In this document: in pieces, positions 1-64,000 of the stretch
How positions within the stretch are numbered: position 1 is the first letter of the stretch
Layout of the letters: every line of letters begins with the position of its first letter
From: Acidimicrobiia bacterium
Lineage (GTDB): Bacteria; Actinomycetota; Acidimicrobiia; IMCC26256; JAENVU01
Reading direction: 5' to 3'
DNA length: 64,000 bases
Assembly: GCA_031430375.1 (NCBI GenBank)
Contig: JANPBJ010000149.1
Span: forward strand, 16,776-80,775
Notes under the pieces: model-generated
Database searches by the model: none
Seen by the model: the letters and a program-made list of their open reading frames with translations, nothing else
Told to the model about the DNA's origin: nothing
Position numbers and translations under genes: made by a program

Positions 1-2496
<2,496 letters not shown>

Positions 2497-2500
<4 letters not shown>

Positions 2501-3153
2501 CGTTGCCCACGGCCCCGGCCGTCGTCGAACTCCAGATTGCCGACGAACCCGACGCGTGGCGCGCGGCGGGATTCACGGTGGTCGATGACATTGCACAGAT
2601 CGGTGCAATCACGATTCGACTCATCGGACGAGCCGAGGCGAAACGCATCCGGTCCTGGAGCTGGTCAGACCTTCCGGGCGATCCTCCCGACGATCCTGGC
2701 GGCACCGGGTCGATCGATGGCCTCGTCACTGCTGTCAAACCGTCGTCTCCGAACCCACCGGGTGCGCACGCGAACGGCAGCACGATCGTCGATCACGTGG
2801 TGGTCGTCACCCCGAACCTCGAGCGCACCACTTCCGCCTTCGCCGCGCGTGGACTCGACGTTCGCCGGGTACGCGACACCGATCAGTACGGTGCGCCGTT
2901 CCGCCAGGTGTTCTTCCGCGGCGGCGAGACGATCATCGAACTCATCGGTCCCGTAGAGCCTGCGAGCGACGACAGCCGGCCGGCGCACTTCTTCGGCTTG
3001 GCCTTCACCGTCGCGGATATCGATGCCACGGCCGCGCTCCTTGCTGACGGCGTCGGTCGGATCAAGGACGCGGTACAACCCGGTCGACGAATCGTCACCT
3101 TGCACCACGATCAGTACGACATCTCCGTTCCGATCGCGTTCATGAGCGCATAG
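2497..3153 (+). CDS. VOC/glyoxalase-like domain protein
   Basis: Track ORF with a TTG start overlapping the upstream TGA (TTGA). The C-terminal half (VDHVVVVTPNLERT...FFGLAFTVADIDA) resembles a glyoxalase/bleomycin-resistance fold. Confidence 0.55.
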
Positions 3154-3171
3154 CGGCTTCCCGAGTAGCGA

Positions 3172-4146
3172 TCACGAGACCGGCGGCTCCTCAACGGGCA
3201 GTGACCAGGCGACTCGGGTCTTGGTGCGCTCGTAACCCTGGCCTTCGTACAACGCGAGCGCACCGGTGGGATTCTCGGCATCCACGTCGAGGGCGGCGTA
3301 CTCCAGTCCCTCAACCGCAAACGCGCCCGCAGTCGCGCTCAGCAACGCGCGCGCCACACCCTGGCTACGCCAGGCGCGGCGCACCCCGAGTTGGTGGGTC
3401 CACCCTTCACGGAACCCAAGCGCGGGCCAATCGTCAGGGTGAATCGAGTTGAGCGCGTACCCCGCGATCGCGTCACCGTCGAGGACGAGATACGAGCAGT
3501 CGGGACGGAAGTTGTGGTGGCCGGTGACCCATGTGCCCCAGGTCTCGGCATCGAGTTCGCTCGACGCGAAATGATCCCGGAAGGCCTCGTTGTGAGCCAC
3601 CCGTATGGCGTCGTCACGGGTCACGTCGAAGGGTACGAGTTCCAGACCCTCGCGCAGCGCTATCGGCATCGCGCCGTCGGCGAGCGGGCGGCGCATCTCG
3701 TGGTAGTAGCGCAGCGGAGTGAACCCGAACGAGCGAAACAGATCGCTACGAGTGACATCGGCCTGTGATGCCGAAAGCTCCAACCATCCCGGACTCAACA
3801 ACTGCTGGTCGGCCGCGACCTCCCGCCCTCGTTCGGTCTGCCATGCCACCAGTTCCGCGCCCACGCCCATGCCGCGCACGTCCGGGACCACGGCACCGTC
3901 GAGCAACACGCGTCGTTGATGCGAGCTGGGAATACAGACCACCGTTCCCCAGCCGACTATTCGCCCGTCGCACCACCCCAGGCGCGCGTCGCGCGAGGCG
4001 TCGAAGTACGACAACCCCAGCTGTTCCTCCAGGTCGGCTCGCCCCAGCACCTCACCAGTTCGATCGACCGCCTCAACGATCGCGAGCGCGTCGACCCACT
4101 CATCCAGGTCGCCGTCAACCGGTGCCCGCCATTCCACCCGCATCAC
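3172..4146 (-). CDS. two-domain GNAT N-acetyltransferase (MshD-like architecture)
   Basis: 324 aa with two acetyltransferase-like halves joined by HEMRRPL. The second half carries the acetyl-CoA motif QLGVRRAWRSQGVARALL. The architecture recalls mycothiol synthase, but identity is not established. Confidence 0.7.
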   Translation of the reverse strand: MMRVEWRAPVDGDLDEWVDALAIVEAVDRTGEVLGRADLEEQLGLSYFDASRDARLGWCDGRIVGWGTVVCIPSSHQRRVLLDGAVVPDVRGMGVGAELVAWQTERGREVAADQQLLSPGWLELSASQADVTRSDLFRSFGFTPLRYYHEMRRPLADGAMPIALREGLELVPFDVTRDDAIRVAHNEAFRDHFASSELDAETWGTWVTGHHNFRPDCSYLVLDGDAIAGYALNSIHPDDWPALGFREGWTHQLGVRRAWRSQGVARALLSATAGAFAVEGLEYAALDVDAENPTGALALYEGQGYERTKTRVAWSLPVEEPPVS

Positions 4147-4182
4147 CTGATTCTGTCTGCTCCGATCCCTCGGATGGCGGAA

Positions 4183-5331
4183 CTACAGCCGTTCGATGAT
4201 CGTGACGTTCGCCTGGCCACCGCCTTCACACATCGTCTGGAGGCCGTAACGGCCGCCGGTGCGTTCCAGCTCGTTGAGGAGTGTGGTCATCAACCGCACG
4301 CCGGTGGCGCCCAATGGGTGACCGAGCGCTATTGCCCCACCGTTCACATTCACCTTGGCCATCTCCGCGCCGGTCTCCTTCGCCCATGCAAGGACGACCG
4401 ACGCGAAGGCCTCGTTGATCTCCACGAGGTCGATCTCGTCCAAGCTCATGCCGGATTTCTCGAGGGCGTAGGCCGTTGCCGGGATCGGTGCCGAGAGCAT
4501 GAAGATCGGATCGTCGCCGCGCACCGAGAGGTGATGGATGCGGGCCCGCGGCTTGAAGCCGTGTTCCTTCACCGCCCGCTCCGACGCGATGAGCATCGCG
4601 CTCGCGGCATCGGAAATCTGGGAGCTCACCGCCGCGGTGACCCGACCTCCTTCGATCAGCGGCTTCAGCGAACGGATCTTCTCCCAATTGGGTTCGCGTG
4701 GCCCTTCGTCAAAGGTCGCGTCGCCGAACGCAATGATCTCGTTCTCGAACCGTCCTTCGGCCCGAGCGCGGATCGCGCGCTCGTGGGATTGGACGGCGAA
4801 ATGTTCCATGTCGTCTCGGCTGATCCCCCACTTCTCTGCGATGAGCTCCGCACCGCGGAACTGACTCACCTCTTGGGTGCCGTACCGCTCCACCCAACCC
4901 GTGCTCGTGCTGAACGGATCGGTGAACCCGAACTGCTCGGCCACCGTCATCGCCGAGGAGATCGGGATCATGCTCATGTTCTGCACGCCCCCGGCGACCA
5001 CCACATCCTGGGTGCCACTCATCACGCCCTGCGCCGCGAAGTGCACGGCCTGCTGACTCGAGCCGCATTGCCGGTCCACCGTCGTTCCGGGGACCGACTC
5101 CGGGAGGCCCGCGGCGAGCCAACAGGTGCGGGCGATGTCGCCGGCTTGGGGACCAATCGCGTCGAGACACCCGAAGACCACGTCTTCTACGGCGGCGGGA
5201 TCGAAGTCGTTGCGCGTCACGATCTCTTTGAGCACGTGCGCGCCGAGATCGGCCGGGTGGACCTGGCTCAGCGAGCCGCCGCGTCGACCGACGGGAGTGC
5301 GGACGGCATCGATGATGTAAGCCTCGGACAT
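4183..5331 (-). CDS. acetyl-CoA C-acyltransferase (thiolase), FadA-type
   Basis: 382 aa. Motifs: VDRQCGSSQQAV (active-site Cys), NEAFASV, and NVNGGAIALGHPLGATG ... CEGGGQANVTIIERL. Confidence 0.9.
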   Translation of the reverse strand: MSEAYIIDAVRTPVGRRGGSLSQVHPADLGAHVLKEIVTRNDFDPAAVEDVVFGCLDAIGPQAGDIARTCWLAAGLPESVPGTTVDRQCGSSQQAVHFAAQGVMSGTQDVVVAGGVQNMSMIPISSAMTVAEQFGFTDPFSTSTGWVERYGTQEVSQFRGAELIAEKWGISRDDMEHFAVQSHERAIRARAEGRFENEIIAFGDATFDEGPREPNWEKIRSLKPLIEGGRVTAAVSSQISDAASAMLIASERAVKEHGFKPRARIHHLSVRGDDPIFMLSAPIPATAYALEKSGMSLDEIDLVEINEAFASVVLAWAKETGAEMAKVNVNGGAIALGHPLGATGVRLMTTLLNELERTGGRYGLQTMCEGGGQANVTIIERL

Positions 5332-5343
5332 GGTGTTCCCTTC

Positions 5344-5372
5344 TCAGGTGAGACGTCAGGTGAGACGTCAGG
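5344..5372. repeat. 12-bp tandem repeat TCAGGTGAGACG x2.4 filling the ACAD-thiolase intercistronic gap
   Basis: Read directly: tcaggtgagacg tcaggtgagacg tcagg. Each unit carries a minus-strand TGA, and the last is the stop codon of the upstream ACAD gene. Confidence 0.8.
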
Positions 5373-6336
5373 CGGGACGGTCAAGGATCGCACGAGCCAC
5401 GCGGTCGCGGTGCCACGCGGCATCGCCCCACGCGCCGGCGAGGGCCCACGTTCGCTTCATCCATAGGTGCAGATCATGTTCGTAGGAGTAACCGATCGCG
5501 CCGTGGCATTGCAGCGCGGTACTCGCCGCGAGCATCCCCGCGTCGGCAGCTTGGGCTTTGCCCATCGAGCAGTGCAGGGCCGCGTCGGGATCGTTGGTCG
5601 CGAGCGAGTGGGCCGCTCGGTACACAAGCGGGGCCGCAAACTCGAGCGCGATGCGTACGTTCGCGAGCTGGTGCTTGATCGCTTGGAATGACCCGATCGG
5701 CGAGCCGAACTGGCGGCGTTCGGTGGCGTACGCCACGGTCATATCGAGCATCTGGCGGGCGAGTCCGAGGAGCTGGGCGGAGTACCCGAGCGTTGCGCGC
5801 CAGAACGCGACCGAGATCTCGTCGCGTGTGAGCGGTCGGGAAGTGTTCGCTTCAACCAGGCGCGTGAGCCGACGGCTCGCGTCCACCGATGTGAGCGCCT
5901 CGAACGTCGCGCTCGAGCCGGTGGCGAGCTGCGCATCCGGCGCCAGTACCACGATCACATCGGCCGCGACTCCATACGGAATCACCGGATCGCCGGCGCT
6001 CACGGTCATCACACCATTCACGACATCAGGGTGTTCCAAGACCGCGAGGGGCGCACCCACCAACACATGCTCGACGAACGGCTCGGGCAACGCGACTCGC
6101 CCGGTCTCTTCTGCGAGCAGCACCACATCGAGTTCGCTCAGGCCGAGCCCGCCCGACACCTCCGGCACCAGAGCACCGAGCACCCCCATCTCGCCGAGCG
6201 CGTTCCACGCGCTCCCGCTGCGGCCGTCGGCGTTGCTCCAGGCGGCGCGCACCACACTCGGCGGACACTCCTTGGCGAGGAGATCGCGAACGGCGTCTCG
6301 AAACGCGAGCTGATCTTCGGTGAACGCGAACTGCAT
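5368..6336 (-). CDS. acyl-CoA dehydrogenase family protein, beta-type subunit of a heteromeric ACAD (FadE32/33-like)
   Basis: Track ORF 5368..6366. The likely start is ATG 6336 (MQFAFTEDQLAFRDAV), 4 nt after the upstream ACAD stop. ACAD C-terminal fold: RRQFGSPIGSFQAIKHQLA. Confidence 0.8.
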   Translation of the reverse strand: MQFAFTEDQLAFRDAVRDLLAKECPPSVVRAAWSNADGRSGSAWNALGEMGVLGALVPEVSGGLGLSELDVVLLAEETGRVALPEPFVEHVLVGAPLAVLEHPDVVNGVMTVSAGDPVIPYGVAADVIVVLAPDAQLATGSSATFEALTSVDASRRLTRLVEANTSRPLTRDEISVAFWRATLGYSAQLLGLARQMLDMTVAYATERRQFGSPIGSFQAIKHQLANVRIALEFAAPLVYRAAHSLATNDPDAALHCSMGKAQAADAGMLAASTALQCHGAIGYSYEHDLHLWMKRTWALAGAWGDAAWHRDRVARAILDRPA

Positions 6337-6340
6337 AGCG

Positions 6341-7483
6341 CTACTTTCTCGGTAGCCCGAGCACACGCTCGGCGATCACGTTGCGTTGGATTTCGTTGGT
6401 CCCGGCGTAGATCGGACCGGACAGCGCGAACTCGTAGCCCTTCATCCACGGCGATTCGAGCTCGGCTTCGTAGCCAAGGAGTGCCAGCGCAGTCTCGTGG
6501 AGACGCACGTCGAGCTCGGACCAGAACACTTTGGTCAGACTCGACTCGATTCCCGGCGGATCTCCGGCGGTCACACGCGTCACGGTCTGGAGGGTCTGCA
6601 GGCGGTACGCCTCGGCATCGATGTAGGCCCGGGTGACCTGATCGCGGAGGAGCGGATCCGGCGCGGCTCCAACACGATCCCGGTACAGCGCGACTAACCG
6701 GTCGGCCGTCGCGTTGAACCGACCGGGGCTGCGCAGGGTGAGGCCGCGCTCCGAGCCCGTGGTGGCCATTGCGACACTCCAACCCTGATCGACACCGCCG
6801 AGCACCAAGTCGTCGGTCACGAGTGCATCTTCGAAGAAGACTTCCGCGAACCCTTGGTCACCATCAAGACGACCAAACCCGCGCACGGTGACTCCGGGCG
6901 TGTCGAGCGGGACAAGGAAGTAGGTGAGGCCACGGTGGCGCTCCGCGGTGGGGTCGGTACGGAACAGTCCGAAGAGGTGGGTGCAGAACGCGCCGCGAGT
7001 GGTCCACGTTTTCTGGCCGTTGAGTCGCCAACCGCCGCCGGACTCGTCACGCGTTGCAGTGGATCGAATGGCCGCGAGATCGCTGCCCGCATCCGGCTCG
7101 GACCAGCCTTGACACCATGACTCTTCTCCGCTCGCCATTTTCGACAAGAAGCGATCCTGCTGATCCGCCGTCCCAAACTCGAACAGCGTGGGCGCGAGCA
7201 GGAAGATCCCGTTCTGGGTCACGCGTTGGGGCGCGGCCGCTCGGTAGTACTCCTCTTCGAAGATCAACCACTCCCACAGGCTGGCCCCGCGGCCGCCGTA
7301 CTGCTCGGGCCACGAAACGACGGCCCATCGAGCATCGAAGAGGGTTCGCTCCCACTCCAGATGGCGGGCAAATCCCTCGCGGGTGTCGCCACTCGGCAAC
7401 GGTTCGCCGGGAACATGCGCGGCCAGCCACTCCCGCAGCTCCGCCCGAAACGCCTGCTCCGCCGGGCTCCAGCTCAGCTCCAC
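6341..7483 (-). CDS. acyl-CoA dehydrogenase, alpha-type subunit (FadE31-like)
   Basis: 380 aa with a GTG start. Motifs: WCQGWSEPDAGSDLAAI, NGQKTWTT, YAGTNEIQRNVIAERVLGLP. Confidence 0.85.
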   Translation of the reverse strand: MELSWSPAEQAFRAELREWLAAHVPGEPLPSGDTREGFARHLEWERTLFDARWAVVSWPEQYGGRGASLWEWLIFEEEYYRAAAPQRVTQNGIFLLAPTLFEFGTADQQDRFLSKMASGEESWCQGWSEPDAGSDLAAIRSTATRDESGGGWRLNGQKTWTTRGAFCTHLFGLFRTDPTAERHRGLTYFLVPLDTPGVTVRGFGRLDGDQGFAEVFFEDALVTDDLVLGGVDQGWSVAMATTGSERGLTLRSPGRFNATADRLVALYRDRVGAAPDPLLRDQVTRAYIDAEAYRLQTLQTVTRVTAGDPPGIESSLTKVFWSELDVRLHETALALLGYEAELESPWMKGYEFALSGPIYAGTNEIQRNVIAERVLGLPRK

Positions 7484-7654
7484 GTCAACATCCGCCTCGG
7501 GTTCATACCGGCCGGGACGCTACCCGCCGACCTGACGAGCCATCAGATCGTCGGAGGGAGAGCGTCGAGGGGAGCGGGTCGAAGGACGACCGTGAACGTT
7601 GACCGAGTTCTGGGCGGGAGGAGACGCCCGAACCACTGGCGCGAAATCGGCGCG

Positions 7655-7760
7655 GGCCGATGTCAGATGACGTGACGCCTGGGTGGCCGTGCGACCTCGC
7701 TGACGAGCGCTTGTCGGATAAGTGGCGGTCAGCACCACCCACGCGACAAGCAGTCGCGGG
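7655..7760 (+). repeat. interspersed ~100-nt repeat, copy A (TTGTCGGATA box plus CGCGAC-AAGCA-GTCGCG hairpin)
   Basis: The 52-nt core 7681..7732 is 49/52 identical to the reverse complement of 23321..23372. Flanking TGACGTGACGCCTGGGTGG and the hairpin at 7742..7758 are also shared with locus B. Confidence 0.85.
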
Positions 7761-7820
7761 GGCCAGGTGTCATGAACGAACGCCTGGTTGACGCGATCGA
7801 TCGAGCGACGCCGAATCTGG

Positions 7821-7870
7821 CGTTCGTTGTCCGTACGTCCCTCCAGGGAAGGGAATCCGCACAATGAACA
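7821..7870. repeat. 50-nt hairpin element, copy P (10-bp AT-rich stem CGTTCGTTGT / ACAATGAACA)
   Basis: Same length and arms as 30268..30317. The interior starts CCGTA and ends CGC in both copies, with an inner hairpin TCCCT-ccaggga-AGGGA. Confidence 0.7.
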
Positions 7871-8075
7871 GCGCAGACGCGTCGCCGTTGTGGAGTGTGA
7901 TTGCCATTGGCGCTGCCGTAGACCCGCCCCGCGTGTCCTGCCACCAGCGCCAACGACACGCAAGCAGGCGTCGACCGACCCAGTGTGTGGGCCGCTTGAC
8001 CCATTTTCTCCGGTTTTCGACCCATATAGGGTGCTTCGCCAGGGATCGCAGGCGGCCGGTTGAAGGGGCACGAAC

Positions 8076-9947
8076 ATGTTGAAGTTCCGCGTTCGATTGT
8101 TGGCGATCGTCTGCGCGCTCGGTGCGGGGCTGGTCCCCGCGCTCGTCCTCGACACCAGCGCACCCGCCCTATCGAACCCGACGTTGCCCTACCTCACGGT
8201 GGACCACACCATCAGCTCCCAACCGTGGGTCCCGGTCGTGGCAGGGAGCACCACGAACGCGTTCGACCTCGACGGCGGCACATTCTTGCCCTTCGACAAC
8301 GCGTTCTGGTTCGTTGACGACGGCGGGAATCGAGCGTATGAAGTTGACCGCACGACCGGAAAACTCCGGCGCACCATCACACAATCTGCGTTCTCCGCGG
8401 CTCAGCCCGTCGGCGGCGGCACCGCGGCGGGTCTCGGCCGTTCGGATGCACTTCAGTCGGCTGCGTACGACGTGTTTACCGACAGCCTGTACATCTTTTC
8501 CGCCAACTGTTGCGGCGTCGCGCCCTTCCAACCAACTGCATTTCGACTCAAGCGCGACGGTGCTGGAAAGTTCCAAGTCGAGTCGTACCAAGCGCTTCCC
8601 GAAGGCACCAACCCTGCAGCCGCGGGCTACCGGTATGGCTCCGGCCTGTACTTCGGGAAGGGCACCAAGATCCGAACGTACGACTACGCGATGAACACCA
8701 TCGGACCCGACATCAACATCATCGGTGCAGGAACATCCATCACCGGAATGGATTTCCCCGACGCCGACACGCTGCTCCTCACCACGACGCTGAATCAGTT
8801 AGTGAAGGTCTCAACCGCAGACTGGACGGTGGTCAGCGGGTGGACGTTCGACCTCGGGCGTCTCGGAATCCTCGACCCACGATCGGTCGATGCGTCCGGC
8901 GATCAGATCTTTATCGCCGACGGCTACGACCTGCGACCACCCACGGACCCGCTGAAGTACGCGGTCTTCGTGCTGAACCTCAGTGAGACCCCGCCCCCCG
9001 TCGCGTCGTTCGCGCCCCACGTGACCCGCGGCGCGAGCCCGTTGGCGGTGTGGTTCGTCGATCACAGCATCCGCGCCGAAACCCACCTCTGGAACTTCGG
9101 CGACGGCTCTCCCACCTCCACCGAGATCAGCCCGGCGCACATCTACACCACCCCCGGCACCTTCACCGCGACGCTGCAGGTCACGAGCGTCGGTGGCACC
9201 GACAGCGCGAGCAAGGTCATCACCGTGTTGCCCGGAACCGCGCGTACCGGTGGATACACCCTCGACGGTTTCGGCGGTCTCCACCCGTTCAAAATCGGTA
9301 GCACGCCGGTCGCGCCCGCGGCCCGCGGCGCGGTCTACTGGCCGGGCTGGGACATCGCTCGCGGCGCGGCCAGCCTCCCCGACGGGTCCGGCGGCTACAC
9401 CCTCGACGGCTACGGCGGTCTCCACCCATTCCGGATCGGAGCCGGAACCACTCCGCCGGCCGCAAAGAACGGTCCGTACTGGCCCGGAGTCGACGTCGCA
9501 CGCGGCGTCGCACTCATGCCCAACGGTAAGGGCGGACTCTTGGTGGATGCCTACGGCGGGATCCACCGCTTCCGGGTCGGAGCCAGCGCCCTGCCTGGGC
9601 GGCCAACCGGGAGCCCGTACTGGTTGGGTCGGGACATTGCCCAAGGCATCACGATCCTGCCCGACGGATCCGGCGGTTACGTGATCGACCGGAACGGCTC
9701 GCTCCACGCGTTCACTATCGGTGCGAATCCCTCACCCCCCGCTCCGACCAACGTCTGGGCCGCACCGGCGAGCCGGCCCGGTCGGGGTGTGTCACTCCTC
9801 AGCACCGGGACCGGCGGCTACACCATCGACGGCACCGGTGGAGTTCACCGCTTCGCAGTCACGAAGATGCCGCCCGGAACCTCGGGGATCGCCACCTGGC
9901 CCGGGTGGGACATCGCCCGCGACATCGTCGTACTCCCCGCGAACTAA
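8076..9947 (+). CDS. secreted protein: N-terminal unknown domain, PKD domain, five ~47-aa C-terminal repeats
   Basis: Signal-peptide-like N-terminus MLKFRVRLLAIVCALGAGLVPALV. PKD signature WNFGDGSPTS...HIYTTPGTFTATLQVT at aa ~307-385. Five repeats of GGYTLDG-GGLHPF...YWPGWDIARG at aa 392-623. GAAGGGG lies 7 nt before the ATG. Confidence 0.8.
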   Translation: MLKFRVRLLAIVCALGAGLVPALVLDTSAPALSNPTLPYLTVDHTISSQPWVPVVAGSTTNAFDLDGGTFLPFDNAFWFVDDGGNRAYEVDRTTGKLRRTITQSAFSAAQPVGGGTAAGLGRSDALQSAAYDVFTDSLYIFSANCCGVAPFQPTAFRLKRDGAGKFQVESYQALPEGTNPAAAGYRYGSGLYFGKGTKIRTYDYAMNTIGPDINIIGAGTSITGMDFPDADTLLLTTTLNQLVKVSTADWTVVSGWTFDLGRLGILDPRSVDASGDQIFIADGYDLRPPTDPLKYAVFVLNLSETPPPVASFAPHVTRGASPLAVWFVDHSIRAETHLWNFGDGSPTSTEISPAHIYTTPGTFTATLQVTSVGGTDSASKVITVLPGTARTGGYTLDGFGGLHPFKIGSTPVAPAARGAVYWPGWDIARGAASLPDGSGGYTLDGYGGLHPFRIGAGTTPPAAKNGPYWPGVDVARGVALMPNGKGGLLVDAYGGIHRFRVGASALPGRPTGSPYWLGRDIAQGITILPDGSGGYVIDRNGSLHAFTIGANPSPPAPTNVWAAPASRPGRGVSLLSTGTGGYTIDGTGGVHRFAVTKMPPGTSGIATWPGWDIARDIVVLPAN

Positions 9948-9984
9948 AACCCCGCGAACTAAAACCCCGCGAACTAAAACCCGC
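9935..9984. repeat. 15-bp tandem repeat CCCCGCGAACTAAAA x3.3 spanning the stop codon of the PKD gene
   Basis: Read directly at 9935-9949, 9950-9964 and 9965-9979, plus a partial fourth unit. Each unit re-encodes P-A-N-stop in the gene frame. Confidence 0.85.
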
Positions 9985-9998
9985 AGGGGTCCTCGCCC

Positions 9999-11597
9999 TT
10001 ATGCCTGTTCCGTCGCAATGGCTTTGGCCCAGCGGTAGTCGGCCTTGCCCGACGGCGAGCGCACAATCTCATCGACGAGGTGCACTTCCTTCGGAACTTT
10101 GTAACCGGCGATGGAAGCACGGGCATGGTCCGCGAGGGATTGGACGGTGGGGGTGGTCGTCCCCCGTGCCTTGACCACTGCGGCGACGCGCTCGCCCCAA
10201 CGCTCATCAGGCACGCCGACGACGACGACGTCGAACACATCGGGATGCGACTTCAACGCGAGCTCAACCTCTTCGGGGAAGATCTTCTCGCCACCGGAGT
10301 TGATGCTGACCGACCCGCGCCCGAGCAACGTGATCTGGCCGTCGTCCTCTACCCGGGCCATGTCACCGGGCATCACCCACCGCTCGCCGTTGAGCACTAC
10401 AAACGTGGCCGCGGTCTTGGCCTCGTCCTTGTAGTAGCCGAGCGGCATGTAGCCCTTGCGCGCCAGGTGTCCGATCACTCCCGCACCCGGCACGAGCGGC
10501 ACACCCTGATCGTCGATCACCATGGTGTGGTCACCCATCGTGAAGCGCGGCTTGCCTTCGGCGTCCGAGCTGGACACCGAACCCTGGAAGCCGGTCTCTG
10601 ACGCACCGAGTGAATCCACGATCATCACGTTGGGGAGCACTTCACCGATCTTCTGTTTCACCGCGGGCGACAGAATCGCACCGCCGGACCCGATGACGAA
10701 GAACTTCGAGAGGTCGTACTCCACGCCTCCATCTTCGAGGGCCTCGATCAACGGTCGGGCCATCGCGTCGCCGACCAAGCTGATCGTCATCACGTCTTCT
10801 CGCACCACCGTGCGCCAGACCTCGTGCGGGTCCATCTTCTTCTGCGCGCTCAGCACCAACGTGTTGCCCTGGAGCAACAACATGAGCGCGACCCATTGGG
10901 CGGCTCCATGCATCAACGGCGCGATCGGGAACCCCACCAGCGTGCCGCCGTTTCGCGCCACCTCCACCACGGCATCAGGCGAGTCGAACACTCCGCCGCC
11001 GTTCATCAGGGCGCCGATCGTGGAGTGGAAGAAATCTTCCTGGCGCCACATCACACCCTTGGGCATTCCCGTGGTGCCGCCGGTGTAGAGCATGTAGAGG
11101 TCGTCACCGCTGCGCGGCAATGCGTACCGGTCCGGCGAGGCCGCCGAGAGCACGTGTTCGTACTCCACTGCTCCAATCGCGTCCAGGTCCTCATCCGTTC
11201 CGTCCTCGATCGACACGAAGGTCGTGAGTTTCGGAGCTTGATCGCGCACCGCCGCAATACGCGGGATGAACTCGCGACCGTGGACCAGCGCCACCAGATC
11301 CGCGTTGTCGAACAGGTACGCGAGTTCGGCCTCCACGTAGCGGTAGTTCACGTTGATCGGAACCGCACGGGCCTTCCACGCGCCGAACATCGCCTCGACC
11401 CATTCGACTCCGTTATAGGCATAGATGCCGACGTGGTCACCGACCTTGACGCCCGAGGCAATGAGATGGTTCGCGAGACGTGACGCGCGCTCGTCGAGTT
11501 CTGAAAACGTGAGGCGACGATCGCCACACACCACCGCGGTGCGATCTGGCACTGTGCTGGCGACCGCTTCGAACAAGTCGGCGAAGTTCCATTCCAT
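9999..11597 (-). CDS. AMP-forming acyl-CoA synthetase (FadD-type)
   Basis: 532 aa. Motifs: LYTGGTTGMPKGV (AMP-binding P-loop), GYYKDEAKT, GDMARVEDDGQITLLGRGS, SPSGKADYRW. Confidence 0.9.
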   Translation of the reverse strand: MEWNFADLFEAVASTVPDRTAVVCGDRRLTFSELDERASRLANHLIASGVKVGDHVGIYAYNGVEWVEAMFGAWKARAVPINVNYRYVEAELAYLFDNADLVALVHGREFIPRIAAVRDQAPKLTTFVSIEDGTDEDLDAIGAVEYEHVLSAASPDRYALPRSGDDLYMLYTGGTTGMPKGVMWRQEDFFHSTIGALMNGGGVFDSPDAVVEVARNGGTLVGFPIAPLMHGAAQWVALMLLLQGNTLVLSAQKKMDPHEVWRTVVREDVMTISLVGDAMARPLIEALEDGGVEYDLSKFFVIGSGGAILSPAVKQKIGEVLPNVMIVDSLGASETGFQGSVSSSDAEGKPRFTMGDHTMVIDDQGVPLVPGAGVIGHLARKGYMPLGYYKDEAKTAATFVVLNGERWVMPGDMARVEDDGQITLLGRGSVSINSGGEKIFPEEVELALKSHPDVFDVVVVGVPDERWGERVAAVVKARGTTTPTVQSLADHARASIAGYKVPKEVHLVDEIVRSPSGKADYRWAKAIATEQA

Positions 11598-11600
11598 TGA

Positions 11601-12800
11601 CTATTTCCTCACAATCACGCAGCTGCCATGACCGAACAGGCCCTGGTTTACCGTGAGCCCGACTCGGGCCCCTTCAACTTGTCGGGCGCCCGCCTCACCG
11701 CGGACCTGCCAGGCCAGTTCGCACACTTGGGCGATGGCCTGGGCCGGTACCGCTTCGCCGAAACACGCGAGTCCGCCGCTCGCATTCACCGGGATCCGCC
11801 CACCAATGGTGGTGTCGCCGTCACGCACCAGCCGTTCCGCCTCACCGGGCTTGCACAGCCCGATGTTCTCGTACCAGTCGAGTTCGAGCGCGGTCGAAAG
11901 GTCATACACCTCGGCGAGGTCGAGATCCTCAGGTCCGATCCCGGCCTGTTCGTAGGCGGCGTACGCAATCGAGTCGCGAAAGCCGCGCTCGGGAGGCGTG
12001 ACACCGAACGCAGAGTCGGTGGCGAAGTTCGGCATGTCGATCAGGGTGTTCGGGTAGCTCGGCGTCACGGTACTGACCCCTGCGACGCGCACCGGGTCGC
12101 TGATGCCGTGCGCCTTGGCGTAATCCATCGAACACACGATGAGCGCAGCCGCACCATCCGAGGTTGCGCAAATCTCGAGGAGGCGTAGCGGATCCGAGAC
12201 AATCGGCGACGCGGCCACATCTTCGAGCGTCACTTCCTTGCGGAACCGCGCGTAGGGGTTCTCGAACCCGTGACGCGCATTCTTGACCTTCACCGCGGCG
12301 AAGTCCTCCTGGGTTGCCCCGTGGAGTTCCATTCTCCGCCGTGCGTACATCCCGAAATAGGTGGGGTTCGTTGCACCGAGAAGACGGAATCGCAACCAAT
12401 CCGGATCGTCACCGCGCTCCCCCGCGTTGGGCGCGAGGAAACCCTTCGGCGTGGTGTCGGCACCAACCACCAACGCCACATCGACCATGCCCGCAAGAAT
12501 CTGGGCGCGGGCCGCGTTCAGCGCGGTCGCTCCGCTCGCACACGCGGCGTACGACGACGAGACCGAGGCGCCCTGCCATCCCAACGCCTGCGCGAACGTG
12601 GCGCCCGCGACGTATCCGGGATACCCGTTACGCATCGTGTCGGCGCCACACACCAGCTGCACGTCGCGCCAGTCGACGTTGGCATCGGCAAGCGCAGCAC
12701 GAGCCGCGACCACGCCGTACTCCACGAAGTTTTTGCCCCATTTTCCCCAGGGATGCATCCCCACTCCGAGGACTGCGATGTCGCGCGCGTTCTCGCTCAT
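11601..12800 (-). CDS. SCP-x/lipid-transfer-protein-type thiolase-like protein
   Basis: Track ORF 11601..12818. The likely start is ATG 12800 (MSENARDIAVLGVGMHPWGKW), which overlaps the upstream stop as ATGA. Thiolase-fold residues SSYAACASGATAL and NASGGLACFGEAV. Confidence 0.85.
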   Translation of the reverse strand: MSENARDIAVLGVGMHPWGKWGKNFVEYGVVAARAALADANVDWRDVQLVCGADTMRNGYPGYVAGATFAQALGWQGASVSSSYAACASGATALNAARAQILAGMVDVALVVGADTTPKGFLAPNAGERGDDPDWLRFRLLGATNPTYFGMYARRRMELHGATQEDFAAVKVKNARHGFENPYARFRKEVTLEDVAASPIVSDPLRLLEICATSDGAAALIVCSMDYAKAHGISDPVRVAGVSTVTPSYPNTLIDMPNFATDSAFGVTPPERGFRDSIAYAAYEQAGIGPEDLDLAEVYDLSTALELDWYENIGLCKPGEAERLVRDGDTTIGGRIPVNASGGLACFGEAVPAQAIAQVCELAWQVRGEAGARQVEGARVGLTVNQGLFGHGSCVIVRK

Positions 12801-13225
12801 GCGCTCACCGGCTTCCATTGCCAGATCACGAACTCACTGTCGTCGTCTTCGAAGAGGGTGCCCAGCGTGAGTTCAACTTCGGTCCCCACGGTGAGAGAAG
12901 CGGGGTCGAACTCGGGTGCCAGCGGCCCGAGCACCACCATCTGCTCGTCGGCGAGCTCGACCGCCACCACGGTGTACGGCACAAACGGGTCCGCGGCTAC
13001 ATACGGGGCGGGGGGTTGATAGTGGTTGGTAGTCCATGACCAGACCCGACCACGCCGGGAGAGCTCAACCTCCTCGAGTTCTTCGGTGGGCGCGGCAGGA
13101 TTGCGCGAGAAGGCCAGGTTCTTCGGGAAGAAGAAACTGCCGGTCTCCGCACCCCGACTCGCGAGCAGTGCGGGCTCGTCGCCGAGGGTGAACCAGCCAT
13201 CAACGGCGGCAACTCGGGTCTTCAT
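12797..13225 (-). CDS. DUF35 OB-fold protein (partner of SCP-x thiolase), Zn-ribbon cysteines absent
   Basis: 142 aa with the typical RGRVWSWTTNHY...YTVVAVELADE OB-fold core. The whole protein contains no Cys, so the usual CxxC...CxxC ribbon is degenerate. Confidence 0.75.
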   Translation of the reverse strand: MKTRVAAVDGWFTLGDEPALLASRGAETGSFFFPKNLAFSRNPAAPTEELEEVELSRRGRVWSWTTNHYQPPAPYVAADPFVPYTVVAVELADEQMVVLGPLAPEFDPASLTVGTEVELTLGTLFEDDDSEFVIWQWKPVSA

Positions 13226-13468
13226 GGCGGGGCAGCCTACAGAGCCAATCCCCGGAATCGTTCGGTCGGGGCGGTCGCCTCCGACGCGGCAATCACGGGC
13301 CCCAACTCGGCGGCGATCTGGCGGACCTACGCCAGGTACTTGGCGTTGATCCCCGTCTTCACCTCGAAGGGTTGTGTGGATTTTGTTGTCGGGATGTCGT
13401 GCAAACCTGACACGGGCGTCATACGATGCGCGAGCGGCGCCGGGGGGCCCGCACCAGGGGGTCGAAGC

Positions 13469-15064
13469 ATGAAGGTACGACGTCAGACAACGTTGCGGAC
13501 CGCGATCGTCGCCGGTATCGCGATCGGGACCGCGGTCCTGACCGGCTGCACTGGAGCCGATAGCAGCGGCGGGGGTGGTGACAACCTCCGCTATGGGTAC
13601 GACCTGGAGACCCAGTTCACCAACACCTTCGACCCGGGTGGGAAGAACGGGTCGACCGGTGATTGCGACACGATCGTGACGTCGTTCATCTACGACGGCC
13701 TACTGCGGCGCGACCAGGCAACCGGCGAGTCGATCCCCGGCATCGCGACGAGTTGGGAGGTGACCGGCGACGAGAAGCGCTCGATCACGTTCCACCTGCG
13801 TAACGACGTCGAGTTCTCCGACGGCGAGAAGCTCGATGCGGCTGCGGTGAAAGCGAGCTTGGATCACAACAACGAGAACGACCAACTTTCGGGGCTCGAC
13901 CACATCGACAATGTCGAGGTCGTGGATTCAACGACGGTCACGGTCAACCTCAAGGACGACCAGTCGACGCCGTTCATCTACAACATGGGCGCCGGGCGCG
14001 ACGGTCAGATCCTGTCGCCGAAGTCACTCAAGACCGCGGCCAAGAAGCCGGTGGGGTCGGGACCGTTCATGCTCGAGAGCTTCACGCCCGGCCAGGGCAT
14101 GGTGCTGGTCAAGAACCCGAAGTACTGGGACACCCAGAGCTATGACTTCCCCGGCATCGAGTTCGTGCAGGCCGGTACCGGACCGCCGGCAGTCCTGCGG
14201 TTCAAGGCCGGCGACCTCGATCTCGTGCGGTTCGAAGCCGAATCGCTGCCAGTCCTGCGCAAGGATGCCAACGCCAATGTGGTGATCAAGGCCACCGAGG
14301 CGTACCTCCAGTTTCAATTCCGGCTCGGCTACAACGACGGACGGACCACCCCGTTCGCGAATCCGCTCGTCCGTAAGGCGGTGCGGTTCGCGATCGATCC
14401 GAAGAAGATCAACGATCTCGTGCAACTCGGTGAAGGCGCGATCGCCACCCAGGCTCTTCCCGAGGAGTCGCCCGGTTACAACGGCGACATCGCAGATGAC
14501 TACGCCTATGACCCGGACGAGGCGAAGCGGTTGCTGACCGAGGCCGGTTACCCGGACGGGTTCGAGTTCACGATGGTGATCCCCGGTCCGGGCATCGAGA
14601 ACATGAACCGACAGGGCGAGCTCCTGCAAAACATGCTCGCGGATGTCGGGATTACCGCGAAGATCGTTCCGGTGCAAGGCAACGACATCGCGACCAACTA
14701 CTACATCAGCGGTGGCGGCGACGCGTTTGCCGCCGCGCGGTTGGCATCGAGCTTTTACCCCGGCGCGTACTTCGACCAGTTCGGCAAGTTCCAGTTCGTT
14801 CCAATCTGGAACAAGGCGCAGCGAGACGATATTGATGACCTCACGCTCCGAGCCCAGGGTTCGAAGGACCCCGCGGAGACTGCCCGGTTGACCCAGGAGG
14901 CGGCCAAGATCGTGAGCGACGAGGCGCTCGAAGTGCCGATCGCGTTCATGCCGCAGTTCCTCGCCACGGCGAAGGATCGCGTCGGTGGGGTCGTCGGCGG
15001 TCAGCGCAACATTTGTGACCCGCCCGATCTCTCGGGCTTGAAGATGAAGGCCGGGAAGACTTAG
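13469..15064 (+). CDS. ABC transporter substrate-binding lipoprotein, family 5 (peptide/nickel type)
   Basis: Track ORF 13340..15064. The likely start is ATG 13469 (MKVRRQTTLRTAIVAGIAIGTAVLTGCTG, lipobox LTGC) with AGGGGG 8 nt upstream. SBP_bac_5-like body. Confidence 0.85.
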   Translation: MKVRRQTTLRTAIVAGIAIGTAVLTGCTGADSSGGGGDNLRYGYDLETQFTNTFDPGGKNGSTGDCDTIVTSFIYDGLLRRDQATGESIPGIATSWEVTGDEKRSITFHLRNDVEFSDGEKLDAAAVKASLDHNNENDQLSGLDHIDNVEVVDSTTVTVNLKDDQSTPFIYNMGAGRDGQILSPKSLKTAAKKPVGSGPFMLESFTPGQGMVLVKNPKYWDTQSYDFPGIEFVQAGTGPPAVLRFKAGDLDLVRFEAESLPVLRKDANANVVIKATEAYLQFQFRLGYNDGRTTPFANPLVRKAVRFAIDPKKINDLVQLGEGAIATQALPEESPGYNGDIADDYAYDPDEAKRLLTEAGYPDGFEFTMVIPGPGIENMNRQGELLQNMLADVGITAKIVPVQGNDIATNYYISGGGDAFAAARLASSFYPGAYFDQFGKFQFVPIWNKAQRDDIDDLTLRAQGSKDPAETARLTQEAAKIVSDEALEVPIAFMPQFLATAKDRVGGVVGGQRNICDPPDLSGLKMKAGKT

Positions 15065-15095
15065 GTCTCGGTCTAGGTCGAGGAGCGCAGGAACA

Positions 15096-16043
15096 GTGGG
15101 GGCCTATGTAGCGCGCAGGCTCGGCGCTCTGGTCCCGCTGCTCGTCATCATCTCGTTCATTGTCTTCTCGCTCTCGCAACTGTTGCCCGGAGATCCGGCG
15201 ATCGTGCTCGCCGGTGGACAGAAGGCCACCCCGGAGGGCATCGCGCGCGCCCGCGAGAAGCTGCACCTGGACGAATCGTTCGTCGAGCAATACATCATCT
15301 GGCTCGGCGACACCGCGCAGGGTGATCTCGGTGAATCGTTCTTCGACCACCGTACCGTGGCGGAGTCCATCTCGAGTCGGTTTCCGGTCACGCTGTCCCT
15401 TGCGCTCGGTGCCTTGTTCTTGACGGTCCTCATCGGGGTTCCGCTCGGCATCCTGGCCGCGGTACGCCAAGGCGGCATCGTCGACCGACTCATCACCATG
15501 GTGTCGAGTGTCGCGCTCGCGATGCCGGACTTCTGGTTGGGAATGATCCTGATCTCGCTGTTTGCCGTGACCTTCCGGGTGCTGCCGTCGGGCGGCTATG
15601 AGGGACTGTTGAGCTCTCCAGCCGGGTGGGCCACCCACCTCTACCTGCCCTGGATCGCGATGGGTATCCCCGGCGGAGCGGGCCTGGCTCGCCAGGTCCG
15701 GGGCGCGATGATCGACGCGTTGGAACAGGACTACATCCGCACGGCCGAGTCCAAGGGGTTGCGACGGCGGGTGGTGGTGTTCAAGCACGCATTGAAGAAC
15801 GCGTCCCTCGCGCCGGTGACGGTTCTAGGTATCGGCTTTGCCTACATGCTCGGCGGCTCCGTGATCATCGAACGCATTTTCACGTTGCCCGGCATGGGCC
15901 AGTACTTCTTCATCGCGCTGTTCAAGAAGGACCTCCCCGTGATCCAAGGGGTCGTCCTCCTCAGCGCGTTGATCTTCGTCGTCCTCAATCTCGTCGTGGA
16001 TGTCCTGTACGCCTACCTCAACCCGAAGGTCAGGTTGGGATGA
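15096..16043 (+). CDS. ABC transporter permease (DppB/OppB-like)
   Basis: 315 aa, multi-TM, with the EAA-type loop YIRTAESKGLRRRVVVFKHALKNA. Confidence 0.9.
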   Translation: MGAYVARRLGALVPLLVIISFIVFSLSQLLPGDPAIVLAGGQKATPEGIARAREKLHLDESFVEQYIIWLGDTAQGDLGESFFDHRTVAESISSRFPVTLSLALGALFLTVLIGVPLGILAAVRQGGIVDRLITMVSSVALAMPDFWLGMILISLFAVTFRVLPSGGYEGLLSSPAGWATHLYLPWIAMGIPGGAGLARQVRGAMIDALEQDYIRTAESKGLRRRVVVFKHALKNASLAPVTVLGIGFAYMLGGSVIIERIFTLPGMGQYFFIALFKKDLPVIQGVVLLSALIFVVLNLVVDVLYAYLNPKVRLG

Positions 16044-16933
16044 CGGACGCAGCGCTGGAGCCCGACAAGCAGCTGGATGCGACCGGGCCCTCCCCGTGGG
16101 GCCGTGTCCTACGGCGCTTCGTGCGGAGCGGTCCGGCGATGACCGGGCTCGTGATCGTGGTGCTGCTGGTCTTGACGGCCCTGTTCGCGTCCGTGCTGGC
16201 GCCTTACGGTCAGGGCCCGGACTTCGAACCCGATCTCGGTCCAACGGCCAAGCATTGGCTCGGGACGAACAGCATCGGCCGGGACCTGCTGACGCGGCTG
16301 ATCTATGGCGCCCAGTCGTCGATGTTCGTCGCGTTCTTGGTCGTCACGATCGCAACGTCGATCGCGCTGGTGCTCGGATTGGTATCCGGCTATTTCGGCG
16401 GCTGGGTCGGCGCGGTCATTGACCGGTGTATGGACGCGCTGTTCACCTTCCCGCCGTTAACCCTCGCCCTGGCGATCGCCGCGCTGCTCGGCCCGAGCCT
16501 CACCAACGCGTCGCTTGCGATCGCGGTGGTCTTCGTCCCGGGGCTGATGCGGGTCATTCGTTCTCAAGTCCTGGCGGTTCGGGAGGAGTCGTTCATCGAG
16601 GCGGCTCGTTCGGTGGGGGCCAAGGATGCTCGGATGCTGCGCAAGCATGTACTGCCGAATGTGGTCTCTCCTGTGATCGTGCAGGCCGCGCTGGCCTTCG
16701 GGTACGCCATCAGCGCCGAGGCCGGCCTCTCGTTTCTCGGTTTGGGCGTGACCCAACCGACATCGAGCTGGGGCGTGATGTTGGCAGAGGCCTACGCCAA
16801 GATCCTCGAGTCCCAGTGGCTCCTGGTGCCTCCGGCGTTCGCGATTCTGTTGGCGATCCTCGCGTTCAACCTGGTGGGCGACGGCCTCCGCGACGCCCTC
16901 GGCCGTGAAGCCATCGCCGTGGAAGGACCGTGA
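16040..16933 (+). CDS. ABC transporter permease (DppC/OppC-like)
   Basis: 3' part of track ORF 15626..16933. ATG 16040 overlaps the upstream stop (ATGA). Sequence: MTDAALEPDKQLD...FIEAARSVGAKDARMLRKHVLPN. Confidence 0.9.
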   Translation: MTDAALEPDKQLDATGPSPWGRVLRRFVRSGPAMTGLVIVVLLVLTALFASVLAPYGQGPDFEPDLGPTAKHWLGTNSIGRDLLTRLIYGAQSSMFVAFLVVTIATSIALVLGLVSGYFGGWVGAVIDRCMDALFTFPPLTLALAIAALLGPSLTNASLAIAVVFVPGLMRVIRSQVLAVREESFIEAARSVGAKDARMLRKHVLPNVVSPVIVQAALAFGYAISAEAGLSFLGLGVTQPTSSWGVMLAEAYAKILESQWLLVPPAFAILLAILAFNLVGDGLRDALGREAIAVEGP

Positions 16934-19050
16934 CCGTGAGCGCGAGCGAGGTGCCGCTGCTAGAGGTCGTGGATCTCACAGTTGAGTTCGGTACCTCGGC
17001 TGGCACGGTGCGTGTCGTCGATGGTGTGAGCTTCGCGGTCAATCGCGGTCAGACCCTCGGTCTCGTCGGTGAGAGTGGTTGCGGGAAGAGCGTCTCCTCC
17101 CTCGCAGTCATGGGACTGATCCCGCGGCGGAACGCTCGCGTCCGTGCAACTACGCTCCGGTTAGGCGACCATGACCTCCGGACCATCGGCCACGCAGAGC
17201 TCCGCGCACTACGGGGTCCCGAGATGGCAATGATTTTCCAGGAACCGATGACGAGCCTGAACCCGGCGTTCACCGTCGGCAATCAGATCGCCGAGACGGT
17301 ACGCGCCCACCAGCGCGTCGGACGTTCGGCCGCCAATGCCAAGGCCGTGGAGATGCTCGACCGCGTAGGGATTCCCGATCCACACCGGCGGGTCAAGGAC
17401 TATCCGCACGCGTTCTCGGGAGGGATGCGGCAGCGGGCAATGATCGCGATGGCGCTGGCCAACGATCCGAAGTTGCTGATCGCGGATGAACCCACCACTG
17501 CGCTCGACGTCACGATCCAGGCTCAGATCCTCGAGCTGCTCCGGACCCTGCAACACGAGACCGGCATGGCGATCGTCTTCGTGACTCACGATCTCGGCGT
17601 GGTCGCCGACATCTGTGACCGGGTGGTGGTGATGTACGCGGGCCAGGTGGTGGAGGAGTCACCGCTCGACCCGCTGTACGCGTCACCCCGGCATCCGTAC
17701 TCCGCTGGGCTCCTGGCGTCGATGCCCCAAACCGCCTTGCCCGGCCAGCCGCTCACCGTCATTCGCGGTCAGGTCCCGAGCCCGCAGGATTGGCCCCATG
17801 GATGCCGGTTCGCCGAGCGTTGCGACCATTCCGAGCCTCGTTGTGTGGAGGATCCGGTGGCATGGACCGCAATGGCCGACGCCGGAGTCCGTTGCGCGCG
17901 CGCGGAGTCCATCACACTCGTTGGCACGGCCGAGCTCGGCGGATCGCGAACGAATTCGGCGCGTGGAGATTCGGCTCGGGGGGATTCGGCCGGTGTGGAT
18001 CCGGCTCGTGCGCCCGCGGATGCACTGGTCTCGGTCGTCGGTCTCGCCAAGGCGTTTCCGGTGCGCAGCGCGTTGTTGCGACGTCAGCTCGGCCTTGTGC
18101 GTGCCGTCGACGGTGTGGACTTCGAGATCGCCGCCGGGGAGACGCTGGGATTGGTCGGCGAGTCGGGGTCGGGCAAGTCCACGGTGGCGCGGCTCGTGTT
18201 GCGGTTGATCGAGCCGAGTGCAGGAAGGGTCTTGGTGGCCGGACTGGATGTCACGGCGCTCGCAAAGGGGCCCTTACGTAACGCACGCGGCGAGATGCAG
18301 ATGGTGTTTCAAGACCCCTACTCGTCACTCGATCCGCGCCAGACCATCGCCGAGGCGATCGGGGAGCCGATCGAAGTTCACCGCGGTGTGAAGGGCCGCG
18401 TGCGTGACCAACGCGTCACCGAGTTGCTTGCGCACGTGGGAATCGGCGCCGACGCCCTCCGCCGGTATGCGTACGAGTTCTCGGGCGGGCAACGTCAGCG
18501 CATCGCGATCGCTCGCGCGCTCGCCCTGGACCCGAAGCTCGTGGTGCTGGACGAACCGGTCTCATCCCTCGATGTGTCGACCCAATCGCAGGTGATCAAC
18601 CTACTCATCGATCTTCAGGATCGGCTCGGTCTCACGTATCTGTTCATCGCGCACGATCTTTCGGTCGTCCGCCATATCTCGGATCGCATCGCGGTGATGT
18701 ACCTCGGCCGTATCGTCGAGCAGGGACCGGCGGAAGAGGTCTATACCCGCCCGCGCCACCCCTACACCGAGGCGTTGCTCTCCGCGATTCCGCTTCCGGA
18801 TCCCCACTATCAACGCAACCGGCCGCGTATTGTTCTGCACGGCGATGTGCCCAGTCCGCTTGCGCCACCTTCCGGCTGCCGGTTCCGAACTCGGTGCCAG
18901 TACGCGATGGACGTGTGTGCGCACGAAGATCCCCCGGCGTTCAGTGCGCCGGGAGGAACCACGGTGGCGTGCCACTTGCACACCACCGGTCCCCAACTCG
19001 CAGGCGAACCCGTCACCGGGCTGGCCGTCGGGACAGGGACGCCACGGTGA
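16930..19050 (+). CDS. fused double ABC ATPase (DppD-DppF fusion)
   Basis: 706 aa with a GTGA overlap. Two Walker A motifs ([16 protein letters not shown]), two signature motifs ([16 protein letters not shown]) and two oligopeptide C-terminal domains ([16 protein letters not shown]). Confidence 0.9.
17953..18012 (+). repeat. degenerate 15-bp in-frame tandem repeat (4 units) in the inter-ATPase linker
   Basis: Units aattcggcgcgtgga / gattcggctcggggg / gattcggccggtgtg / gatccggctcgtgcg, encoding [20 protein letters not shown]. Confidence 0.7.
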
Positions 19051-19082
19051 CATGCGACCACGGTCGCAGAATGGGGAGAGAC

Positions 19083-19562
19083 ATGACCAAGTGGATGCGA
19101 CTGGTTGCCTGCTCCGGCGCGCTCGTGCTGGTGCTCGCGGCCTGCGGTAGCGACGACAAGAAGACGGACACACCACCCAAGACTGATCCGCCGACCACGA
19201 CCACGGAAGCGAAGTCCACGCTCATCGCGACCGCGGAGCCGACAACAGACCTCGCGGCCGGGACGACGGTCACGGTGAAGGTCGCCGGGTTCACCGCGGG
19301 CAAGACACTCGGGATCAACGAGTGCGCCCAAGCCGGAGAGGCCGAAGTCGGCCAGGCCGACTGTGATATCGGCGCGATCAAGGTCCTGACAGTGGGTGCC
19401 GACGGGACCGGCGAGGGAACGATCGCGGTCTCGAAGGGACCGATCGGTCAGAACGCGCACCTGTGTGGAACGCCGGACGTCCGGTGCTTCCTCAGTGTGG
19501 GTGAGCTGATCGAGGGTGAGTCCGAACGCGCCGAGGACATCGATCTGACGTTCGCGCCGTAG
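19083..19562 (+). CDS. neocarzinostatin-family (apo-chromoprotein fold) lipoprotein
   Basis: 3' part of track ORF 18894..19562. ATG 19083 is preceded by GGGGAGAG. Lipobox LVLAAC. The body TVTVKVAGFTAGKTLGINECAQ...CDIG...ADGTGEG...LCGTPDVRCFLSVG...IDLTFA follows the four-Cys pattern of neocarzinostatin/macromomycin apoproteins, as I recall them. Confidence 0.6.
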   Translation: MTKWMRLVACSGALVLVLAACGSDDKKTDTPPKTDPPTTTTEAKSTLIATAEPTTDLAAGTTVTVKVAGFTAGKTLGINECAQAGEAEVGQADCDIGAIKVLTVGADGTGEGTIAVSKGPIGQNAHLCGTPDVRCFLSVGELIEGESERAEDIDLTFAP

Positions 19563-19656
19563 CCGGATTGGTCAGCTGAAGAGGGCGGCGTGGGTGACCC
19601 GTGCGAGCCACGTCGCGAGCGCGGTGTAAGCCAGGGTGTCCTAAAACTGAACGCGC

Positions 19657-20634
19657 TCAGCCCGCAGCGCGCCGCACGGCATCCATCAGCCGCGCGACCT
19701 CCCGACCGTCGGCGAAGCTCGGCGTCTCGGCGCCAATCTCTCCCGAGCGGACCGCATCTCGCACGACCAGAGCCCACGCGGTCATCGCCACGAGATGCGG
19801 ATCGCGATTCCCCGAGTGGGGGCTGCTCCACTCGTCGCGCGAACCATCCCCGCATCGCATGACCACACTGCGATCCGCAACGATCTCCGCCACCGCGTGT
19901 GAGCCGGAGAGGAGGACGCGGGGTGCGACGGACGCGGCCGCCGCAAACGTGGAGTCGATCGCGACCGTTGCACCCGCATTCGTGACCAACCCGGCTCGAA
20001 ACGTGTCGTCCGCATCGCAGGGTCGGGGCTGCCCGCCAGCATCGGTACGTACAGGGATCTGAGTCTGAAGCTCGGCCCGGGTGACCACAAGATCCCCGAT
20101 CCACCAACGCAGCGTGTCGAGCGCATGGGAACCCCACGCGCCCAGCCAGCCTCCACCCGCGGCCCGTTCGAACAACCAACCCGCGGGTCGCAACGGCACC
20201 CGAGACCAGCTGCTGAAGTGGCTCCACGCGACGTGCTCGATGTCTCCGATCGTTCCCGCGCGAAGGAGTTCCCGAACGTGGACGCGCGCCGGTTCGTGAC
20301 GAAACTCGAAGTTCAACAGCGCGACCAGGCCCGTTGATTCGGCTGCGGCCACCATCCGTTCGGCGTCACCGAGGTTGCAACCAAAGGGTTTGTCGCACAG
20401 GACCGCATGCCGACCCGCCAGCGCGAGCTCCACGTGCTCCGCGTGCAGGAACGGCGGCGAATGCACCGACACGAGGTCGAGGTCCGGTCGTCGGCACAGC
20501 GCAGCCACCGCACTGGCATCGCGCGCTGAGACCACTTCCACCACGTCGCATCCGTCGGCGGCCGAGAACACCGGCGCGACCACCCGCGCGCCGAAGCCGG
20601 TGCCAATCACGCCAATGCGCAGCGCGGCACTCAT
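19657..20634 (-). CDS. Gfo/Idh/MocA family oxidoreductase
   Basis: 325 aa with the N-terminal Rossmann motif LRIGVIGTGFGARV and CDKPF. Confidence 0.8.
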   Translation of the reverse strand: MSAALRIGVIGTGFGARVVAPVFSAADGCDVVEVVSARDASAVAALCRRPDLDLVSVHSPPFLHAEHVELALAGRHAVLCDKPFGCNLGDAERMVAAAESTGLVALLNFEFRHEPARVHVRELLRAGTIGDIEHVAWSHFSSWSRVPLRPAGWLFERAAGGGWLGAWGSHALDTLRWWIGDLVVTRAELQTQIPVRTDAGGQPRPCDADDTFRAGLVTNAGATVAIDSTFAAAASVAPRVLLSGSHAVAEIVADRSVVMRCGDGSRDEWSSPHSGNRDPHLVAMTAWALVVRDAVRSGEIGAETPSFADGREVARLMDAVRRAAG

Positions 20635-20683
20635 TCGGCGAAGGTGGCCGACGGATCGGGGATGTTCGACGGCACCGGTGCGT

Positions 20684-21430
20684 TCACATCCGAGATGATC
20701 GCAGACCGGCGGCCGAGGCGGGTTCCAGGAATATGTGTGCGTGCGGCGTTCGCTGCATGATGGACGCCGGGCAGGCGGTGGTCATCGGACCTTCCAACGC
20801 GGCCGCGACCGGAACCGACTTTCGCGCGTCGGGGGCGATGACCATCACCGATCGGGCCCGGAGCAATGCGGGAATCGTGACCGTGATCGCCCGCGGCGGA
20901 ACCTGCGCCACCGTCGGGAAGTGGCCCTCGCCCACTTGTTGATTGCGGCACGCAAGATCCAGGTCGACGATCTTCACATCGAGCGGATCGGCAAAATCCG
21001 CGACGGGTGGATCGTTGAACGCGAGATGTCCATTCTCGCCGATGCCCATCACACAGAGATCCAAAGGGTTGTCGTGGAGCAGCCCCGCGTACCGAACGCA
21101 CTCGGTCTCCGTGGGCGCGAGACCGTCGATGAGATGAAAGGCCCGCGGCGACACGCGGCCCACAATCCGGTCGCGCATGTATCGAGCGAAGCTCGCCGGG
21201 TGATCGGCGCCGATCCCGACGTATTCGTCCATGTGGAATCCGATGACTCGGTCCCACTCGACTCGGCTCGACCCCACGAGCACATCGAGGAACGCCAACT
21301 GCGAGTTCCCCGATGCGAACATCACGTGCGCAACACCGCGTGCGCTCACCGCCGCCGCGATCGCTTCCACCGCGAACACCGCCGCGGCCCGTGCGAGCGC
21401 GTTCGGATCGGCCAGAACGTGGACGTTCAC
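20684..21430 (-). CDS. glucosamine-6-phosphate deaminase / 6-phosphogluconolactonase family protein (NagB-like)
   Basis: Track ORF 20684..21475. The family-consistent start is GTG 21430 (VNVHVLADPNALARAAA). Motifs FASGNSQL, GFHMDEY, MGIGENGHLAFNDP. Confidence 0.75.
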   Translation of the reverse strand: MNVHVLADPNALARAAAVFAVEAIAAAVSARGVAHVMFASGNSQLAFLDVLVGSSRVEWDRVIGFHMDEYVGIGADHPASFARYMRDRIVGRVSPRAFHLIDGLAPTETECVRYAGLLHDNPLDLCVMGIGENGHLAFNDPPVADFADPLDVKIVDLDLACRNQQVGEGHFPTVAQVPPRAITVTIPALLRARSVMVIAPDARKSVPVAAALEGPMTTACPASIMQRTPHAHIFLEPASAAGLRSSRM

Positions 21431-21437
21431 GGTTTCG

Positions 21438-22811
21438 TCACGCGAATTGCGGGAGCCACTCGGCGGTGGCGCCAAGCAGCTCGTCGGTCATGCGCTCCAA
21501 GGCCTCGAAGGCGATACGGCCCGCCAACGGGTCGGCGTGCATCGCAGCCAGGACCACGTCTCGATCCCCGGTGACGCCTGCCTCCACGGTGAGCTCCTGG
21601 GCGACCGAGACCCGGCGGAGCTGTTCGGCCAGCACCGTCGGCGCAATCGCTCGATCGCGCCCGCGCATGCCAGCACCGTCGACGGTGCAGATGCTCTCGA
21701 CCACAACGGCGTCGGGGAGGTCGGGGCATTGACCGGCGTTCGGCAGGTTGAGCGGGAGGTCCCGACGGTGACCGGTGATCAGCGAATCGATCGCGGCGGC
21801 CACCAGCTCGCCCGATGGCACCCGCGAGACCTCGGGGGTTGCGAACATCGCGTCGAGATCCGTGGCGTGCCCAACTTCAGACCGTTCGCGATCCTCGATC
21901 GTGGTGAGACGCACTCCCCACCGTTCACCCCACCCGGATTCGGCGGTGAGGAACCCGGGGAAGAACTCGGCGAGGTGACGGTCGCCCGCACCCGGGAGCG
22001 CTCCGAACCGTCGGAACAGATCGAACTTCAGGCGATTCGCGGCGATCAGATCGCCCTTGGTCCAGTGCTCACCCGGGGTCGGCTTTGCGAGGCCCAAACC
22101 TTCGGGAAGGTCCATCGCCAGCCGTTCGTCGGCGCGCCCGGGATCATCGAGGAGCTCGGCAAGGAGCTCGAAACCGTCGCGTCCTCCCACGGTGGCGCGC
22201 GTGACGATGGGAAAGTGATTGACGCCCGTGATCTCGAGATCAATGGATCGAAAGTCCACCTCGAGGAGGAGTGACAGGAGGAACTGCAACACCGTCACCT
22301 CGTGGCACAGGCCGACCGTGCGAATCGACGACTCACGCGTGACCGCGCGACAGATCGTGGTCATCGGATTCGTGATGTTGAGCATCCACGCGTCGGGACA
22401 CAGCTCCTCCATGTCCGCTGCGATACCGAGAAAGATCGGGATGTTGCGCAGCGCGCGCGTGATCCCTCCCGGACCGACCGAATCGCCGACGCTCTGCTCG
22501 ATCCCGAAACCGCGCGGGATTTCCAAGTCGTGACGCATGCTCGCGAACCCGCCGGTGGAAATGGTGACGACCACGTAGTCCGCACCGCCGAGCGCGTCAC
22601 GTTGATCGGTACTCGTGCGCACCGACAACGGGATGGACCGCCGCGCGGCCACGTGTTCCACCCACTCCGCCATCCGCGGCAACGGCGCCGGGTTGATATC
22701 GACGAGCACGATCTCGGCCCCAACCAGCGAGGGCGTGTTCGCGACGTCCACCACGAGATTGGGCACCCACTGGTAGCTCCCGCCGCCGATGACCACAATC
22801 CGCGGGCTCAC
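21438..22811 (-). CDS. glycoside hydrolase family 4 (NAD/Mn-dependent glycosidase)
   Basis: Track ORF 21438..22931. The family-typical N-terminus VSPRIVVIGGGSYQW starts at GTG 22811 with GAGG upstream (ATG 22853 is an alternative). Motifs NITNPMT and GLCHEV. Confidence 0.8.
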   Translation of the reverse strand: MSPRIVVIGGGSYQWVPNLVVDVANTPSLVGAEIVLVDINPAPLPRMAEWVEHVAARRSIPLSVRTSTDQRDALGGADYVVVTISTGGFASMRHDLEIPRGFGIEQSVGDSVGPGGITRALRNIPIFLGIAADMEELCPDAWMLNITNPMTTICRAVTRESSIRTVGLCHEVTVLQFLLSLLLEVDFRSIDLEITGVNHFPIVTRATVGGRDGFELLAELLDDPGRADERLAMDLPEGLGLAKPTPGEHWTKGDLIAANRLKFDLFRRFGALPGAGDRHLAEFFPGFLTAESGWGERWGVRLTTIEDRERSEVGHATDLDAMFATPEVSRVPSGELVAAAIDSLITGHRRDLPLNLPNAGQCPDLPDAVVVESICTVDGAGMRGRDRAIAPTVLAEQLRRVSVAQELTVEAGVTGDRDVVLAAMHADPLAGRIAFEALERMTDELLGATAEWLPQFA

Positions 22812-22851
22812 GTCAGCCTCGCTCTTGGCCCTGCCGGCCGGGCCGCTCCGC
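22812..22851 (-). repeat. leader/intercistronic element copy Z (short form), directly 5' of the GH4 start
   Basis: Sense strand reads GCGGAGCGGCCCGGCCGGCAGGGCCAAGAGCGAGGCTGAC then GTG. It shares the GCGGAGCGG box and the GGCCCGGCC...CAGGGCCAAGAG core with copies X and Y. Confidence 0.65.
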
Positions 22852-22878
22852 ATTCGGCGTGGCGTTGCCGCTGGACAC

Positions 22879-23331
22879 TCAGGATCCTTGCGATCCAGGG
22901 TCGAGGAGGGACTGCAAACCACCGTGCACATGACGAAGGTAGGCCGGACTCTCCCACGCCGCGGGGAAATGACCCAAGGCGGTTGTCAACACCCGGCCGG
23001 ATCCTTCGGAGAAACTCCAGGCGACGGGATATCCATAGGCGGGCGGTCGGGCGCCCTCCGCCGTCAGATCCAACTGTTCGACTGGGACCCGCACCAGGAT
23101 GTGCGCATCCGGTCGAAGGTCCCGAAATTGATACACCTCGTCGTGCCAACGCCACCGCGACCCGAGATGCGCCGTCGCCGGATGGCTCGCATCCACCACT
23201 TCGAGATCCACGGTCTGCGTCCAGGGATGCCCGTCGAAACGCGCGCCGACGATACGGCCGAGTCCTCCCAGCCGTGGCACGCATCGGCCGCCGCGTGGAT
23301 CGCGACGGCTTGTCGCGCGGGTGACCGCCAC
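22879..23331 (-). pseudogene. ThuA-domain protein, 5'-truncated fragment
   Basis: The 150-aa ORF carries only the C-terminal ~130 aa of a ThuA-like fold (FDGHPW...HPATAHL...DEVYQF...GRVLTTALGH...YLRHVHGGLQ). The N-terminal ~80-90 aa of the family are missing. The first ~20 codons of the ORF run into repeat copy B. Confidence 0.5.
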
Positions 23332-23505
23332 TTATCCGACAAGCGCTCGTCAGCAAGGTCGCACGGCCGCCCAAGGGCGCGGTCAGCACACCGACCCGGC
23401 GACCGTTTGTCGCCTGGGTGGCGCTCACCGATTGAATCCGCCGCCAGCTATCCGACAAACGCACCGGGGAGTGGGAGCTCCTCCACCCAAGCGTCACGTC
23501 ACTCG
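23299..23505 (-). repeat. interspersed ~100-nt repeat, locus B (two tandem units B1 and B2)
   Basis: B1 at 23299..~23375 has core 23321..23372 and hairpin CGCGAC-GGCTT-GTCGCG at 23301..23317. B2 at ~23376..23505 has box TATCCGACAAACGC at 23449..23462 and hairpin GGCGAC-CGTTT-GTCGCC at 23398..23414. Both are inverted relative to copy A. Confidence 0.8.
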
Positions 23506-23676
23506 AACGGGCTGCGTTCCGCGGAACGCATCGCCACCTGCGAACGCCCCAAGCGACACCGGCTCGATCACCACAACCGTGCGGGCCATGGTCTGACGGT
23601 TCTCCATTGCCATGAGTCCCGCAGGGAGGTCGGCAAGATCGACTTCTGGCTCGCGTGCCCGCATCGTTGCGATCAT
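23494..23676 (-). CDS. hypothetical small protein (60 aa), possibly a remnant of an MDR/zinc-dehydrogenase C-terminus
   Basis: Internal ATG of track ORF 23494..23886, preceded by a strong SD (CCGGAGGTCCCC-ATG), 14 nt after the ipdC-like stop. The peptide MIATMRAREPEVDLADLPAGLMAMENRQTMARTVVVIEP resembles the C-terminal strand of quinone-oxidoreductase-type proteins. The 3' end lies in repeat B. Confidence 0.3.
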   Translation of the reverse strand: MIATMRAREPEVDLADLPAGLMAMENRQTMARTVVVIEPVSLGAFAGGDAFRGTQPVRVT

Positions 23677-23690
23677 CGGGACCTCCGGAG

Positions 23691-24764
23691 TCAGACGGAT
23701 CCGAGGCGAGCCAAGGTTTCGGTGGCTTCGCGCATCACGCGTTCGATGATGGTGGCGACTGTGGGCAACTCGTCGACGACGCCGACTACCTGGCCGGTGG
23801 GCAACACCCCGGTGTCGAGCCGGCCGTCGACCAACGCGGCCTTCGTGAGCATCGGCGCGTTGGCGGCCATAGCCACCTGAGCCCAACTCAAGCCCTGGCT
23901 CTTCTTCATCGCGATGCCTTCTTGCGCGAGGTCACGCAGGGACCGTCCGCTCAGCGACCGGAACCGCAGCGCGTTCGCGAGTGATCGAGGCAGCGCGCTG
24001 ATCCGACCCGCTCCGTCGAGATGGTCGACGAGTTCCGTGCGGATCACGCGCTGCGGATGCCCGTCGACCTGCTTGGTAACAACGGTGTCGGTGACCGACG
24101 CTTCGAGATACCGGGCTTTCACTGCGTCGGGTACCCGGCTCTCCGCAGAGAGGAGGAACCGTGTCCCCATCGCGATCCCGGACGCTCCGTACGCGAGCGC
24201 GGCGACCAGCCCGCGACCATCGAAGAACCCACCGGCCGCGATGACCGGGATGTCGACCGCGTCACACACTTGCGGCAGGAGCAGCGAGGTCGGGACCGTC
24301 CCGGTATGCCCGCCGCCTTCCGCACCCTGGGCGATCACTGCGTCGACACCCCACTCGGCCACCTTCTCGGCGTGGCGCCGAGCGCCGACCGTCGGTATCA
24401 CAACCACTCCCTGGTCCTTGAGCGTCTTCACCAACCGCTCGCCCGGAGCCTGAGCGAAGCTCGCGACCTTCACGCCCTCTCGCACCATCAGGCCGATGCG
24501 GTCGTCGACATCCGGTTGATCCGAACGCAGGTTCACGCCGAACGGCTTGTCGGTCCGGTCCTTCACCGACGCGATCGCGGTCGTGAGTTCGGGCACGCTC
24601 ATCGTGGCGCTGGCGAGGATGCCGAGCCCACCGGCCGCACTCGTCGCCGCGGTGAGCCGGGCGCCGGCGACCCAGCCCATCCCCGTCTGGACGATCGGGA
24701 ACTCCACGCCGAACAGCTCACACGCGCGGGTATGCAACGCCGCGTTGGTCGGGCCGCCGCTCAT
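23691..24764 (-). CDS. ipdC: NMO-family FMN enoyl reductase (nitronate monooxygenase fold), IpdC-like
   Basis: 357 aa. Motifs FPIVQTGMGWVA and AQGAEGGGHTG. It is the last gene of a hydratase / CoA-transferase A / CoA-transferase B / NMO operon, the same order as M. tuberculosis Rv3550-Rv3553. Confidence 0.7.
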   Translation of the reverse strand: MSGGPTNAALHTRACELFGVEFPIVQTGMGWVAGARLTAATSAAGGLGILASATMSVPELTTAIASVKDRTDKPFGVNLRSDQPDVDDRIGLMVREGVKVASFAQAPGERLVKTLKDQGVVVIPTVGARRHAEKVAEWGVDAVIAQGAEGGGHTGTVPTSLLLPQVCDAVDIPVIAAGGFFDGRGLVAALAYGASGIAMGTRFLLSAESRVPDAVKARYLEASVTDTVVTKQVDGHPQRVIRTELVDHLDGAGRISALPRSLANALRFRSLSGRSLRDLAQEGIAMKKSQGLSWAQVAMAANAPMLTKAALVDGRLDTGVLPTGQVVGVVDELPTVATIIERVMREATETLARLGSV

Positions 24765-24813
24765 CCCTCCCCCTCTTGGCCCTGCGGGCCGGGCCGGTCA
24801 GGCCCCGCTCCGC
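24765..24813 (-). repeat. leader/intercistronic element copy X, directly 5' of the ipdC-like start
   Basis: Sense strand reads GCGGAGCGGGGCCTGACCGGCCCGGCCCGCAGGGCCAAGAGGGGGAGGG then ATG. It is 39/42 identical to copy Y over the first 42 nt. Confidence 0.8.
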
Positions 24814-24849
24814 CTGCCGGGCGCGGCCGCAGCTGCCGTACGGCGTCGC

Positions 24850-25623
24850 TCATGGGTTCGGCACTTCCTTGTCCCGGAGACCGTGCGGGTCGATGACCTC
24901 GCGGATCAGCTCGAGTTCGTCCGGGGTGGGTGCCCGGGTCTCGGGGACATCGCTCGGCATCGCGAGTTCGAACCCGGTCGCGGCCACGATGTCGTCGACG
25001 CTCACCCCGGGATGCACCGACCGCAACCGCATGTGGTGATCCTCGGTCTCGAAATCGAGTACACCAAGATTGGTCACCACATGACGCAAGCCGTGGAACC
25101 GACCCGCCGCACCCAGCTTCGCGGCCCGGTCGTATCCGACACCCGTGACCACATCCACCTTGGGCACGAACACCCGGGCTGAGTGATTGGGAATCCAGTA
25201 GCTCGTGATGTTCTGGATCGTGTTCCCAGCTGCGCCACGGAAGCCCAGTAACTGCGCCTTGGGCTGGTCCCAGTCGCCGACGAAGGCAAAGTTCTGGTTG
25301 CCGAACGCGTCGATCTGGCTGCCACCCATCATCACGTGGCGGCGACCCGACCACACCAAGTCAAACATCGAGCGATACGGATTCCACGCTTCGATCGTCT
25401 TGGGCTGATCCGTCGGACCCACCGGGTAGGGGCCGGCGATGAGCAGCGCCTCGCCGTCGGTCATGACGAGGTCGGGCGAGAAACTCGCGCGGGCCAACCG
25501 TCCCCCGATCATCGGGACGGTGCCGATCGGATTGCACAGAATCTCGCCGTCGCCGCGGAAACATTCCGCCACCGCGATCACGCAGTACTCCGCGCGGGTG
25601 ATGAGATCGTTGGTACTGCTCAT
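24850..25623 (-). CDS. ipdB: CoA-transferase subunit B (IpdB-like)
   Basis: Track ORF 24850..25788. The real start is ATG 25623 (MSSTNDLITRAEYCVIAVAECFRGDGEILCNPIGTVPMIGGRLA), typical of 3-oxoacid/glutaconate CoA-transferase beta subunits. Confidence 0.7.
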   Translation of the reverse strand: MSSTNDLITRAEYCVIAVAECFRGDGEILCNPIGTVPMIGGRLARASFSPDLVMTDGEALLIAGPYPVGPTDQPKTIEAWNPYRSMFDLVWSGRRHVMMGGSQIDAFGNQNFAFVGDWDQPKAQLLGFRGAAGNTIQNITSYWIPNHSARVFVPKVDVVTGVGYDRAAKLGAAGRFHGLRHVVTNLGVLDFETEDHHMRLRSVHPGVSVDDIVAATGFELAMPSDVPETRAPTPDELELIREVIDPHGLRDKEVPNP

Positions 25624-25676
25624 ACACCTCTCCCGCTCTTGTGCCTTCGGCACAGGCCGCTCGGGCCCCGTTCCGC
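25624..25676 (-). repeat. leader/intercistronic element copy W, between CoA-transferase A and B genes
   Basis: Sense strand reads GCGGAACGGGGCCCGAGCGGCCTGTGCCGAAGGCACAAGAGCGGGAGAGGTGT then ATG. It has the same 5' box and the same CAAGAG-SD end, with a different perfect hairpin (TGTGCC-GAA-GGCACA) in between. Confidence 0.7.
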
Positions 25677-25715
25677 TGGCGTCTTGGCTGCAAGCGTCGT
25701 TACGTTCCGCTCCAC

Positions 25716-26585
25716 TTAGGCCCCGACCACCTTCCGGTATTCGTTGTGGTCGCCGCAGTCGAGATACTTCGCCCGCCACTCGTTCCACGCTTCGGGCGTC
25801 TTCGCGCTCGCGGCGTAGGCGCGTTGGAACTCTTCGTCACGCGGGTAGTCGGGAACGCACTCGGTGAAGTGGGCGCCGTGCGGTGCCTCGATCACGCCGT
25901 CGGTCATCAAACGGTTGATCTTCAGCGACTGCACCGGTCCGCCCGCGGCCAAGTCGTCGGTGTCGACGATCTTCTCCACACTCATGAAGCGCCGATCGGC
26001 CGCCATGCAGAAGAGGTCGTCGAAATAGGGATCGACGTTGAGGTACTGACCGTTCCCGCGCCGATCGCCCCGGTGCATGTGAATCAGCGCAACATCCAGG
26101 TGCAGCGCCGGTGCGGCCACCAACTCCTCGCCGTCGTCATACGGCGAGACGACGGTGCGGATCTCGTCTTGGCGCTCGAGCAGATCGGAGCCGAGGCCCA
26201 CCCGGGTGGGGATGAATGGCACCCGCCACGCCGCGGCCTGCAGACCGAGCAGGAACATTCCCTCATCCATTTCGAGGGTGGAAACCGCACCGGCCTGACG
26301 CGCCTTCCGGAAATGCGGTTCGAGCGCGATCGAGTCGAGCGAGCAAAACGCGTAGACGGCCTTGCGCACCTTGCCGGTGGCGCACAACAAGCCGAGATCG
26401 GGGCCGCCGTAGGACACGACCGTGAGGTCTTTGACATCGCTCTGCGCGATCGCTCGCACGAGGCTCATCGGCTTCCGGCGTGAGCCCCAGCCGCCGATGC
26501 CGATCGTCATACCGTCGAGGAGCTCGGCGACCACATCCGCTTCGGTGACAACTTTCGAGGACGGCTGCGCCAAGGTGAGACTCAC
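25716..26585 (-). CDS. ipdA: CoA-transferase subunit A (IpdA-like)
   Basis: 289 aa. The GTG start overlaps the upstream stop (GTGA). Sequence DGMTIGIGGWGSRRKP, a typical alpha-subunit glycine-rich loop. Confidence 0.7.
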   Translation of the reverse strand: MSLTLAQPSSKVVTEADVVAELLDGMTIGIGGWGSRRKPMSLVRAIAQSDVKDLTVVSYGGPDLGLLCATGKVRKAVYAFCSLDSIALEPHFRKARQAGAVSTLEMDEGMFLLGLQAAAWRVPFIPTRVGLGSDLLERQDEIRTVVSPYDDGEELVAAPALHLDVALIHMHRGDRRGNGQYLNVDPYFDDLFCMAADRRFMSVEKIVDTDDLAAGGPVQSLKINRLMTDGVIEAPHGAHFTECVPDYPRDEEFQRAYAASAKTPEAWNEWRAKYLDCGDHNEYRKVVGA

Positions 26586-27343
26586 TTGGTGACGTCCGTG
26601 TCGCGCTTGGCGACGAAGGCGTCGCGGTGTTCGTCGGCCACGCCGGAGAGATTCAGCTCGAACGTGAACCCTTGCTCGAATCGATAGGAACGCTTCACGT
26701 CGATCGGGTCGATGCCATTGAGAGACTCCTTCGCGGCGCGGATAACGGTGGGACTCTTCGCGGCAATGTCGCCCGCCACCGCGAACGCGGCGTCACGCAA
26801 CTCCGCGAGGGGCACCACCTGCAGCACCGAGCCGAAATGATGCAGCTCCTGTGCGGTGATCGTGGCTGCGGTGTACACCATCGCTCGCATGCGGTGTTGG
26901 GGAACGAGGCGCGCCAGGTGGGTGGCCGCGCCCAACGCACCCCGATCCACCTCAGGGAGACCGAAGGTGGCGTCGTCACTGGCTATCACGATGTCGGCGT
27001 TGCCCACCAGGCCAACACCACCGCCGAGGCAGAAGCCGTTGACCGCGGCAATCACCGGTACCGCGCACTCGTAGACCGCGGCGAAGGCCGCGACGCACCC
27101 CCGGTTCGCGCCGATCAGGGCATCGAACCCCTCGGTGTTCTGCATCTCTTTGATGTCCACCCCGGCGTTGAAGCCACGGCCCTCGGCTCGCAGCACCACC
27201 ACGTGCACGGCCGGATCCTCACCGAGCGCACGGATCATCCGCGCCAGTTCGAACCAGCCGGCCACGTTCAGGGCGTTCACCGGCGGGTTGTCCATCACCA
27301 CCTCGGCAATGCCGGCAGCGTCGACGATTTGGGTGATCGGCAT
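26582..27343 (-). CDS. echA20: enoyl-CoA hydratase/isomerase (crotonase fold), EchA20-like
   Basis: 253 aa. Motifs NPPVNAL, RAEGRGFNAGVDIKEM, AAVNGFCLGGGVGL. First gene of the ipd-like operon. Confidence 0.65.
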   Translation of the reverse strand: MPITQIVDAAGIAEVVMDNPPVNALNVAGWFELARMIRALGEDPAVHVVVLRAEGRGFNAGVDIKEMQNTEGFDALIGANRGCVAAFAAVYECAVPVIAAVNGFCLGGGVGLVGNADIVIASDDATFGLPEVDRGALGAATHLARLVPQHRMRAMVYTAATITAQELHHFGSVLQVVPLAELRDAAFAVAGDIAAKSPTVIRAAKESLNGIDPIDVKRSYRFEQGFTFELNLSGVADEHRDAFVAKRDTDVTK

Positions 27344-27375
27344 GGGCGCACCCCAGAGAAAAGAGGGAAGAGTTT

Positions 27376-27390
27376 CTGACGGGTCGTCAG
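27376..27390. promoter_or_regulatory. perfect inverted repeat CTGACG-GGT-CGTCAG in the echA20-like / SDR divergent promoter region (candidate operator)
   Basis: Read directly. It sits 33 nt upstream of the echA20-like start and 112 nt upstream of the SDR start. No cognate regulator gene is in the window. Confidence 0.3.
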
Positions 27391-27452
27391 ATCGGGGAAA
27401 CTTACCCGCATGAGTGAAGCGAGCCCTACCCCCAGCCTGTACCGATCATCTC

Positions 27453-27501
27453 GCGGAACGGGGCCTGTCCGGCCCGGCCCGCAGGGTCAAGAGGACAAGC
27501 C
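27453..27501 (+). repeat. leader element copy Y, directly 5' of the SDR start
   Basis: GCGGAACGGGGCCTGTCCGGCCCGGCCCGCAGGGTCAAGAGGACAAGCC then ATG. It lies on the opposite chromosomal strand from X, W and Z, but like them is in sense orientation to its downstream gene. Confidence 0.8.
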
Positions 27502-28272
27502 ATGAGCGATGAACTGGACATGTCGGGCCGCGTCGTCCTGGTGACGGGAGGAGCGCGCGGGATCGGTCGCGGGATCGCCGAGGCGTTCCTCGGCCGAGGT
27601 GCGAACGTCATCGTGTGCGGTCGGACCGAGCCCGACGAGCTCCCGACAGCGGCCGCTCACTCCGCCGTCTTCCTCGCCGCCGACGTGCGTGACGCCGACG
27701 CCGTCGACGCGCTCGTGACCGAAACCGTGGCGCGGTTCGGACACCTCGACGTGTTGATCAACAACGCGGGCGGATCACCATGGGCCGACTCCGCGACGGT
27801 GTCGCCCAAGTTCTCGCGGTCGATCATCGAACTCAACCTGCTGGCGCCGCTCGTGTGCGCGCAACGCGCCAACGCGGTCATGCAAACCCAAGCCGACGGC
27901 GGTTCGATCATGAACATCGCGAGCGTGAGTGGACTACGACCATCGCCCGGCACCGCAGCGTACGGCGCGGCCAAGGCGGGGTTGCTCAACCTCACGCAAA
28001 CGCTCGCGGTCGACTACGCCCCGCTCGTTCGCGTCAACGCGGTGAGTGCAGGCCTGATTCGCACCGAGCAATCACATCTTCACTACGGCGACGAAGCCGG
28101 GATTGCCGCGGTCGGCGCGACGGTGCCGCTCGGGCGCATGGGGACTCCGGCCGACATCGCGAACGCGTGCATCTTCCTCGCGTCTCCGCTCGCGGCATAC
28201 GTTTCCGGAGCAAACCTCACCGTCCACGGAGGCGGCGAAGCCCCCGCCTACCTCGACGCCGCGAGCACTTGA
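27502..28272 (+). CDS. SDR family oxidoreductase
   Basis: 256 aa. Motifs VTGGARGIGRGIA, NNAG, YGAAKAG. It is divergent from the echA20-like gene, as Rv3549c/Rv3548c are in M. tuberculosis. Confidence 0.85.
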   Translation: MSDELDMSGRVVLVTGGARGIGRGIAEAFLGRGANVIVCGRTEPDELPTAAAHSAVFLAADVRDADAVDALVTETVARFGHLDVLINNAGGSPWADSATVSPKFSRSIIELNLLAPLVCAQRANAVMQTQADGGSIMNIASVSGLRPSPGTAAYGAAKAGLLNLTQTLAVDYAPLVRVNAVSAGLIRTEQSHLHYGDEAGIAAVGATVPLGRMGTPADIANACIFLASPLAAYVSGANLTVHGGGEAPAYLDAAST

Positions 28273-28299
28273 CGCGGCCGTCTGACTCGGCCGCCAGGT

Positions 28300-30237
28300 T
28301 TGACACCCGCGGATCCAACCGAGAGCATGCGGAGCATGACGCATCCCCTGGCCATGCTCACTGGTGACGAGATCTCACACGCCAGTCGGATAGTGCGCGA
28401 GTCTCCGCAGTGGACCGAGGGTGCGACGTTCGTCCATGTGATCCTCGACGAGCCCCACAAGGATGAGACCGCGCGCGGCACGGCCGGAGAGCCTGTCGAT
28501 CGCCGGGTCCAAGTCCAGTTGGTGACGGGTCCCGAGATCGACGTCACCGAAATCGTCGTCTCGCTGACGAGCAACACGGTGCTGCGCTGGGACGTCGTCC
28601 CGGGCATGCGGCCTACGTTGCTGTTCGGCGAGGCAGCCCACGCCATCTTCACTACCAAGGAGCATCCCGACTACATCGCCGCGCTGGCTCGCCGCGGTAT
28701 CACCGACATCGACAACGTGCAGATCGACCCCTGGCCGGCGGGCGCGTTCGGTTACGAAGCCGAGCGGGGTCGCCGGATCGCTCGGTGCATCTCATTTCTC
28801 CGCACCGACCCGCAGGACAATGGCTACGCGCGACCCATCGAGGGTCTCATCGTGCACTTCGATCTCGGCCGCAAAGAAGTCATCGAAGTCATCGATCACG
28901 GGATCGTCACGCTGCCCACCGAACATGGGCGCTACTTCGCCGCCGACTCCGAACCGCTGCGCACCGACCTCAAACCCATCGAGATCACGCAACCCGAAGG
29001 CCCCAGCTTCACCGTCGACGGCAACTTCGTGCAGTGGCAAAAGTGGTCGGTCCGGCTCACGTTCGACCCCTACGAGGGGCTCGTGCTCCATCAAGTGTCG
29101 TACAACGACGCGGGACGCGAACGGTCGATCTTGCACCGGGCGTCGATCACCGAAATGGTGGTGCCGTACGGGGATCCCGCCGAGACCCAAGGCTTCAAGA
29201 ACGCCTTCGACGTGGGCGAGTGGGGTCTCGGCCGGATGACCCAGTCGCTCACGCTCGGGTGTGATTGCCTCGGCGAGATTCATTACTTCGACGTGGCCCT
29301 TACGCGAGAAGACGGCGAGCCGTACACGATCAAGAACGCGATCTGCATGCACGAGGAGGACTACGGAATCCTCTGGAAGCACGTCGACCTGTTCGGTGGC
29401 ACGAGCGAAGTGCGCCGCAGCCGCCGGCTCGTGGTGAGTTTCATCTCCACCGTCGGCAACTACGAGTACGGCTTCTTCTGGTACTTCTACATGGACGGCA
29501 ATATTCAGCTCGAGGTGAAGCTCACCGGCATCGTCTCGCCGATGGCCATCGAACCGGGGACCACTCCCGAGTATGCGAACGTCGTTGCCCCGGGCGTGGC
29601 GGCACCGAATCACCAGCACATGTTCAGCGCACGTCTCGACTTCGACGTCGACGGCACCACCAACGAGGTCTACGAGGTCGAGGCCGAGCGCGTGGCCACC
29701 GGGCCCGAGAACCCGTGGGGCAATGCGTTCCGCGCGCGGTCGACGCGCCTCGACTCGGAACTGGTGGCGCAGCGCGACACAAACTCAGCCACCTCGCGCT
29801 CGTGGCGCATCGTGAACCCGGACGCACACAACGGACTCGGGCAACCGACGGCCTACAAGCTCATCCCGACGATGAGCACGCCCACGCTCCTCGCGCAACC
29901 GGACTCCAGCGTCGGCCAACGCGCGGGATTCGCCCAGCACAACATCTGGGTGACGCCGTACGCGCCGGACGAGCGCCGCGCCGCGGGCAACTATCCGAAC
30001 CAGCACGACGGCGGCGACGGCCTCCCCCACTGGACCGCGGCTGATCGGTCACTCGTCGATACCGATGTGGTGGTCTGGTACTCCTTCGGCATCACGCACT
30101 TCGTGCGTCCCGAAGACTGGCCGGTCATGCCGGTGGAGTACACCGGGTTCCTGCTCACACCGTTCGGCTTCTTCGACCGCAACCCCGCGCTCGACGTGCC
30201 GCCGTCCGACGGCGGCCACTGCCACTCGAACGAATAG
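28300..30237 (+). CDS. copper-containing primary amine oxidase (TPQ cofactor)
   Basis: 645 aa, collinear with Arthrobacter globiformis amine oxidase as I recall it. TPQ consensus TVGNYEYGFFWYFY. Cu-ligand regions HQHMFSARLD and WYSFGITHFVRPEDWPVMP. The start is ambiguous: TTG 28300, ATG 28327 or ATG 28336. Confidence 0.9.
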   Translation: MTPADPTESMRSMTHPLAMLTGDEISHASRIVRESPQWTEGATFVHVILDEPHKDETARGTAGEPVDRRVQVQLVTGPEIDVTEIVVSLTSNTVLRWDVVPGMRPTLLFGEAAHAIFTTKEHPDYIAALARRGITDIDNVQIDPWPAGAFGYEAERGRRIARCISFLRTDPQDNGYARPIEGLIVHFDLGRKEVIEVIDHGIVTLPTEHGRYFAADSEPLRTDLKPIEITQPEGPSFTVDGNFVQWQKWSVRLTFDPYEGLVLHQVSYNDAGRERSILHRASITEMVVPYGDPAETQGFKNAFDVGEWGLGRMTQSLTLGCDCLGEIHYFDVALTREDGEPYTIKNAICMHEEDYGILWKHVDLFGGTSEVRRSRRLVVSFISTVGNYEYGFFWYFYMDGNIQLEVKLTGIVSPMAIEPGTTPEYANVVAPGVAAPNHQHMFSARLDFDVDGTTNEVYEVEAERVATGPENPWGNAFRARSTRLDSELVAQRDTNSATSRSWRIVNPDAHNGLGQPTAYKLIPTMSTPTLLAQPDSSVGQRAGFAQHNIWVTPYAPDERRAAGNYPNQHDGGDGLPHWTAADRSLVDTDVVVWYSFGITHFVRPEDWPVMPVEYTGFLLTPFGFFDRNPALDVPPSDGGHCHSNE

Positions 30238-30267
30238 CGAACCTGCTCAAGCGCGACCCGATTGCAT

Positions 30268-30317
30268 CGTTCATTGTCCGTATTCCACGGGTGGAGGGGA
30301 CAGACGCACAATGAACG
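30268..30317. repeat. 50-nt hairpin element, copy Q (perfect 10-bp stem CGTTCATTGT / ACAATGAACG)
   Basis: Located between the convergent stops of the amine oxidase (30237) and the SDR (30346). The interior CCGTA...CGC has an inner hairpin TCCA-cggg-TGGA. Same 10+30+10 layout as copy P. Confidence 0.7.
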
Positions 30318-30345
30318 CCAAATATGGGCGGGGTCGTCCCCCAGA

Positions 30346-31119
30346 CTACGGGTGCTGGCTACTCACGCTGACGACTTCGCCCGTCATGTAGCTCGAATAG
30401 TCCGAGGCGAGGAAGACGATCACGTTGGCGATCTCCCACGGTGCTGCGGCGCGGCCGAACGCTTCACGTGCAGTCAACTCCTCCAGCACTTCGTCGCTCG
30501 TTACCTTGGAGAGGAACGGATGCATCGCGAGCGACGGCGCCACGGCGTTCACGCGCACGCCGTACAACGCGGCTTCCACCGCGGCACAACGCGTCAAGGC
30601 CATCACCCCGGCCTTCGCGGCTGCGTAATGCGCCTGGCCGCGTTGCGCGCGCCATCCGAGCACCGACGCATTGTTGACCACCACACCAGCGTGCCGCGGC
30701 TGCATGTGGCGCAGGGCGGCGCGCACGCACCGGAAGGTTCCATTGAGCGTGACGTCGAGCACCTTCATCCACTGCTCGTCGGTCATGTCCACGAGGTCGG
30801 CCGTACCACCGAGCCCGGCGTTATTCACAACAATGTCGACTTCACCGACCGCCGCGACCGCGCCCGCGAACATCGCCTGCACCTGCTCCTCGACGGTCAC
30901 GTCGCACGGCAACGCCGCGGCCACGCCGTCGCCGAGCTGCTCGGCCGACTCGGCCAGGCGCCGCTCGTGCGCGTCGCTGATCACGACCGTCGCACCTTCG
31001 GCAATACAACGCTCGGCGGTCGCGAACCCGATGCCGGTTCCGGCGGCTGCCGTGACCAGCACCCGCTTGCCGGTCAGGAGCCCATGCGCGGGAGGAATCG
31101 TCGGATCTTGTTCGTTCAC
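30346..31119 (-). CDS. SDR family oxidoreductase (IpdF-like by synteny with the upstream ACAD)
   Basis: 257 aa. Motifs VTAAAGTGIGFATA, NNAG, YAAAKAG. Confidence 0.8.
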   Translation of the reverse strand: MNEQDPTIPPAHGLLTGKRVLVTAAAGTGIGFATAERCIAEGATVVISDAHERRLAESAEQLGDGVAAALPCDVTVEEQVQAMFAGAVAAVGEVDIVVNNAGLGGTADLVDMTDEQWMKVLDVTLNGTFRCVRAALRHMQPRHAGVVVNNASVLGWRAQRGQAHYAAAKAGVMALTRCAAVEAALYGVRVNAVAPSLAMHPFLSKVTSDEVLEELTAREAFGRAAAPWEIANVIVFLASDYSSYMTGEVVSVSSQHP

Positions 31120-31173
31120 GTCATTCCCCCGCTCGACGAACGTGGCACCGATTCGGATTGCATGACATGTCGC

Positions 31174-32361
31174 TCACGCGGTCACCTTGGGTTCGGGCGG
31201 CAGGCCGAGGACCCGCTCGCCGATGATGTTGCGTTGAATCTGATTTGAGCCGCCGTAGATCGTGTCGGCGCGGGTGTAGAGGAACATTCGCTGCGCGAGC
31301 GTCAGGTCGTACGGCAAGGCCTCGCCCACCTGTGACCACGGCCCGCGAATGTCCATCGCCAGCTCGCCCATCCGTCGGTGCAATCCGGCCCAGAAGAGTT
31401 TGCCGATCGATGTCTCGCGCGTCACGTCGCCTCGCGCCATCGCGGTGAGCCCGCGCATCGCGGTATACCGCATGATCTCGAGTTCGATCCACGTCTGCGC
31501 CAGGCGTTGGCGGATCACGGGGTCCTCCGCGATCTCGCGCTCACGCGCCACGGCCACCATCTCGTGCCACTCGTTGACGAAGTTGAGCTGCTGGCCGAGC
31601 GTGAGCGCGCCCCGTTCGAACGCGAGGGTGCCCATCGCGACCTTCCACCCACCGTTCACCTCGCCGATCACGTTCTCGGCGGGGGTGCGCGCGCCGTCGA
31701 AGAAGACCTCGTTGAACTCTGACGTACCAGTGATCTGCTCGATCGGCCGCGTCTCGATCCCCGTCTGCGCCATGGGAACGAGGAGATACGAAATGCCCCG
31801 GTGACGCGGCGCGTCACGGTCGGTACGAGCGAGGACGAAACACCACTGTGCCCAGTGCGCGAGTGACGTCCAGACCTTCTGACCGTCGATCACCCACTCA
31901 TCGCCATCGAGGACCGCTCGGGTTGAGAGGTTTGCGAGGTCGGAGCCCGCGTTCGGTTCGGAGTAGCCCTGACACCAGAGCTCTTCGCCACTCGCGATGG
32001 GCGGGAGAAACCGAGCGCGTTGGGCGTCGGTGCCGTAGTGCAGGATCGTTGGCCCAATGAGTCCTTCGCCCACGAGTCCCACGCGCCCGGGTCCCCCGGC
32101 ACGCGCGTACTCCTCGTAGAAAATTACCTGTTCGAGCAGCGTTGCGTCGCGCCCTCCGTACTCACGCGGCCAAGACAGGCAGGTCCAGCCCGCCGCCCCG
32201 AGCGCACGCTCCCACGCGTGACGTTCCCCGAAGAGGGCGTGCTCGTCACCGGGTCCACCTCGTCCCCGAACCATGCGGAACTCACCCTCGAGGTGCGACA
32301 CCAGCCAGTCGCGCGCTTGCCCGCGAAACGCGTCGTGCTCGGCCGAGAAGTGCAGGTCCAC
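31174..32361 (-). CDS. acyl-CoA dehydrogenase (FadE30-like by synteny)
   Basis: 395 aa with a GTG start. Motifs WCQGYSEPNAGSDLANL, DGQKVWTS, YGGSNQIQRNIIGERVLGLP. Confidence 0.85.
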   Translation of the reverse strand: MDLHFSAEHDAFRGQARDWLVSHLEGEFRMVRGRGGPGDEHALFGERHAWERALGAAGWTCLSWPREYGGRDATLLEQVIFYEEYARAGGPGRVGLVGEGLIGPTILHYGTDAQRARFLPPIASGEELWCQGYSEPNAGSDLANLSTRAVLDGDEWVIDGQKVWTSLAHWAQWCFVLARTDRDAPRHRGISYLLVPMAQTGIETRPIEQITGTSEFNEVFFDGARTPAENVIGEVNGGWKVAMGTLAFERGALTLGQQLNFVNEWHEMVAVAREREIAEDPVIRQRLAQTWIELEIMRYTAMRGLTAMARGDVTRETSIGKLFWAGLHRRMGELAMDIRGPWSQVGEALPYDLTLAQRMFLYTRADTIYGGSNQIQRNIIGERVLGLPPEPKVTA

Positions 32362-32367
32362 GGTGGG

Positions 32368-32862
32368 TCAGCGCGGCCGATAGAACGGGTTCCACGGGTC
32401 CGTTCGCGCGTTGAGAACTTCCTCCACCGGCGGGTCACCCCGAACGCCGGCCAGCAGGGCCAACCGAACCGACCGACGGTTGTTCTCGAAGACAAGTTTG
32501 GCATCCGCGGCGTTGGGATTGACCCAGACCGCGGCGATCAACAGCAGCTTGCCCACCCGATCCGTCGGAATGATGTCATCCGCGAGCGCGTCGGCCACCC
32601 CGGCGGCGACCCCCGCTTGTGCTGCACCCCAGGTCATCTCAGCGTGGCGTTCGCCCGTGATGCCCGCCTTGTTGACGAAGAGCGTGGGCGGCTGGACCAG
32701 CAGCCCCGGCTGGATCACCGCCACAAACGGCGCGTGGCCGCGCGATGGTGACGCGAGCGCGGAAGCCCACGCGGTCCCCACCGGGCCGGAGCGTTCGCCC
32801 AGCACCGTGTTGACGTGAGCGGCCTCATTGCCGTCACCGATGAAGCTCTCCCCGATCTGCAC
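32368..32862 (-). CDS. formaldehyde-activating enzyme (Fae)-like protein
   Basis: 164 aa with a GTG start. IGESFIGDGNEAAHVNTVLGERSGPVG...FVAVIQPGLLVQPPTLFVNKAGI...GAAQAGVAAGVADALADDIIP...AVWVNPNAADAKLVFENNRRSVRLAL is collinear with Methylorubrum Fae ([25 protein letters not shown]...[23 protein letters not shown]...) as I recall it. Confidence 0.7.
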   Translation of the reverse strand: MQIGESFIGDGNEAAHVNTVLGERSGPVGTAWASALASPSRGHAPFVAVIQPGLLVQPPTLFVNKAGITGERHAEMTWGAAQAGVAAGVADALADDIIPTDRVGKLLLIAAVWVNPNAADAKLVFENNRRSVRLALLAGVRGDPPVEEVLNARTDPWNPFYRPR

Positions 32863-33322
32863 CGCCGCATGCTGCCAGACGGCGACGCGCCCGGGCGAGT
32901 AGCGCGGTCACCGTGGCCGCCAGCGCCACCCCCGCCGCGAGTTCGGTCCGGAGCCCCTCTGGCGATTCCCGTTGGATCTGCTTGTGCAGTTGGTCCACCC
33001 ACCCCGGCAACGGATTCACGCCGAAGAAGAACTCCCCGGGCTTGTCGGAATCCAAGATGGCGGCGCCGGCGATGCCCGCGAGGAGAGCCCGCCGGGGTGG
33101 GACCCCGGCGACCGTGACCAACGCGACGGTGGCCAGCCCGAGCCATCCGTCTCGTTTCGCAACCTCATAGAAGCCGTCCTTGTCCAGCTGTGGGTTTCCC
33201 CAGTGTGGGGTTAAATCCATGACGACGTGCGTCGCAAACCCCACGCCGAACGCGGCTACCGGCCGCCGCCGACACAGGCTGCCCGCGATTGTGCCGGCAA
33301 GGACGTGGTTGGTGATGAACAT
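32834..33322 (-). CDS. membrane-bound metal-dependent hydrolase-like protein (YdjM/DUF457-like)
   Basis: Track ORF 32834..33424. The likely start is ATG 33322 (MFITNHVLAGTIAGSL). It has the His-rich pattern THVVMDLTPHW and several hydrophobic segments. Its 3' end overlaps the Fae-like start by 29 nt. Confidence 0.5.
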   Translation of the reverse strand: MFITNHVLAGTIAGSLCRRRPVAAFGVGFATHVVMDLTPHWGNPQLDKDGFYEVAKRDGWLGLATVALVTVAGVPPRRALLAGIAGAAILDSDKPGEFFFGVNPLPGWVDQLHKQIQRESPEGLRTELAAGVALAATVTALLARARRRLAACGGADRGELHR

Positions 33323-33417
33323 CGCTTCGGTAGTGTGCCGCGCCGGTCCACCGACGCGGACCATGCTCGCCGCGTCAACGGATTCGGGTCTATGGATTTG
33401 AGTCAACGGAGGAACGA

Positions 33418-34173
33418 ATGGCATTCAAAGTCGGAGTACAGCTTCACCCCCAGGTCGGAACCGTCGACGAACTCCGCGCGGCATGGAAGGCCGCAGATGC
33501 GTTGGGCGCCGACAGCATCTGGATTTGGGACCACTTCTTCCCGCTCTACGGCGACCCGGATGCGAACCACTACGAGGCGTACACCTTGCTCGCGGCGATG
33601 GCCGTCGACACCCAACATGCGCACATCGGCGCGCTCGTCACCTGCAACTCATACCGCAACCCGCAACTGCTCGCCGACATGTCGCGCACGATTGATCTCC
33701 TGAGCCACGGCCGCTTCGTGCTCGGTATCGGGTCAGGCTGGTTCGAGCGGGACTACACCGAATACGGCTACGACTTCGGAACCGCAGGAGAGCGGCTCGC
33801 GCAGCTCGGCACCGCGCTGCCAGTCATTGCCGACCGGCTCGGCGCGCTCGTGCCACCACCCGACGGCGACGTACCAATTCTCATCGGTGGCTCCGGTGAG
33901 AAGGTCACGCTCAGACTCGTAGCGGAGCACGCCGATGCGTGGAACACCTTCGGCCCGCCCGACAACTTCGCGAAGAAGAACGCGATACTCAACACCTGGT
34001 GCGAGAAGTTGGGACGCGCCCCGCGTGAGATTGAACGGACCGTCGCGATTCAACCCCAAGAGGTGGGCGACATCGACGCGTACGTCGCGGCGGGCGTCGA
34101 GCACTTCATCGTGATGGTGGGAGCGCCGTACGACCTCGCGCCGCTCGAGACCCTCATCACCGAGCGGGGTTGA
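33418..34173 (+). CDS. LLM-class F420-dependent oxidoreductase (Mer/luciferase superfamily)
   Basis: 251 aa with GGAGG before the ATG. Sequence MAFKVGVQLHPQ...SIWIWDHFFPL...LGIGSGWFERDYTEYGY. Confidence 0.8.
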   Translation: MAFKVGVQLHPQVGTVDELRAAWKAADALGADSIWIWDHFFPLYGDPDANHYEAYTLLAAMAVDTQHAHIGALVTCNSYRNPQLLADMSRTIDLLSHGRFVLGIGSGWFERDYTEYGYDFGTAGERLAQLGTALPVIADRLGALVPPPDGDVPILIGGSGEKVTLRLVAEHADAWNTFGPPDNFAKKNAILNTWCEKLGRAPREIERTVAIQPQEVGDIDAYVAAGVEHFIVMVGAPYDLAPLETLITERG

Positions 34174-34296
34174 CCCGACCCCAGCTCCTCCCGCCGGGCA
34201 CTGCTCACGAGCCATGCAACAAGACTCTCGGACCTGATCGCCCGCCGGCAGCCCCCCGACGCCGCAGGAGATGAGGCACGGATCAAGGCCGCGGCG

Positions 34297-34557
34297 ATGC
34301 TCGTGATGGAACGTTGGCAGGCGAGCGAGGGCGTGATCGTGCACTGCCACGGCGGCCGGGGGCGGACCGGAGCGGTACTGGGAGCTGCCCTGGTGTTCAT
34401 GGGCCACGATTCCGAGGTGGTGGTGGACTGGCTCCACCGAGTCCAACGAACGCGAGGGCGTCGAGGATGGCCCGAACAGCGCTGGCAGGCCGACGTCGTC
34501 CACCGAGCCCAGCAGCAAGTTGACCCAGTGTCACCGGACGTCCCCCACCTTCCGTGA
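34297..34557 (+). pseudogene. dual-specificity/PTP-like phosphatase fragment (P-loop HCHGGRGRTG), apparently 5'-truncated
   Basis: The 86-aa ORF has VIVHCHGGRGRTGAVLGAALVFMG (HCX5R[ST] signature) and a WPEQRWQ tail. The reading frame stays open upstream to the TGA of the LLM gene (same frame) without an ATG/GTG/TTG. The family's N-terminal half is missing. Confidence 0.35.
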
Positions 34558-34579
34558 GGTGTCTTCGCGCGCTCCGCGC

Positions 34580-34603
34580 GAACCGGGCAAAGAACCGGGC
34601 AAA
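34580..34603. repeat. 12-bp tandem duplication GAACCGGGCAAA x2 upstream of the sortase gene
   Basis: Read directly. Confidence 0.7.
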
Positions 34604-34745
34604 AACTCGCGACTTGCACGACTGGTTCGATACCTCCCGCTTGCCTCACCGCGGCGCATCGACTATCAAAGTGACCCGGCCAGTGTCCGAGTCGCGCGGC
34701 GGAGTACGACGCGACACCTTCTCGGATCCCAGTCTCAAGGACGCA

Positions 34746-35483
34746 ATGCGCGCAGCTTCCCCGACAACCGCGGGAACTGCCGCGGCGGTACGCCGCGGGC
34801 GGTTCCGGTTCATAGTGATGCTCGTGGCCGCGTTCGTGGCGATGCTTGCCGCGCTCATCCTCACCGATAGCCCCGCCAAGTCGGGGCCCGTAGCTCACGG
34901 GATCCTGCCGCGAACCGCATCCAGTCCCATTCTTCGTGTCCAACCGGCCGGCGCCGTCGAGCTGGCGTCCTCCTCCACGTCCACGACGTCGACCACCACC
35001 CCGCGCCCGCGGCCCGTCGCCCCGGCATCGACGCCGGTGGAGGACACCACACTGCTCAGCCCGGAGGACGTCCCGGAGCCAAACGTCATCCTGCCGATCC
35101 AACTCATCGGCCGCATCCAGATTCCGAAGATTGGCCTCGACACCGACCTGCGCGACCAAATAACGCAGGAGTCGATTGATCTCGGGCCGTCACACTGGCC
35201 CGGGACCGCGAGGCCGGGAGGATATGGGAACGCGGTGATTGCCGGGCACCGCAATAGCCATAGCGCGCCGTTCCATGACCTCGAAAATCTGGCGCCCGGC
35301 GACACCATCAGCCTCGTCACCGACAACCGCACGCACACCTACACCGTGACCGAGCTGTTCGTCGTGACACCCGAGGCGGTGTGGATCACCGAACAGACAC
35401 CCGGTCACACCCTCACGTTGTTCACGTGTCACCCCCTCGGCGAAGCGACGCAACGACTCGTTGTCCGCGCCACACTCGCCTGA
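34746..35483 (+). CDS. class E sortase
   Basis: Track ORF 34554..35483. The likely start is ATG 34746 (MRAASPTTAGTAAAVRRGRFRFIVMLVAAFVAML, a TM anchor). It has a Thr/Pro-rich linker, the catalytic motifs IAGHRNSH and LTLFTCHP, and a late conserved Arg (RLVVRA). Confidence 0.8.
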   Translation: MRAASPTTAGTAAAVRRGRFRFIVMLVAAFVAMLAALILTDSPAKSGPVAHGILPRTASSPILRVQPAGAVELASSSTSTTSTTTPRPRPVAPASTPVEDTTLLSPEDVPEPNVILPIQLIGRIQIPKIGLDTDLRDQITQESIDLGPSHWPGTARPGGYGNAVIAGHRNSHSAPFHDLENLAPGDTISLVTDNRTHTYTVTELFVVTPEAVWITEQTPGHTLTLFTCHPLGEATQRLVVRATLA

Positions 35484-35546
35484 CCGCGGCGCACCCGAAG
35501 TCCGACGCCGTTCGCCGGCAGCCGCCGGGGCGCGTACGGTCACGTC

Positions 35547-36329
35547 ATGACCGACCTCACCCGACGCCTCGACGGCATGCGGATCCTGGTGGTCGGTGCC
35601 GGGACACAAGCCACCGGTGATCCCGATGCACCGATCGGTAATGGCCGGGCCATCGCGGTGCGGGCAGCGCAGGAGGGCGCGACCGTTATCTGCGCCGACC
35701 GCGATCGGGAGCTGGCGGAGCAGACCGCACGGCTCGTGACGGAAGCGGGCGGTCAGAGCTCGGTCGTCGTTGGTGATGTGTCGTCTCCCGAAGGCTGCGC
35801 CAAGATTGTGGACGGCGCGTTCGATGCGACCGCACCACTCGATGGCCTCGTCCTGAACGTAGGAATCGGCAGGGGCGCCGGCCTACGCGGCACCACCGTC
35901 GAAGATTGGGATCTCACCCTCGACGTGAATCTCCGGGCTCACTTCTTGATCTCGCAGCTCATCATCGACCGTATCAACGAGGGCGGGGCGATCGTGTACA
36001 TCAGCTCCGTCGCCGGATTGAAGCCTGGTAGCCGACTGCCGGCGTACGACGCGTCGAAGGCGGGGCTCATCGGGTTGTGTCGCAACGTGGCGCTGGAAGG
36101 CGCCCGCCGGCGGATCCGAGCCAACGTGGTCGCGCCCGGCCTCATCGACACCCCGCTCGGCCGATGGGCCTCGGGCGGTCGGCCGTCACGCGAGCGCACT
36201 CCGGTACCACTCGGCCGCCAAGGCACCGCGTGGGAAGTCGCGGCAACCGTGGCGTTCTTGTTGTCGTCCGACGCGAGTTACATCACCGGCCAGACCATCG
36301 CGGTCGACGGCGGGCTCACGCTCATCTGA
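35547..36329 (+). CDS. SDR family oxidoreductase
   Basis: 260 aa with YDASKAG and a C-terminal ITGQTIAVDGG. The cofactor loop is atypical: VVGAGTQATGDPDAPIGNGRAIA. Confidence 0.8.
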   Translation: MTDLTRRLDGMRILVVGAGTQATGDPDAPIGNGRAIAVRAAQEGATVICADRDRELAEQTARLVTEAGGQSSVVVGDVSSPEGCAKIVDGAFDATAPLDGLVLNVGIGRGAGLRGTTVEDWDLTLDVNLRAHFLISQLIIDRINEGGAIVYISSVAGLKPGSRLPAYDASKAGLIGLCRNVALEGARRRIRANVVAPGLIDTPLGRWASGGRPSRERTPVPLGRQGTAWEVAATVAFLLSSDASYITGQTIAVDGGLTLI

Positions 36330-36347
36330 GGAGATAAGGTCGCACCA

Positions 36348-36445
36348 GTAACGCGGGAGTCCGGTGCGCCGGGCTGAGAGGCGGGCACGCAGCCCTCGAC
36401 CGTCACCACCTGATCCGGATCATGCCGGCGCAGGGAGTCTTCGCA
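36348..36445 (+). promoter_or_regulatory. TPP (THI-box) riboswitch
   Basis: GGGAGUCCGGUGCGCCGGGCUGAGAGG ... ACCUGAUCCGGAUCAUGCCGGCGCAGGGAG matches the conserved CUGAGA and ACCUGAUCnGGnUnAUnCCnGCGnAGGGA cores. It lies immediately upstream of the thiamine genes. Confidence 0.85.
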
Positions 36446-36489
36446 GCCTTCCGTACGCGTCGGTGAGTCCACTGACCCTGAGGACGAGC

Positions 36490-37128
36490 ATGCACGCCAT
36501 CGTGGCTGCGGGCGGTGATCCCCTCGACGAGATGTGGCACGCCGCGCTGCCAGCCGATTCACTCATCATCGCGGCGGACTCAGGGCTCGCGCACGTGTAC
36601 GCACTCGGACTGACGCCGAACGTGGTCGTCGGCGACTTCGATTCCGTGGATTCGAAGCAGCTCGATCGTGCCAACCGAGCGGGCGCCAGAATCGAGCGTC
36701 ATCCCACCGACAAAGACGCGACCGACCTGGAACTCGCACTGCTCGTGGCACGCGAGAGCGGCGCCACGGATGTCACGGTGATCGGTGGAGGCGGCGGCCG
36801 CCTCGACCACGCGCTGGCCAACGTCGCGCTCCTCGCCGACCCGACGTGGGCGGGCATGCGCATCGAGGCCTTCCTCGGAACGGCGCGCCTGACGGTCGTG
36901 CGAGACCACGCGGCGATCGAGGGAACCATCAACAGCCTGGTGACCCTCCTCGCGGTGGGCGGGGTGGCCGGAGGGATCACCACCATCGGGCTCCGCTGGG
37001 CGCTGACCGGCGACGACCTCGCGCCCACCGCGTCCCGGGGCGTGAGCAACGAAATCGTCCGAAGCCCCGCGTCCGTCACCGTAGGTACTGGAACGTTGCT
37101 CGTGATCCAACCCACCGGAGGCCGCTAG
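36490..37128 (+). CDS. thiamine pyrophosphokinase
   Basis: 3' part of track ORF 36364..37128, ATG 36490. Motifs ADSGLAHV, VVGDFDS, HPTDKDATDLELAL, GGGGGRLDH. Confidence 0.8.
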   Translation: MHAIVAAGGDPLDEMWHAALPADSLIIAADSGLAHVYALGLTPNVVVGDFDSVDSKQLDRANRAGARIERHPTDKDATDLELALLVARESGATDVTVIGGGGGRLDHALANVALLADPTWAGMRIEAFLGTARLTVVRDHAAIEGTINSLVTLLAVGGVAGGITTIGLRWALTGDDLAPTASRGVSNEIVRSPASVTVGTGTLLVIQPTGGR

Positions 37129-38187
37129 ATGCACGCCCGAAGCTTGAGCCTCATCACCGCAGTCGCGCTCCTCACCGTTGGCGCGTGCGGCTCCGAGATC
37201 GGGGCCACGGGCGGCCGCGGGTCCAAGACCGTCACCCTCGTCGCCCACGACTCCTTCGCGGTATCGAAGTCGGTCTTCCAGGCGTTCACCCGCCAGACCG
37301 GATGGAAGGTGCGCGTCCTCAAGAACGGCGACGCGGGCGCGGCGCTCAACCAGGCGATCCTCACGAAGGACGCGCCGCTCGGTGATGCGTTCTTCGGTGT
37401 CGACAACACGTTCCTCACACGCGCCCTCGATGCTCACGTCTTCACTCCGTACCGGGCGCGCGAACTCGACCGTGTGCCGCGCCGCCTGCGACTCGACCCC
37501 ACCAGTCACGTCACCCCGATCGACTTCGGTGACGTGTGCGTCAATGCCGATCGGAAGTGGTTCGCGACCCACAACATCGCGATCCCGCGCACCCTCGATG
37601 ACCTCACCGCGCCGGAGTACAAGGACCTCCTCGTGGTGGAGAATCCCGCGACTTCATCGCCCGGTCTCGCATTCGTCGCCGCGACTGTGGCGCAGTTCGG
37701 CGACGGCTGGCTGGACTATTGGGACCGCCTGCGGGCCAATGGTGTGAAGGCCGTCGACGGGTGGGAGCAGGCGTACACTGGTGAGTTCTCCGGCGCGGCC
37801 GGCAGTACCGGTGACCGTCCTCTCGTCGTGAGCTACGCGTCCAGTCCGCCCGCCGAGGTCTTCTTTGCGGATCCGCCAACCGCCGATGCACCGACGGTGT
37901 CCCTTGACCGCACCTGCTTCCGCCAGGTCGAGTTCGCCGGCGTGCTGCGCGGCGCAACCCACCCGGACGGAGCCCGCCGGCTGATCGACTTCATGCTCAG
38001 CCAACGCTTCCAGCGCGACCTGCCCCTCACGATGTTCGTGAACCCGGCCGTCGCGGGCACTCCGCTCCCGCCGGCGTTCACCAAGTTCGGCACGGTTCCG
38101 GCGGATCCGTTCACCATCCCCGCCAACCAGATCGGTCGCGACCGCGAAGCGTGGATCAAACAGTGGACCGCGCACATCCTCCGATGA
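37129..38187 (+). CDS. thiB: thiamine ABC transporter substrate-binding lipoprotein
   Basis: 352 aa with lipobox LTVGAC and a family-1 SBP body. Assignment rests on the TPP riboswitch and TPK context. Confidence 0.7.
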   Translation: MHARSLSLITAVALLTVGACGSEIGATGGRGSKTVTLVAHDSFAVSKSVFQAFTRQTGWKVRVLKNGDAGAALNQAILTKDAPLGDAFFGVDNTFLTRALDAHVFTPYRARELDRVPRRLRLDPTSHVTPIDFGDVCVNADRKWFATHNIAIPRTLDDLTAPEYKDLLVVENPATSSPGLAFVAATVAQFGDGWLDYWDRLRANGVKAVDGWEQAYTGEFSGAAGSTGDRPLVVSYASSPPAEVFFADPPTADAPTVSLDRTCFRQVEFAGVLRGATHPDGARRLIDFMLSQRFQRDLPLTMFVNPAVAGTPLPPAFTKFGTVPADPFTIPANQIGRDREAWIKQWTAHILR

Positions 38188-39788
38188 TCGTCGCACCGCG
38201 CATCTACCGGCGGGTCGGTCGCGCGCTGTTGGTGGGCGCGCCGCTGGTGTTTCTCGGCGTGTTCTTCCTCTGGCCGGTCGGCGCGATCCTGGGTCGTGGT
38301 CTCAGCGCGCATGGCACCATCGACCTCTCCCCGATCACCGAGGTGCTCAGAGATCCCAGCTTGCGCGGGGTCGTGCTCTTCACCATCTGGCAAGCCGCGC
38401 TGTCCACCCTGGTGACGCTGGCCATCGCCCTCCCGGCCACCGCGGCGCTGAGCCGGTTCCGATTCCGTGGTCGAGGCCTCATCGTGGCAGCCCTGACGAT
38501 GCCATTCGTCCTGCCGACCGTGGTAGTCGCCACGGCATTTCGCGGGCTCGGAATCCAAGGGTCACTGCTCGCGATCGTTGTGGCTCACGCATTCTTCAAC
38601 GTCGCGATCGTGGTGCGGGTGGTTGGGGCATCGTGGGTCAGCCTCGATCGGCGGGAAGCAGACGCTGCCCGCACCCTCGGGGCCGGACCCGTCCGGACGT
38701 TGACGTGGATCACGCTCCCCGCGCTCCGTCCCGCGATCGTGGCCGCATCTTCGATCGTCTACCTCTTCTGCTTCACGTCCTTCGGCGTGATCCTCGTGCT
38801 CGGCGGTCCCCGGTTCGCGACCCTCGAGACCGAGATCTACCGCCAGACTGCGCAACTTCTCGACCTACGGACCGCGGCGGCACTCTCGATCCTCCAACTC
38901 GTCGCGGTCGTGGCCGCGCTGCTCATTGCCGGGAGAGCCACCGGACACGCTCGCCGTCAGATCATCGGTTCGCAGTTCCGTCACCCACCCCGAGCCGGGC
39001 GCGAGCGACTCGTCGTCGCCATCGCATTGAGCCCGGCGCTAGTACTCGTGGGGATCCCGCTCCTCGACCTGGTCCGGCGATCATTCGCGCACGACGCGGC
39101 CGGCTACCGCCACCTCAGCGAAACCCCGCTCGGTGCCGCGAGTTCCAGTCTGCACGCGCTTGGAACATCACTGGAAGTCGCCACCGCGGCTACCGCGATC
39201 GCCGTGGTACTCGGCCTGGCGCTGGCCACCTCGGTCACCCGGCCCGGGCAGCGGAGCCGAAGTGCGCGTTTTGCCGAACTGTTCGTGGTCTTGCCTCTCG
39301 GAGTATCCGCGGTGACCGTGGGTTTCGGGTTTCTCATCGTGTTCGACACTCCTCCCCTCGACCTCCGCACGTCCTGGTGGATTATTCCCATCGCGCATGC
39401 GCTCGTAGCTCTTCCCTTTGTGGTTCGCGCCACCGTCCCGGCTTTGCGCGCCATCGACCCCCACCAACGCGAGGCAGCCGCGCTCCTCGGCGCCCGACCC
39501 ACACAGGTATGGCGAGAGATCGATCTGCGCGTGGTTGCTCGTGCTGCAGGAGTCGCCGCCGGGTTCGCGTTCGCTATCTCCTTGGGCGAGTTCGGCGCGA
39601 CCCTCTTCATCGTCCGCCCCGAAACCACAACCGTCCCTGTCGCGATCTTCCGGTTTCTGAGCCACCCCGGCGCGACCAACGTGGACCAGGCCATGGCCCT
39701 CGCGACCATCCTCATGGCGATCACTGGACTCATCGCCCTGGCGGGCGAACGATTTCATCGCGTGGGCCGCACGGGAAGTGTCCTCTGA
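38184..39788 (+). CDS. thiP: thiamine ABC transporter permease (duplicated two-domain permease)
   Basis: Track ORF 38151..39788, ATG 38184 overlaps the upstream stop (ATGA). About 535 aa with two tandem permease modules, the layout of ThiP/FbpB-type permeases. Confidence 0.75.
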   Translation: MIVAPRIYRRVGRALLVGAPLVFLGVFFLWPVGAILGRGLSAHGTIDLSPITEVLRDPSLRGVVLFTIWQAALSTLVTLAIALPATAALSRFRFRGRGLIVAALTMPFVLPTVVVATAFRGLGIQGSLLAIVVAHAFFNVAIVVRVVGASWVSLDRREADAARTLGAGPVRTLTWITLPALRPAIVAASSIVYLFCFTSFGVILVLGGPRFATLETEIYRQTAQLLDLRTAAALSILQLVAVVAALLIAGRATGHARRQIIGSQFRHPPRAGRERLVVAIALSPALVLVGIPLLDLVRRSFAHDAAGYRHLSETPLGAASSSLHALGTSLEVATAATAIAVVLGLALATSVTRPGQRSRSARFAELFVVLPLGVSAVTVGFGFLIVFDTPPLDLRTSWWIIPIAHALVALPFVVRATVPALRAIDPHQREAAALLGARPTQVWREIDLRVVARAAGVAAGFAFAISLGEFGATLFIVRPETTTVPVAIFRFLSHPGATNVDQAMALATILMAITGLIALAGERFHRVGRTGSVL

Positions 39789-40804
39789 TGCTCACCGTCG
39801 GGAACGTTTCGGTTCGGTACGGATCGACGATCGCAGTCGACGGGGTTGACCTCACCGTGCTCGACGGCGAGATCGTGGCAGTCCTCGGGCCGAGCGGGAG
39901 CGGGAAGACCAGTTTGCTCCGGGCGATCGCCGGCCTCGAACCGATCAGCTCAGGCACCGTGCGTTGGAACGACCTCGACGTCACCAATGTTGCGGCCCAT
40001 CGCCGTGACTTTGGTTTGATGTTCCAAGACCACGCGCTCTTCGGTCACCGGGACGTGCTCGGCAATGTGAACTTCGGGCTCCGGATGCGCAACGAGAGCC
40101 GCAATCGTCAGATCGCACGATCCGTGGAGATGCTCGCGCTCGTGGGACTCTCCGGATACGAGCACCGCAGCGTCGATCAACTCTCTGGGGGTGAGCAACA
40201 ACGCGTGGCCCTCGCCCGCGCGCTCGCACCTGCGCCGCGGCTCCTCATGCTCGATGAGCCCCTCGCGTCGGTCGACCGTGAACGCCGGCAGCAACTCGCA
40301 ACAGAACTCCACCGCATCATCCGCGCCAGCGCGACCCCCACGCTGCTCGTAACCCACGACCTCGACGAGGCATTCACCCTGGCCGACTCGGTGGTGATCT
40401 TGGACCGAGGCCACGTTGAACGCGCCGGCAACGCCCGGGACGTCTGGCGTAATCCGGGATCGATCACCGCGGCGCGCTTCCTCGGCGTGGCGAGTGAGTG
40501 GACCTTCACCATCCACGGGTCCATCGAGGGGAGCACCGTCATCACGCCATGGGGACCCATCCCGGCGCCCGACGCGACGCAACGGCAGGCGTGGGTCGGG
40601 TTCCGGCCCGTCGATCTGCGCATCGACCGCGCCGGTCCCGTCGATGGGACCGTACGCGCCACATGGTTTCGCGGCGACCACTTCGTGAGCGAGATCGACA
40701 CCGCATTCGGACCGTTGACCGCGGTGAGTCGAACATCACCCGACCTTCATTCGAAGGTCTCGATCGCCGCCGATCTCGATGCCGCGGTGGTGCTCGGCGC
40801 ATAG
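39788..40804 (+). CDS. thiQ: ABC transporter ATP-binding protein with C-terminal TOBE-like domain
   Basis: 3' part of track ORF 38633..40804, ATG 39788 (TGATG overlap). Walker A GPSGSGKT, signature LSGGEQQR, Walker B LLMLDEP. Confidence 0.75.
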   Translation: MLTVGNVSVRYGSTIAVDGVDLTVLDGEIVAVLGPSGSGKTSLLRAIAGLEPISSGTVRWNDLDVTNVAAHRRDFGLMFQDHALFGHRDVLGNVNFGLRMRNESRNRQIARSVEMLALVGLSGYEHRSVDQLSGGEQQRVALARALAPAPRLLMLDEPLASVDRERRQQLATELHRIIRASATPTLLVTHDLDEAFTLADSVVILDRGHVERAGNARDVWRNPGSITAARFLGVASEWTFTIHGSIEGSTVITPWGPIPAPDATQRQAWVGFRPVDLRIDRAGPVDGTVRATWFRGDHFVSEIDTAFGPLTAVSRTSPDLHSKVSIAADLDAAVVLGA

Positions 40805-40815
40805 TCTCGCCGGTC

Positions 40816-42504
40816 ATGGCTGCCCCTCGGTTCGATCACCTCCATACCTACGCCGAGTTGAGCGCGGCCTTGGAATCACTCGCCGCGGCCGCGCCCGAGC
40901 TCATGAGCCTCGAGCACGCGGGAACATCGCACGAAGGTCGGCCCATCTGGCTCGCGACCGTCACGAACACCGCGACCGGACCGCATCATGAGAAGCCGGC
41001 AGTGTTCGTGGAAGCGAACATCCATGCCACCGAGGTCACCGCGTCGACCGCGGCCCTCCACCTCCTCCATCACTTGACCACCCGGTACGGCACCGATGCC
41101 GCCGTGACCCGAGCTCTCGATACCCGCACGTTCTATGTGATGCCACGTGTCAATCCCGATGGGGTGGAACTCGCCCTCGCGGATGATCCGATCTATCTGC
41201 GCTCCTCCACTCGCGCGTACCCGCGGCCCGATCAACAGCCCGGGCTCGTCGAGCGCGACGCCGACGGTGACGGCCGTGTCCTCTGGATGCGGGTGCAGGA
41301 TCCCGACGGCGCGTGGATCATCCACCCCGACGAACCGCGGCTGATGATCGCTCGACCGTTCGACGACGTGACCGACGGTCCGTTCTACCGCCTGCTCCCC
41401 GAAGGTCTCGTCCACGAGTTCGATGCCGACCGAGTCCCGATCGCTCGGTCGTTGCATGGCCTCGACTTCAACCGCAACTTCCCCCAGGATTGGCTCCCGG
41501 AGGGGAGCCAACGCGGTGCAGGCGAGTTCCCAACCTCGGAGCCCGAGGTGCGCGCCGTCGTGGAGGCGGTCGGCGCGCGGCCGAACATCGGGGTCTACTT
41601 CGCCCACCACACCTTCGCCGGAGTCATCCTGCGCCCGTACGGCGGACACGCGGATGATCACTTCCCCACCGCAGACCTCGTCATGTACAAGACCATGGGT
41701 CGGCGCGCCACCGAAATTACCGGCTACGAGACCGCGTCGGTGTTCCACGAGTTCAAGTACGACCCCAAGACTTCGATCACCGGTTGCGGCGATGAGTGGG
41801 CGTACGACTACCTCGGCGTGTTCGGCTGGACCACGGAGTTCTGGAGCCCACTGCGCGCCGCGGGGATCGAGCACAAGTACATCGAGTGGTACGACGAGCA
41901 TCCGGTCGCGGATGATCTCGCCCTCCTCGCGTGGAATGACGACGTCTTGGATGGCGCGGGCTTCGTGGACTGGTACGCGTTTGAGCATCCGCAGCTCGGG
42001 CCGGTGGAGCTGGGCGGCTGGGACACGTTCCGCACCTGGAGCAATCCGCCCGCGGCGCTGATGGAGGCCGAGATCGCTCCGCACAGCACTTGGGCCGTCG
42101 CCCAAGCTCTCGCGCTCCCGGAACTCGCAATCCACGATGTCCACACCACCCTGCTGGCCGACGGCGCGTACCTCGTACGAGCGGTCGTGAAGAACATCGG
42201 TTGGCTGCCAACCAACGTGACGAAAAAGGCGATCGAACGCAAGGCGGTCCGGCCGGTGGAGGTCACAATTTCGGTCGATGAGTCCGTTGAGCTGGTGAGC
42301 GGTCGCGCCACCATTGAACTCACCCAGCTCCCCGGCCGGGCCCGCGCTCGCACGATGATGGCGGCCCACGATGGAGTCTTTGACCCGAGCACCGACCGGG
42401 CGTTCGCGGAGTGGGTTGTGCGCGGTCCCCGTGGTGCGACCATCGAGATCACGGCATCACACAGCCGCGCCGGCGTGGCGCGCGCCACACGGGACCTCGC
42501 ATGA
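40816..42504 (+). CDS. M14-family zinc carboxypeptidase
   Basis: 3' part of track ORF 40498..42504, ATG 40816. HxxE zinc motif in VEANIHATEVTAS, RVNPDG, and a second zinc His region (FAHHTFAGVIL). Confidence 0.8.
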   Translation: MAAPRFDHLHTYAELSAALESLAAAAPELMSLEHAGTSHEGRPIWLATVTNTATGPHHEKPAVFVEANIHATEVTASTAALHLLHHLTTRYGTDAAVTRALDTRTFYVMPRVNPDGVELALADDPIYLRSSTRAYPRPDQQPGLVERDADGDGRVLWMRVQDPDGAWIIHPDEPRLMIARPFDDVTDGPFYRLLPEGLVHEFDADRVPIARSLHGLDFNRNFPQDWLPEGSQRGAGEFPTSEPEVRAVVEAVGARPNIGVYFAHHTFAGVILRPYGGHADDHFPTADLVMYKTMGRRATEITGYETASVFHEFKYDPKTSITGCGDEWAYDYLGVFGWTTEFWSPLRAAGIEHKYIEWYDEHPVADDLALLAWNDDVLDGAGFVDWYAFEHPQLGPVELGGWDTFRTWSNPPAALMEAEIAPHSTWAVAQALALPELAIHDVHTTLLADGAYLVRAVVKNIGWLPTNVTKKAIERKAVRPVEVTISVDESVELVSGRATIELTQLPGRARARTMMAAHDGVFDPSTDRAFAEWVVRGPRGATIEITASHSRAGVARATRDLA

Positions 42505-43379
42505 CCACGCCGGTGCGGGTGGGTCTCGCCGGCGCGGGTCCGTGGGCGCGCATCGTCCACGCGCCGCTCCTCGCTGCCGGCCCCGAAACCGAACTGGTTG
42601 GGGTGTGGTCCCGCACCCCGGAGCACGCGTCCGCGCTCGCCGTTGAGATGCACGTCGCGGCGTTCGCATCGTTCGATGCGATGTTGGAGCAGGTGGATGC
42701 AGTCGCGCTGGCCGTCGTCCCGGCAGCTCAGCCCGGCCTCGCGGTCCGCGCCGCCAACGCCGGCAAGGCACTCCTCCTCGAGAAGCCACTCGGAGTCGAC
42801 GTTGACGGCGCCCGGCGCATCGCCGAGGCCGTCGCCGCCAACCAGGTGGGGTCCGTGATGCTCCTCACCTACCGCTTCGCCGATGTGGTCCGCGAGTTCC
42901 TCGCCGAGGCCGCGACCATGCAGCCCACCGGTGGTCGTGCGTGCTTCATCTCCGGCGCGTTCCTGGGCGGTGCCTTCGCGGGTGGCTGGCGGCTCGAGCT
43001 TGGAGCACTCCTCGATGTTGGGCCTCACATCCTCGATCTCGTGGAGGCGGCGCTCGGTCCGGTCAGGGAGATCCAGGGTCACGGTGATCCCCGCAGCTGG
43101 GTCGGTCTGCTCCTCACCCACGAGTCCGGCGCATGCAGCGAGGTCACGTTGTCGTGCGCAAGTGCGATCGAACCGAGTCGCACGGAGATCGAGATCTACG
43201 GTCGCGATCGATCGCTGTTCGTCGACGCGCGTTCGGCCGCGCGCGCCGACTCGTTCGCGCGGATGCGCGCCGAGTTCGCGCATGTCGCACGCACGGGCGA
43301 CGCCCATCCCTGTGATGCGGCACGAGGTCTGGTGCTCCAAGAGCTCATCGCTCGTGCCCAGCAAGCGCTCCAGGTCTAA
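42501..43379 (+). CDS. Gfo/Idh/MocA family oxidoreductase
   Basis: Track ORF 42411..43379, ATG 42501 overlaps the upstream stop (ATGA). Sequence VRVGLAGAGPWARIVHAP and EKPL. Confidence 0.75.
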   Translation: MTTPVRVGLAGAGPWARIVHAPLLAAGPETELVGVWSRTPEHASALAVEMHVAAFASFDAMLEQVDAVALAVVPAAQPGLAVRAANAGKALLLEKPLGVDVDGARRIAEAVAANQVGSVMLLTYRFADVVREFLAEAATMQPTGGRACFISGAFLGGAFAGGWRLELGALLDVGPHILDLVEAALGPVREIQGHGDPRSWVGLLLTHESGACSEVTLSCASAIEPSRTEIEIYGRDRSLFVDARSAARADSFARMRAEFAHVARTGDAHPCDAARGLVLQELIARAQQALQV

Positions 43380-43389
43380 AGCCGCACCG

Positions 43390-43791
43390 ATGGCCGCCCT
43401 GATCGTCGCCGCGATCGCCGTCATCGGCCTGGTTGGCAGCGCGATCGGGGGCCGGCACCTCTACTTACGACTCGACCGACCGGGTGGATTCGAATGCTCA
43501 CTCCGCGTCACCCACGGAGACATGGTCGGGCTCGGACCAACGTTTCGAGCGGGCTACGCCGGACCGGAAGTCCACGAGCTTCTGTGGCGGCGCATCGCGT
43601 GGCCGGGCGAGGGTGTGCGGATCCCCTTCCGTTGCGTCCGCATCGATCGGGAACGCCGACTCACGCCGCGTGAACGGCTACGGATTCCCGCCTCGTTCAG
43701 CGTGCTGCCCATCGAGTTCGCCGACGGCACCATCCTCGAGCTCGCGATCGCCCGTCGGCGCATCGCGCGCCTCGTCGCACTCTTGAGCTGA
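43390..43791 (+). CDS. DUF2550-like small membrane-anchored protein
   Basis: 3' part of track ORF 42883..43791, ATG 43390. N-terminal TM MAALIVAAIAVIGLVGSAI followed by GGFECSLRV...LWRRIAWPG, which matches my recollection of DUF2550. Confidence 0.5.
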   Translation: MAALIVAAIAVIGLVGSAIGGRHLYLRLDRPGGFECSLRVTHGDMVGLGPTFRAGYAGPEVHELLWRRIAWPGEGVRIPFRCVRIDRERRLTPRERLRIPASFSVLPIEFADGTILELAIARRRIARLVALLS

Positions 43792-43820
43792 CCGACGTCC
43801 GTTCCCGCTACCCTCGCCGC

Positions 43821-45455
43821 GTGCCCAGGGATCCGCTCGATGTCGTCGTCATCGGGGGCGGCCACAACGGCCTCGTCGCCGCGGGATTACTGGCCAAACG
43901 CGGCGCCCAGGTCACGGTGCTCGAACGTCGTGACGTTGTGGGTGGCGCGGCAATCACGGAACAGCCTTGGGGTCCCGACTTCAAGATGACCGCCTTGTCG
44001 TATGTGGTCAGCCTGATGCCACCGACGATCCTGCGAGAACTCGAACTCGCGAGGCACGGCTACAGAATCCATCCCCAAGGTCCGTACTTTGCGCCCCGGC
44101 CCGACGGCCCAGCACTGCGACTCCCCAACGACCCGGCCGCCCGTCATTCCGCGATCGCGCGATTCTCGGCGCGCGACGCCGACGCGTACGAGCAATGGGA
44201 AATGTGGCTCGGCGGGCTGGCCGAGGTGCTCGCTCCGCTGCTGACCGAAACCCCGCCCCGGCTCGGGTCGCATCGCCCGTCGGATCTCGTGGCCCAGGGA
44301 AAGTTTGGCTGGCTGGCGAGGGATTGGGACCAACGTGCCATCGCCGACATCACGCGCCTCTTCACCATGAGCATCGCCGATCTCGTGGAGGAGCGATTCG
44401 AGTCCGACGCGATGCGCGGCGTGCTCTCGGTGAGCGGTGTCATCGGTACGTGGGCTGGGCCGCGATCAGCGGGCACTGCATACGTGATGGCCCACCACAA
44501 GATCGGTGAGGTCGGCGGCGGACAGCTCGGCGCGTGGGGATTCCCCGAGGGGGGCATGGGTGCCGTCACTGGAGCCCTGCGCGATGCCGCGCTCTCGTTC
44601 GGCGCGACCGTCCGCACGAACGTCGACGTCGCTCGCATTCTCGTTCGCAACGGTGAAGCGCGCGGCGTGGTCACCGCCACCGGCGAAGAGATCCGCGCCA
44701 GCTGCGTGATTGCCGCGACCCATCCCCAGATCACGTTTCTTCAGCAGCTCGACCCATCGGAACTCCCGGACCAGTTCGTGGACGACATCAAACGATGGAA
44801 GACGCGCAGCGGAACTGTGAAGGTGAACCTCGCGCTCGACCGACTTCCCGAGTTCAGCGCTGCTCCCGGGTTCGACCCTGACGTCCATGGCGGCACGATC
44901 GTGATTGCCCCCAGCCTCGATCACGTGGAGAACGCATTTCAGGACGCGGTCGCCGGGCGACCCGCAGCCGCACCGTTCGCCGACATCTGCATCCCGTCGG
45001 TCTTTGACAAAACACTGGCGCCCGATGGCAAGCACGTGATGTCGATGTTCACCCAATGGGTACCCTGCGCGTGGTCCGCAGAGCCGCGGTACGACGAACT
45101 CGACGCCTACGCCGACCGGCTGATCGCGCAAGTCGAAGCGGTCGCACCCGGGTTCACCAGTTCGATCCTGCACCGCCAGGTCATCGGCCCGTACGACATG
45201 GAACACACATACGGATTGGTCGGCGGGAACATCTTCCACGGCGAACTCTCACCGTCCCAGCTGTTCCACATGCGTCCCGCGCCGGGCTATGCCGACTACC
45301 GAACGCCGATCGCGGGCTTGTACCAAGCGTCGAGCGCAACCCACGGCGGCGGCGGCGTGACCGGTATTCCCGGGCTCAAGGTGGTGGAGCAGATCGTCAG
45401 CGACCGCTCCACCACGCGCGACCGCGTCCGCCGCGCCGTCTCCCGCCGCCCATAA
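43821..45455 (+). CDS. phytoene-desaturase-family NAD(P)/FAD-dependent oxidoreductase (CrtI/PYROXD2-like)
   Basis: 544 aa with dinucleotide motif VVVIGGGHNGLVAAGLLAKRG and C-terminal GGGVTGIPG. Confidence 0.8.
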   Translation: MPRDPLDVVVIGGGHNGLVAAGLLAKRGAQVTVLERRDVVGGAAITEQPWGPDFKMTALSYVVSLMPPTILRELELARHGYRIHPQGPYFAPRPDGPALRLPNDPAARHSAIARFSARDADAYEQWEMWLGGLAEVLAPLLTETPPRLGSHRPSDLVAQGKFGWLARDWDQRAIADITRLFTMSIADLVEERFESDAMRGVLSVSGVIGTWAGPRSAGTAYVMAHHKIGEVGGGQLGAWGFPEGGMGAVTGALRDAALSFGATVRTNVDVARILVRNGEARGVVTATGEEIRASCVIAATHPQITFLQQLDPSELPDQFVDDIKRWKTRSGTVKVNLALDRLPEFSAAPGFDPDVHGGTIVIAPSLDHVENAFQDAVAGRPAAAPFADICIPSVFDKTLAPDGKHVMSMFTQWVPCAWSAEPRYDELDAYADRLIAQVEAVAPGFTSSILHRQVIGPYDMEHTYGLVGGNIFHGELSPSQLFHMRPAPGYADYRTPIAGLYQASSATHGGGGVTGIPGLKVVEQIVSDRSTTRDRVRRAVSRRP

Positions 45456-45461
45456 CCCGCA

Positions 45462-45509
45462 GCGTTTGTCGAGCAGGTAGCGCTGAGCGCACACAATCCG
45501 ACAAGCGCC
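45462..45509. repeat. inverted pair of GCGYTTGTCG(GAT) boxes related to repeats A/B, between convergent genes
   Basis: GCGTTTGTCGAG at 45462..45473 and, on the other strand, GGCGCTTGTCGGAT at 45496..45509, with an internal GCGC-TGA-GCGC hairpin. Confidence 0.5.
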
Positions 45510-45535
45510 GGCGTGGATGGTTGTGGTCGGGGACG

Positions 45536-46792
45536 TCAGGCCGTCGCGACGAGCGCGGCTTCGAAGGCCGCCAGGGCGCGATCGATCTCAGGCTCGGTGA
45601 CCACCAGCGGAGGCATCCACCGCAACACGTTGCCTGCGGTCCCGGCATTTATCAGGAGCAAACGGCCCTGCTCGCGGCAGTGCGCCCCGATGGCGGCGAC
45701 CCGCGCCGCGTCGGGCGTGCCCTCGACGGTCATGAGTTCACACCCCACCATCAGCCCGGGGCCCCGGACATCACCGATCGCGGAATGGGTGCGAGCCAGC
45801 GCCCTGAGACCGGCCCGCAACTGCTCACCCCGGGCGTTGACGTTCTCCATGAAGCCCGGTGCGGTGAGCACGTCGATCGTCGCCAGCGCCGCGGCACAGC
45901 CGATCGGGTTGCCGCCATACGTTCCACCGTGCGCCCCCACCGGCCAGCGGTTCATGATCGCGGCCGACGCGCCGATCGCGGAGATCGGAAACCCCGAGGC
46001 GATGCCTTTGGCCATCACGACAATGTCCGGGACCACGCCCATGGCATCGATCGCAAACATCGAACCGGAGCGGCCGAATCCCGACTGCACCTCGTCGGCC
46101 ACGTACAGGATTCCGTGCTCGACACAGCGCGCTTTGATGCCCAGCGCGAACCCGGCGGGCGCGGGCACATACCCTCCCTCCCCCAACACCGGTTCCATCA
46201 CAATGGCCGCCGTTTCGCCCGGCGCGGTCTGCGACGCAAGGAGAAGATCGAAGGCCACCAACGCGCGAGAGGTTGCCTCGTCGTCACTGATGCCGTCGCG
46301 GAACGCATACGGAAACGGCGCCACGAAGATGCCACTTGGCAGCGGCTGGTATCCGGCGCGGTAGCCCGTCTTCGACGTGGTCATCGCCATGGTCAGATGC
46401 GACCGACCATGGAACGAGCCCTGGAACACAATGATGTTCGGTCGTCCGGTGGCGTGCTTCGCGAGCTTCACCGCGGCCTCGGTGGCCTCCGCCCCGGAGT
46501 TGGCAAAGAAGAACGTATCGATCCCACTCGGCGAGATACCGGCCAAGCGTTCCGCGAGTTGCTCGAGCAGCGGGTGTCGATAGCAGTTGACCTGCGCGTG
46601 GATGAAACGCGCGGCTTGCTCCTGGATCGCCGAGACCACCGCGGGATGGCAGTGCCCGGTGCTCGTGACCGCGATTCCGCTGGTGAAGTCGAGATACTCG
46701 GTGCCGTCGGCCGTGGTCACCGTGCATCCTGAACCTGACACCACCGCGAGGTCGGTGACCTGAAACCAAACGTCGGCAAGATGTGAACCCAT
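45536..46792 (-). CDS. class III (GabT/ornithine-type) aminotransferase
   Basis: 418 aa. Motifs FANSGAEATEAAVKLA, DEVQSGFGRSG, and PLP-Lys region DIVVMAKGIASGFP. Confidence 0.9.
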   Translation of the reverse strand: MGSHLADVWFQVTDLAVVSGSGCTVTTADGTEYLDFTSGIAVTSTGHCHPAVVSAIQEQAARFIHAQVNCYRHPLLEQLAERLAGISPSGIDTFFFANSGAEATEAAVKLAKHATGRPNIIVFQGSFHGRSHLTMAMTTSKTGYRAGYQPLPSGIFVAPFPYAFRDGISDDEATSRALVAFDLLLASQTAPGETAAIVMEPVLGEGGYVPAPAGFALGIKARCVEHGILYVADEVQSGFGRSGSMFAIDAMGVVPDIVVMAKGIASGFPISAIGASAAIMNRWPVGAHGGTYGGNPIGCAAALATIDVLTAPGFMENVNARGEQLRAGLRALARTHSAIGDVRGPGLMVGCELMTVEGTPDAARVAAIGAHCREQGRLLLINAGTAGNVLRWMPPLVVTEPEIDRALAAFEAALVATA

Positions 46793-46826
46793 AAGCGCGC
46801 AGGTTACGCGCCCAGTCCGCTTCGAG

Positions 46827-47375
46827 CTAAGCCTCCAGCGCCCAGGCCGCGTTGGCCTCCGCGAAGAGCCGGAGCGTGCCGTTCATATCGCGCGGTCGCT
46901 CCTCCAGGCTTTCGGCATCCCACTCCGAGCGCTGGGCGTCGAAGAAATCGCCGCCGTATACGTGCAACGCGACTGCGTATTCACGTCTCGGATTGGCCAC
47001 GGCGTGGATCGCATCGTGACCCATCACCAGCACCTCGCCCGCGACGAGCTCGCGCCCGCCGCTCGGTTCCAACCCGTGATCGCCGCGGCGGAAGAATGCA
47101 TTGTCCTCCTGCCCGCCGTACATCCCGACGACCGCGAACATCGCGTGCTCGTGCGGGTTCAATCTCATGCCCGGAGTCCACGCAAGATGGAGGACCGTGA
47201 GGTCGGAGGCGCGGTGCAGTACCACGATTCCCCCCTCAGTGATCGGCCCGATTGCGGCGCGGAGCGCGTTCGGGTCGCGCACCAGTTCAGCGAGTGCATC
47301 ACGCACCGCAAGCTGCGGCGTGTGCTCGCCGATCGCCTGCACACAACGGTCCACGATCGCATCGGTGTCGAGCAC
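46827..47375 (-). CDS. cupin-fold (cysteine-dioxygenase-like) metalloprotein
   Basis: 182 aa with the His pattern NPHEHAMFAVVGMYGG ... HAVANP, typical of double-stranded beta-helix metal sites. Confidence 0.5.
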   Translation of the reverse strand: MLDTDAIVDRCVQAIGEHTPQLAVRDALAELVRDPNALRAAIGPITEGGIVVLHRASDLTVLHLAWTPGMRLNPHEHAMFAVVGMYGGQEDNAFFRRGDHGLEPSGGRELVAGEVLVMGHDAIHAVANPRREYAVALHVYGGDFFDAQRSEWDAESLEERPRDMNGTLRLFAEANAAWALEA

Positions 47376-47398
47376 GCCCCGAGACTACGACGGCGGGT

Positions 47399-48523
47399 CT
47401 AGCGAGGGCGCAGGTTCGTGAGCGGGCGGCCATACGTCCACGCCGCGGCGTCGCCGGGCTCCCAGCGTCCGGAACCAAACGGATGGCCCGCGATGCGTTC
47501 ACGGGCTATGCGCTCGGCGGCTCGACCCGGCGGGACCGACCATTCCCGTCCGAGCGCGAACACCGTGGCCGCCGTGTCCTCGATTCGGGCAGTCGACGCG
47601 ATCGCGTGATCACGCGAATATCCGCCGAACTCTTCCGCGATATTCAGGATTCCACCGCCGTTGACCACGAAGTCAGGTGCGTAGAGAATCCCGCGAACGG
47701 CAAGCGCGTCGTCCATCGCTTCTGATTCGAGTTGATTGTTGGCGCCGCCACAGATCACCTCGCACCGGAGAGCCTCAATCGTGGTCTCGGTCACGACCGC
47801 GCCGAGCGCGCACGGCGCGAGCACATCGCACTCGGCGCTCAGTGCCGCGTCGGGTGCCAGCACCGCGACTCCTAGTTCGTTGCCGACGGCCTGCGCCCGG
47901 GCCGGGTCGAGATCGCAGATCGACACCCGCGCGCCGTCCGCGACGAGCGAACGGGCCAGACTCGATCCGACCTTTCCGGCGCCTTGAATCATCACGTGGC
48001 GATCGGCGAGCGACGTGTTCCCCCATCGGTGCTGCGCGGCGGCGCGCATTCCGGCCCACACGCCAAAGGCAGTAATCGGCGATGGGTCCCCTGATCCGCC
48101 CAACGCCGCACTCACGCCGGTCACCCATGGCGTGAACTCGGCGATGCCATCCATGTCGGCGGTGGTCGCGCCCACGTCTTCGGCGGCCAGGTAGCGCCCA
48201 CCCAGCTCATCGATCGCGCGCCCGAGCACCTCGAGCTGGGCGGGCGAACGCATGGCCGTTGGGTCGTCCCACTGAACGACCGCCTTGCCGCCGCCGAGCG
48301 GCAACCCCGCAACCGAGGCCTTGAGCGACATCGCTTCGGCAAGCCGGAGCGCATCCGCGATCAGCGCATCGTCATCGGAGTAGTCCCAGAACCGGATTCC
48401 ACCGAGCGCCGGCCCGAGCGCGGTGGAATGAATAGCGATCACGGCCCGGATGCCCGCATCGGCATCGACGACACGCACCACCTGCTCGTGACCATCGGGT
48501 ACTTCGACCTCGGTGATCTTCAT
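47399..48523 (-). CDS. Glu/Leu/Phe/Val dehydrogenase family (leucine/valine dehydrogenase-like)
   Basis: Track ORF 47399..48862. The real start is ATG 48523 (MKITEVEV). Motifs LGPALGGIRF, LPLGGGKAVV (catalytic Lys), and NAD loop IQGAGKVGSSLA. Confidence 0.85.
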   Translation of the reverse strand: MKITEVEVPDGHEQVVRVVDADAGIRAVIAIHSTALGPALGGIRFWDYSDDDALIADALRLAEAMSLKASVAGLPLGGGKAVVQWDDPTAMRSPAQLEVLGRAIDELGGRYLAAEDVGATTADMDGIAEFTPWVTGVSAALGGSGDPSPITAFGVWAGMRAAAQHRWGNTSLADRHVMIQGAGKVGSSLARSLVADGARVSICDLDPARAQAVGNELGVAVLAPDAALSAECDVLAPCALGAVVTETTIEALRCEVICGGANNQLESEAMDDALAVRGILYAPDFVVNGGGILNIAEEFGGYSRDHAIASTARIEDTAATVFALGREWSVPPGRAAERIARERIAGHPFGSGRWEPGDAAAWTYGRPLTNLRPR

Positions 48524-48700
48524 AGCTGCAAAGGTAGGCCGATGGAGATCGCACACCCGCACGGCCGGGCGCAGCACTGGTCCAACTGCACCGCAAAACC
48601 GTCGCGCCCTCACCCTGGCGATGGTCCGCGCCGCCGATGACCGCCCGACGACCGGTGACCCACAAGCTGTTTCGGTGCTCGGGGTCCTACGATCGGCTCC

Positions 48701-49810
48701 ATGACGGACCTGCCCGGGCTCGACCGCGCGACCACGCTGCCCGCCTCGGCGTATCGCGACGACGATTGGTATGAGCAGGAACGCCGCGCGATCTTCGCCA
48801 CCACCTGGCAACTCGCCGGATTCCGAGCCCAGCTGACCGAACCGGGCGACTACGTCACCCATGAGATCGCGGGATGGCAGATCGTCGTGCTGCTCGATGA
48901 CGACGGCTCACTCCGCTCGTTCCACAACGTATGCCGCCACCGCGCCGGACCACTGGTGACCGACGATGGCGGACACTGCGCGGCCATCGTCTGTGGATAC
49001 CACGGCTGGCGTTACGCACTCGACGGCAGCCTGGCGAATGCCCGCGACTTTGGAGCAGCGGCGGACTTCGACCCCAACGACTTTGGTCTGCTCCCACTCG
49101 ACGTCGACGAATGGCGCGGCCTCATCTTTGTTCGCATCACTCGCGGTGGGCCCACCCTCGTGGAGTCGCTCGGTGGACTCGTCGGTCGCAGCACCGACCA
49201 ACCAATCGAATCGTTGACCTACAGCCATCGCGTGACGCACATCGTCGACGCCAACTGGAAGACGTACACCGACAACTACGGTGAGGGGTACCACGTTCCC
49301 TTCGTACACGCGGAGCTCAACCTCCAGATCGATGCTCGCGCATACCAGGTAGCAGTTCATGACCGCTGGGTCGAGCACACCGCGCCAACCCGCGACGGGG
49401 CGGTCACGGCCGGGGCGTGGCTTTGGCGGTATCCGAACTTGGGCCTCAACCTCTACCCCGAGGGGATGAACGTGGAGCGCTGGTTGCCCGACGGCCCACG
49501 CCGAACGCGCGTGATCTACGACTTCTTCTTCACCGACACCTCACCCGTTGCCGCCACGACGAACGCGGAGATCGAACGGCTCGGCATTGAGGTGCTCCAA
49601 GAAGACCGCCGTATCTGCGAACGGGTCCAACGGAATCTCGAATCGGGCATCTACGGATTCGGTCGGCTCAGCCCGCGTCACGAGAACGGTGTCCACGCTT
49701 TCCAAACCTGGGTCCGAGACGACCTCGCCCGCTACGAATCAGCCCGCGACGAATCAGCCCGCGACGAATCCGCGGGATCAAGGTCGAGTGCGAGGGAGTT
49801 CACGCAGTAG
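48701..49810 (+). CDS. Rieske [2Fe-2S] aromatic-ring-hydroxylating oxygenase alpha subunit-like
   Basis: 369 aa. Rieske motif CRHRAGPL...CGYHGW and mononuclear iron region [12 protein letters not shown]. The C-terminal tail [14 protein letters not shown] is encoded by a tandem repeat. Confidence 0.85.
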
Positions 49811-50172
49811 CGAAGGCCGGTCGGTCCCGGTCCGTCGGGGAACACGTGACCCAGGTGACCACCACAGCGAGCACACAGGATCTCGGTCCGGACCATGCCG
49901 TGGGCCGTATCGGTGCGTTCCTCGATCGCCCCTTCTTTAGCCGCGGCCCAGAACGACGGCCAGCCGCTGCCGGAATGGAACTTCGTGTCGGAAGAAAACA
50001 GCTCGGCCTGACACCCTGCGCAGCGATAGGTCCCGGGATCTTCGATGTCGTTGTACTCACCGGTGAAGGCGCCTTCGGTGGCCGCTCGGCGCAACACGGC
50101 GAACTGATCGGGACTCAAGCGCGCGCGCCAGTCGTCATCGGTCAGGGTGGTGGGATCCACAGAATCAGTCAT
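49732..50172 (-). CDS. msrB: peptide-methionine (R)-S-oxide reductase
   Basis: 146 aa. Zinc CxxC pairs ([18 protein letters not shown]) and catalytic RYCVNS. After the family-typical end, a 12-17 aa tail ([15 protein letters not shown]) derives from the tandem repeat. Confidence 0.9.
49735..49777. repeat. 15-bp tandem repeat CGAATCAGCCCGCGA x2.9 inside the overlap of two convergent CDS
   Basis: Units at 49735-49749, 49750-49764 and 49765-49777 (partial). It encodes ESARD units on the plus strand and SRADS units on the minus strand. Confidence 0.85.
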
Positions 50173-50193
50173 TTCTCCAGGTTACGGGCTCAT

Positions 50194-50211
50194 CTCCACA
50201 CAATCTCCACA
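50194..50211 (+). promoter_or_regulatory. direct repeat CTCCACA-N4-CTCCACA (11-bp phasing) upstream of the response-regulator gene; candidate autoregulatory site
   Basis: Read directly at 50194-50200 and 50205-50211, about 45-60 nt upstream of the GTG at 50256. Direct repeats at helical phasing are the usual OmpR/PhoB-family site architecture. Confidence 0.3.
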
Positions 50212-50255
50212 GTCCGAGGCCCACACTCTCACCTGCTCATTCGTATCCTTGGTAG

Positions 50256-51005
50256 GTGCCTTCGACCACCGTCTTCGCGCCCTCCGCGCGAACGATCCTC
50301 GTGGTGGAGGACGAAGCCCCCATCGCCGATGCGGTGGCCGCCCGGCTCCGCTCCGAGGGTTACCTCGTGGAGATCGCGGCCGACGGTCCTGACGGCGTGC
50401 GCCGCTGCCAGGAACTTCGCCCCGATCTCGTGATCCTCGACCTCATGCTGCCCGGCCTCGACGGGCTCGAGGTCTGCGAACGGATCCAGGCCGAACGTCC
50501 CGTTCCCGTCTTGATGCTCACCGCCCGTGACTCCGAACGTGATCTCCTCGTGGGTCTGAGCGTGGGCGCGGATGACTACATGACCAAGCCGTTCAGCAGC
50601 CGGGAACTCGTCGCTCGCATTCACGCGTTGCTCCGCCGGGTCGAACGATCCCGCGCCGACGGCGACGCCGGCTCCGCCAAGCTGCGCGCAACCCTCACAG
50701 TGGGTGCGATCGCGATCGACCCCACCACCCGCCGCGTGCATCACACCGGCGAACAGGTGCACCTCACACCTACCGAGTTCGATCTGGTCCTCTTCCTCGC
50801 CGAAACTCCCGGGGTGGTCTTTACCCGTGAAGATCTTCTGGAACAGGTGTGGGGATACGACATCGCGTCGGGCGTTCGGACCGTCGACTCCCATGTTCGT
50901 GCAGTGCGTCGCAAGCTCGGCAACGACGTCATCCGAACCGTCCACGGCGTGGGCTACGCGTTCGGCGACGCGTTGGCCGATCCCGTGGCCGAAGAGCCCG
51001 CGTGA
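50256..51005 (+). CDS. OmpR/PhoB-family response regulator
   Basis: 249 aa. Receiver domain (ILVVEDE, DLVILDLMLPGLDG, DDYMTKPF) plus winged-helix output (LTPTEFDLVLFLA...RTVDSHVRAVRRKL...VHGVGY). Confidence 0.9.
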   Translation: MPSTTVFAPSARTILVVEDEAPIADAVAARLRSEGYLVEIAADGPDGVRRCQELRPDLVILDLMLPGLDGLEVCERIQAERPVPVLMLTARDSERDLLVGLSVGADDYMTKPFSSRELVARIHALLRRVERSRADGDAGSAKLRATLTVGAIAIDPTTRRVHHTGEQVHLTPTEFDLVLFLAETPGVVFTREDLLEQVWGYDIASGVRTVDSHVRAVRRKLGNDVIRTVHGVGYAFGDALADPVAEEPA

Positions 51006-52069
51006 GACGCATGCGTCAAGTTCCTCACGTCCCCGACCGTCCGCTCGACGCGCTCACATCTATCAAGGTGAAGCTCGCGACCCTCATCGTGGGTGCGGTG
51101 AGCATCACGGTCTTCGTGTTCTGGTTCGGGGTTCGCATCCTGCATGTCTGGCCCAGCCTGGCCGGAATCATCGCCGCGGCCTTTGCACTCCTTCTCGTCA
51201 GCCGGTTGGCGCGCGGCATGACGTCACCACTGCGCGAGATGGCCGCGGCAACACAAGCGATGGCCAAGGGCGACTACACCCAACGCATCACCGCAACGTC
51301 TCACGACGAAGTTGGTCGCCTCGCAAATGCGTTCAATCAGATGGCGGGTGAACTCGCCGAGACCGACCGGGTTCGCCGCGATCTCGTGGCCAACGTGAGT
51401 CACGAGCTCCGCACACCTCTCACCGCGCTCCAGGCCACGCTCGAGAACCTCGTTGACGGAGTTGCCGCCGCGGACCCCAAGACGCTTCAGACCATGCTCA
51501 ATCAGGTAGAGCGCCTAGGCCGGCTCGTGGCGCAGCTCCTCGACCTTTCCCGTCTCGAAGCAGGCACGGTTCCGCTCGACCGCCACGCGTTCGCAGTCGA
51601 ACCCGTGCTCGCCCACGCGGTGCGGGAACAACAACTGAACGACGCCGGCATTGCGATCGAGATGAGCGTCGACGATCACGACCTCGCGGCCGACGGCGAC
51701 CCTGAACGGGTGCACCAGGTGGTGGCCAACCTGCTCGAGAACGCGGTCCGCCACTCGCCGCGCGGCGCATCCGTCCAGGTTCGGGCCCATCGCAGCAGCA
51801 CCGGTGTCACCATCGAAGTGCTCGACGAAGGACCGGGCATCGCGGCCGTCGACGCGCAGCGCGTCTTCGAGCGCTTCTACCGTGCCGATACGGCACGGGC
51901 ATCCTCTGATGGTGGCGCCGGGCTCGGCCTGGCCATCGCCCGCTGGATTGTCGACCTGCACGGCGGCGACATCCACCCCGAACCTCGCGAGCCGCACGGT
52001 TGTCGAATGGTCGTCACCCTGCCGCGCGCTTCATCGCAAACCAGCCCGACCCGGGAGGCCATCCAATGA
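51002..52069 (+). CDS. sensor histidine kinase (TM-HAMP-HisKA-HATPase)
   Basis: Track ORF 50849..52069. GTG 51002 overlaps the RR stop (GTGA); ATG 51011 is an alternative. H-box VSHELRTPL, N-box NLLENAVRH, G-boxes DEGPGI and GGAGLGLAI. Confidence 0.85.
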   Translation: MRRMRQVPHVPDRPLDALTSIKVKLATLIVGAVSITVFVFWFGVRILHVWPSLAGIIAAAFALLLVSRLARGMTSPLREMAAATQAMAKGDYTQRITATSHDEVGRLANAFNQMAGELAETDRVRRDLVANVSHELRTPLTALQATLENLVDGVAAADPKTLQTMLNQVERLGRLVAQLLDLSRLEAGTVPLDRHAFAVEPVLAHAVREQQLNDAGIAIEMSVDDHDLAADGDPERVHQVVANLLENAVRHSPRGASVQVRAHRSSTGVTIEVLDEGPGIAAVDAQRVFERFYRADTARASSDGGAGLGLAIARWIVDLHGGDIHPEPREPHGCRMVVTLPRASSQTSPTREAIQ

Positions 52070-52731
52070 ACTTCGCAACGATCGACGAAGCCCTACGCCG
52101 CATTCGCCGGGGCGAGATGGTGCTCGTTGCCGACGACGAGGACCGCGAGAACGAAGGCGACCTCACCATGGCCGCCGAGTGCATCACGCCCGAAGCGATC
52201 AACTTCATGTTGCGCTGGGCTCGCGGACTTGTGTGTATGCCCACGCATCCGAGCTATCTGGATCGCCTGGAGATTCCCCCGATGGTGCCACCGGATGTTG
52301 CCGGCAACGACACCCCGTTCGCCGTCTCCATCGATCACGTTGACGCGGGCAGCGGCATCGGTGCGGCGGATCGAGCACACACAGTCCGGCGGTTCCTGGA
52401 CCCAAACGCCACTCCGGAGGAGTTTCTCCGACCCGGTCACGTGTTTCCGCTGCGAGCCCGTAGTCGCGGCGTCCTCGAGCGCCGAGGCCATACCGAAGCC
52501 GCGGTTGACCTCGCGCGCCTCGCGGGTCTTTCGCCCGTCGCGGTGATTTGCGAGGTGTTGCACGACGATGGTTCCCCCGCTCGCTTGCCCTTCCTGCAAC
52601 TATTCGCCGAGGAGCACCGCATCGCGATCATCTCGGTGGCTCAGCTCGTGGACCACATCGAGGCCAACGGTTCAGCAACCGCCAACGGCCAGCTCGCCAG
52701 CACCGCCAGCCGCGCCCCACTGCTCCTGTAA
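52066..52731 (+). CDS. ribB: 3,4-dihydroxy-2-butanone-4-phosphate synthase (stand-alone)
   Basis: Track ORF 52000..52731. ATG 52066 overlaps the kinase stop (ATGA) with GGGAGG upstream. Motifs VADDEDRENEGDL, PGHVFPL, RRGHTEAAVDLARLAG. Confidence 0.85.
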   Translation: MNFATIDEALRRIRRGEMVLVADDEDRENEGDLTMAAECITPEAINFMLRWARGLVCMPTHPSYLDRLEIPPMVPPDVAGNDTPFAVSIDHVDAGSGIGAADRAHTVRRFLDPNATPEEFLRPGHVFPLRARSRGVLERRGHTEAAVDLARLAGLSPVAVICEVLHDDGSPARLPFLQLFAEEHRIAIISVAQLVDHIEANGSATANGQLASTASRAPLLL

Positions 52732-52790
52732 GAGGGCGAGCGGGGTTCGTGCCACGCCCCCGGCCACCGACGTCCGAACCGACGCAGGAC

Positions 52791-53048
52791 TTACGGTTCT
52801 TCGCCCACCTCTCTGAGCGCCGCGGCAATCGCGGCACGCATTCGGCGGGCGGTACTGGGTGCGAGATGGGCCACAAGGCCGTAGCCCGCACCGCCGCGCT
52901 CCTCCAAGGTCAGGCTCACGCGCGGTTCGCCGTCATCGGACGCGCCGGGGTCGTCACTCAATCCGACCATCCATGAGATGGGCGGGAACTCATCATCGGC
53001 AGGATGATCGTCCAGGGAGTCGTCGATCGAGCGGCGCACGCCGCGCAC
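52791..53048 (-). CDS. hypothetical small acidic protein
   Basis: 85-aa ORF with a GTG start (an internal ATG gives 59 aa). Non-artefactual composition (…EPRVSLTLEERGGAGYGLVAHLAPSTARRMRAAIAAALREVGE). No recognisable family. Confidence 0.3.
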   Translation of the reverse strand: MRGVRRSIDDSLDDHPADDEFPPISWMVGLSDDPGASDDGEPRVSLTLEERGGAGYGLVAHLAPSTARRMRAAIAAALREVGEEP

Positions 53049-53228
53049 GATACCGGCATCGCGAAGGAGCAGTTCATTTCGAAGCTCCGTTCCTGGTCGG
53101 CTTGCACACAGGACTTTTCTGTAAGAAGCTGCTTACATCGGTGATGTTCGGATGGGTACCGTCATTCCTGATGCGTCGAGCAATGACGTCTTCACTCGCG
53201 AAGGATCTCGCCCGCCTCGAACTCGCGA

Positions 53229-53858
53229 TCAGGTCGTGAGTGACACCACTAAGAGTGCCTGCGCGACGTGATACGTCACGATGATCGCGATGGGTTGCCC
53301 CGGACGCGCCTGCACGAACCGGTCTTCCCCAATCAGCGCATCTGACGTCATGAAGAACAACGCGCCGACCGCACCCAACGCGTTCCCGCTGGCGACCGCG
53401 CTACTCACCATGACAAGGATCGTAAGCACGTAGGCAACGACCGGAGCCACCAGTTCGCGATGGCCCTTGGCGCGGATACCGCGGAGGAGTCGCGTGCCCA
53501 AGATCGTGGCCACCACCACCACGGGAATCGCGAACAACCAATGTCCGTCGGTGTCCTGGTTCAGACCCACCACATAAGCAACGTGTCCCAGCAGAAACGA
53601 TGCGAGCCCCGGAACAAACGCGTCGATCGGCAACATCAGGAACACATCGCCCGCGAGTGAGAGCACCAGCGCGATCACGAACCAGGTCCGAGCCGTCGAT
53701 GACAACGGGTCCAGCGCGACCGCGGCTCCGATCATCAGCACCAGGGTGAGCGGTTTGAAGATGTAGATGCCCAGCCGGACCCGACGGGCCACGGAAATCC
53801 AATTGCCAGCCGCGGCGAGGCCAGCCAGCGTCATCAGCGCGACCGCCAAGCCGTTCAT
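53229..53858 (-). CDS. YhhN/lysoplasmalogenase-family membrane protein
   Basis: 209 aa with about 7-8 TM segments. The conserved SLAGDVFLM and FFMTSDALI motifs match the YhhN family as I recall it. Confidence 0.7.
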   Translation of the reverse strand: MNGLAVALMTLAGLAAAGNWISVARRVRLGIYIFKPLTLVLMIGAAVALDPLSSTARTWFVIALVLSLAGDVFLMLPIDAFVPGLASFLLGHVAYVVGLNQDTDGHWLFAIPVVVVATILGTRLLRGIRAKGHRELVAPVVAYVLTILVMVSSAVASGNALGAVGALFFMTSDALIGEDRFVQARPGQPIAIIVTYHVAQALLVVSLTT

Positions 53859-53938
53859 CGATTGATCCTCATCGACCGGTCATCATCGACTGGGCTTCAT
53901 CAATATCCTCGGGCCCGCACCGTGTCACCATACGCGCC

Positions 53939-54760
53939 ATGTCCCTTCGTGAGCGTCTCAATCACGCGCGGCGCGTTGTACTACGAACCGGAACACTCGT
54001 TCAGGAACGCTTCTCCTCCGAGCGGGGAGAGAACCTCGCGGCCGCGATCAGTATGCGCGCGTTCTTGGCACTCTTTCCGATCGTCCTCCTCGCGATCGCG
54101 GCAGTCGGCTTTGCCGGTGGCAGCCCGAAGATCGTGGCTCGTGATGTTGCGGACGCACTCGGGCTTGGACGCGACTTCGGAAACACGCTGACGCAAAGCC
54201 TCACGACCGCGAGGGAGGGGCGGGTTGCGTCGAGTGTCGTGGGCGTGCTCGGTCTGATCTGGACCGGCACCGGACTCAGCGCTTCGGTCAATGCGGCATG
54301 GGACGCGGCGTGGTCCATTCGCGGTGGAGCCTTTCGCGGGCGAGCCCTCGGTGCGGTTTGGCTCGTCGGCGGGCTGATCTTCCTCGCGATCACCGCCGCC
54401 ACCACCGTGCTGTTGCAAAGGGCCAACATCCGCATCGAACTCGGTGTCATCGGCGGGGTCCTCGCCAACTCGCTGTTCTGCTTCTGGACCGCGCTCACCC
54501 TTCCGGCCCGACGGATCCCGTGGCGGGCCATGGTCAAGCCCGCGATCATCGGTGGAATCGCGTTCGAGATCTTGCGGGTCGTCGGCGCGTTCGTCGTGCC
54601 CGCGCTGGTTCGCCGTTCGTCGAACGTCTACGGAACGATCGGCGCGATGTTCGCCCTTCTCGTCTGGCTTCTCATCATCGGACGGATCGTGGTCTACATC
54701 GCGATTCTCGAACGCGTTCGGTGGGAACGCGCCGGTGGGAACGTGGGCACTACGGGCTGA
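53939..54760 (+). CDS. YihY/BrkB-family membrane protein
   Basis: 273 aa, multi-TM, with N-terminal AAISMRAFLALFP and C-terminal YGTIGAMFALLVWLLIIGRIVVY, typical of the family. Confidence 0.7.
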   Translation: MSLRERLNHARRVVLRTGTLVQERFSSERGENLAAAISMRAFLALFPIVLLAIAAVGFAGGSPKIVARDVADALGLGRDFGNTLTQSLTTAREGRVASSVVGVLGLIWTGTGLSASVNAAWDAAWSIRGGAFRGRALGAVWLVGGLIFLAITAATTVLLQRANIRIELGVIGGVLANSLFCFWTALTLPARRIPWRAMVKPAIIGGIAFEILRVVGAFVVPALVRRSSNVYGTIGAMFALLVWLLIIGRIVVYIAILERVRWERAGGNVGTTG

Positions 54761-55364
54761 GGCGTTGGATGGTCCAGCCGTCCGGTGTCAGCCTGTACGC
54801 AACGCGGTCGTGCACGCGATCATCTCGGTTGCGCCAGAACTCCAAGCGGTCAGGGTGAATGCGATAGCCACCCCAGTGCGGCGGCCGCGGGACCACTTCT
54901 GGGAACCGGGCTTCGACCGTTTCTACCTGGGCCTCGAGCGTCGCTCGATCCGCGACCACTTCACTTTGGCGTGACGCCCACGCACCGATCTGATGACCGC
55001 GGGGCCGACCAGTGAAGTACGTGTCGGACTCGGCCGCGGCAATGCGGGTCGCGAAACCCTCGATCCGGACTTGGGCATCAAGCTGGGGCCAGTAGAACAG
55101 CGCCGCGACTGGCGCGCGATCGCCCACTTCCACACCCTTGCGGCTCTCGTAGTTGGTGAAGAAGACGAAACCGCGAGCGTCGATCCCTCGCAACAGCACG
55201 ACCCGCGAGGAGGGTCGACCATCGGTGTCCACCGTGGCCACGGTCATCGCCGCCGCACGGCCATCCGTTGCTGCCACGGCGGTGTCGTACCACCGAGAGA
55301 ACTGCGCGATCGGATCCGGATCGACAGTGCGCTCATCCAAGGGATCCAACTGATTGGGGGTCAT
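54750..55364 (-). CDS. pdxH: pyridoxamine 5'-phosphate oxidase
   Basis: 204 aa. Motifs PSSRVVLLRGIDARGFVFFTNYESRKG, QVRIEG, and C-terminal EFWRNRDDRVHDRVAY...W.IQRLSP. Confidence 0.9.
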   Translation of the reverse strand: MTPNQLDPLDERTVDPDPIAQFSRWYDTAVAATDGRAAAMTVATVDTDGRPSSRVVLLRGIDARGFVFFTNYESRKGVEVGDRAPVAALFYWPQLDAQVRIEGFATRIAAAESDTYFTGRPRGHQIGAWASRQSEVVADRATLEAQVETVEARFPEVVPRPPHWGGYRIHPDRLEFWRNRDDRVHDRVAYRLTPDGWTIQRLSP

Positions 55365-55437
55365 CCCCCGACGGTACGCCGCCGCAGATGTGAGGTGGGT
55401 ACTTGCTCAAGCGGCCAGGAACCGGGAGAATCCCAGG

Positions 55438-55962
55438 ATGGGCTTTCATCACCTCGCCATCGCCACCCGTGACCTCGAAGCGAATCACACCTTCTATACC
55501 GAGGCCATGGGGTTCACGCTCGAACGCACCAGCGTCGCGCCGACCGACACCGGCGGCTGGGCGCGCCACGTGTTCTACGACACCGGGAACGGCGAAATGA
55601 TCGCGTTCTGGGATCTGCACGATCCCACGATCGGCGACTTCGAGCCATCGATCTCGCAGGGGCTCGGACTCCCGCAGTGGACGAACCACATCGCGTTCAA
55701 CGCGCCGACGATCGACGCCCTGGCCGTGGCTCGCCAACGTTGGCAGGACCACGGGCACTACGTGTACGAGATCGACCACGGCTGGTGCACGTCGATCTAC
55801 ACCACCGACCCGAACGGGATCATGGTGGAGTTCTGCACCACGACGGTCGTGGCAACCGACGCGGACCGCACCGACGCTCTCCGACTGCTGCGCGAGGTAA
55901 CACCTCAGCTCGAAGCCGCACCCACCGGCACTCTCTACTCGCCTACGCCCGCCCCGGTCTGA
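55438..55962 (+). CDS. VOC family protein (glyoxalase/dioxygenase fold)
   Basis: Track ORF 55354..55962, ATG 55438 (MGFHHLAIATRDLEANHTFYTEAMGF). Confidence 0.75.
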   Translation: MGFHHLAIATRDLEANHTFYTEAMGFTLERTSVAPTDTGGWARHVFYDTGNGEMIAFWDLHDPTIGDFEPSISQGLGLPQWTNHIAFNAPTIDALAVARQRWQDHGHYVYEIDHGWCTSIYTTDPNGIMVEFCTTTVVATDADRTDALRLLREVTPQLEAAPTGTLYSPTPAPV

Positions 55963-57167
55963 CCGCTCACTCCGGCGATGACGCCATCGGCGTGGAGCGC
56001 GGCGAGCGTCGCTGTGTCGAGATCGAGGAGCGCCACGAGCACCGCGTCAGTGTGTTCTCCCAGCGCGGGCCCGACTGTGCGGATGGCGCCCGGCGTACGC
56101 GACAGCTTCGGAACAATCCCCGTCATCGGGACCGCCCGCTCAAAACCAGCCGCCAAGCGAACGATCATCTCGCGCGCCGCAACGTGTGAATCGGCCGCGA
56201 TATCAGGTGCGGTGTTGATAAGCCCAGCCGGGATCGAGTGCGCCTCGAGCTGATGCAACACTGCGGTGGCCGGGAGGGTCACCGTCCAAGCGGCAACCTC
56301 GGAATCAAGCGCGATCTGGCCGGCCGCACGTGCGGCATGCGTGGCATACGGCGCGGCCAACTCCGGCCGATTCATCGCATCCGTGAGGCGAGCGAAGACC
56401 GCGTCGGCATTCGCGGCGATCACGACGTCACGCCCATCCGCGGTGGGATACGCGTTCGACGGTGCGACGCCGGGCAGATAACCGCCGCTGCGACCACGGA
56501 CGATTCCACCGAGCTCAAAGTCGGCAACCGTCGATTCCATGAGCGCCATCACCGCTTCGTAGATCGCCACATCCACTTCCTGGCCGAGTCCGGACCGATG
56601 CCGTTCGTTGACGGCCGCCAACGTCCCGATCACCGCGAACAGCGCCGCCAGGGCATCGCCCAAGGAGATGCCGGCCCGCGCCGGCGGACGATCCGGATCG
56701 CCGGTGGTATGACGGATCCCACCCATCGCTTCGCCGATGGCGCCGAACCCTGGCTCGTGGGCCCGTGGCCCGTCCTGACCGAAACCGGACACGTGCGTGA
56801 GAATCAGGCGCGGGTTCACGGCACTCAGCGCGTCGTATCCAAGCCCCCACTTCGCCAAGGTCCCAGGCTTGAAGTTCTCGATCACCACGTCGCAGCGGCC
56901 GGTGAGCGACCGCACCAAGTCCCGGCCCCGGTCGCTGCGAAGGTCGATCGCGATCGATTGCTTGTTGCGTGCGATCGCCGGCCACCACAACGAGCGACCG
57001 TCGAGCGTTACCCCCCACCCGCGCATCGGGTCACCCGATCCCGGCGCCTCGACCTTGATCACCTCGGCCCCGAGGTCACCCAACAGCTGTGCCGCGAACG
57101 GGCCCGCGATGAATGAACCGAGTTCGAGTACTCGCAGACCGGCGAGCGGCGGTGATGCGTCCGTCAC
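55935..57167 (-). CDS. family III CoA-transferase (CaiB/BaiF)
   Basis: 410 aa with a GTG start. Motifs LRVLELGSFIAGPFAAQLLGDLGAEVIKVE, VVIENFKPG, and the catalytic Asp region. Confidence 0.85.
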   Translation of the reverse strand: MTDASPPLAGLRVLELGSFIAGPFAAQLLGDLGAEVIKVEAPGSGDPMRGWGVTLDGRSLWWPAIARNKQSIAIDLRSDRGRDLVRSLTGRCDVVIENFKPGTLAKWGLGYDALSAVNPRLILTHVSGFGQDGPRAHEPGFGAIGEAMGGIRHTTGDPDRPPARAGISLGDALAALFAVIGTLAAVNERHRSGLGQEVDVAIYEAVMALMESTVADFELGGIVRGRSGGYLPGVAPSNAYPTADGRDVVIAANADAVFARLTDAMNRPELAAPYATHAARAAGQIALDSEVAAWTVTLPATAVLHQLEAHSIPAGLINTAPDIAADSHVAAREMIVRLAAGFERAVPMTGIVPKLSRTPGAIRTVGPALGEHTDAVLVALLDLDTATLAALHADGVIAGVSGQTGAGVGE

Positions 57168-57188
57168 AGCCGCCTAGCCTGCCACTTC

Positions 57189-58424
57189 ATGCCACGCGCA
57201 CCCGCCACTCGGATCGGTCGCTACGAGAATCCATACCTGGTGGCGGAGTGGCACCGGGATCCGCCCTCGGGAACGCACTGCACCGCGCTGGTCCTCGAGA
57301 CTCAGGACCATGCGATCGCGCACGGGTGGCTTTACGCCCGCGGTGGCGAGTCCACCGTGGCGGTGCTGATGCACCCGCGGGCCAACTTCTCGCACCACTA
57401 CGTGACACCAGGCCTGCTCGAAGCGGGAATCGCCGTGCTCAACGTCACGAGTCGTTGGCTCAATAACGATGCAACGTTGATTCACGAACAGGTGTTGCTC
57501 GACGCGGCGGCCGCCGTCTCCGCCGCCCGGGCACGGTACGAACAGGTTGTGCTCATCGGCAACAGCGGTGGCGCGTCGCTGTTCACGTTCTACCTCCATC
57601 AAGCGCATGCTCCTTCCGGGGCGCGCCTCACCCACACCGCGGCAGGCGACCCCTTCGACCTCAACCAGTTCGAGCTTCCCGGTGCGGATGCGATGGTGTA
57701 TCTCGCCGGTCATGCAGGTGAGGGGCACTACCTGCTCCACGCCATCGACCCTTCGGTCACCGATGAGAACGATCCCATATCGTGCGATCCTGAACTCGAT
57801 CTGTACGACCCCCGCAACGGCTTCGTGGAGCCACCAGGCCTTTCTCGATACGCGCATGCGTTTCTCGGCCGATATCGCGCGGCCCAGCGCGCGCGCGTCG
57901 AACGGATCGACGCCCACGCCCGCGAACTCGTCGCGGCGAAGCGGGCGGCGAAGGCCGCCTGGGCCGAGGGCCGGAACACCAAAGATCGTCGCGCTTCGAT
58001 CGCGACGCATTTCCTGCACGTTTACCGGACCGACGCCGACCCACGGGCCGTTGATCTGTCCTTGGACCCGTCGGCGCGCGACTACGGGTCGTTGTGGGGA
58101 CGGCGGCCGGATTGGATCAACTACGGAGCCGTGGGATTCGGGCGAGTGGTCGCACCCGAGGCGTGGCTGTCCACCTGGTCCGGACTTTCATCTCAGGCGG
58201 AGATCTCGGTCACGGGAAGCCGCATGACGCTCCCGGCGCTGCAGGTGGTCTACTCCGGCGACAACTGCATCTATCCCTCGGACGATGAACTGATCGCCTC
58301 ATCGCTCGCGACCACGCGGCTCGACCATGCCAGCGTCGACGGCGATCACTATGGCTTTCCGGCCGAGGCCGGACGCGACCCCGCGACCCGCATCGTGGCC
58401 GACTGGATCACGGCTCAGTCATGA
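57189..58424 (+). CDS. alpha/beta-hydrolase-fold protein
   Basis: 411 aa with nucleophile-elbow-like VVLIGNSGGAS. No closer family recognised. Confidence 0.55.
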   Translation: MPRAPATRIGRYENPYLVAEWHRDPPSGTHCTALVLETQDHAIAHGWLYARGGESTVAVLMHPRANFSHHYVTPGLLEAGIAVLNVTSRWLNNDATLIHEQVLLDAAAAVSAARARYEQVVLIGNSGGASLFTFYLHQAHAPSGARLTHTAAGDPFDLNQFELPGADAMVYLAGHAGEGHYLLHAIDPSVTDENDPISCDPELDLYDPRNGFVEPPGLSRYAHAFLGRYRAAQRARVERIDAHARELVAAKRAAKAAWAEGRNTKDRRASIATHFLHVYRTDADPRAVDLSLDPSARDYGSLWGRRPDWINYGAVGFGRVVAPEAWLSTWSGLSSQAEISVTGSRMTLPALQVVYSGDNCIYPSDDELIASSLATTRLDHASVDGDHYGFPAEAGRDPATRIVADWITAQS

Positions 58425-59314
58425 AGGTTCGGATCGGGTACGGGTTCGGCGCGCAACGCGGGTTCACCGCCGCAGGTTTCGCGGTGATGGTCGACGCTCT
58501 CGAGGCACTCGGATTCGATTCACTTTGGCTTTCCGAACGTATCAACGCGGAGGCACCCGACCCTGTCATTGGTCTCGCCGTCGCGGCCGGTCGCACCTCG
58601 CGCATGAAGCTCGGCACGAGCGTGCAAGTACTCCCCGGTCGCAACCCGGCGGTGCTCGCCAAGGAACTCGCGAGCCTCGACGTCCTCTCGGGCGGGCGCT
58701 TCCTTCCCGCGTTCGGACTCGGAATAGCGCACCCCGCCGAGCAGCAGGCATTCGGGATCGAGCGGTCCGAGCGCGCCGCGTGGTTCGAGGAAGCCCTTCC
58801 GCTCCTGCGCCGCATGTGGACCGAGGACGCCGTCGATCACGACGGAGACCGATTCCACTACGAGCAGTTGCGAGTTCGGCCCCACCCCCTCCAGCAACCC
58901 TTCGACGTCTGGCTCGGTGGTCGCGCGCCGGGAGAACTTCGCCGCGTTGGTCGATTGGCCGATGGATGGCTGGCGTCGTTCTCGATGCCGGCCGAGTGTG
59001 CCAAGGGCCGGGACGCGATCGATGAAACCGCCGCGGCGAATAATCGGGCGATCGATCCGGAACACTTCGGCGCGATGGTCTTCTACTCTGACGGACCCGT
59101 ACCCGAACCGATCCAGAAATTGATCGCGGCGCGCTCCCCGGACACCGACCCAGAAGACCTGGTGCCCGGAAGCCCCGGCGCGCTGGCGACCCGACTTCAG
59201 GAATACATCGACGTCGGCTTCTCGAAACTCGTCCTCGTGCCATTGCACAGCCCCGATGACTGGATCGCCGAACTCGAACCGTTGGCCCGAGACCTGCTGA
59301 CACTCCAGAGTTGA
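58421..59314 (+). CDS. LLM-class F420-dependent oxidoreductase
   Basis: 297 aa with an ATGA overlap onto the upstream gene. Sequence MKVRIGYGFG...FDSLWLSERI...FGLGIAHPAE. Confidence 0.8.
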   Translation: MKVRIGYGFGAQRGFTAAGFAVMVDALEALGFDSLWLSERINAEAPDPVIGLAVAAGRTSRMKLGTSVQVLPGRNPAVLAKELASLDVLSGGRFLPAFGLGIAHPAEQQAFGIERSERAAWFEEALPLLRRMWTEDAVDHDGDRFHYEQLRVRPHPLQQPFDVWLGGRAPGELRRVGRLADGWLASFSMPAECAKGRDAIDETAAANNRAIDPEHFGAMVFYSDGPVPEPIQKLIAARSPDTDPEDLVPGSPGALATRLQEYIDVGFSKLVLVPLHSPDDWIAELEPLARDLLTLQS

Positions 59315-59336
59315 GCCAACAACGCCGGTGGCGCGG

Positions 59337-60230
59337 CTAGGGCGCGGCGGGGGTAATCGGCGGATGGCCCGGGAGATCGTCATGATCTCCGGCCACAAAA
59401 GGCGAGCGCGCCAAGCGAATCACCCCGACCAGCATCACCACTACCGCCATCCCGACGATCCCATATTGCAACAGTCCGTGGGCCTTGAGCTGCTCCTCGA
59501 AGATGAACACGCCGAGGAATGACGACAAGATCGGATTCGTCACCGCGAGGGCCGGGAGTGATGCCGCAAGGTGGCCGGCATTGAACGCGCTCTGGTTCAA
59601 GATCAGCCCGCCAATAGCGAACACTGCGAGCGCGTAGACCGGCCAACGCTGGAACAACGACGCAACGCTGTGGTCTTCGAGTATTCCCACAACCTGCTTC
59701 GTGAGCGCGGCAGTACAGGCGTAACAGGCGCCGGTCGCGACCCCCAGGCCGAGCGCTCGGTTATGCGGTTGGGCGCCCCGCGTGACCAGCACCATCAAGA
59801 CCACGATAAGGACGCAGAACCCAAAACCCGCAGCCCACTCCCAACTCGTGGCGTTCCGTGTCCCTCCAACGGGCTCGCCCACTCCAAGGAAGACCGCGAT
59901 CCCCACGGCGACGGCCGCCGCGGCCAACCATTCCGAACGCCCGGGCCGCGACACCTTTCCGATCGCGGAAAGTGGCAGTGCGAAGAGGAGTCCGCTCACC
60001 ATCAACGTCTGCACGACCACCAGCGATCCCACGGAGAGGGCTGCGGCTTCGAGGAAGTAGGCGGCGAAATCGAGACCGACCCCGAAGAGCCACATCGGAT
60101 GTTTGATCAGGACGAGGAGCAGACCGGGCCGCAGCGACATGTGCTCGGGCGCGGCGGCCGCAACCTTGTGTTGGAAGACTGACGCGATGGCGTAACACAG
60201 ACCCGCTCCGAGCGCGAAGACAAATACCAT
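59337..60230 (-). CDS. DMT-like polytopic membrane protein
   Basis: 297 aa with about 9-10 hydrophobic segments. Weak resemblance to drug/metabolite transporter (EamA-like) repeats. Confidence 0.55.
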   Translation of the reverse strand: MVFVFALGAGLCYAIASVFQHKVAAAAPEHMSLRPGLLLVLIKHPMWLFGVGLDFAAYFLEAAALSVGSLVVVQTLMVSGLLFALPLSAIGKVSRPGRSEWLAAAAVAVGIAVFLGVGEPVGGTRNATSWEWAAGFGFCVLIVVLMVLVTRGAQPHNRALGLGVATGACYACTAALTKQVVGILEDHSVASLFQRWPVYALAVFAIGGLILNQSAFNAGHLAASLPALAVTNPILSSFLGVFIFEEQLKAHGLLQYGIVGMAVVVMLVGVIRLARSPFVAGDHDDLPGHPPITPAAP

Positions 60231-60235
60231 TTCAG

Positions 60236-60991
60236 TTAGGCCGCAAAGCGTTCTGCGATCGAGATCCCGTGTTCGCCCACCGGCCCGACGCGAAGCGACC
60301 GGTCCGAAAGTTCAGCCGCTAGTGCGGGAAGGGCGTGAAGGGTCGAGTGCCAACACTCCGGCGCAGATGTGCAATCGGAATCGTGTAATAAGACGGTTCC
60401 GCCATCGAGATACCCACCTAAGACATCAGCAACCACCGACTCGGGTGTCGACTCTGCGCGCCAGTCGCGACCCCAAGCGGTCCAGAGCACCGTGCGCAAT
60501 CCCACCCGCCGCGCGCCGCGCACTCCGCCCAAGGACAACGTGCCATAGGGCGGCCGAAACCACACCGGCATGACGCCGGACGCATCGGCCACCGAGTCCC
60601 GCGCGCGGGCGATGTCGTCCGCGACCACGCGTGGCGACAGCCGCAGCTGCGATCGGTGGATGTGACCGTGGACGCCAACCTCGTGGCCCGCAGCCACGAC
60701 CTCGGCCGCGAGGCCGGGCGCACGCCGGGCCATATCTCCCAACATGAAGAACGTGGCATGCCAGCCGAGGGTGTCGAGGACACGGAGAAACTCTGGGGTC
60801 GAAGACGGGTCCGGACCGTCGTCGAAGGTGAGGGCCACGTGCCCCGTTTCGCCGACTCCGGCGAGTCCGGGTGAGAGGTAACGGCCAATCGGCGAGAGCG
60901 CTACCAGAGACGGCGCCGCGTGGATCGCGAGTCCGGCGGCGACGACTGCGCCCGCTCCGGCTCCCGCGATGACGACCGGGTGGACGTTCAT
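60236..60991 (-). CDS. polysaccharide deacetylase (NodB homology domain)
   Basis: Track ORF 60236..61336. ATG 60991 overlaps the upstream stop (ATGA). N-terminal TM, then NodB motifs LTFDDGP, HEVGVHGHIH, RPPYG. Confidence 0.8.
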   Translation of the reverse strand: MNVHPVVIAGAGAGAVVAAGLAIHAAPSLVALSPIGRYLSPGLAGVGETGHVALTFDDGPDPSSTPEFLRVLDTLGWHATFFMLGDMARRAPGLAAEVVAAGHEVGVHGHIHRSQLRLSPRVVADDIARARDSVADASGVMPVWFRPPYGTLSLGGVRGARRVGLRTVLWTAWGRDWRAESTPESVVADVLGGYLDGGTVLLHDSDCTSAPECWHSTLHALPALAAELSDRSLRVGPVGEHGISIAERFAA

Positions 60992-62763
60992 CGGAGCTCC
61001 GACAATGGTGAGGAAACCAGATTCTCGTCCGCGAGCTGACGCTCGAGGACGCCCAATGCGTTGCGGGTTGCTTCCACGGTAGATCCGCGCCCATCCAACA
61101 CGTAGATTCCGCGATCGCGCAACACGGCCGGAAGCGTCTCCGGCTCGATCAAGTAGTCGGGCCGCACGAGGCGTTGGCCGCGGCGGCGGGCGTAGATCTG
61201 ATCGAATGCATCGAAGCGCCGACCCGGTACGAACTCCAGAACCTTTGCGCCCGAGACAGTCTTCGTAATCGCATCCGTCGACTGCACCACGTCGGTCGCG
61301 GCACGCAAGAGCCGAAACGGTCGGCCCTGACCCCATCCGCCGTTGCCGAGGTCGACCTCACGATCAACCAAGGCCTGGACCGCCGAACCATTTGACGCCT
61401 GCGCAATCTCCCCATCGAGAATTGCAGTCGCGTGCATCCGGTCGAGGACGGCTCGGATCGCCGGGTGCTCGACCTCTGCCTTGCTGAGGCGTACGCCGAA
61501 AAAAACCTTGTGGTGGGCCGCATGTGGCGGTTCAGCCACACCGATTCCGAACGCCGAGATGCCTTGCGCTCCGAGGGTCAACAACCCGTACATCGCCAAC
61601 GTCACCAACGTGAGCACGCGCAGGCGATGCGGCAGCTTCGGCATTTGGACCGGCATCTCGATTCCATCGCGCAGGCGGCGAGCCGCCTCTGCCACAACAT
61701 CGTCGGTTGCGTCACCCGCGAACAATGCGTGGGCCCGAGCGATCTGTTCCTGGTGGGCGACGCTCGGACGACACAGGTCGGTCAACGCGACTCGTAACTC
61801 ACCTGTGGTGCGGGCGTAGCGGCTGACGCCGATCGCCGACATGCCTTCCGCGTTATCGCGGCCATGGCCGGCGATCGGCAGGAAGGTCACCACGGGCAAC
61901 CCAACTGCGAACGCCTCATTCGCGGTCAGGCCTCCGGCATTCTCAACCATCACGTCGCAGGCAGCCATCAGGCGAGGCATGTCGTCGGTCCAACCGAGGA
62001 TCGAACCTCTGCCGCGCCGTTCGAGTACATCCTTGAGGGCGGTATCGCGAGCGCACACCACGACCGGGTGGAAATCCCCGGCCGCGCAGATCGCGTCGTA
62101 GGTCCCGGTGACGTCACCGACCCCCCAGGATCCGGCCACCACCAGCACCGCGCGCATGTCGTCGGTCAGCCCGAGCTCCGCGCGACCGGTAGCTCGGATG
62201 GAGGCGCCGGCAGGGAGAAACCGATCCGCCACAAGCGGTCCCGGCGCGCGGGCGTCTTCTCCACCGCGTCGGCGCGCGGTGGCGGCCGCGAACTCGCTCG
62301 TTGCGAGATGCACATCCACGTGGGGGTGTACCCACAATGGATGGATCGCAAAGTCAGTGAGGTACGTCATGACGGGAACCTTGAGCCAACGCTTCTTGCG
62401 CATGTTCCCGAGCACCAGGGATGACAACGGATAGGTGGACACCACAACGTCGGCGTCGGTCTCCGAGATGGCCCGGCGGATGCGGCGTCCCGCAATCAAC
62501 GTGTCGAGCCGAACGATGAAACCCCACGCCGAGGGCATCTTGTACCAGAGCCGGTAGGTGAGCTCGTAGCTCCAGGGTGCTACCCGCAATTGGACGAGGT
62601 AGCTTCACCTGATGAACCAGCCAATGCCGAACGGACAACAGTCGAGAAAGTCGACAACCCGCACGACGTGTCCCTGTGCTTCCAGCCGCTTTCGAAGCTC
62701 GTGCGCCGCGCCATCGTGGCCGGCGCCCATCGACGCAGAAATGATCAGAATCCGCCGGGCCAT
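60988..62763 (-). pseudogene. GT28 MGDG-synthase/UgtP-like glycosyltransferase fused to a C-terminal TM plus NodB-like domain, interrupted by an in-frame TGA
   Basis: Track ORFs 62605..62844 (N-terminus MARRILIISASMGAGHDGAAHEL from ATG 62763) and 60988..62589 are in the same frame, separated only by TGA at 62605..62607 (…GIGWFIR*SYLVQLRVAPWSYELTY…). Confidence 0.7.
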
Positions 62764-62882
62764 GGAAGGCCGAGCGTACTGCGCACCCTGAGATATTTGG
62801 TGGTTCTCTTGACGCGTGCGGGAGCGGGATTCGAGGCCGTGCACACTCCGTCACGCTCGACCCGCGACCAGGATGCGACTCG

Positions 62883-63899
62883 CTACCAGCCGAGGATCGC
62901 GCCGGCGATCATGCCGAGGATCAGCAGCCCACCGGCCCGACGGGTGAGCAGAAACGAGTGGGGCGCAAACCACAGCGGCCAGACCGGATTTGGCATCGGT
63001 GACTCGGCCGGCTTCGGCTCGCCGTAGGTCTTCCAGACGCGCACCAAGAGCGGGATCGACGCGAAGACCAGGAGTGTGGCGACGGGGAGGATCTGGGCGA
63101 TGACCAGGCCAACGGTCATCGCGTAAAACGCTACGAACATGGCGCGGGTGACCTGGCGCGCCGGACGGTCGCCAAGGATAACGGGCAGGGTGCGGGTGCC
63201 CGCCGGACCATCCCACGGTGCCTTGTCGATGTGCTTTCCCATGAGGACGGTGGTGCACAGGATCGCGTAGGGCAGCGACGCCAGGATTACCGCGCCGGGA
63301 ATCGCGCCGGTGGCCGCGTAATACACGCCGCCGACCATCAGCGGACCCCACACGACCACGACCGTGGGCTCGCCGAGCCCGCGCTTCTTGAGCCGAATCG
63401 GCGGCGCGGTGTAGGCGGCGGAGAGCACAAACCCGCCGAGCGCGAAGCCGATGATCGCGGGACCGCGTTCGATCGTCAGGCAGATCATGATCCCAAGACA
63501 CAGAACGTTGACGACCAGCGCATATACCGCTAGGCGGCCGCGGGTGACCACGCCCGAGATCACAGGGTGCGGCGAGTAGAGGTTACGCGGGTAGTCCTTC
63601 GTATCCGTGCCCACTTCAAGGTCGAAGAGGTCGTTCATGATGTTGTTCGCCATGTGTGCGAGCACAATGCCCGCACCGGCAACCACGAACAGGCCCCAGT
63701 GCACATCGGCGCCGCGAAATACGGCGAGCAGACCCGCAAGTCCCGCTGCGACCAGTGTCATCGGCAGGACACCCGCTCGGGTCAACCACAACCATTTCGA
63801 CACCGGGTCGAGTTTGCCCTTGGGTGGGTTCGTGGTCGCGAGAACATAGAGCCACTTCTTCGGGAGGCTCTCACGACGATCGAGCGCAGCGTCGGTCAT
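62883..63899 (-). CDS. UbiA-family prenyltransferase (MenA-like)
   Basis: Track ORF 62883..63947. The likely start is ATG 63899. Polytopic, with the Asp-rich motif NNIMNDLFDLEVGTD and a second conserved region. Confidence 0.8.
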   Translation of the reverse strand: MTDAALDRRESLPKKWLYVLATTNPPKGKLDPVSKWLWLTRAGVLPMTLVAAGLAGLLAVFRGADVHWGLFVVAGAGIVLAHMANNIMNDLFDLEVGTDTKDYPRNLYSPHPVISGVVTRGRLAVYALVVNVLCLGIMICLTIERGPAIIGFALGGFVLSAAYTAPPIRLKKRGLGEPTVVVVWGPLMVGGVYYAATGAIPGAVILASLPYAILCTTVLMGKHIDKAPWDGPAGTRTLPVILGDRPARQVTRAMFVAFYAMTVGLVIAQILPVATLLVFASIPLLVRVWKTYGEPKPAESPMPNPVWPLWFAPHSFLLTRRAGGLLILGMIAGAILGW

Positions 63900-64000
63900 G
63901 GGTCCGAGGCTACCGCTGAGCGCGCTGCCCACGTCACCCTCGCGCAACGAGAGACCACCCGTTCAACCGCCATAGTTCATCCGGGTGTCCTCCATCCTCA

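Follow-up and report, generated by a model that had tools for sequence, protein, structure and literature searches.

The locus lies in a 64 kb stretch of DNA (here called the window) from an Acidimicrobiia metagenome-assembled genome (MAG); the nearest relatives of the window are Acidimicrobiia metagenome-assembled genomes as well. A gene for a Rieske non-haem iron oxygenase alpha-subunit-like protein of 369 residues (48701..49810, + strand) is followed by the convergent msrB gene, which encodes a peptide-methionine (R)-S-oxide reductase of 146 residues (49732..50172, − strand). The two coding sequences overlap tail to tail by 79 nt (49732..49810). This overlap had been noticed in an earlier, sequence-only reading of the window and is borne out by the ORF ends at 49810 (+) and 49732 (−). 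Each stop codon is located inside the other coding sequence, and the overlap is therefore independent of the choice of start codons. The Rieske stop codon, TAG (49808..49810, +), is antisense to the codons for Arg121-Tyr122 (CGC TAC) in the RYCVNS catalytic motif of msrB. The msrB stop codon, also TAG (49732..49734, −; CTA on the + strand), sits in the first unit of a tandem repeat. Third codon positions of both frames coincide throughout the overlap (coordinate mod 3 = 1), which corresponds to phase 123:213.

The repeat is an array of three 15-bp units at 49727..49771 and lies in frame with both ORFs, on either strand. Unit 1 (GCCCGCTACGAATCA, 49727..49741) contains the CTA of the msrB stop as well as TAC, which is Tyr in the Rieske frame. 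Unit 2 (GCCCGCGACGAATCA, 49742..49756) has G at 49748 where relatives have T, and unit 3 (GCCCGCGACGAATCC, 49757..49771), the one nearest to the msrB body, has G at 49763. TRF reports the array at 49727..49770 with a period of 15 bp, 2.9 copies, 96% match and a score of 81. Only four arrays with a TRF score of at least 60 exist in the whole 64 kb, so the Rieske/msrB array stands above background. In the register used in the sequence-only reading (CGAATCAGCCCGCGA), two exact copies are present at 49735..49764. The translations quoted there were correct on both strands, and the term 'bidirectionally coding minisatellite' describes the array well.

Homology nearly to their ends indicates that both overlapping ORFs are real genes. 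The Rieske ORF matches Pfam PF00355 (Rieske) and PF00848 (Ring_hydroxyl_A). Its catalytic domain ends at residue 342 of 369, and residues 343–369 form the tail. All NCBIfam matches stayed under their cut-offs and no equivalog was reached, the best match being GbcA-like. The exact Rieske protein of the window is on record in NCBI and Logan. In the msrB ORF, SelR (PF01641) matches up to residue 132 (E = 1.6e-48) and TIGR00357 up to residue 135, with 163.9 bits against a cut-off of 113. The translation contains CAGC and CARC, the two CxxC zinc motifs, and RYCVNS with the catalytic Cys. Solved MsrB structures align only from residue 4 to about residue 135–138.

Relative to close relatives both tails are extended, as had been proposed. 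The msrB product exceeds those of the closest relatives (P0001–P0003: 136 residues, ending DPADS*) by 10 residues. The family does not, however, end just a few residues past RYC(I/V)NS, as the sequence-only reading had assumed: the 120 nearest msrB relatives have 10–24 residues after this motif, most commonly 11; with 20, the window is at the long side of this span but inside it. These msrB tails share no conserved motif. The Rieske tails of the clade, which extend 22–38 residues past a WV motif, are freely variable in length and sequence. A long tail ending SE(F/L)(T/M)Q is present in 28 of the 120 nearest Rieske cluster representatives; most of the 92 without this signature end 5–9 residues past the WV motif. 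The tail is entirely absent in clade members L003, L005, P0128 and P0144. In AlphaFold2 models, the added msrB residues 137–146 are predicted to be disordered (pLDDT <50). The C-terminal helix of the Rieske protein (residues 329–359) is modelled to continue through the repeat, with pLDDT values of 94 for residues 341–350 and 74 for residues 351–360; the last seven residues are below 50. The Rieske extension may thus be structured and not wholly inert.

Copy number of the array and its effect on the two genes

As judged by comparison of close relatives, the 15-bp array can be classed as a true VNTR. The cluster of Rieske proteins with at least 90% identity contains members of 359, 364, 369 and 391 residues. 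The tail of the 364-residue member reads ARYEPARYESAGS and that of the 369-residue member ARYESARYESARYESAGS; the 391-residue member has a longer N-terminus together with a two-unit tail. Alignment of the DNA revealed one unit in L091, two in L092 and three in L083/L084, and three in the window. L091, L092 and L083/L084 are mutually 99–99.8% identical in both genes. The sequence-only reading had suggested a comparison of unit numbers in relatives, and one, two and three units were found.

Every unit in L091, L092 and L083/L084 contains TAC, the TA of which forms, with the preceding C, the antisense of an msrB TAG. Expansion therefore leaves msrB unchanged, since the added stop codons come after its functional one, and lengthens the Rieske protein alone. 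In all of these strains the msrB product has 136 residues and the overlap 49 nt, despite the presence of one to three units. This 49-nt overlap corresponds to an ancestral part (49772..49810) plus one unit.

Units 2 and 3 of the window and of the Logan contig L093 have GAC, compared with TAC in L083/L084, L091 and L092. The T→G change at 49748 in unit 2 converts the antisense TAG to TCG (Ser in msrB) and replaces Tyr by Asp in the Rieske protein. The corresponding change at 49763 in unit 3 also replaces Tyr by Asp and abolishes the stop codon which is functional for msrB in the relatives. From these alignments, repeat expansion by itself lengthened the oxygenase only, and the msrB extension required the loss of two in-array stops. 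The sequence-only reading had held that a single expansion lengthened two proteins at once. This is contradicted by the three-unit strains L083/L084, which keep msrB at 136 residues. Its statement that any copy-number change alters both proteins in frame is valid for the two stop-less units, but not for the TAC-bearing unit, a change of which affects the Rieske protein only. The observation made at this locus is confirmed, and its interpretation is partly supported.

The unit ends differ in a concerted manner (TCA/TCA/TCC in the window, compared with TCG/TCG/TCG in L083), as is commonly seen where arrays undergo slippage or conversion. With a unit of 15 bp (3 × 5) at the 3′ ends of both genes, a change in copy number shifts neither reading frame nor promoter spacing.

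Conservation of the overlap and recurrent duplications at the junction

We compared 12 Acidimicrobiia loci having a Rieske gene followed by a convergent msrB gene. An overlap of 52–70 nt is present in seven of the 12. Overlaps of 49–70 nt were found in L001, L002, L004, L006, L007, L009, L069, L083–L088, L091 and L092. In L008, the overlap is 4 nt long (TTAG, stop/stop) and has the same phase as in the window; the stops are adjacent in L005 and separated by an 18-nt gap in L003. Overlap measurements for L010 and L040 are unreliable because of apparent frame disruptions. In every long-overlap relative, the Rieske stop is a TAG or TAA antisense to the conserved Arg-Tyr codons of msrB (CGC TAC), and its position is identical in L001, L002, L004, L006, L007, L009, L069, L083, L085, L088, L091 and L092. 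The terminal residues of the Rieske protein, GS(R/S)SSASEFTQ*, are the antisense reading of the msrB sequence. L085–L088 and L081 are single-unit outgroups, and in the single-unit relatives L085–L088 and L091 the overlap is already 49 nt long.

The comparison indicates that the Rieske/msrB overlap predates the repeat and is independent of it. The overlap is thus not built by the repeat, as the sequence-only reading had supposed, since it is found in single-unit relatives and, with 52–70 nt, in more distant clade members. Similarly, an overlap of antisense transcripts cannot be regarded as forced by the repeat, because the convergent stops of all relatives overlap or are at most 18 nt apart. 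Conservation in other genomes also disfavours a frameshift or sequencing error as the cause of the overlap.

For 33 overlapping nt compared across 13 loci, variable sites were found at eight of the 11 third positions (the shared wobble), one of the 11 first positions and three of the 11 second positions. In the adjoining msrB-only sequence, 29 of the 30 third positions, four of the 30 first positions and seven of the 30 second positions are variable. As these patterns match, the overlap evolves like ordinary msrB coding DNA; the Rieske frame brings no evident additional constraint to it. This fits with the expectation that the sequence is dictated by msrB, the motif of which is conserved in all life. 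The idea of a 'shadow frame', with the Rieske tail occupying the most stop-free antisense frame of msrB, was rejected, as the + frame of the Rieske tail has the most stops across msrB (six, compared with none and two in the other two frames). It is open only across the last ~76 nt of msrB.

Duplications which are unrelated to the window array occur at the same junction in three other loci: a 15-bp duplication (×2.1) in L002, where msrB reads ...DPTDADPTDAA, a 21-bp duplication (×2.3) in L004, and a 9-bp duplication (×2) in L008. The unit in L004 includes the msrB stop, so that the Rieske protein alone gains the repeat (SPAQASSAPAQASSA). With a score of at least 60, there are three independent arrays (window/L083, L002 and L004) in ~3.6 kb of junction sequence, compared with about one per 16 kb in the window. 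From this excess, the junction appears to be especially tolerant of or prone to such duplications. Their recurrence indicates a tolerant or slippage-prone spot and not a specific designed element. A metagenome-wide pattern scan for at least two units gave only unrelated chance matches (L089, L090).

No terminator-like site and no T-tract site was found in 48400..50400. Folds of the RNA (either strand) and of the DNA were no better than those of shuffled sequences (z = −0.52, +0.64, −0.28), and an Rfam search gave no match. The lone stem has 6 bp (CCCGCG-N7-CGCGGG, 49759..49777). A role as hairpin or terminator was rejected, given the lack of a T-tract, the equivalence of folds and shuffles, and the lack of an Rfam match.

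Elsewhere in the window, a second 15-bp array (×3.2, 9935..9982) is located at another convergent junction. It shares the CCCGCGA core and has a stop codon embedded. Both 15-bp arrays of the window are thus at convergent junctions. An exact-protein look-up for the gene beside the second array found no record. A window-wide list of overlaps was drawn up from a crude gene call based on GC content by codon position. Among the convergent overlaps of that call, the 28-nt one between a glyoxalase and a CoA-transferase gene is the only one with support for both partners. Three other long ones (99, 190 and 75 nt) are probably spurious, the + strand ORF of each pair having no Pfam match.

A block of low divergence between the window and the L091 lineage corresponds to the Rieske coding sequence, with its right edge at the Rieske stop. 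This suggests that the oxygenase gene, along with the overlapped msrB tail and the array, passed between lineages at a later time than its flanks did. L081/L082 lack the oxygenase gene, and an ELFV dehydrogenase gene follows 50 nt after msrB there. At the joint in these loci, GGTCC-TACGA-GTCGGCAGGG, the 3′ unit is connected to GTCCTACGATC, a conserved box which otherwise shortly precedes the Rieske start. Direct repeats on both sides of the Rieske gene were considered as a trace of insertion and rejected, as in no locus is the longest substring common to the upstream and 3′ regions significant. The shared CTACGA is better explained by the conserved upstream TACGAT box and the Tyr/stop codon; in L081, it plausibly marks a deletion joint.

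Origin of the array and of the extended tails

We consider it probable that the feature arose by near-neutral replication slippage, together with a loss of stops through conversion or point mutation, in the linker of an old, clade-wide overlap where constraint is weak. The anatomy of the array, the series of unit numbers, the stops inside the units and the overlap shared across genomes are observed, and from them we infer the following order of events. The two genes would initially have been convergent neighbours with a 4-nt stop overlap (TTAG), a state which persists in L008. Loss of the Rieske stop would then have resulted in read-through, in the phase of coinciding wobble positions, to the TAG antisense to the invariant Arg-Tyr of msrB, giving an overlap of ~49–70 nt. 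The 4-nt overlap of L008, which is in the same phase, fits with the Rieske stop having been lost by a point mutation. In the window lineage, replication slippage would have duplicated a 15-bp unit spanning the msrB stop. Each extra unit would have added ARYES to the Rieske C-terminal helix and left msrB unaffected, with a new in-frame TAG downstream of its own stop. T→G at the equivalent position of units 2 and 3 would then have turned TAG into TCG, in the genome of the window only. The msrB frame would then read on to the TAG of unit 1, which adds 10 residues and gives the overlap of 79 nt. The two T→G changes would be either independent events or one mutation spread within the array by slippage or intra-array conversion.

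No function is required for this explanation; most likely, the tails are dispensable and the changes neutral or nearly so. Counting against neutrality is the identity of the T→G changes in adjacent units, which, if neutral, are unlikely to have arisen independently and call for slippage or conversion, or else for selection in favour of read-through. In addition, a mechanism such as hairpin stalling or convergent transcription may be behind the recurrence of duplications at this one junction. The 3′ junctions of convergent genes in this lineage might even be a mutational hot spot that repeatedly makes short in-frame, stop-carrying duplications, for example via convergent transcription or hairpin-stalled replication. 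We regard this reading as unlikely. It is consistent with the duplications in L002, L004 and L008, with the second array and with the position of both 15-bp arrays of the window at convergent junctions. If true, the hot spot would act as a general 'ratchet' for the growth of convergent overlaps, one gene being extended first and the other after stop loss.

The state of the array could instead be a by-product of the exchange or deletion of a gene cassette, in which the Rieske gene and the overlapped msrB tail move together and the right edge lies in the overlap. Differences in repeats and stops would then be recombination joints or mosaic units. Such exchange is favoured by the identity between the window and the L091 lineage, which is 93–96% for the Rieske coding sequence but 84–90% for all flanking genes and steps down at the Rieske stop; third-position identity is 0.889 for the Rieske gene, compared with 0.659 for msrB, 0.723 for the ELFV dehydrogenase gene and 0.764 for the response regulator gene. 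The junction of L081/L082, which lack the Rieske gene and have the upstream GTCCTACGATC box joined to the 3′ unit via CTACGA microhomology, points in the same direction, although the 6-nt microhomology alone is not significant (161 of 300 shuffles equal it). However, exchange explains that the array travels with the Rieske gene and not why the 15-bp units are arranged head to tail. It also leaves the series of one, two and three units among strains of at least 99% identity unexplained, which slippage explains directly. We therefore think it unlikely that exchange accounts for the array, bearing in mind that exchange and slippage are compatible and not mutually exclusive. An artefact of MAG assembly or sequencing, for example a chimera of co-existing strains with a true msrB product of 136 residues, would have to account for the array or the two T→G changes. 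The source is indeed a MAG, just one NCBI contig is on record with the exact 146-residue MsrB, and strain variants with different arrays exist in nature. Yet a separate Logan assembly (L093, run SRR20217180, k=31), which may share the source sample and hence is not fully independent, agrees with the window at 100% identity over 3,245 nt, array included; its contig terminates at the Rieske stop. Within the 45-bp array no exact repeat is longer than 22 nt, which is shorter than reads and assembler k-mers, so that the copy number is resolvable and neither collapse nor chimerism is expected. An artefact is thus highly improbable.

Selection may also be envisaged to act on a bidirectionally coding minisatellite, in which copy number and stop state tune the length of the oxygenase helix or of the MsrB tail, or the interference between convergent transcripts. 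Copy number is polymorphic in near-identical strains, two units share one and the same substitution, the repeat is modelled by AlphaFold2 as a prolongation of the Rieske C-terminal helix, and the long overlap is retained by 28 of the 120 cluster representatives, all of which would suit such a role. It is difficult to reconcile, however, with the free variation and occasional absence of Rieske tails in the clade, with msrB tails of 10–24 residues devoid of a conserved motif, and with the predicted disorder of the extra msrB residues. Moreover, a 15-bp unit is unable to switch a frame on or off, and the terminator, fold and Rfam searches detected no regulatory structure. We consider a selected role quite improbable and prefer slippage and stop loss under near-neutrality.

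Relation to known overlaps and repeats

Long convergent overlaps have been described as arising by stop-codon loss and 3′-end extension (Rogozin et al., 2002, as cited in PMC2478687; Palleja et al., 2008, PMC2478687; Lillo and Krakauer, 2007, PMC2174442). According to Palleja et al. (2008; PMC2478687), genuine overlaps of >60 bp are convergent only and rare, with 54 candidates among 178 examined from 338 genomes. Phase 123:213 is the commonest among all convergent overlaps (47%) and the least frequent (18%) among those of at least 5 nt (Lillo and Krakauer, 2007; PMC2174442). The Rieske/msrB pair resembles stop-loss overlaps in that two real convergent genes have their stops inside each other's coding regions, that a stop would have been lost with read-through to the next in-frame stop, and that the overlap is conserved among related genomes. 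It differs from them by its phase, which is the rarest for its length class (PMC2174442), and by holding a copy-variable tandem repeat, with overlaps of 49 and 79 nt in different strains. The 4-nt stop/stop overlap of L008, which has the same phase, fits with an origin of the 123:213 overlap from a short one.

The array shares with coding VNTRs the head-to-tail units whose length is divisible by three, the position at gene ends, the different copy number in close strains and replication slippage as the probable mechanism. In Mycobacterium tuberculosis, some MIRU-VNTR loci extend over the stop codon of one gene and the start codon of the next in the same direction; their units are 40–100 bp long, compared with 15 bp here. 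In contrast to coding VNTRs, the Rieske/msrB array is in the predicted coding frame of two convergent genes, on both strands. Also, the stop codon of one gene is embedded in its unit, and as long as this stop is intact, expansion affects the two genes unequally. Phase-variable contingency loci are switched on and off by simple-sequence repeats. There, too, a slippage-driven change in repeat number alters the encoded protein, whereas the 15-bp unit permits no frame switch and no on/off control and changes tail length only.

A literature search for a tandem repeat within a convergent overlap found nothing relevant. The feature brings together coding VNTRs and long convergent overlaps, both of them known; it reveals no new mechanism or function, and there is no sign of a phenotype. 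Its value lies in the intermediates that close relatives still show (an overlap of 4 nt, one of 49 nt, one, two and three units, stop loss), which illustrate the stepwise growth of an overlap, and in the unequal outcome on the two strands when a tandem duplication spans a stop codon. For genome annotation, two cautions follow: a convergent overlap of >60 nt can be genuine and conserved, and length differences of two adjacent proteins between strains can stem from a single 15-bp VNTR.

Tandem arrays at convergent gene junctions

Short tandem duplications at the junction between the Rieske oxygenase gene and the convergent msrB gene are also present in other Acidimicrobiia lineages, with units of 15 bp in locus L002 (~4037..4068), 21 bp in L004 (~4043..4090) and 9 bp in L008 (~4031..4048). 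These units are unrelated and the duplications independent. The unit in L004, like that of the window lineage, includes the msrB stop codon, and thus only the Rieske protein is made longer.

The window contains a second tandem array at a convergent junction (9935..9982), which consists of 3.2 perfect copies of the 15-bp unit CCCCGCGAACTAAAA. The ORF for a PKD-domain protein (8076..9947, plus strand) is terminated by a TAA codon within the first unit, and that for an AMP-binding enzyme (9999..11597, minus strand) ends at position 9999. The CCCCGCGAACTAAAA unit and the unit of the msrB/Rieske array have a CCCGCGA core in common, and a stop codon is embedded in each. Pairing is possible between the last CCCCGCGAACTAAAA unit and CCCGCAGGGG downstream (DNA fold z = -1.89, with 8 of 200 shuffles equally good).

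A convergent overlap of 28 nt (55935..55962), supported by homology for both genes, is formed by a glyoxalase-family gene (55354..55962, plus strand) and a CoA-transferase family III gene (55935..57167, minus strand). Within msrB, an imperfect repeat of two 10-bp copies, CCGGTCGGTC/CCGGTCCGTC (49817..49836), encodes part of DGPGPTG; its repeat score is low (TRF 33) and it is probably incidental.

Conserved motif upstream of the Rieske gene

The Rieske start codon (ATG at 48701) is preceded at 5–15 nt by the motif GTCCTACGATC (48685..48695), and both the motif and its spacing from the ATG are conserved in the related loci L001, L002, L005, L006, L007, L008 and L091. With its TACGAT sequence, the motif resembles a −10 element (TANNNT), at a position that would suit a leaderless or very short-leader mRNA. 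A scan for the sigma-70 consensus revealed no promoter at this site.

Absence and possible exchange of the Rieske gene

The entire Rieske gene is absent from one relative (L081, 6380..6470; L082, 1040..1130), as seen by comparison with window positions 48685..48700 and 49727..49741. This relative has an msrB of 94% identity, and the gene for an ELFV dehydrogenase follows 50 nt after it. The joint reads GGTCC-TACGA-GTCGG, as if a deletion at a microhomology had brought together the 3' repeat unit and the box that precedes the Rieske start.

Compared with the closely related loci L091, L083 and L092 (window 48675..49810), DNA identity is 93–96% for the Rieske CDS versus 84–90% for its neighbours. 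Identity at third codon positions between the window and the L091 lineage is 0.889 for the Rieske gene, as against 0.659 for msrB, 0.723 for the ELFV dehydrogenase and 0.764 for the response regulator. Together with the right edge of the low-divergence block, which coincides with the Rieske stop codon, this low divergence suggests that the oxygenase gene and the overlapped tail of msrB were exchanged by recent recombination.
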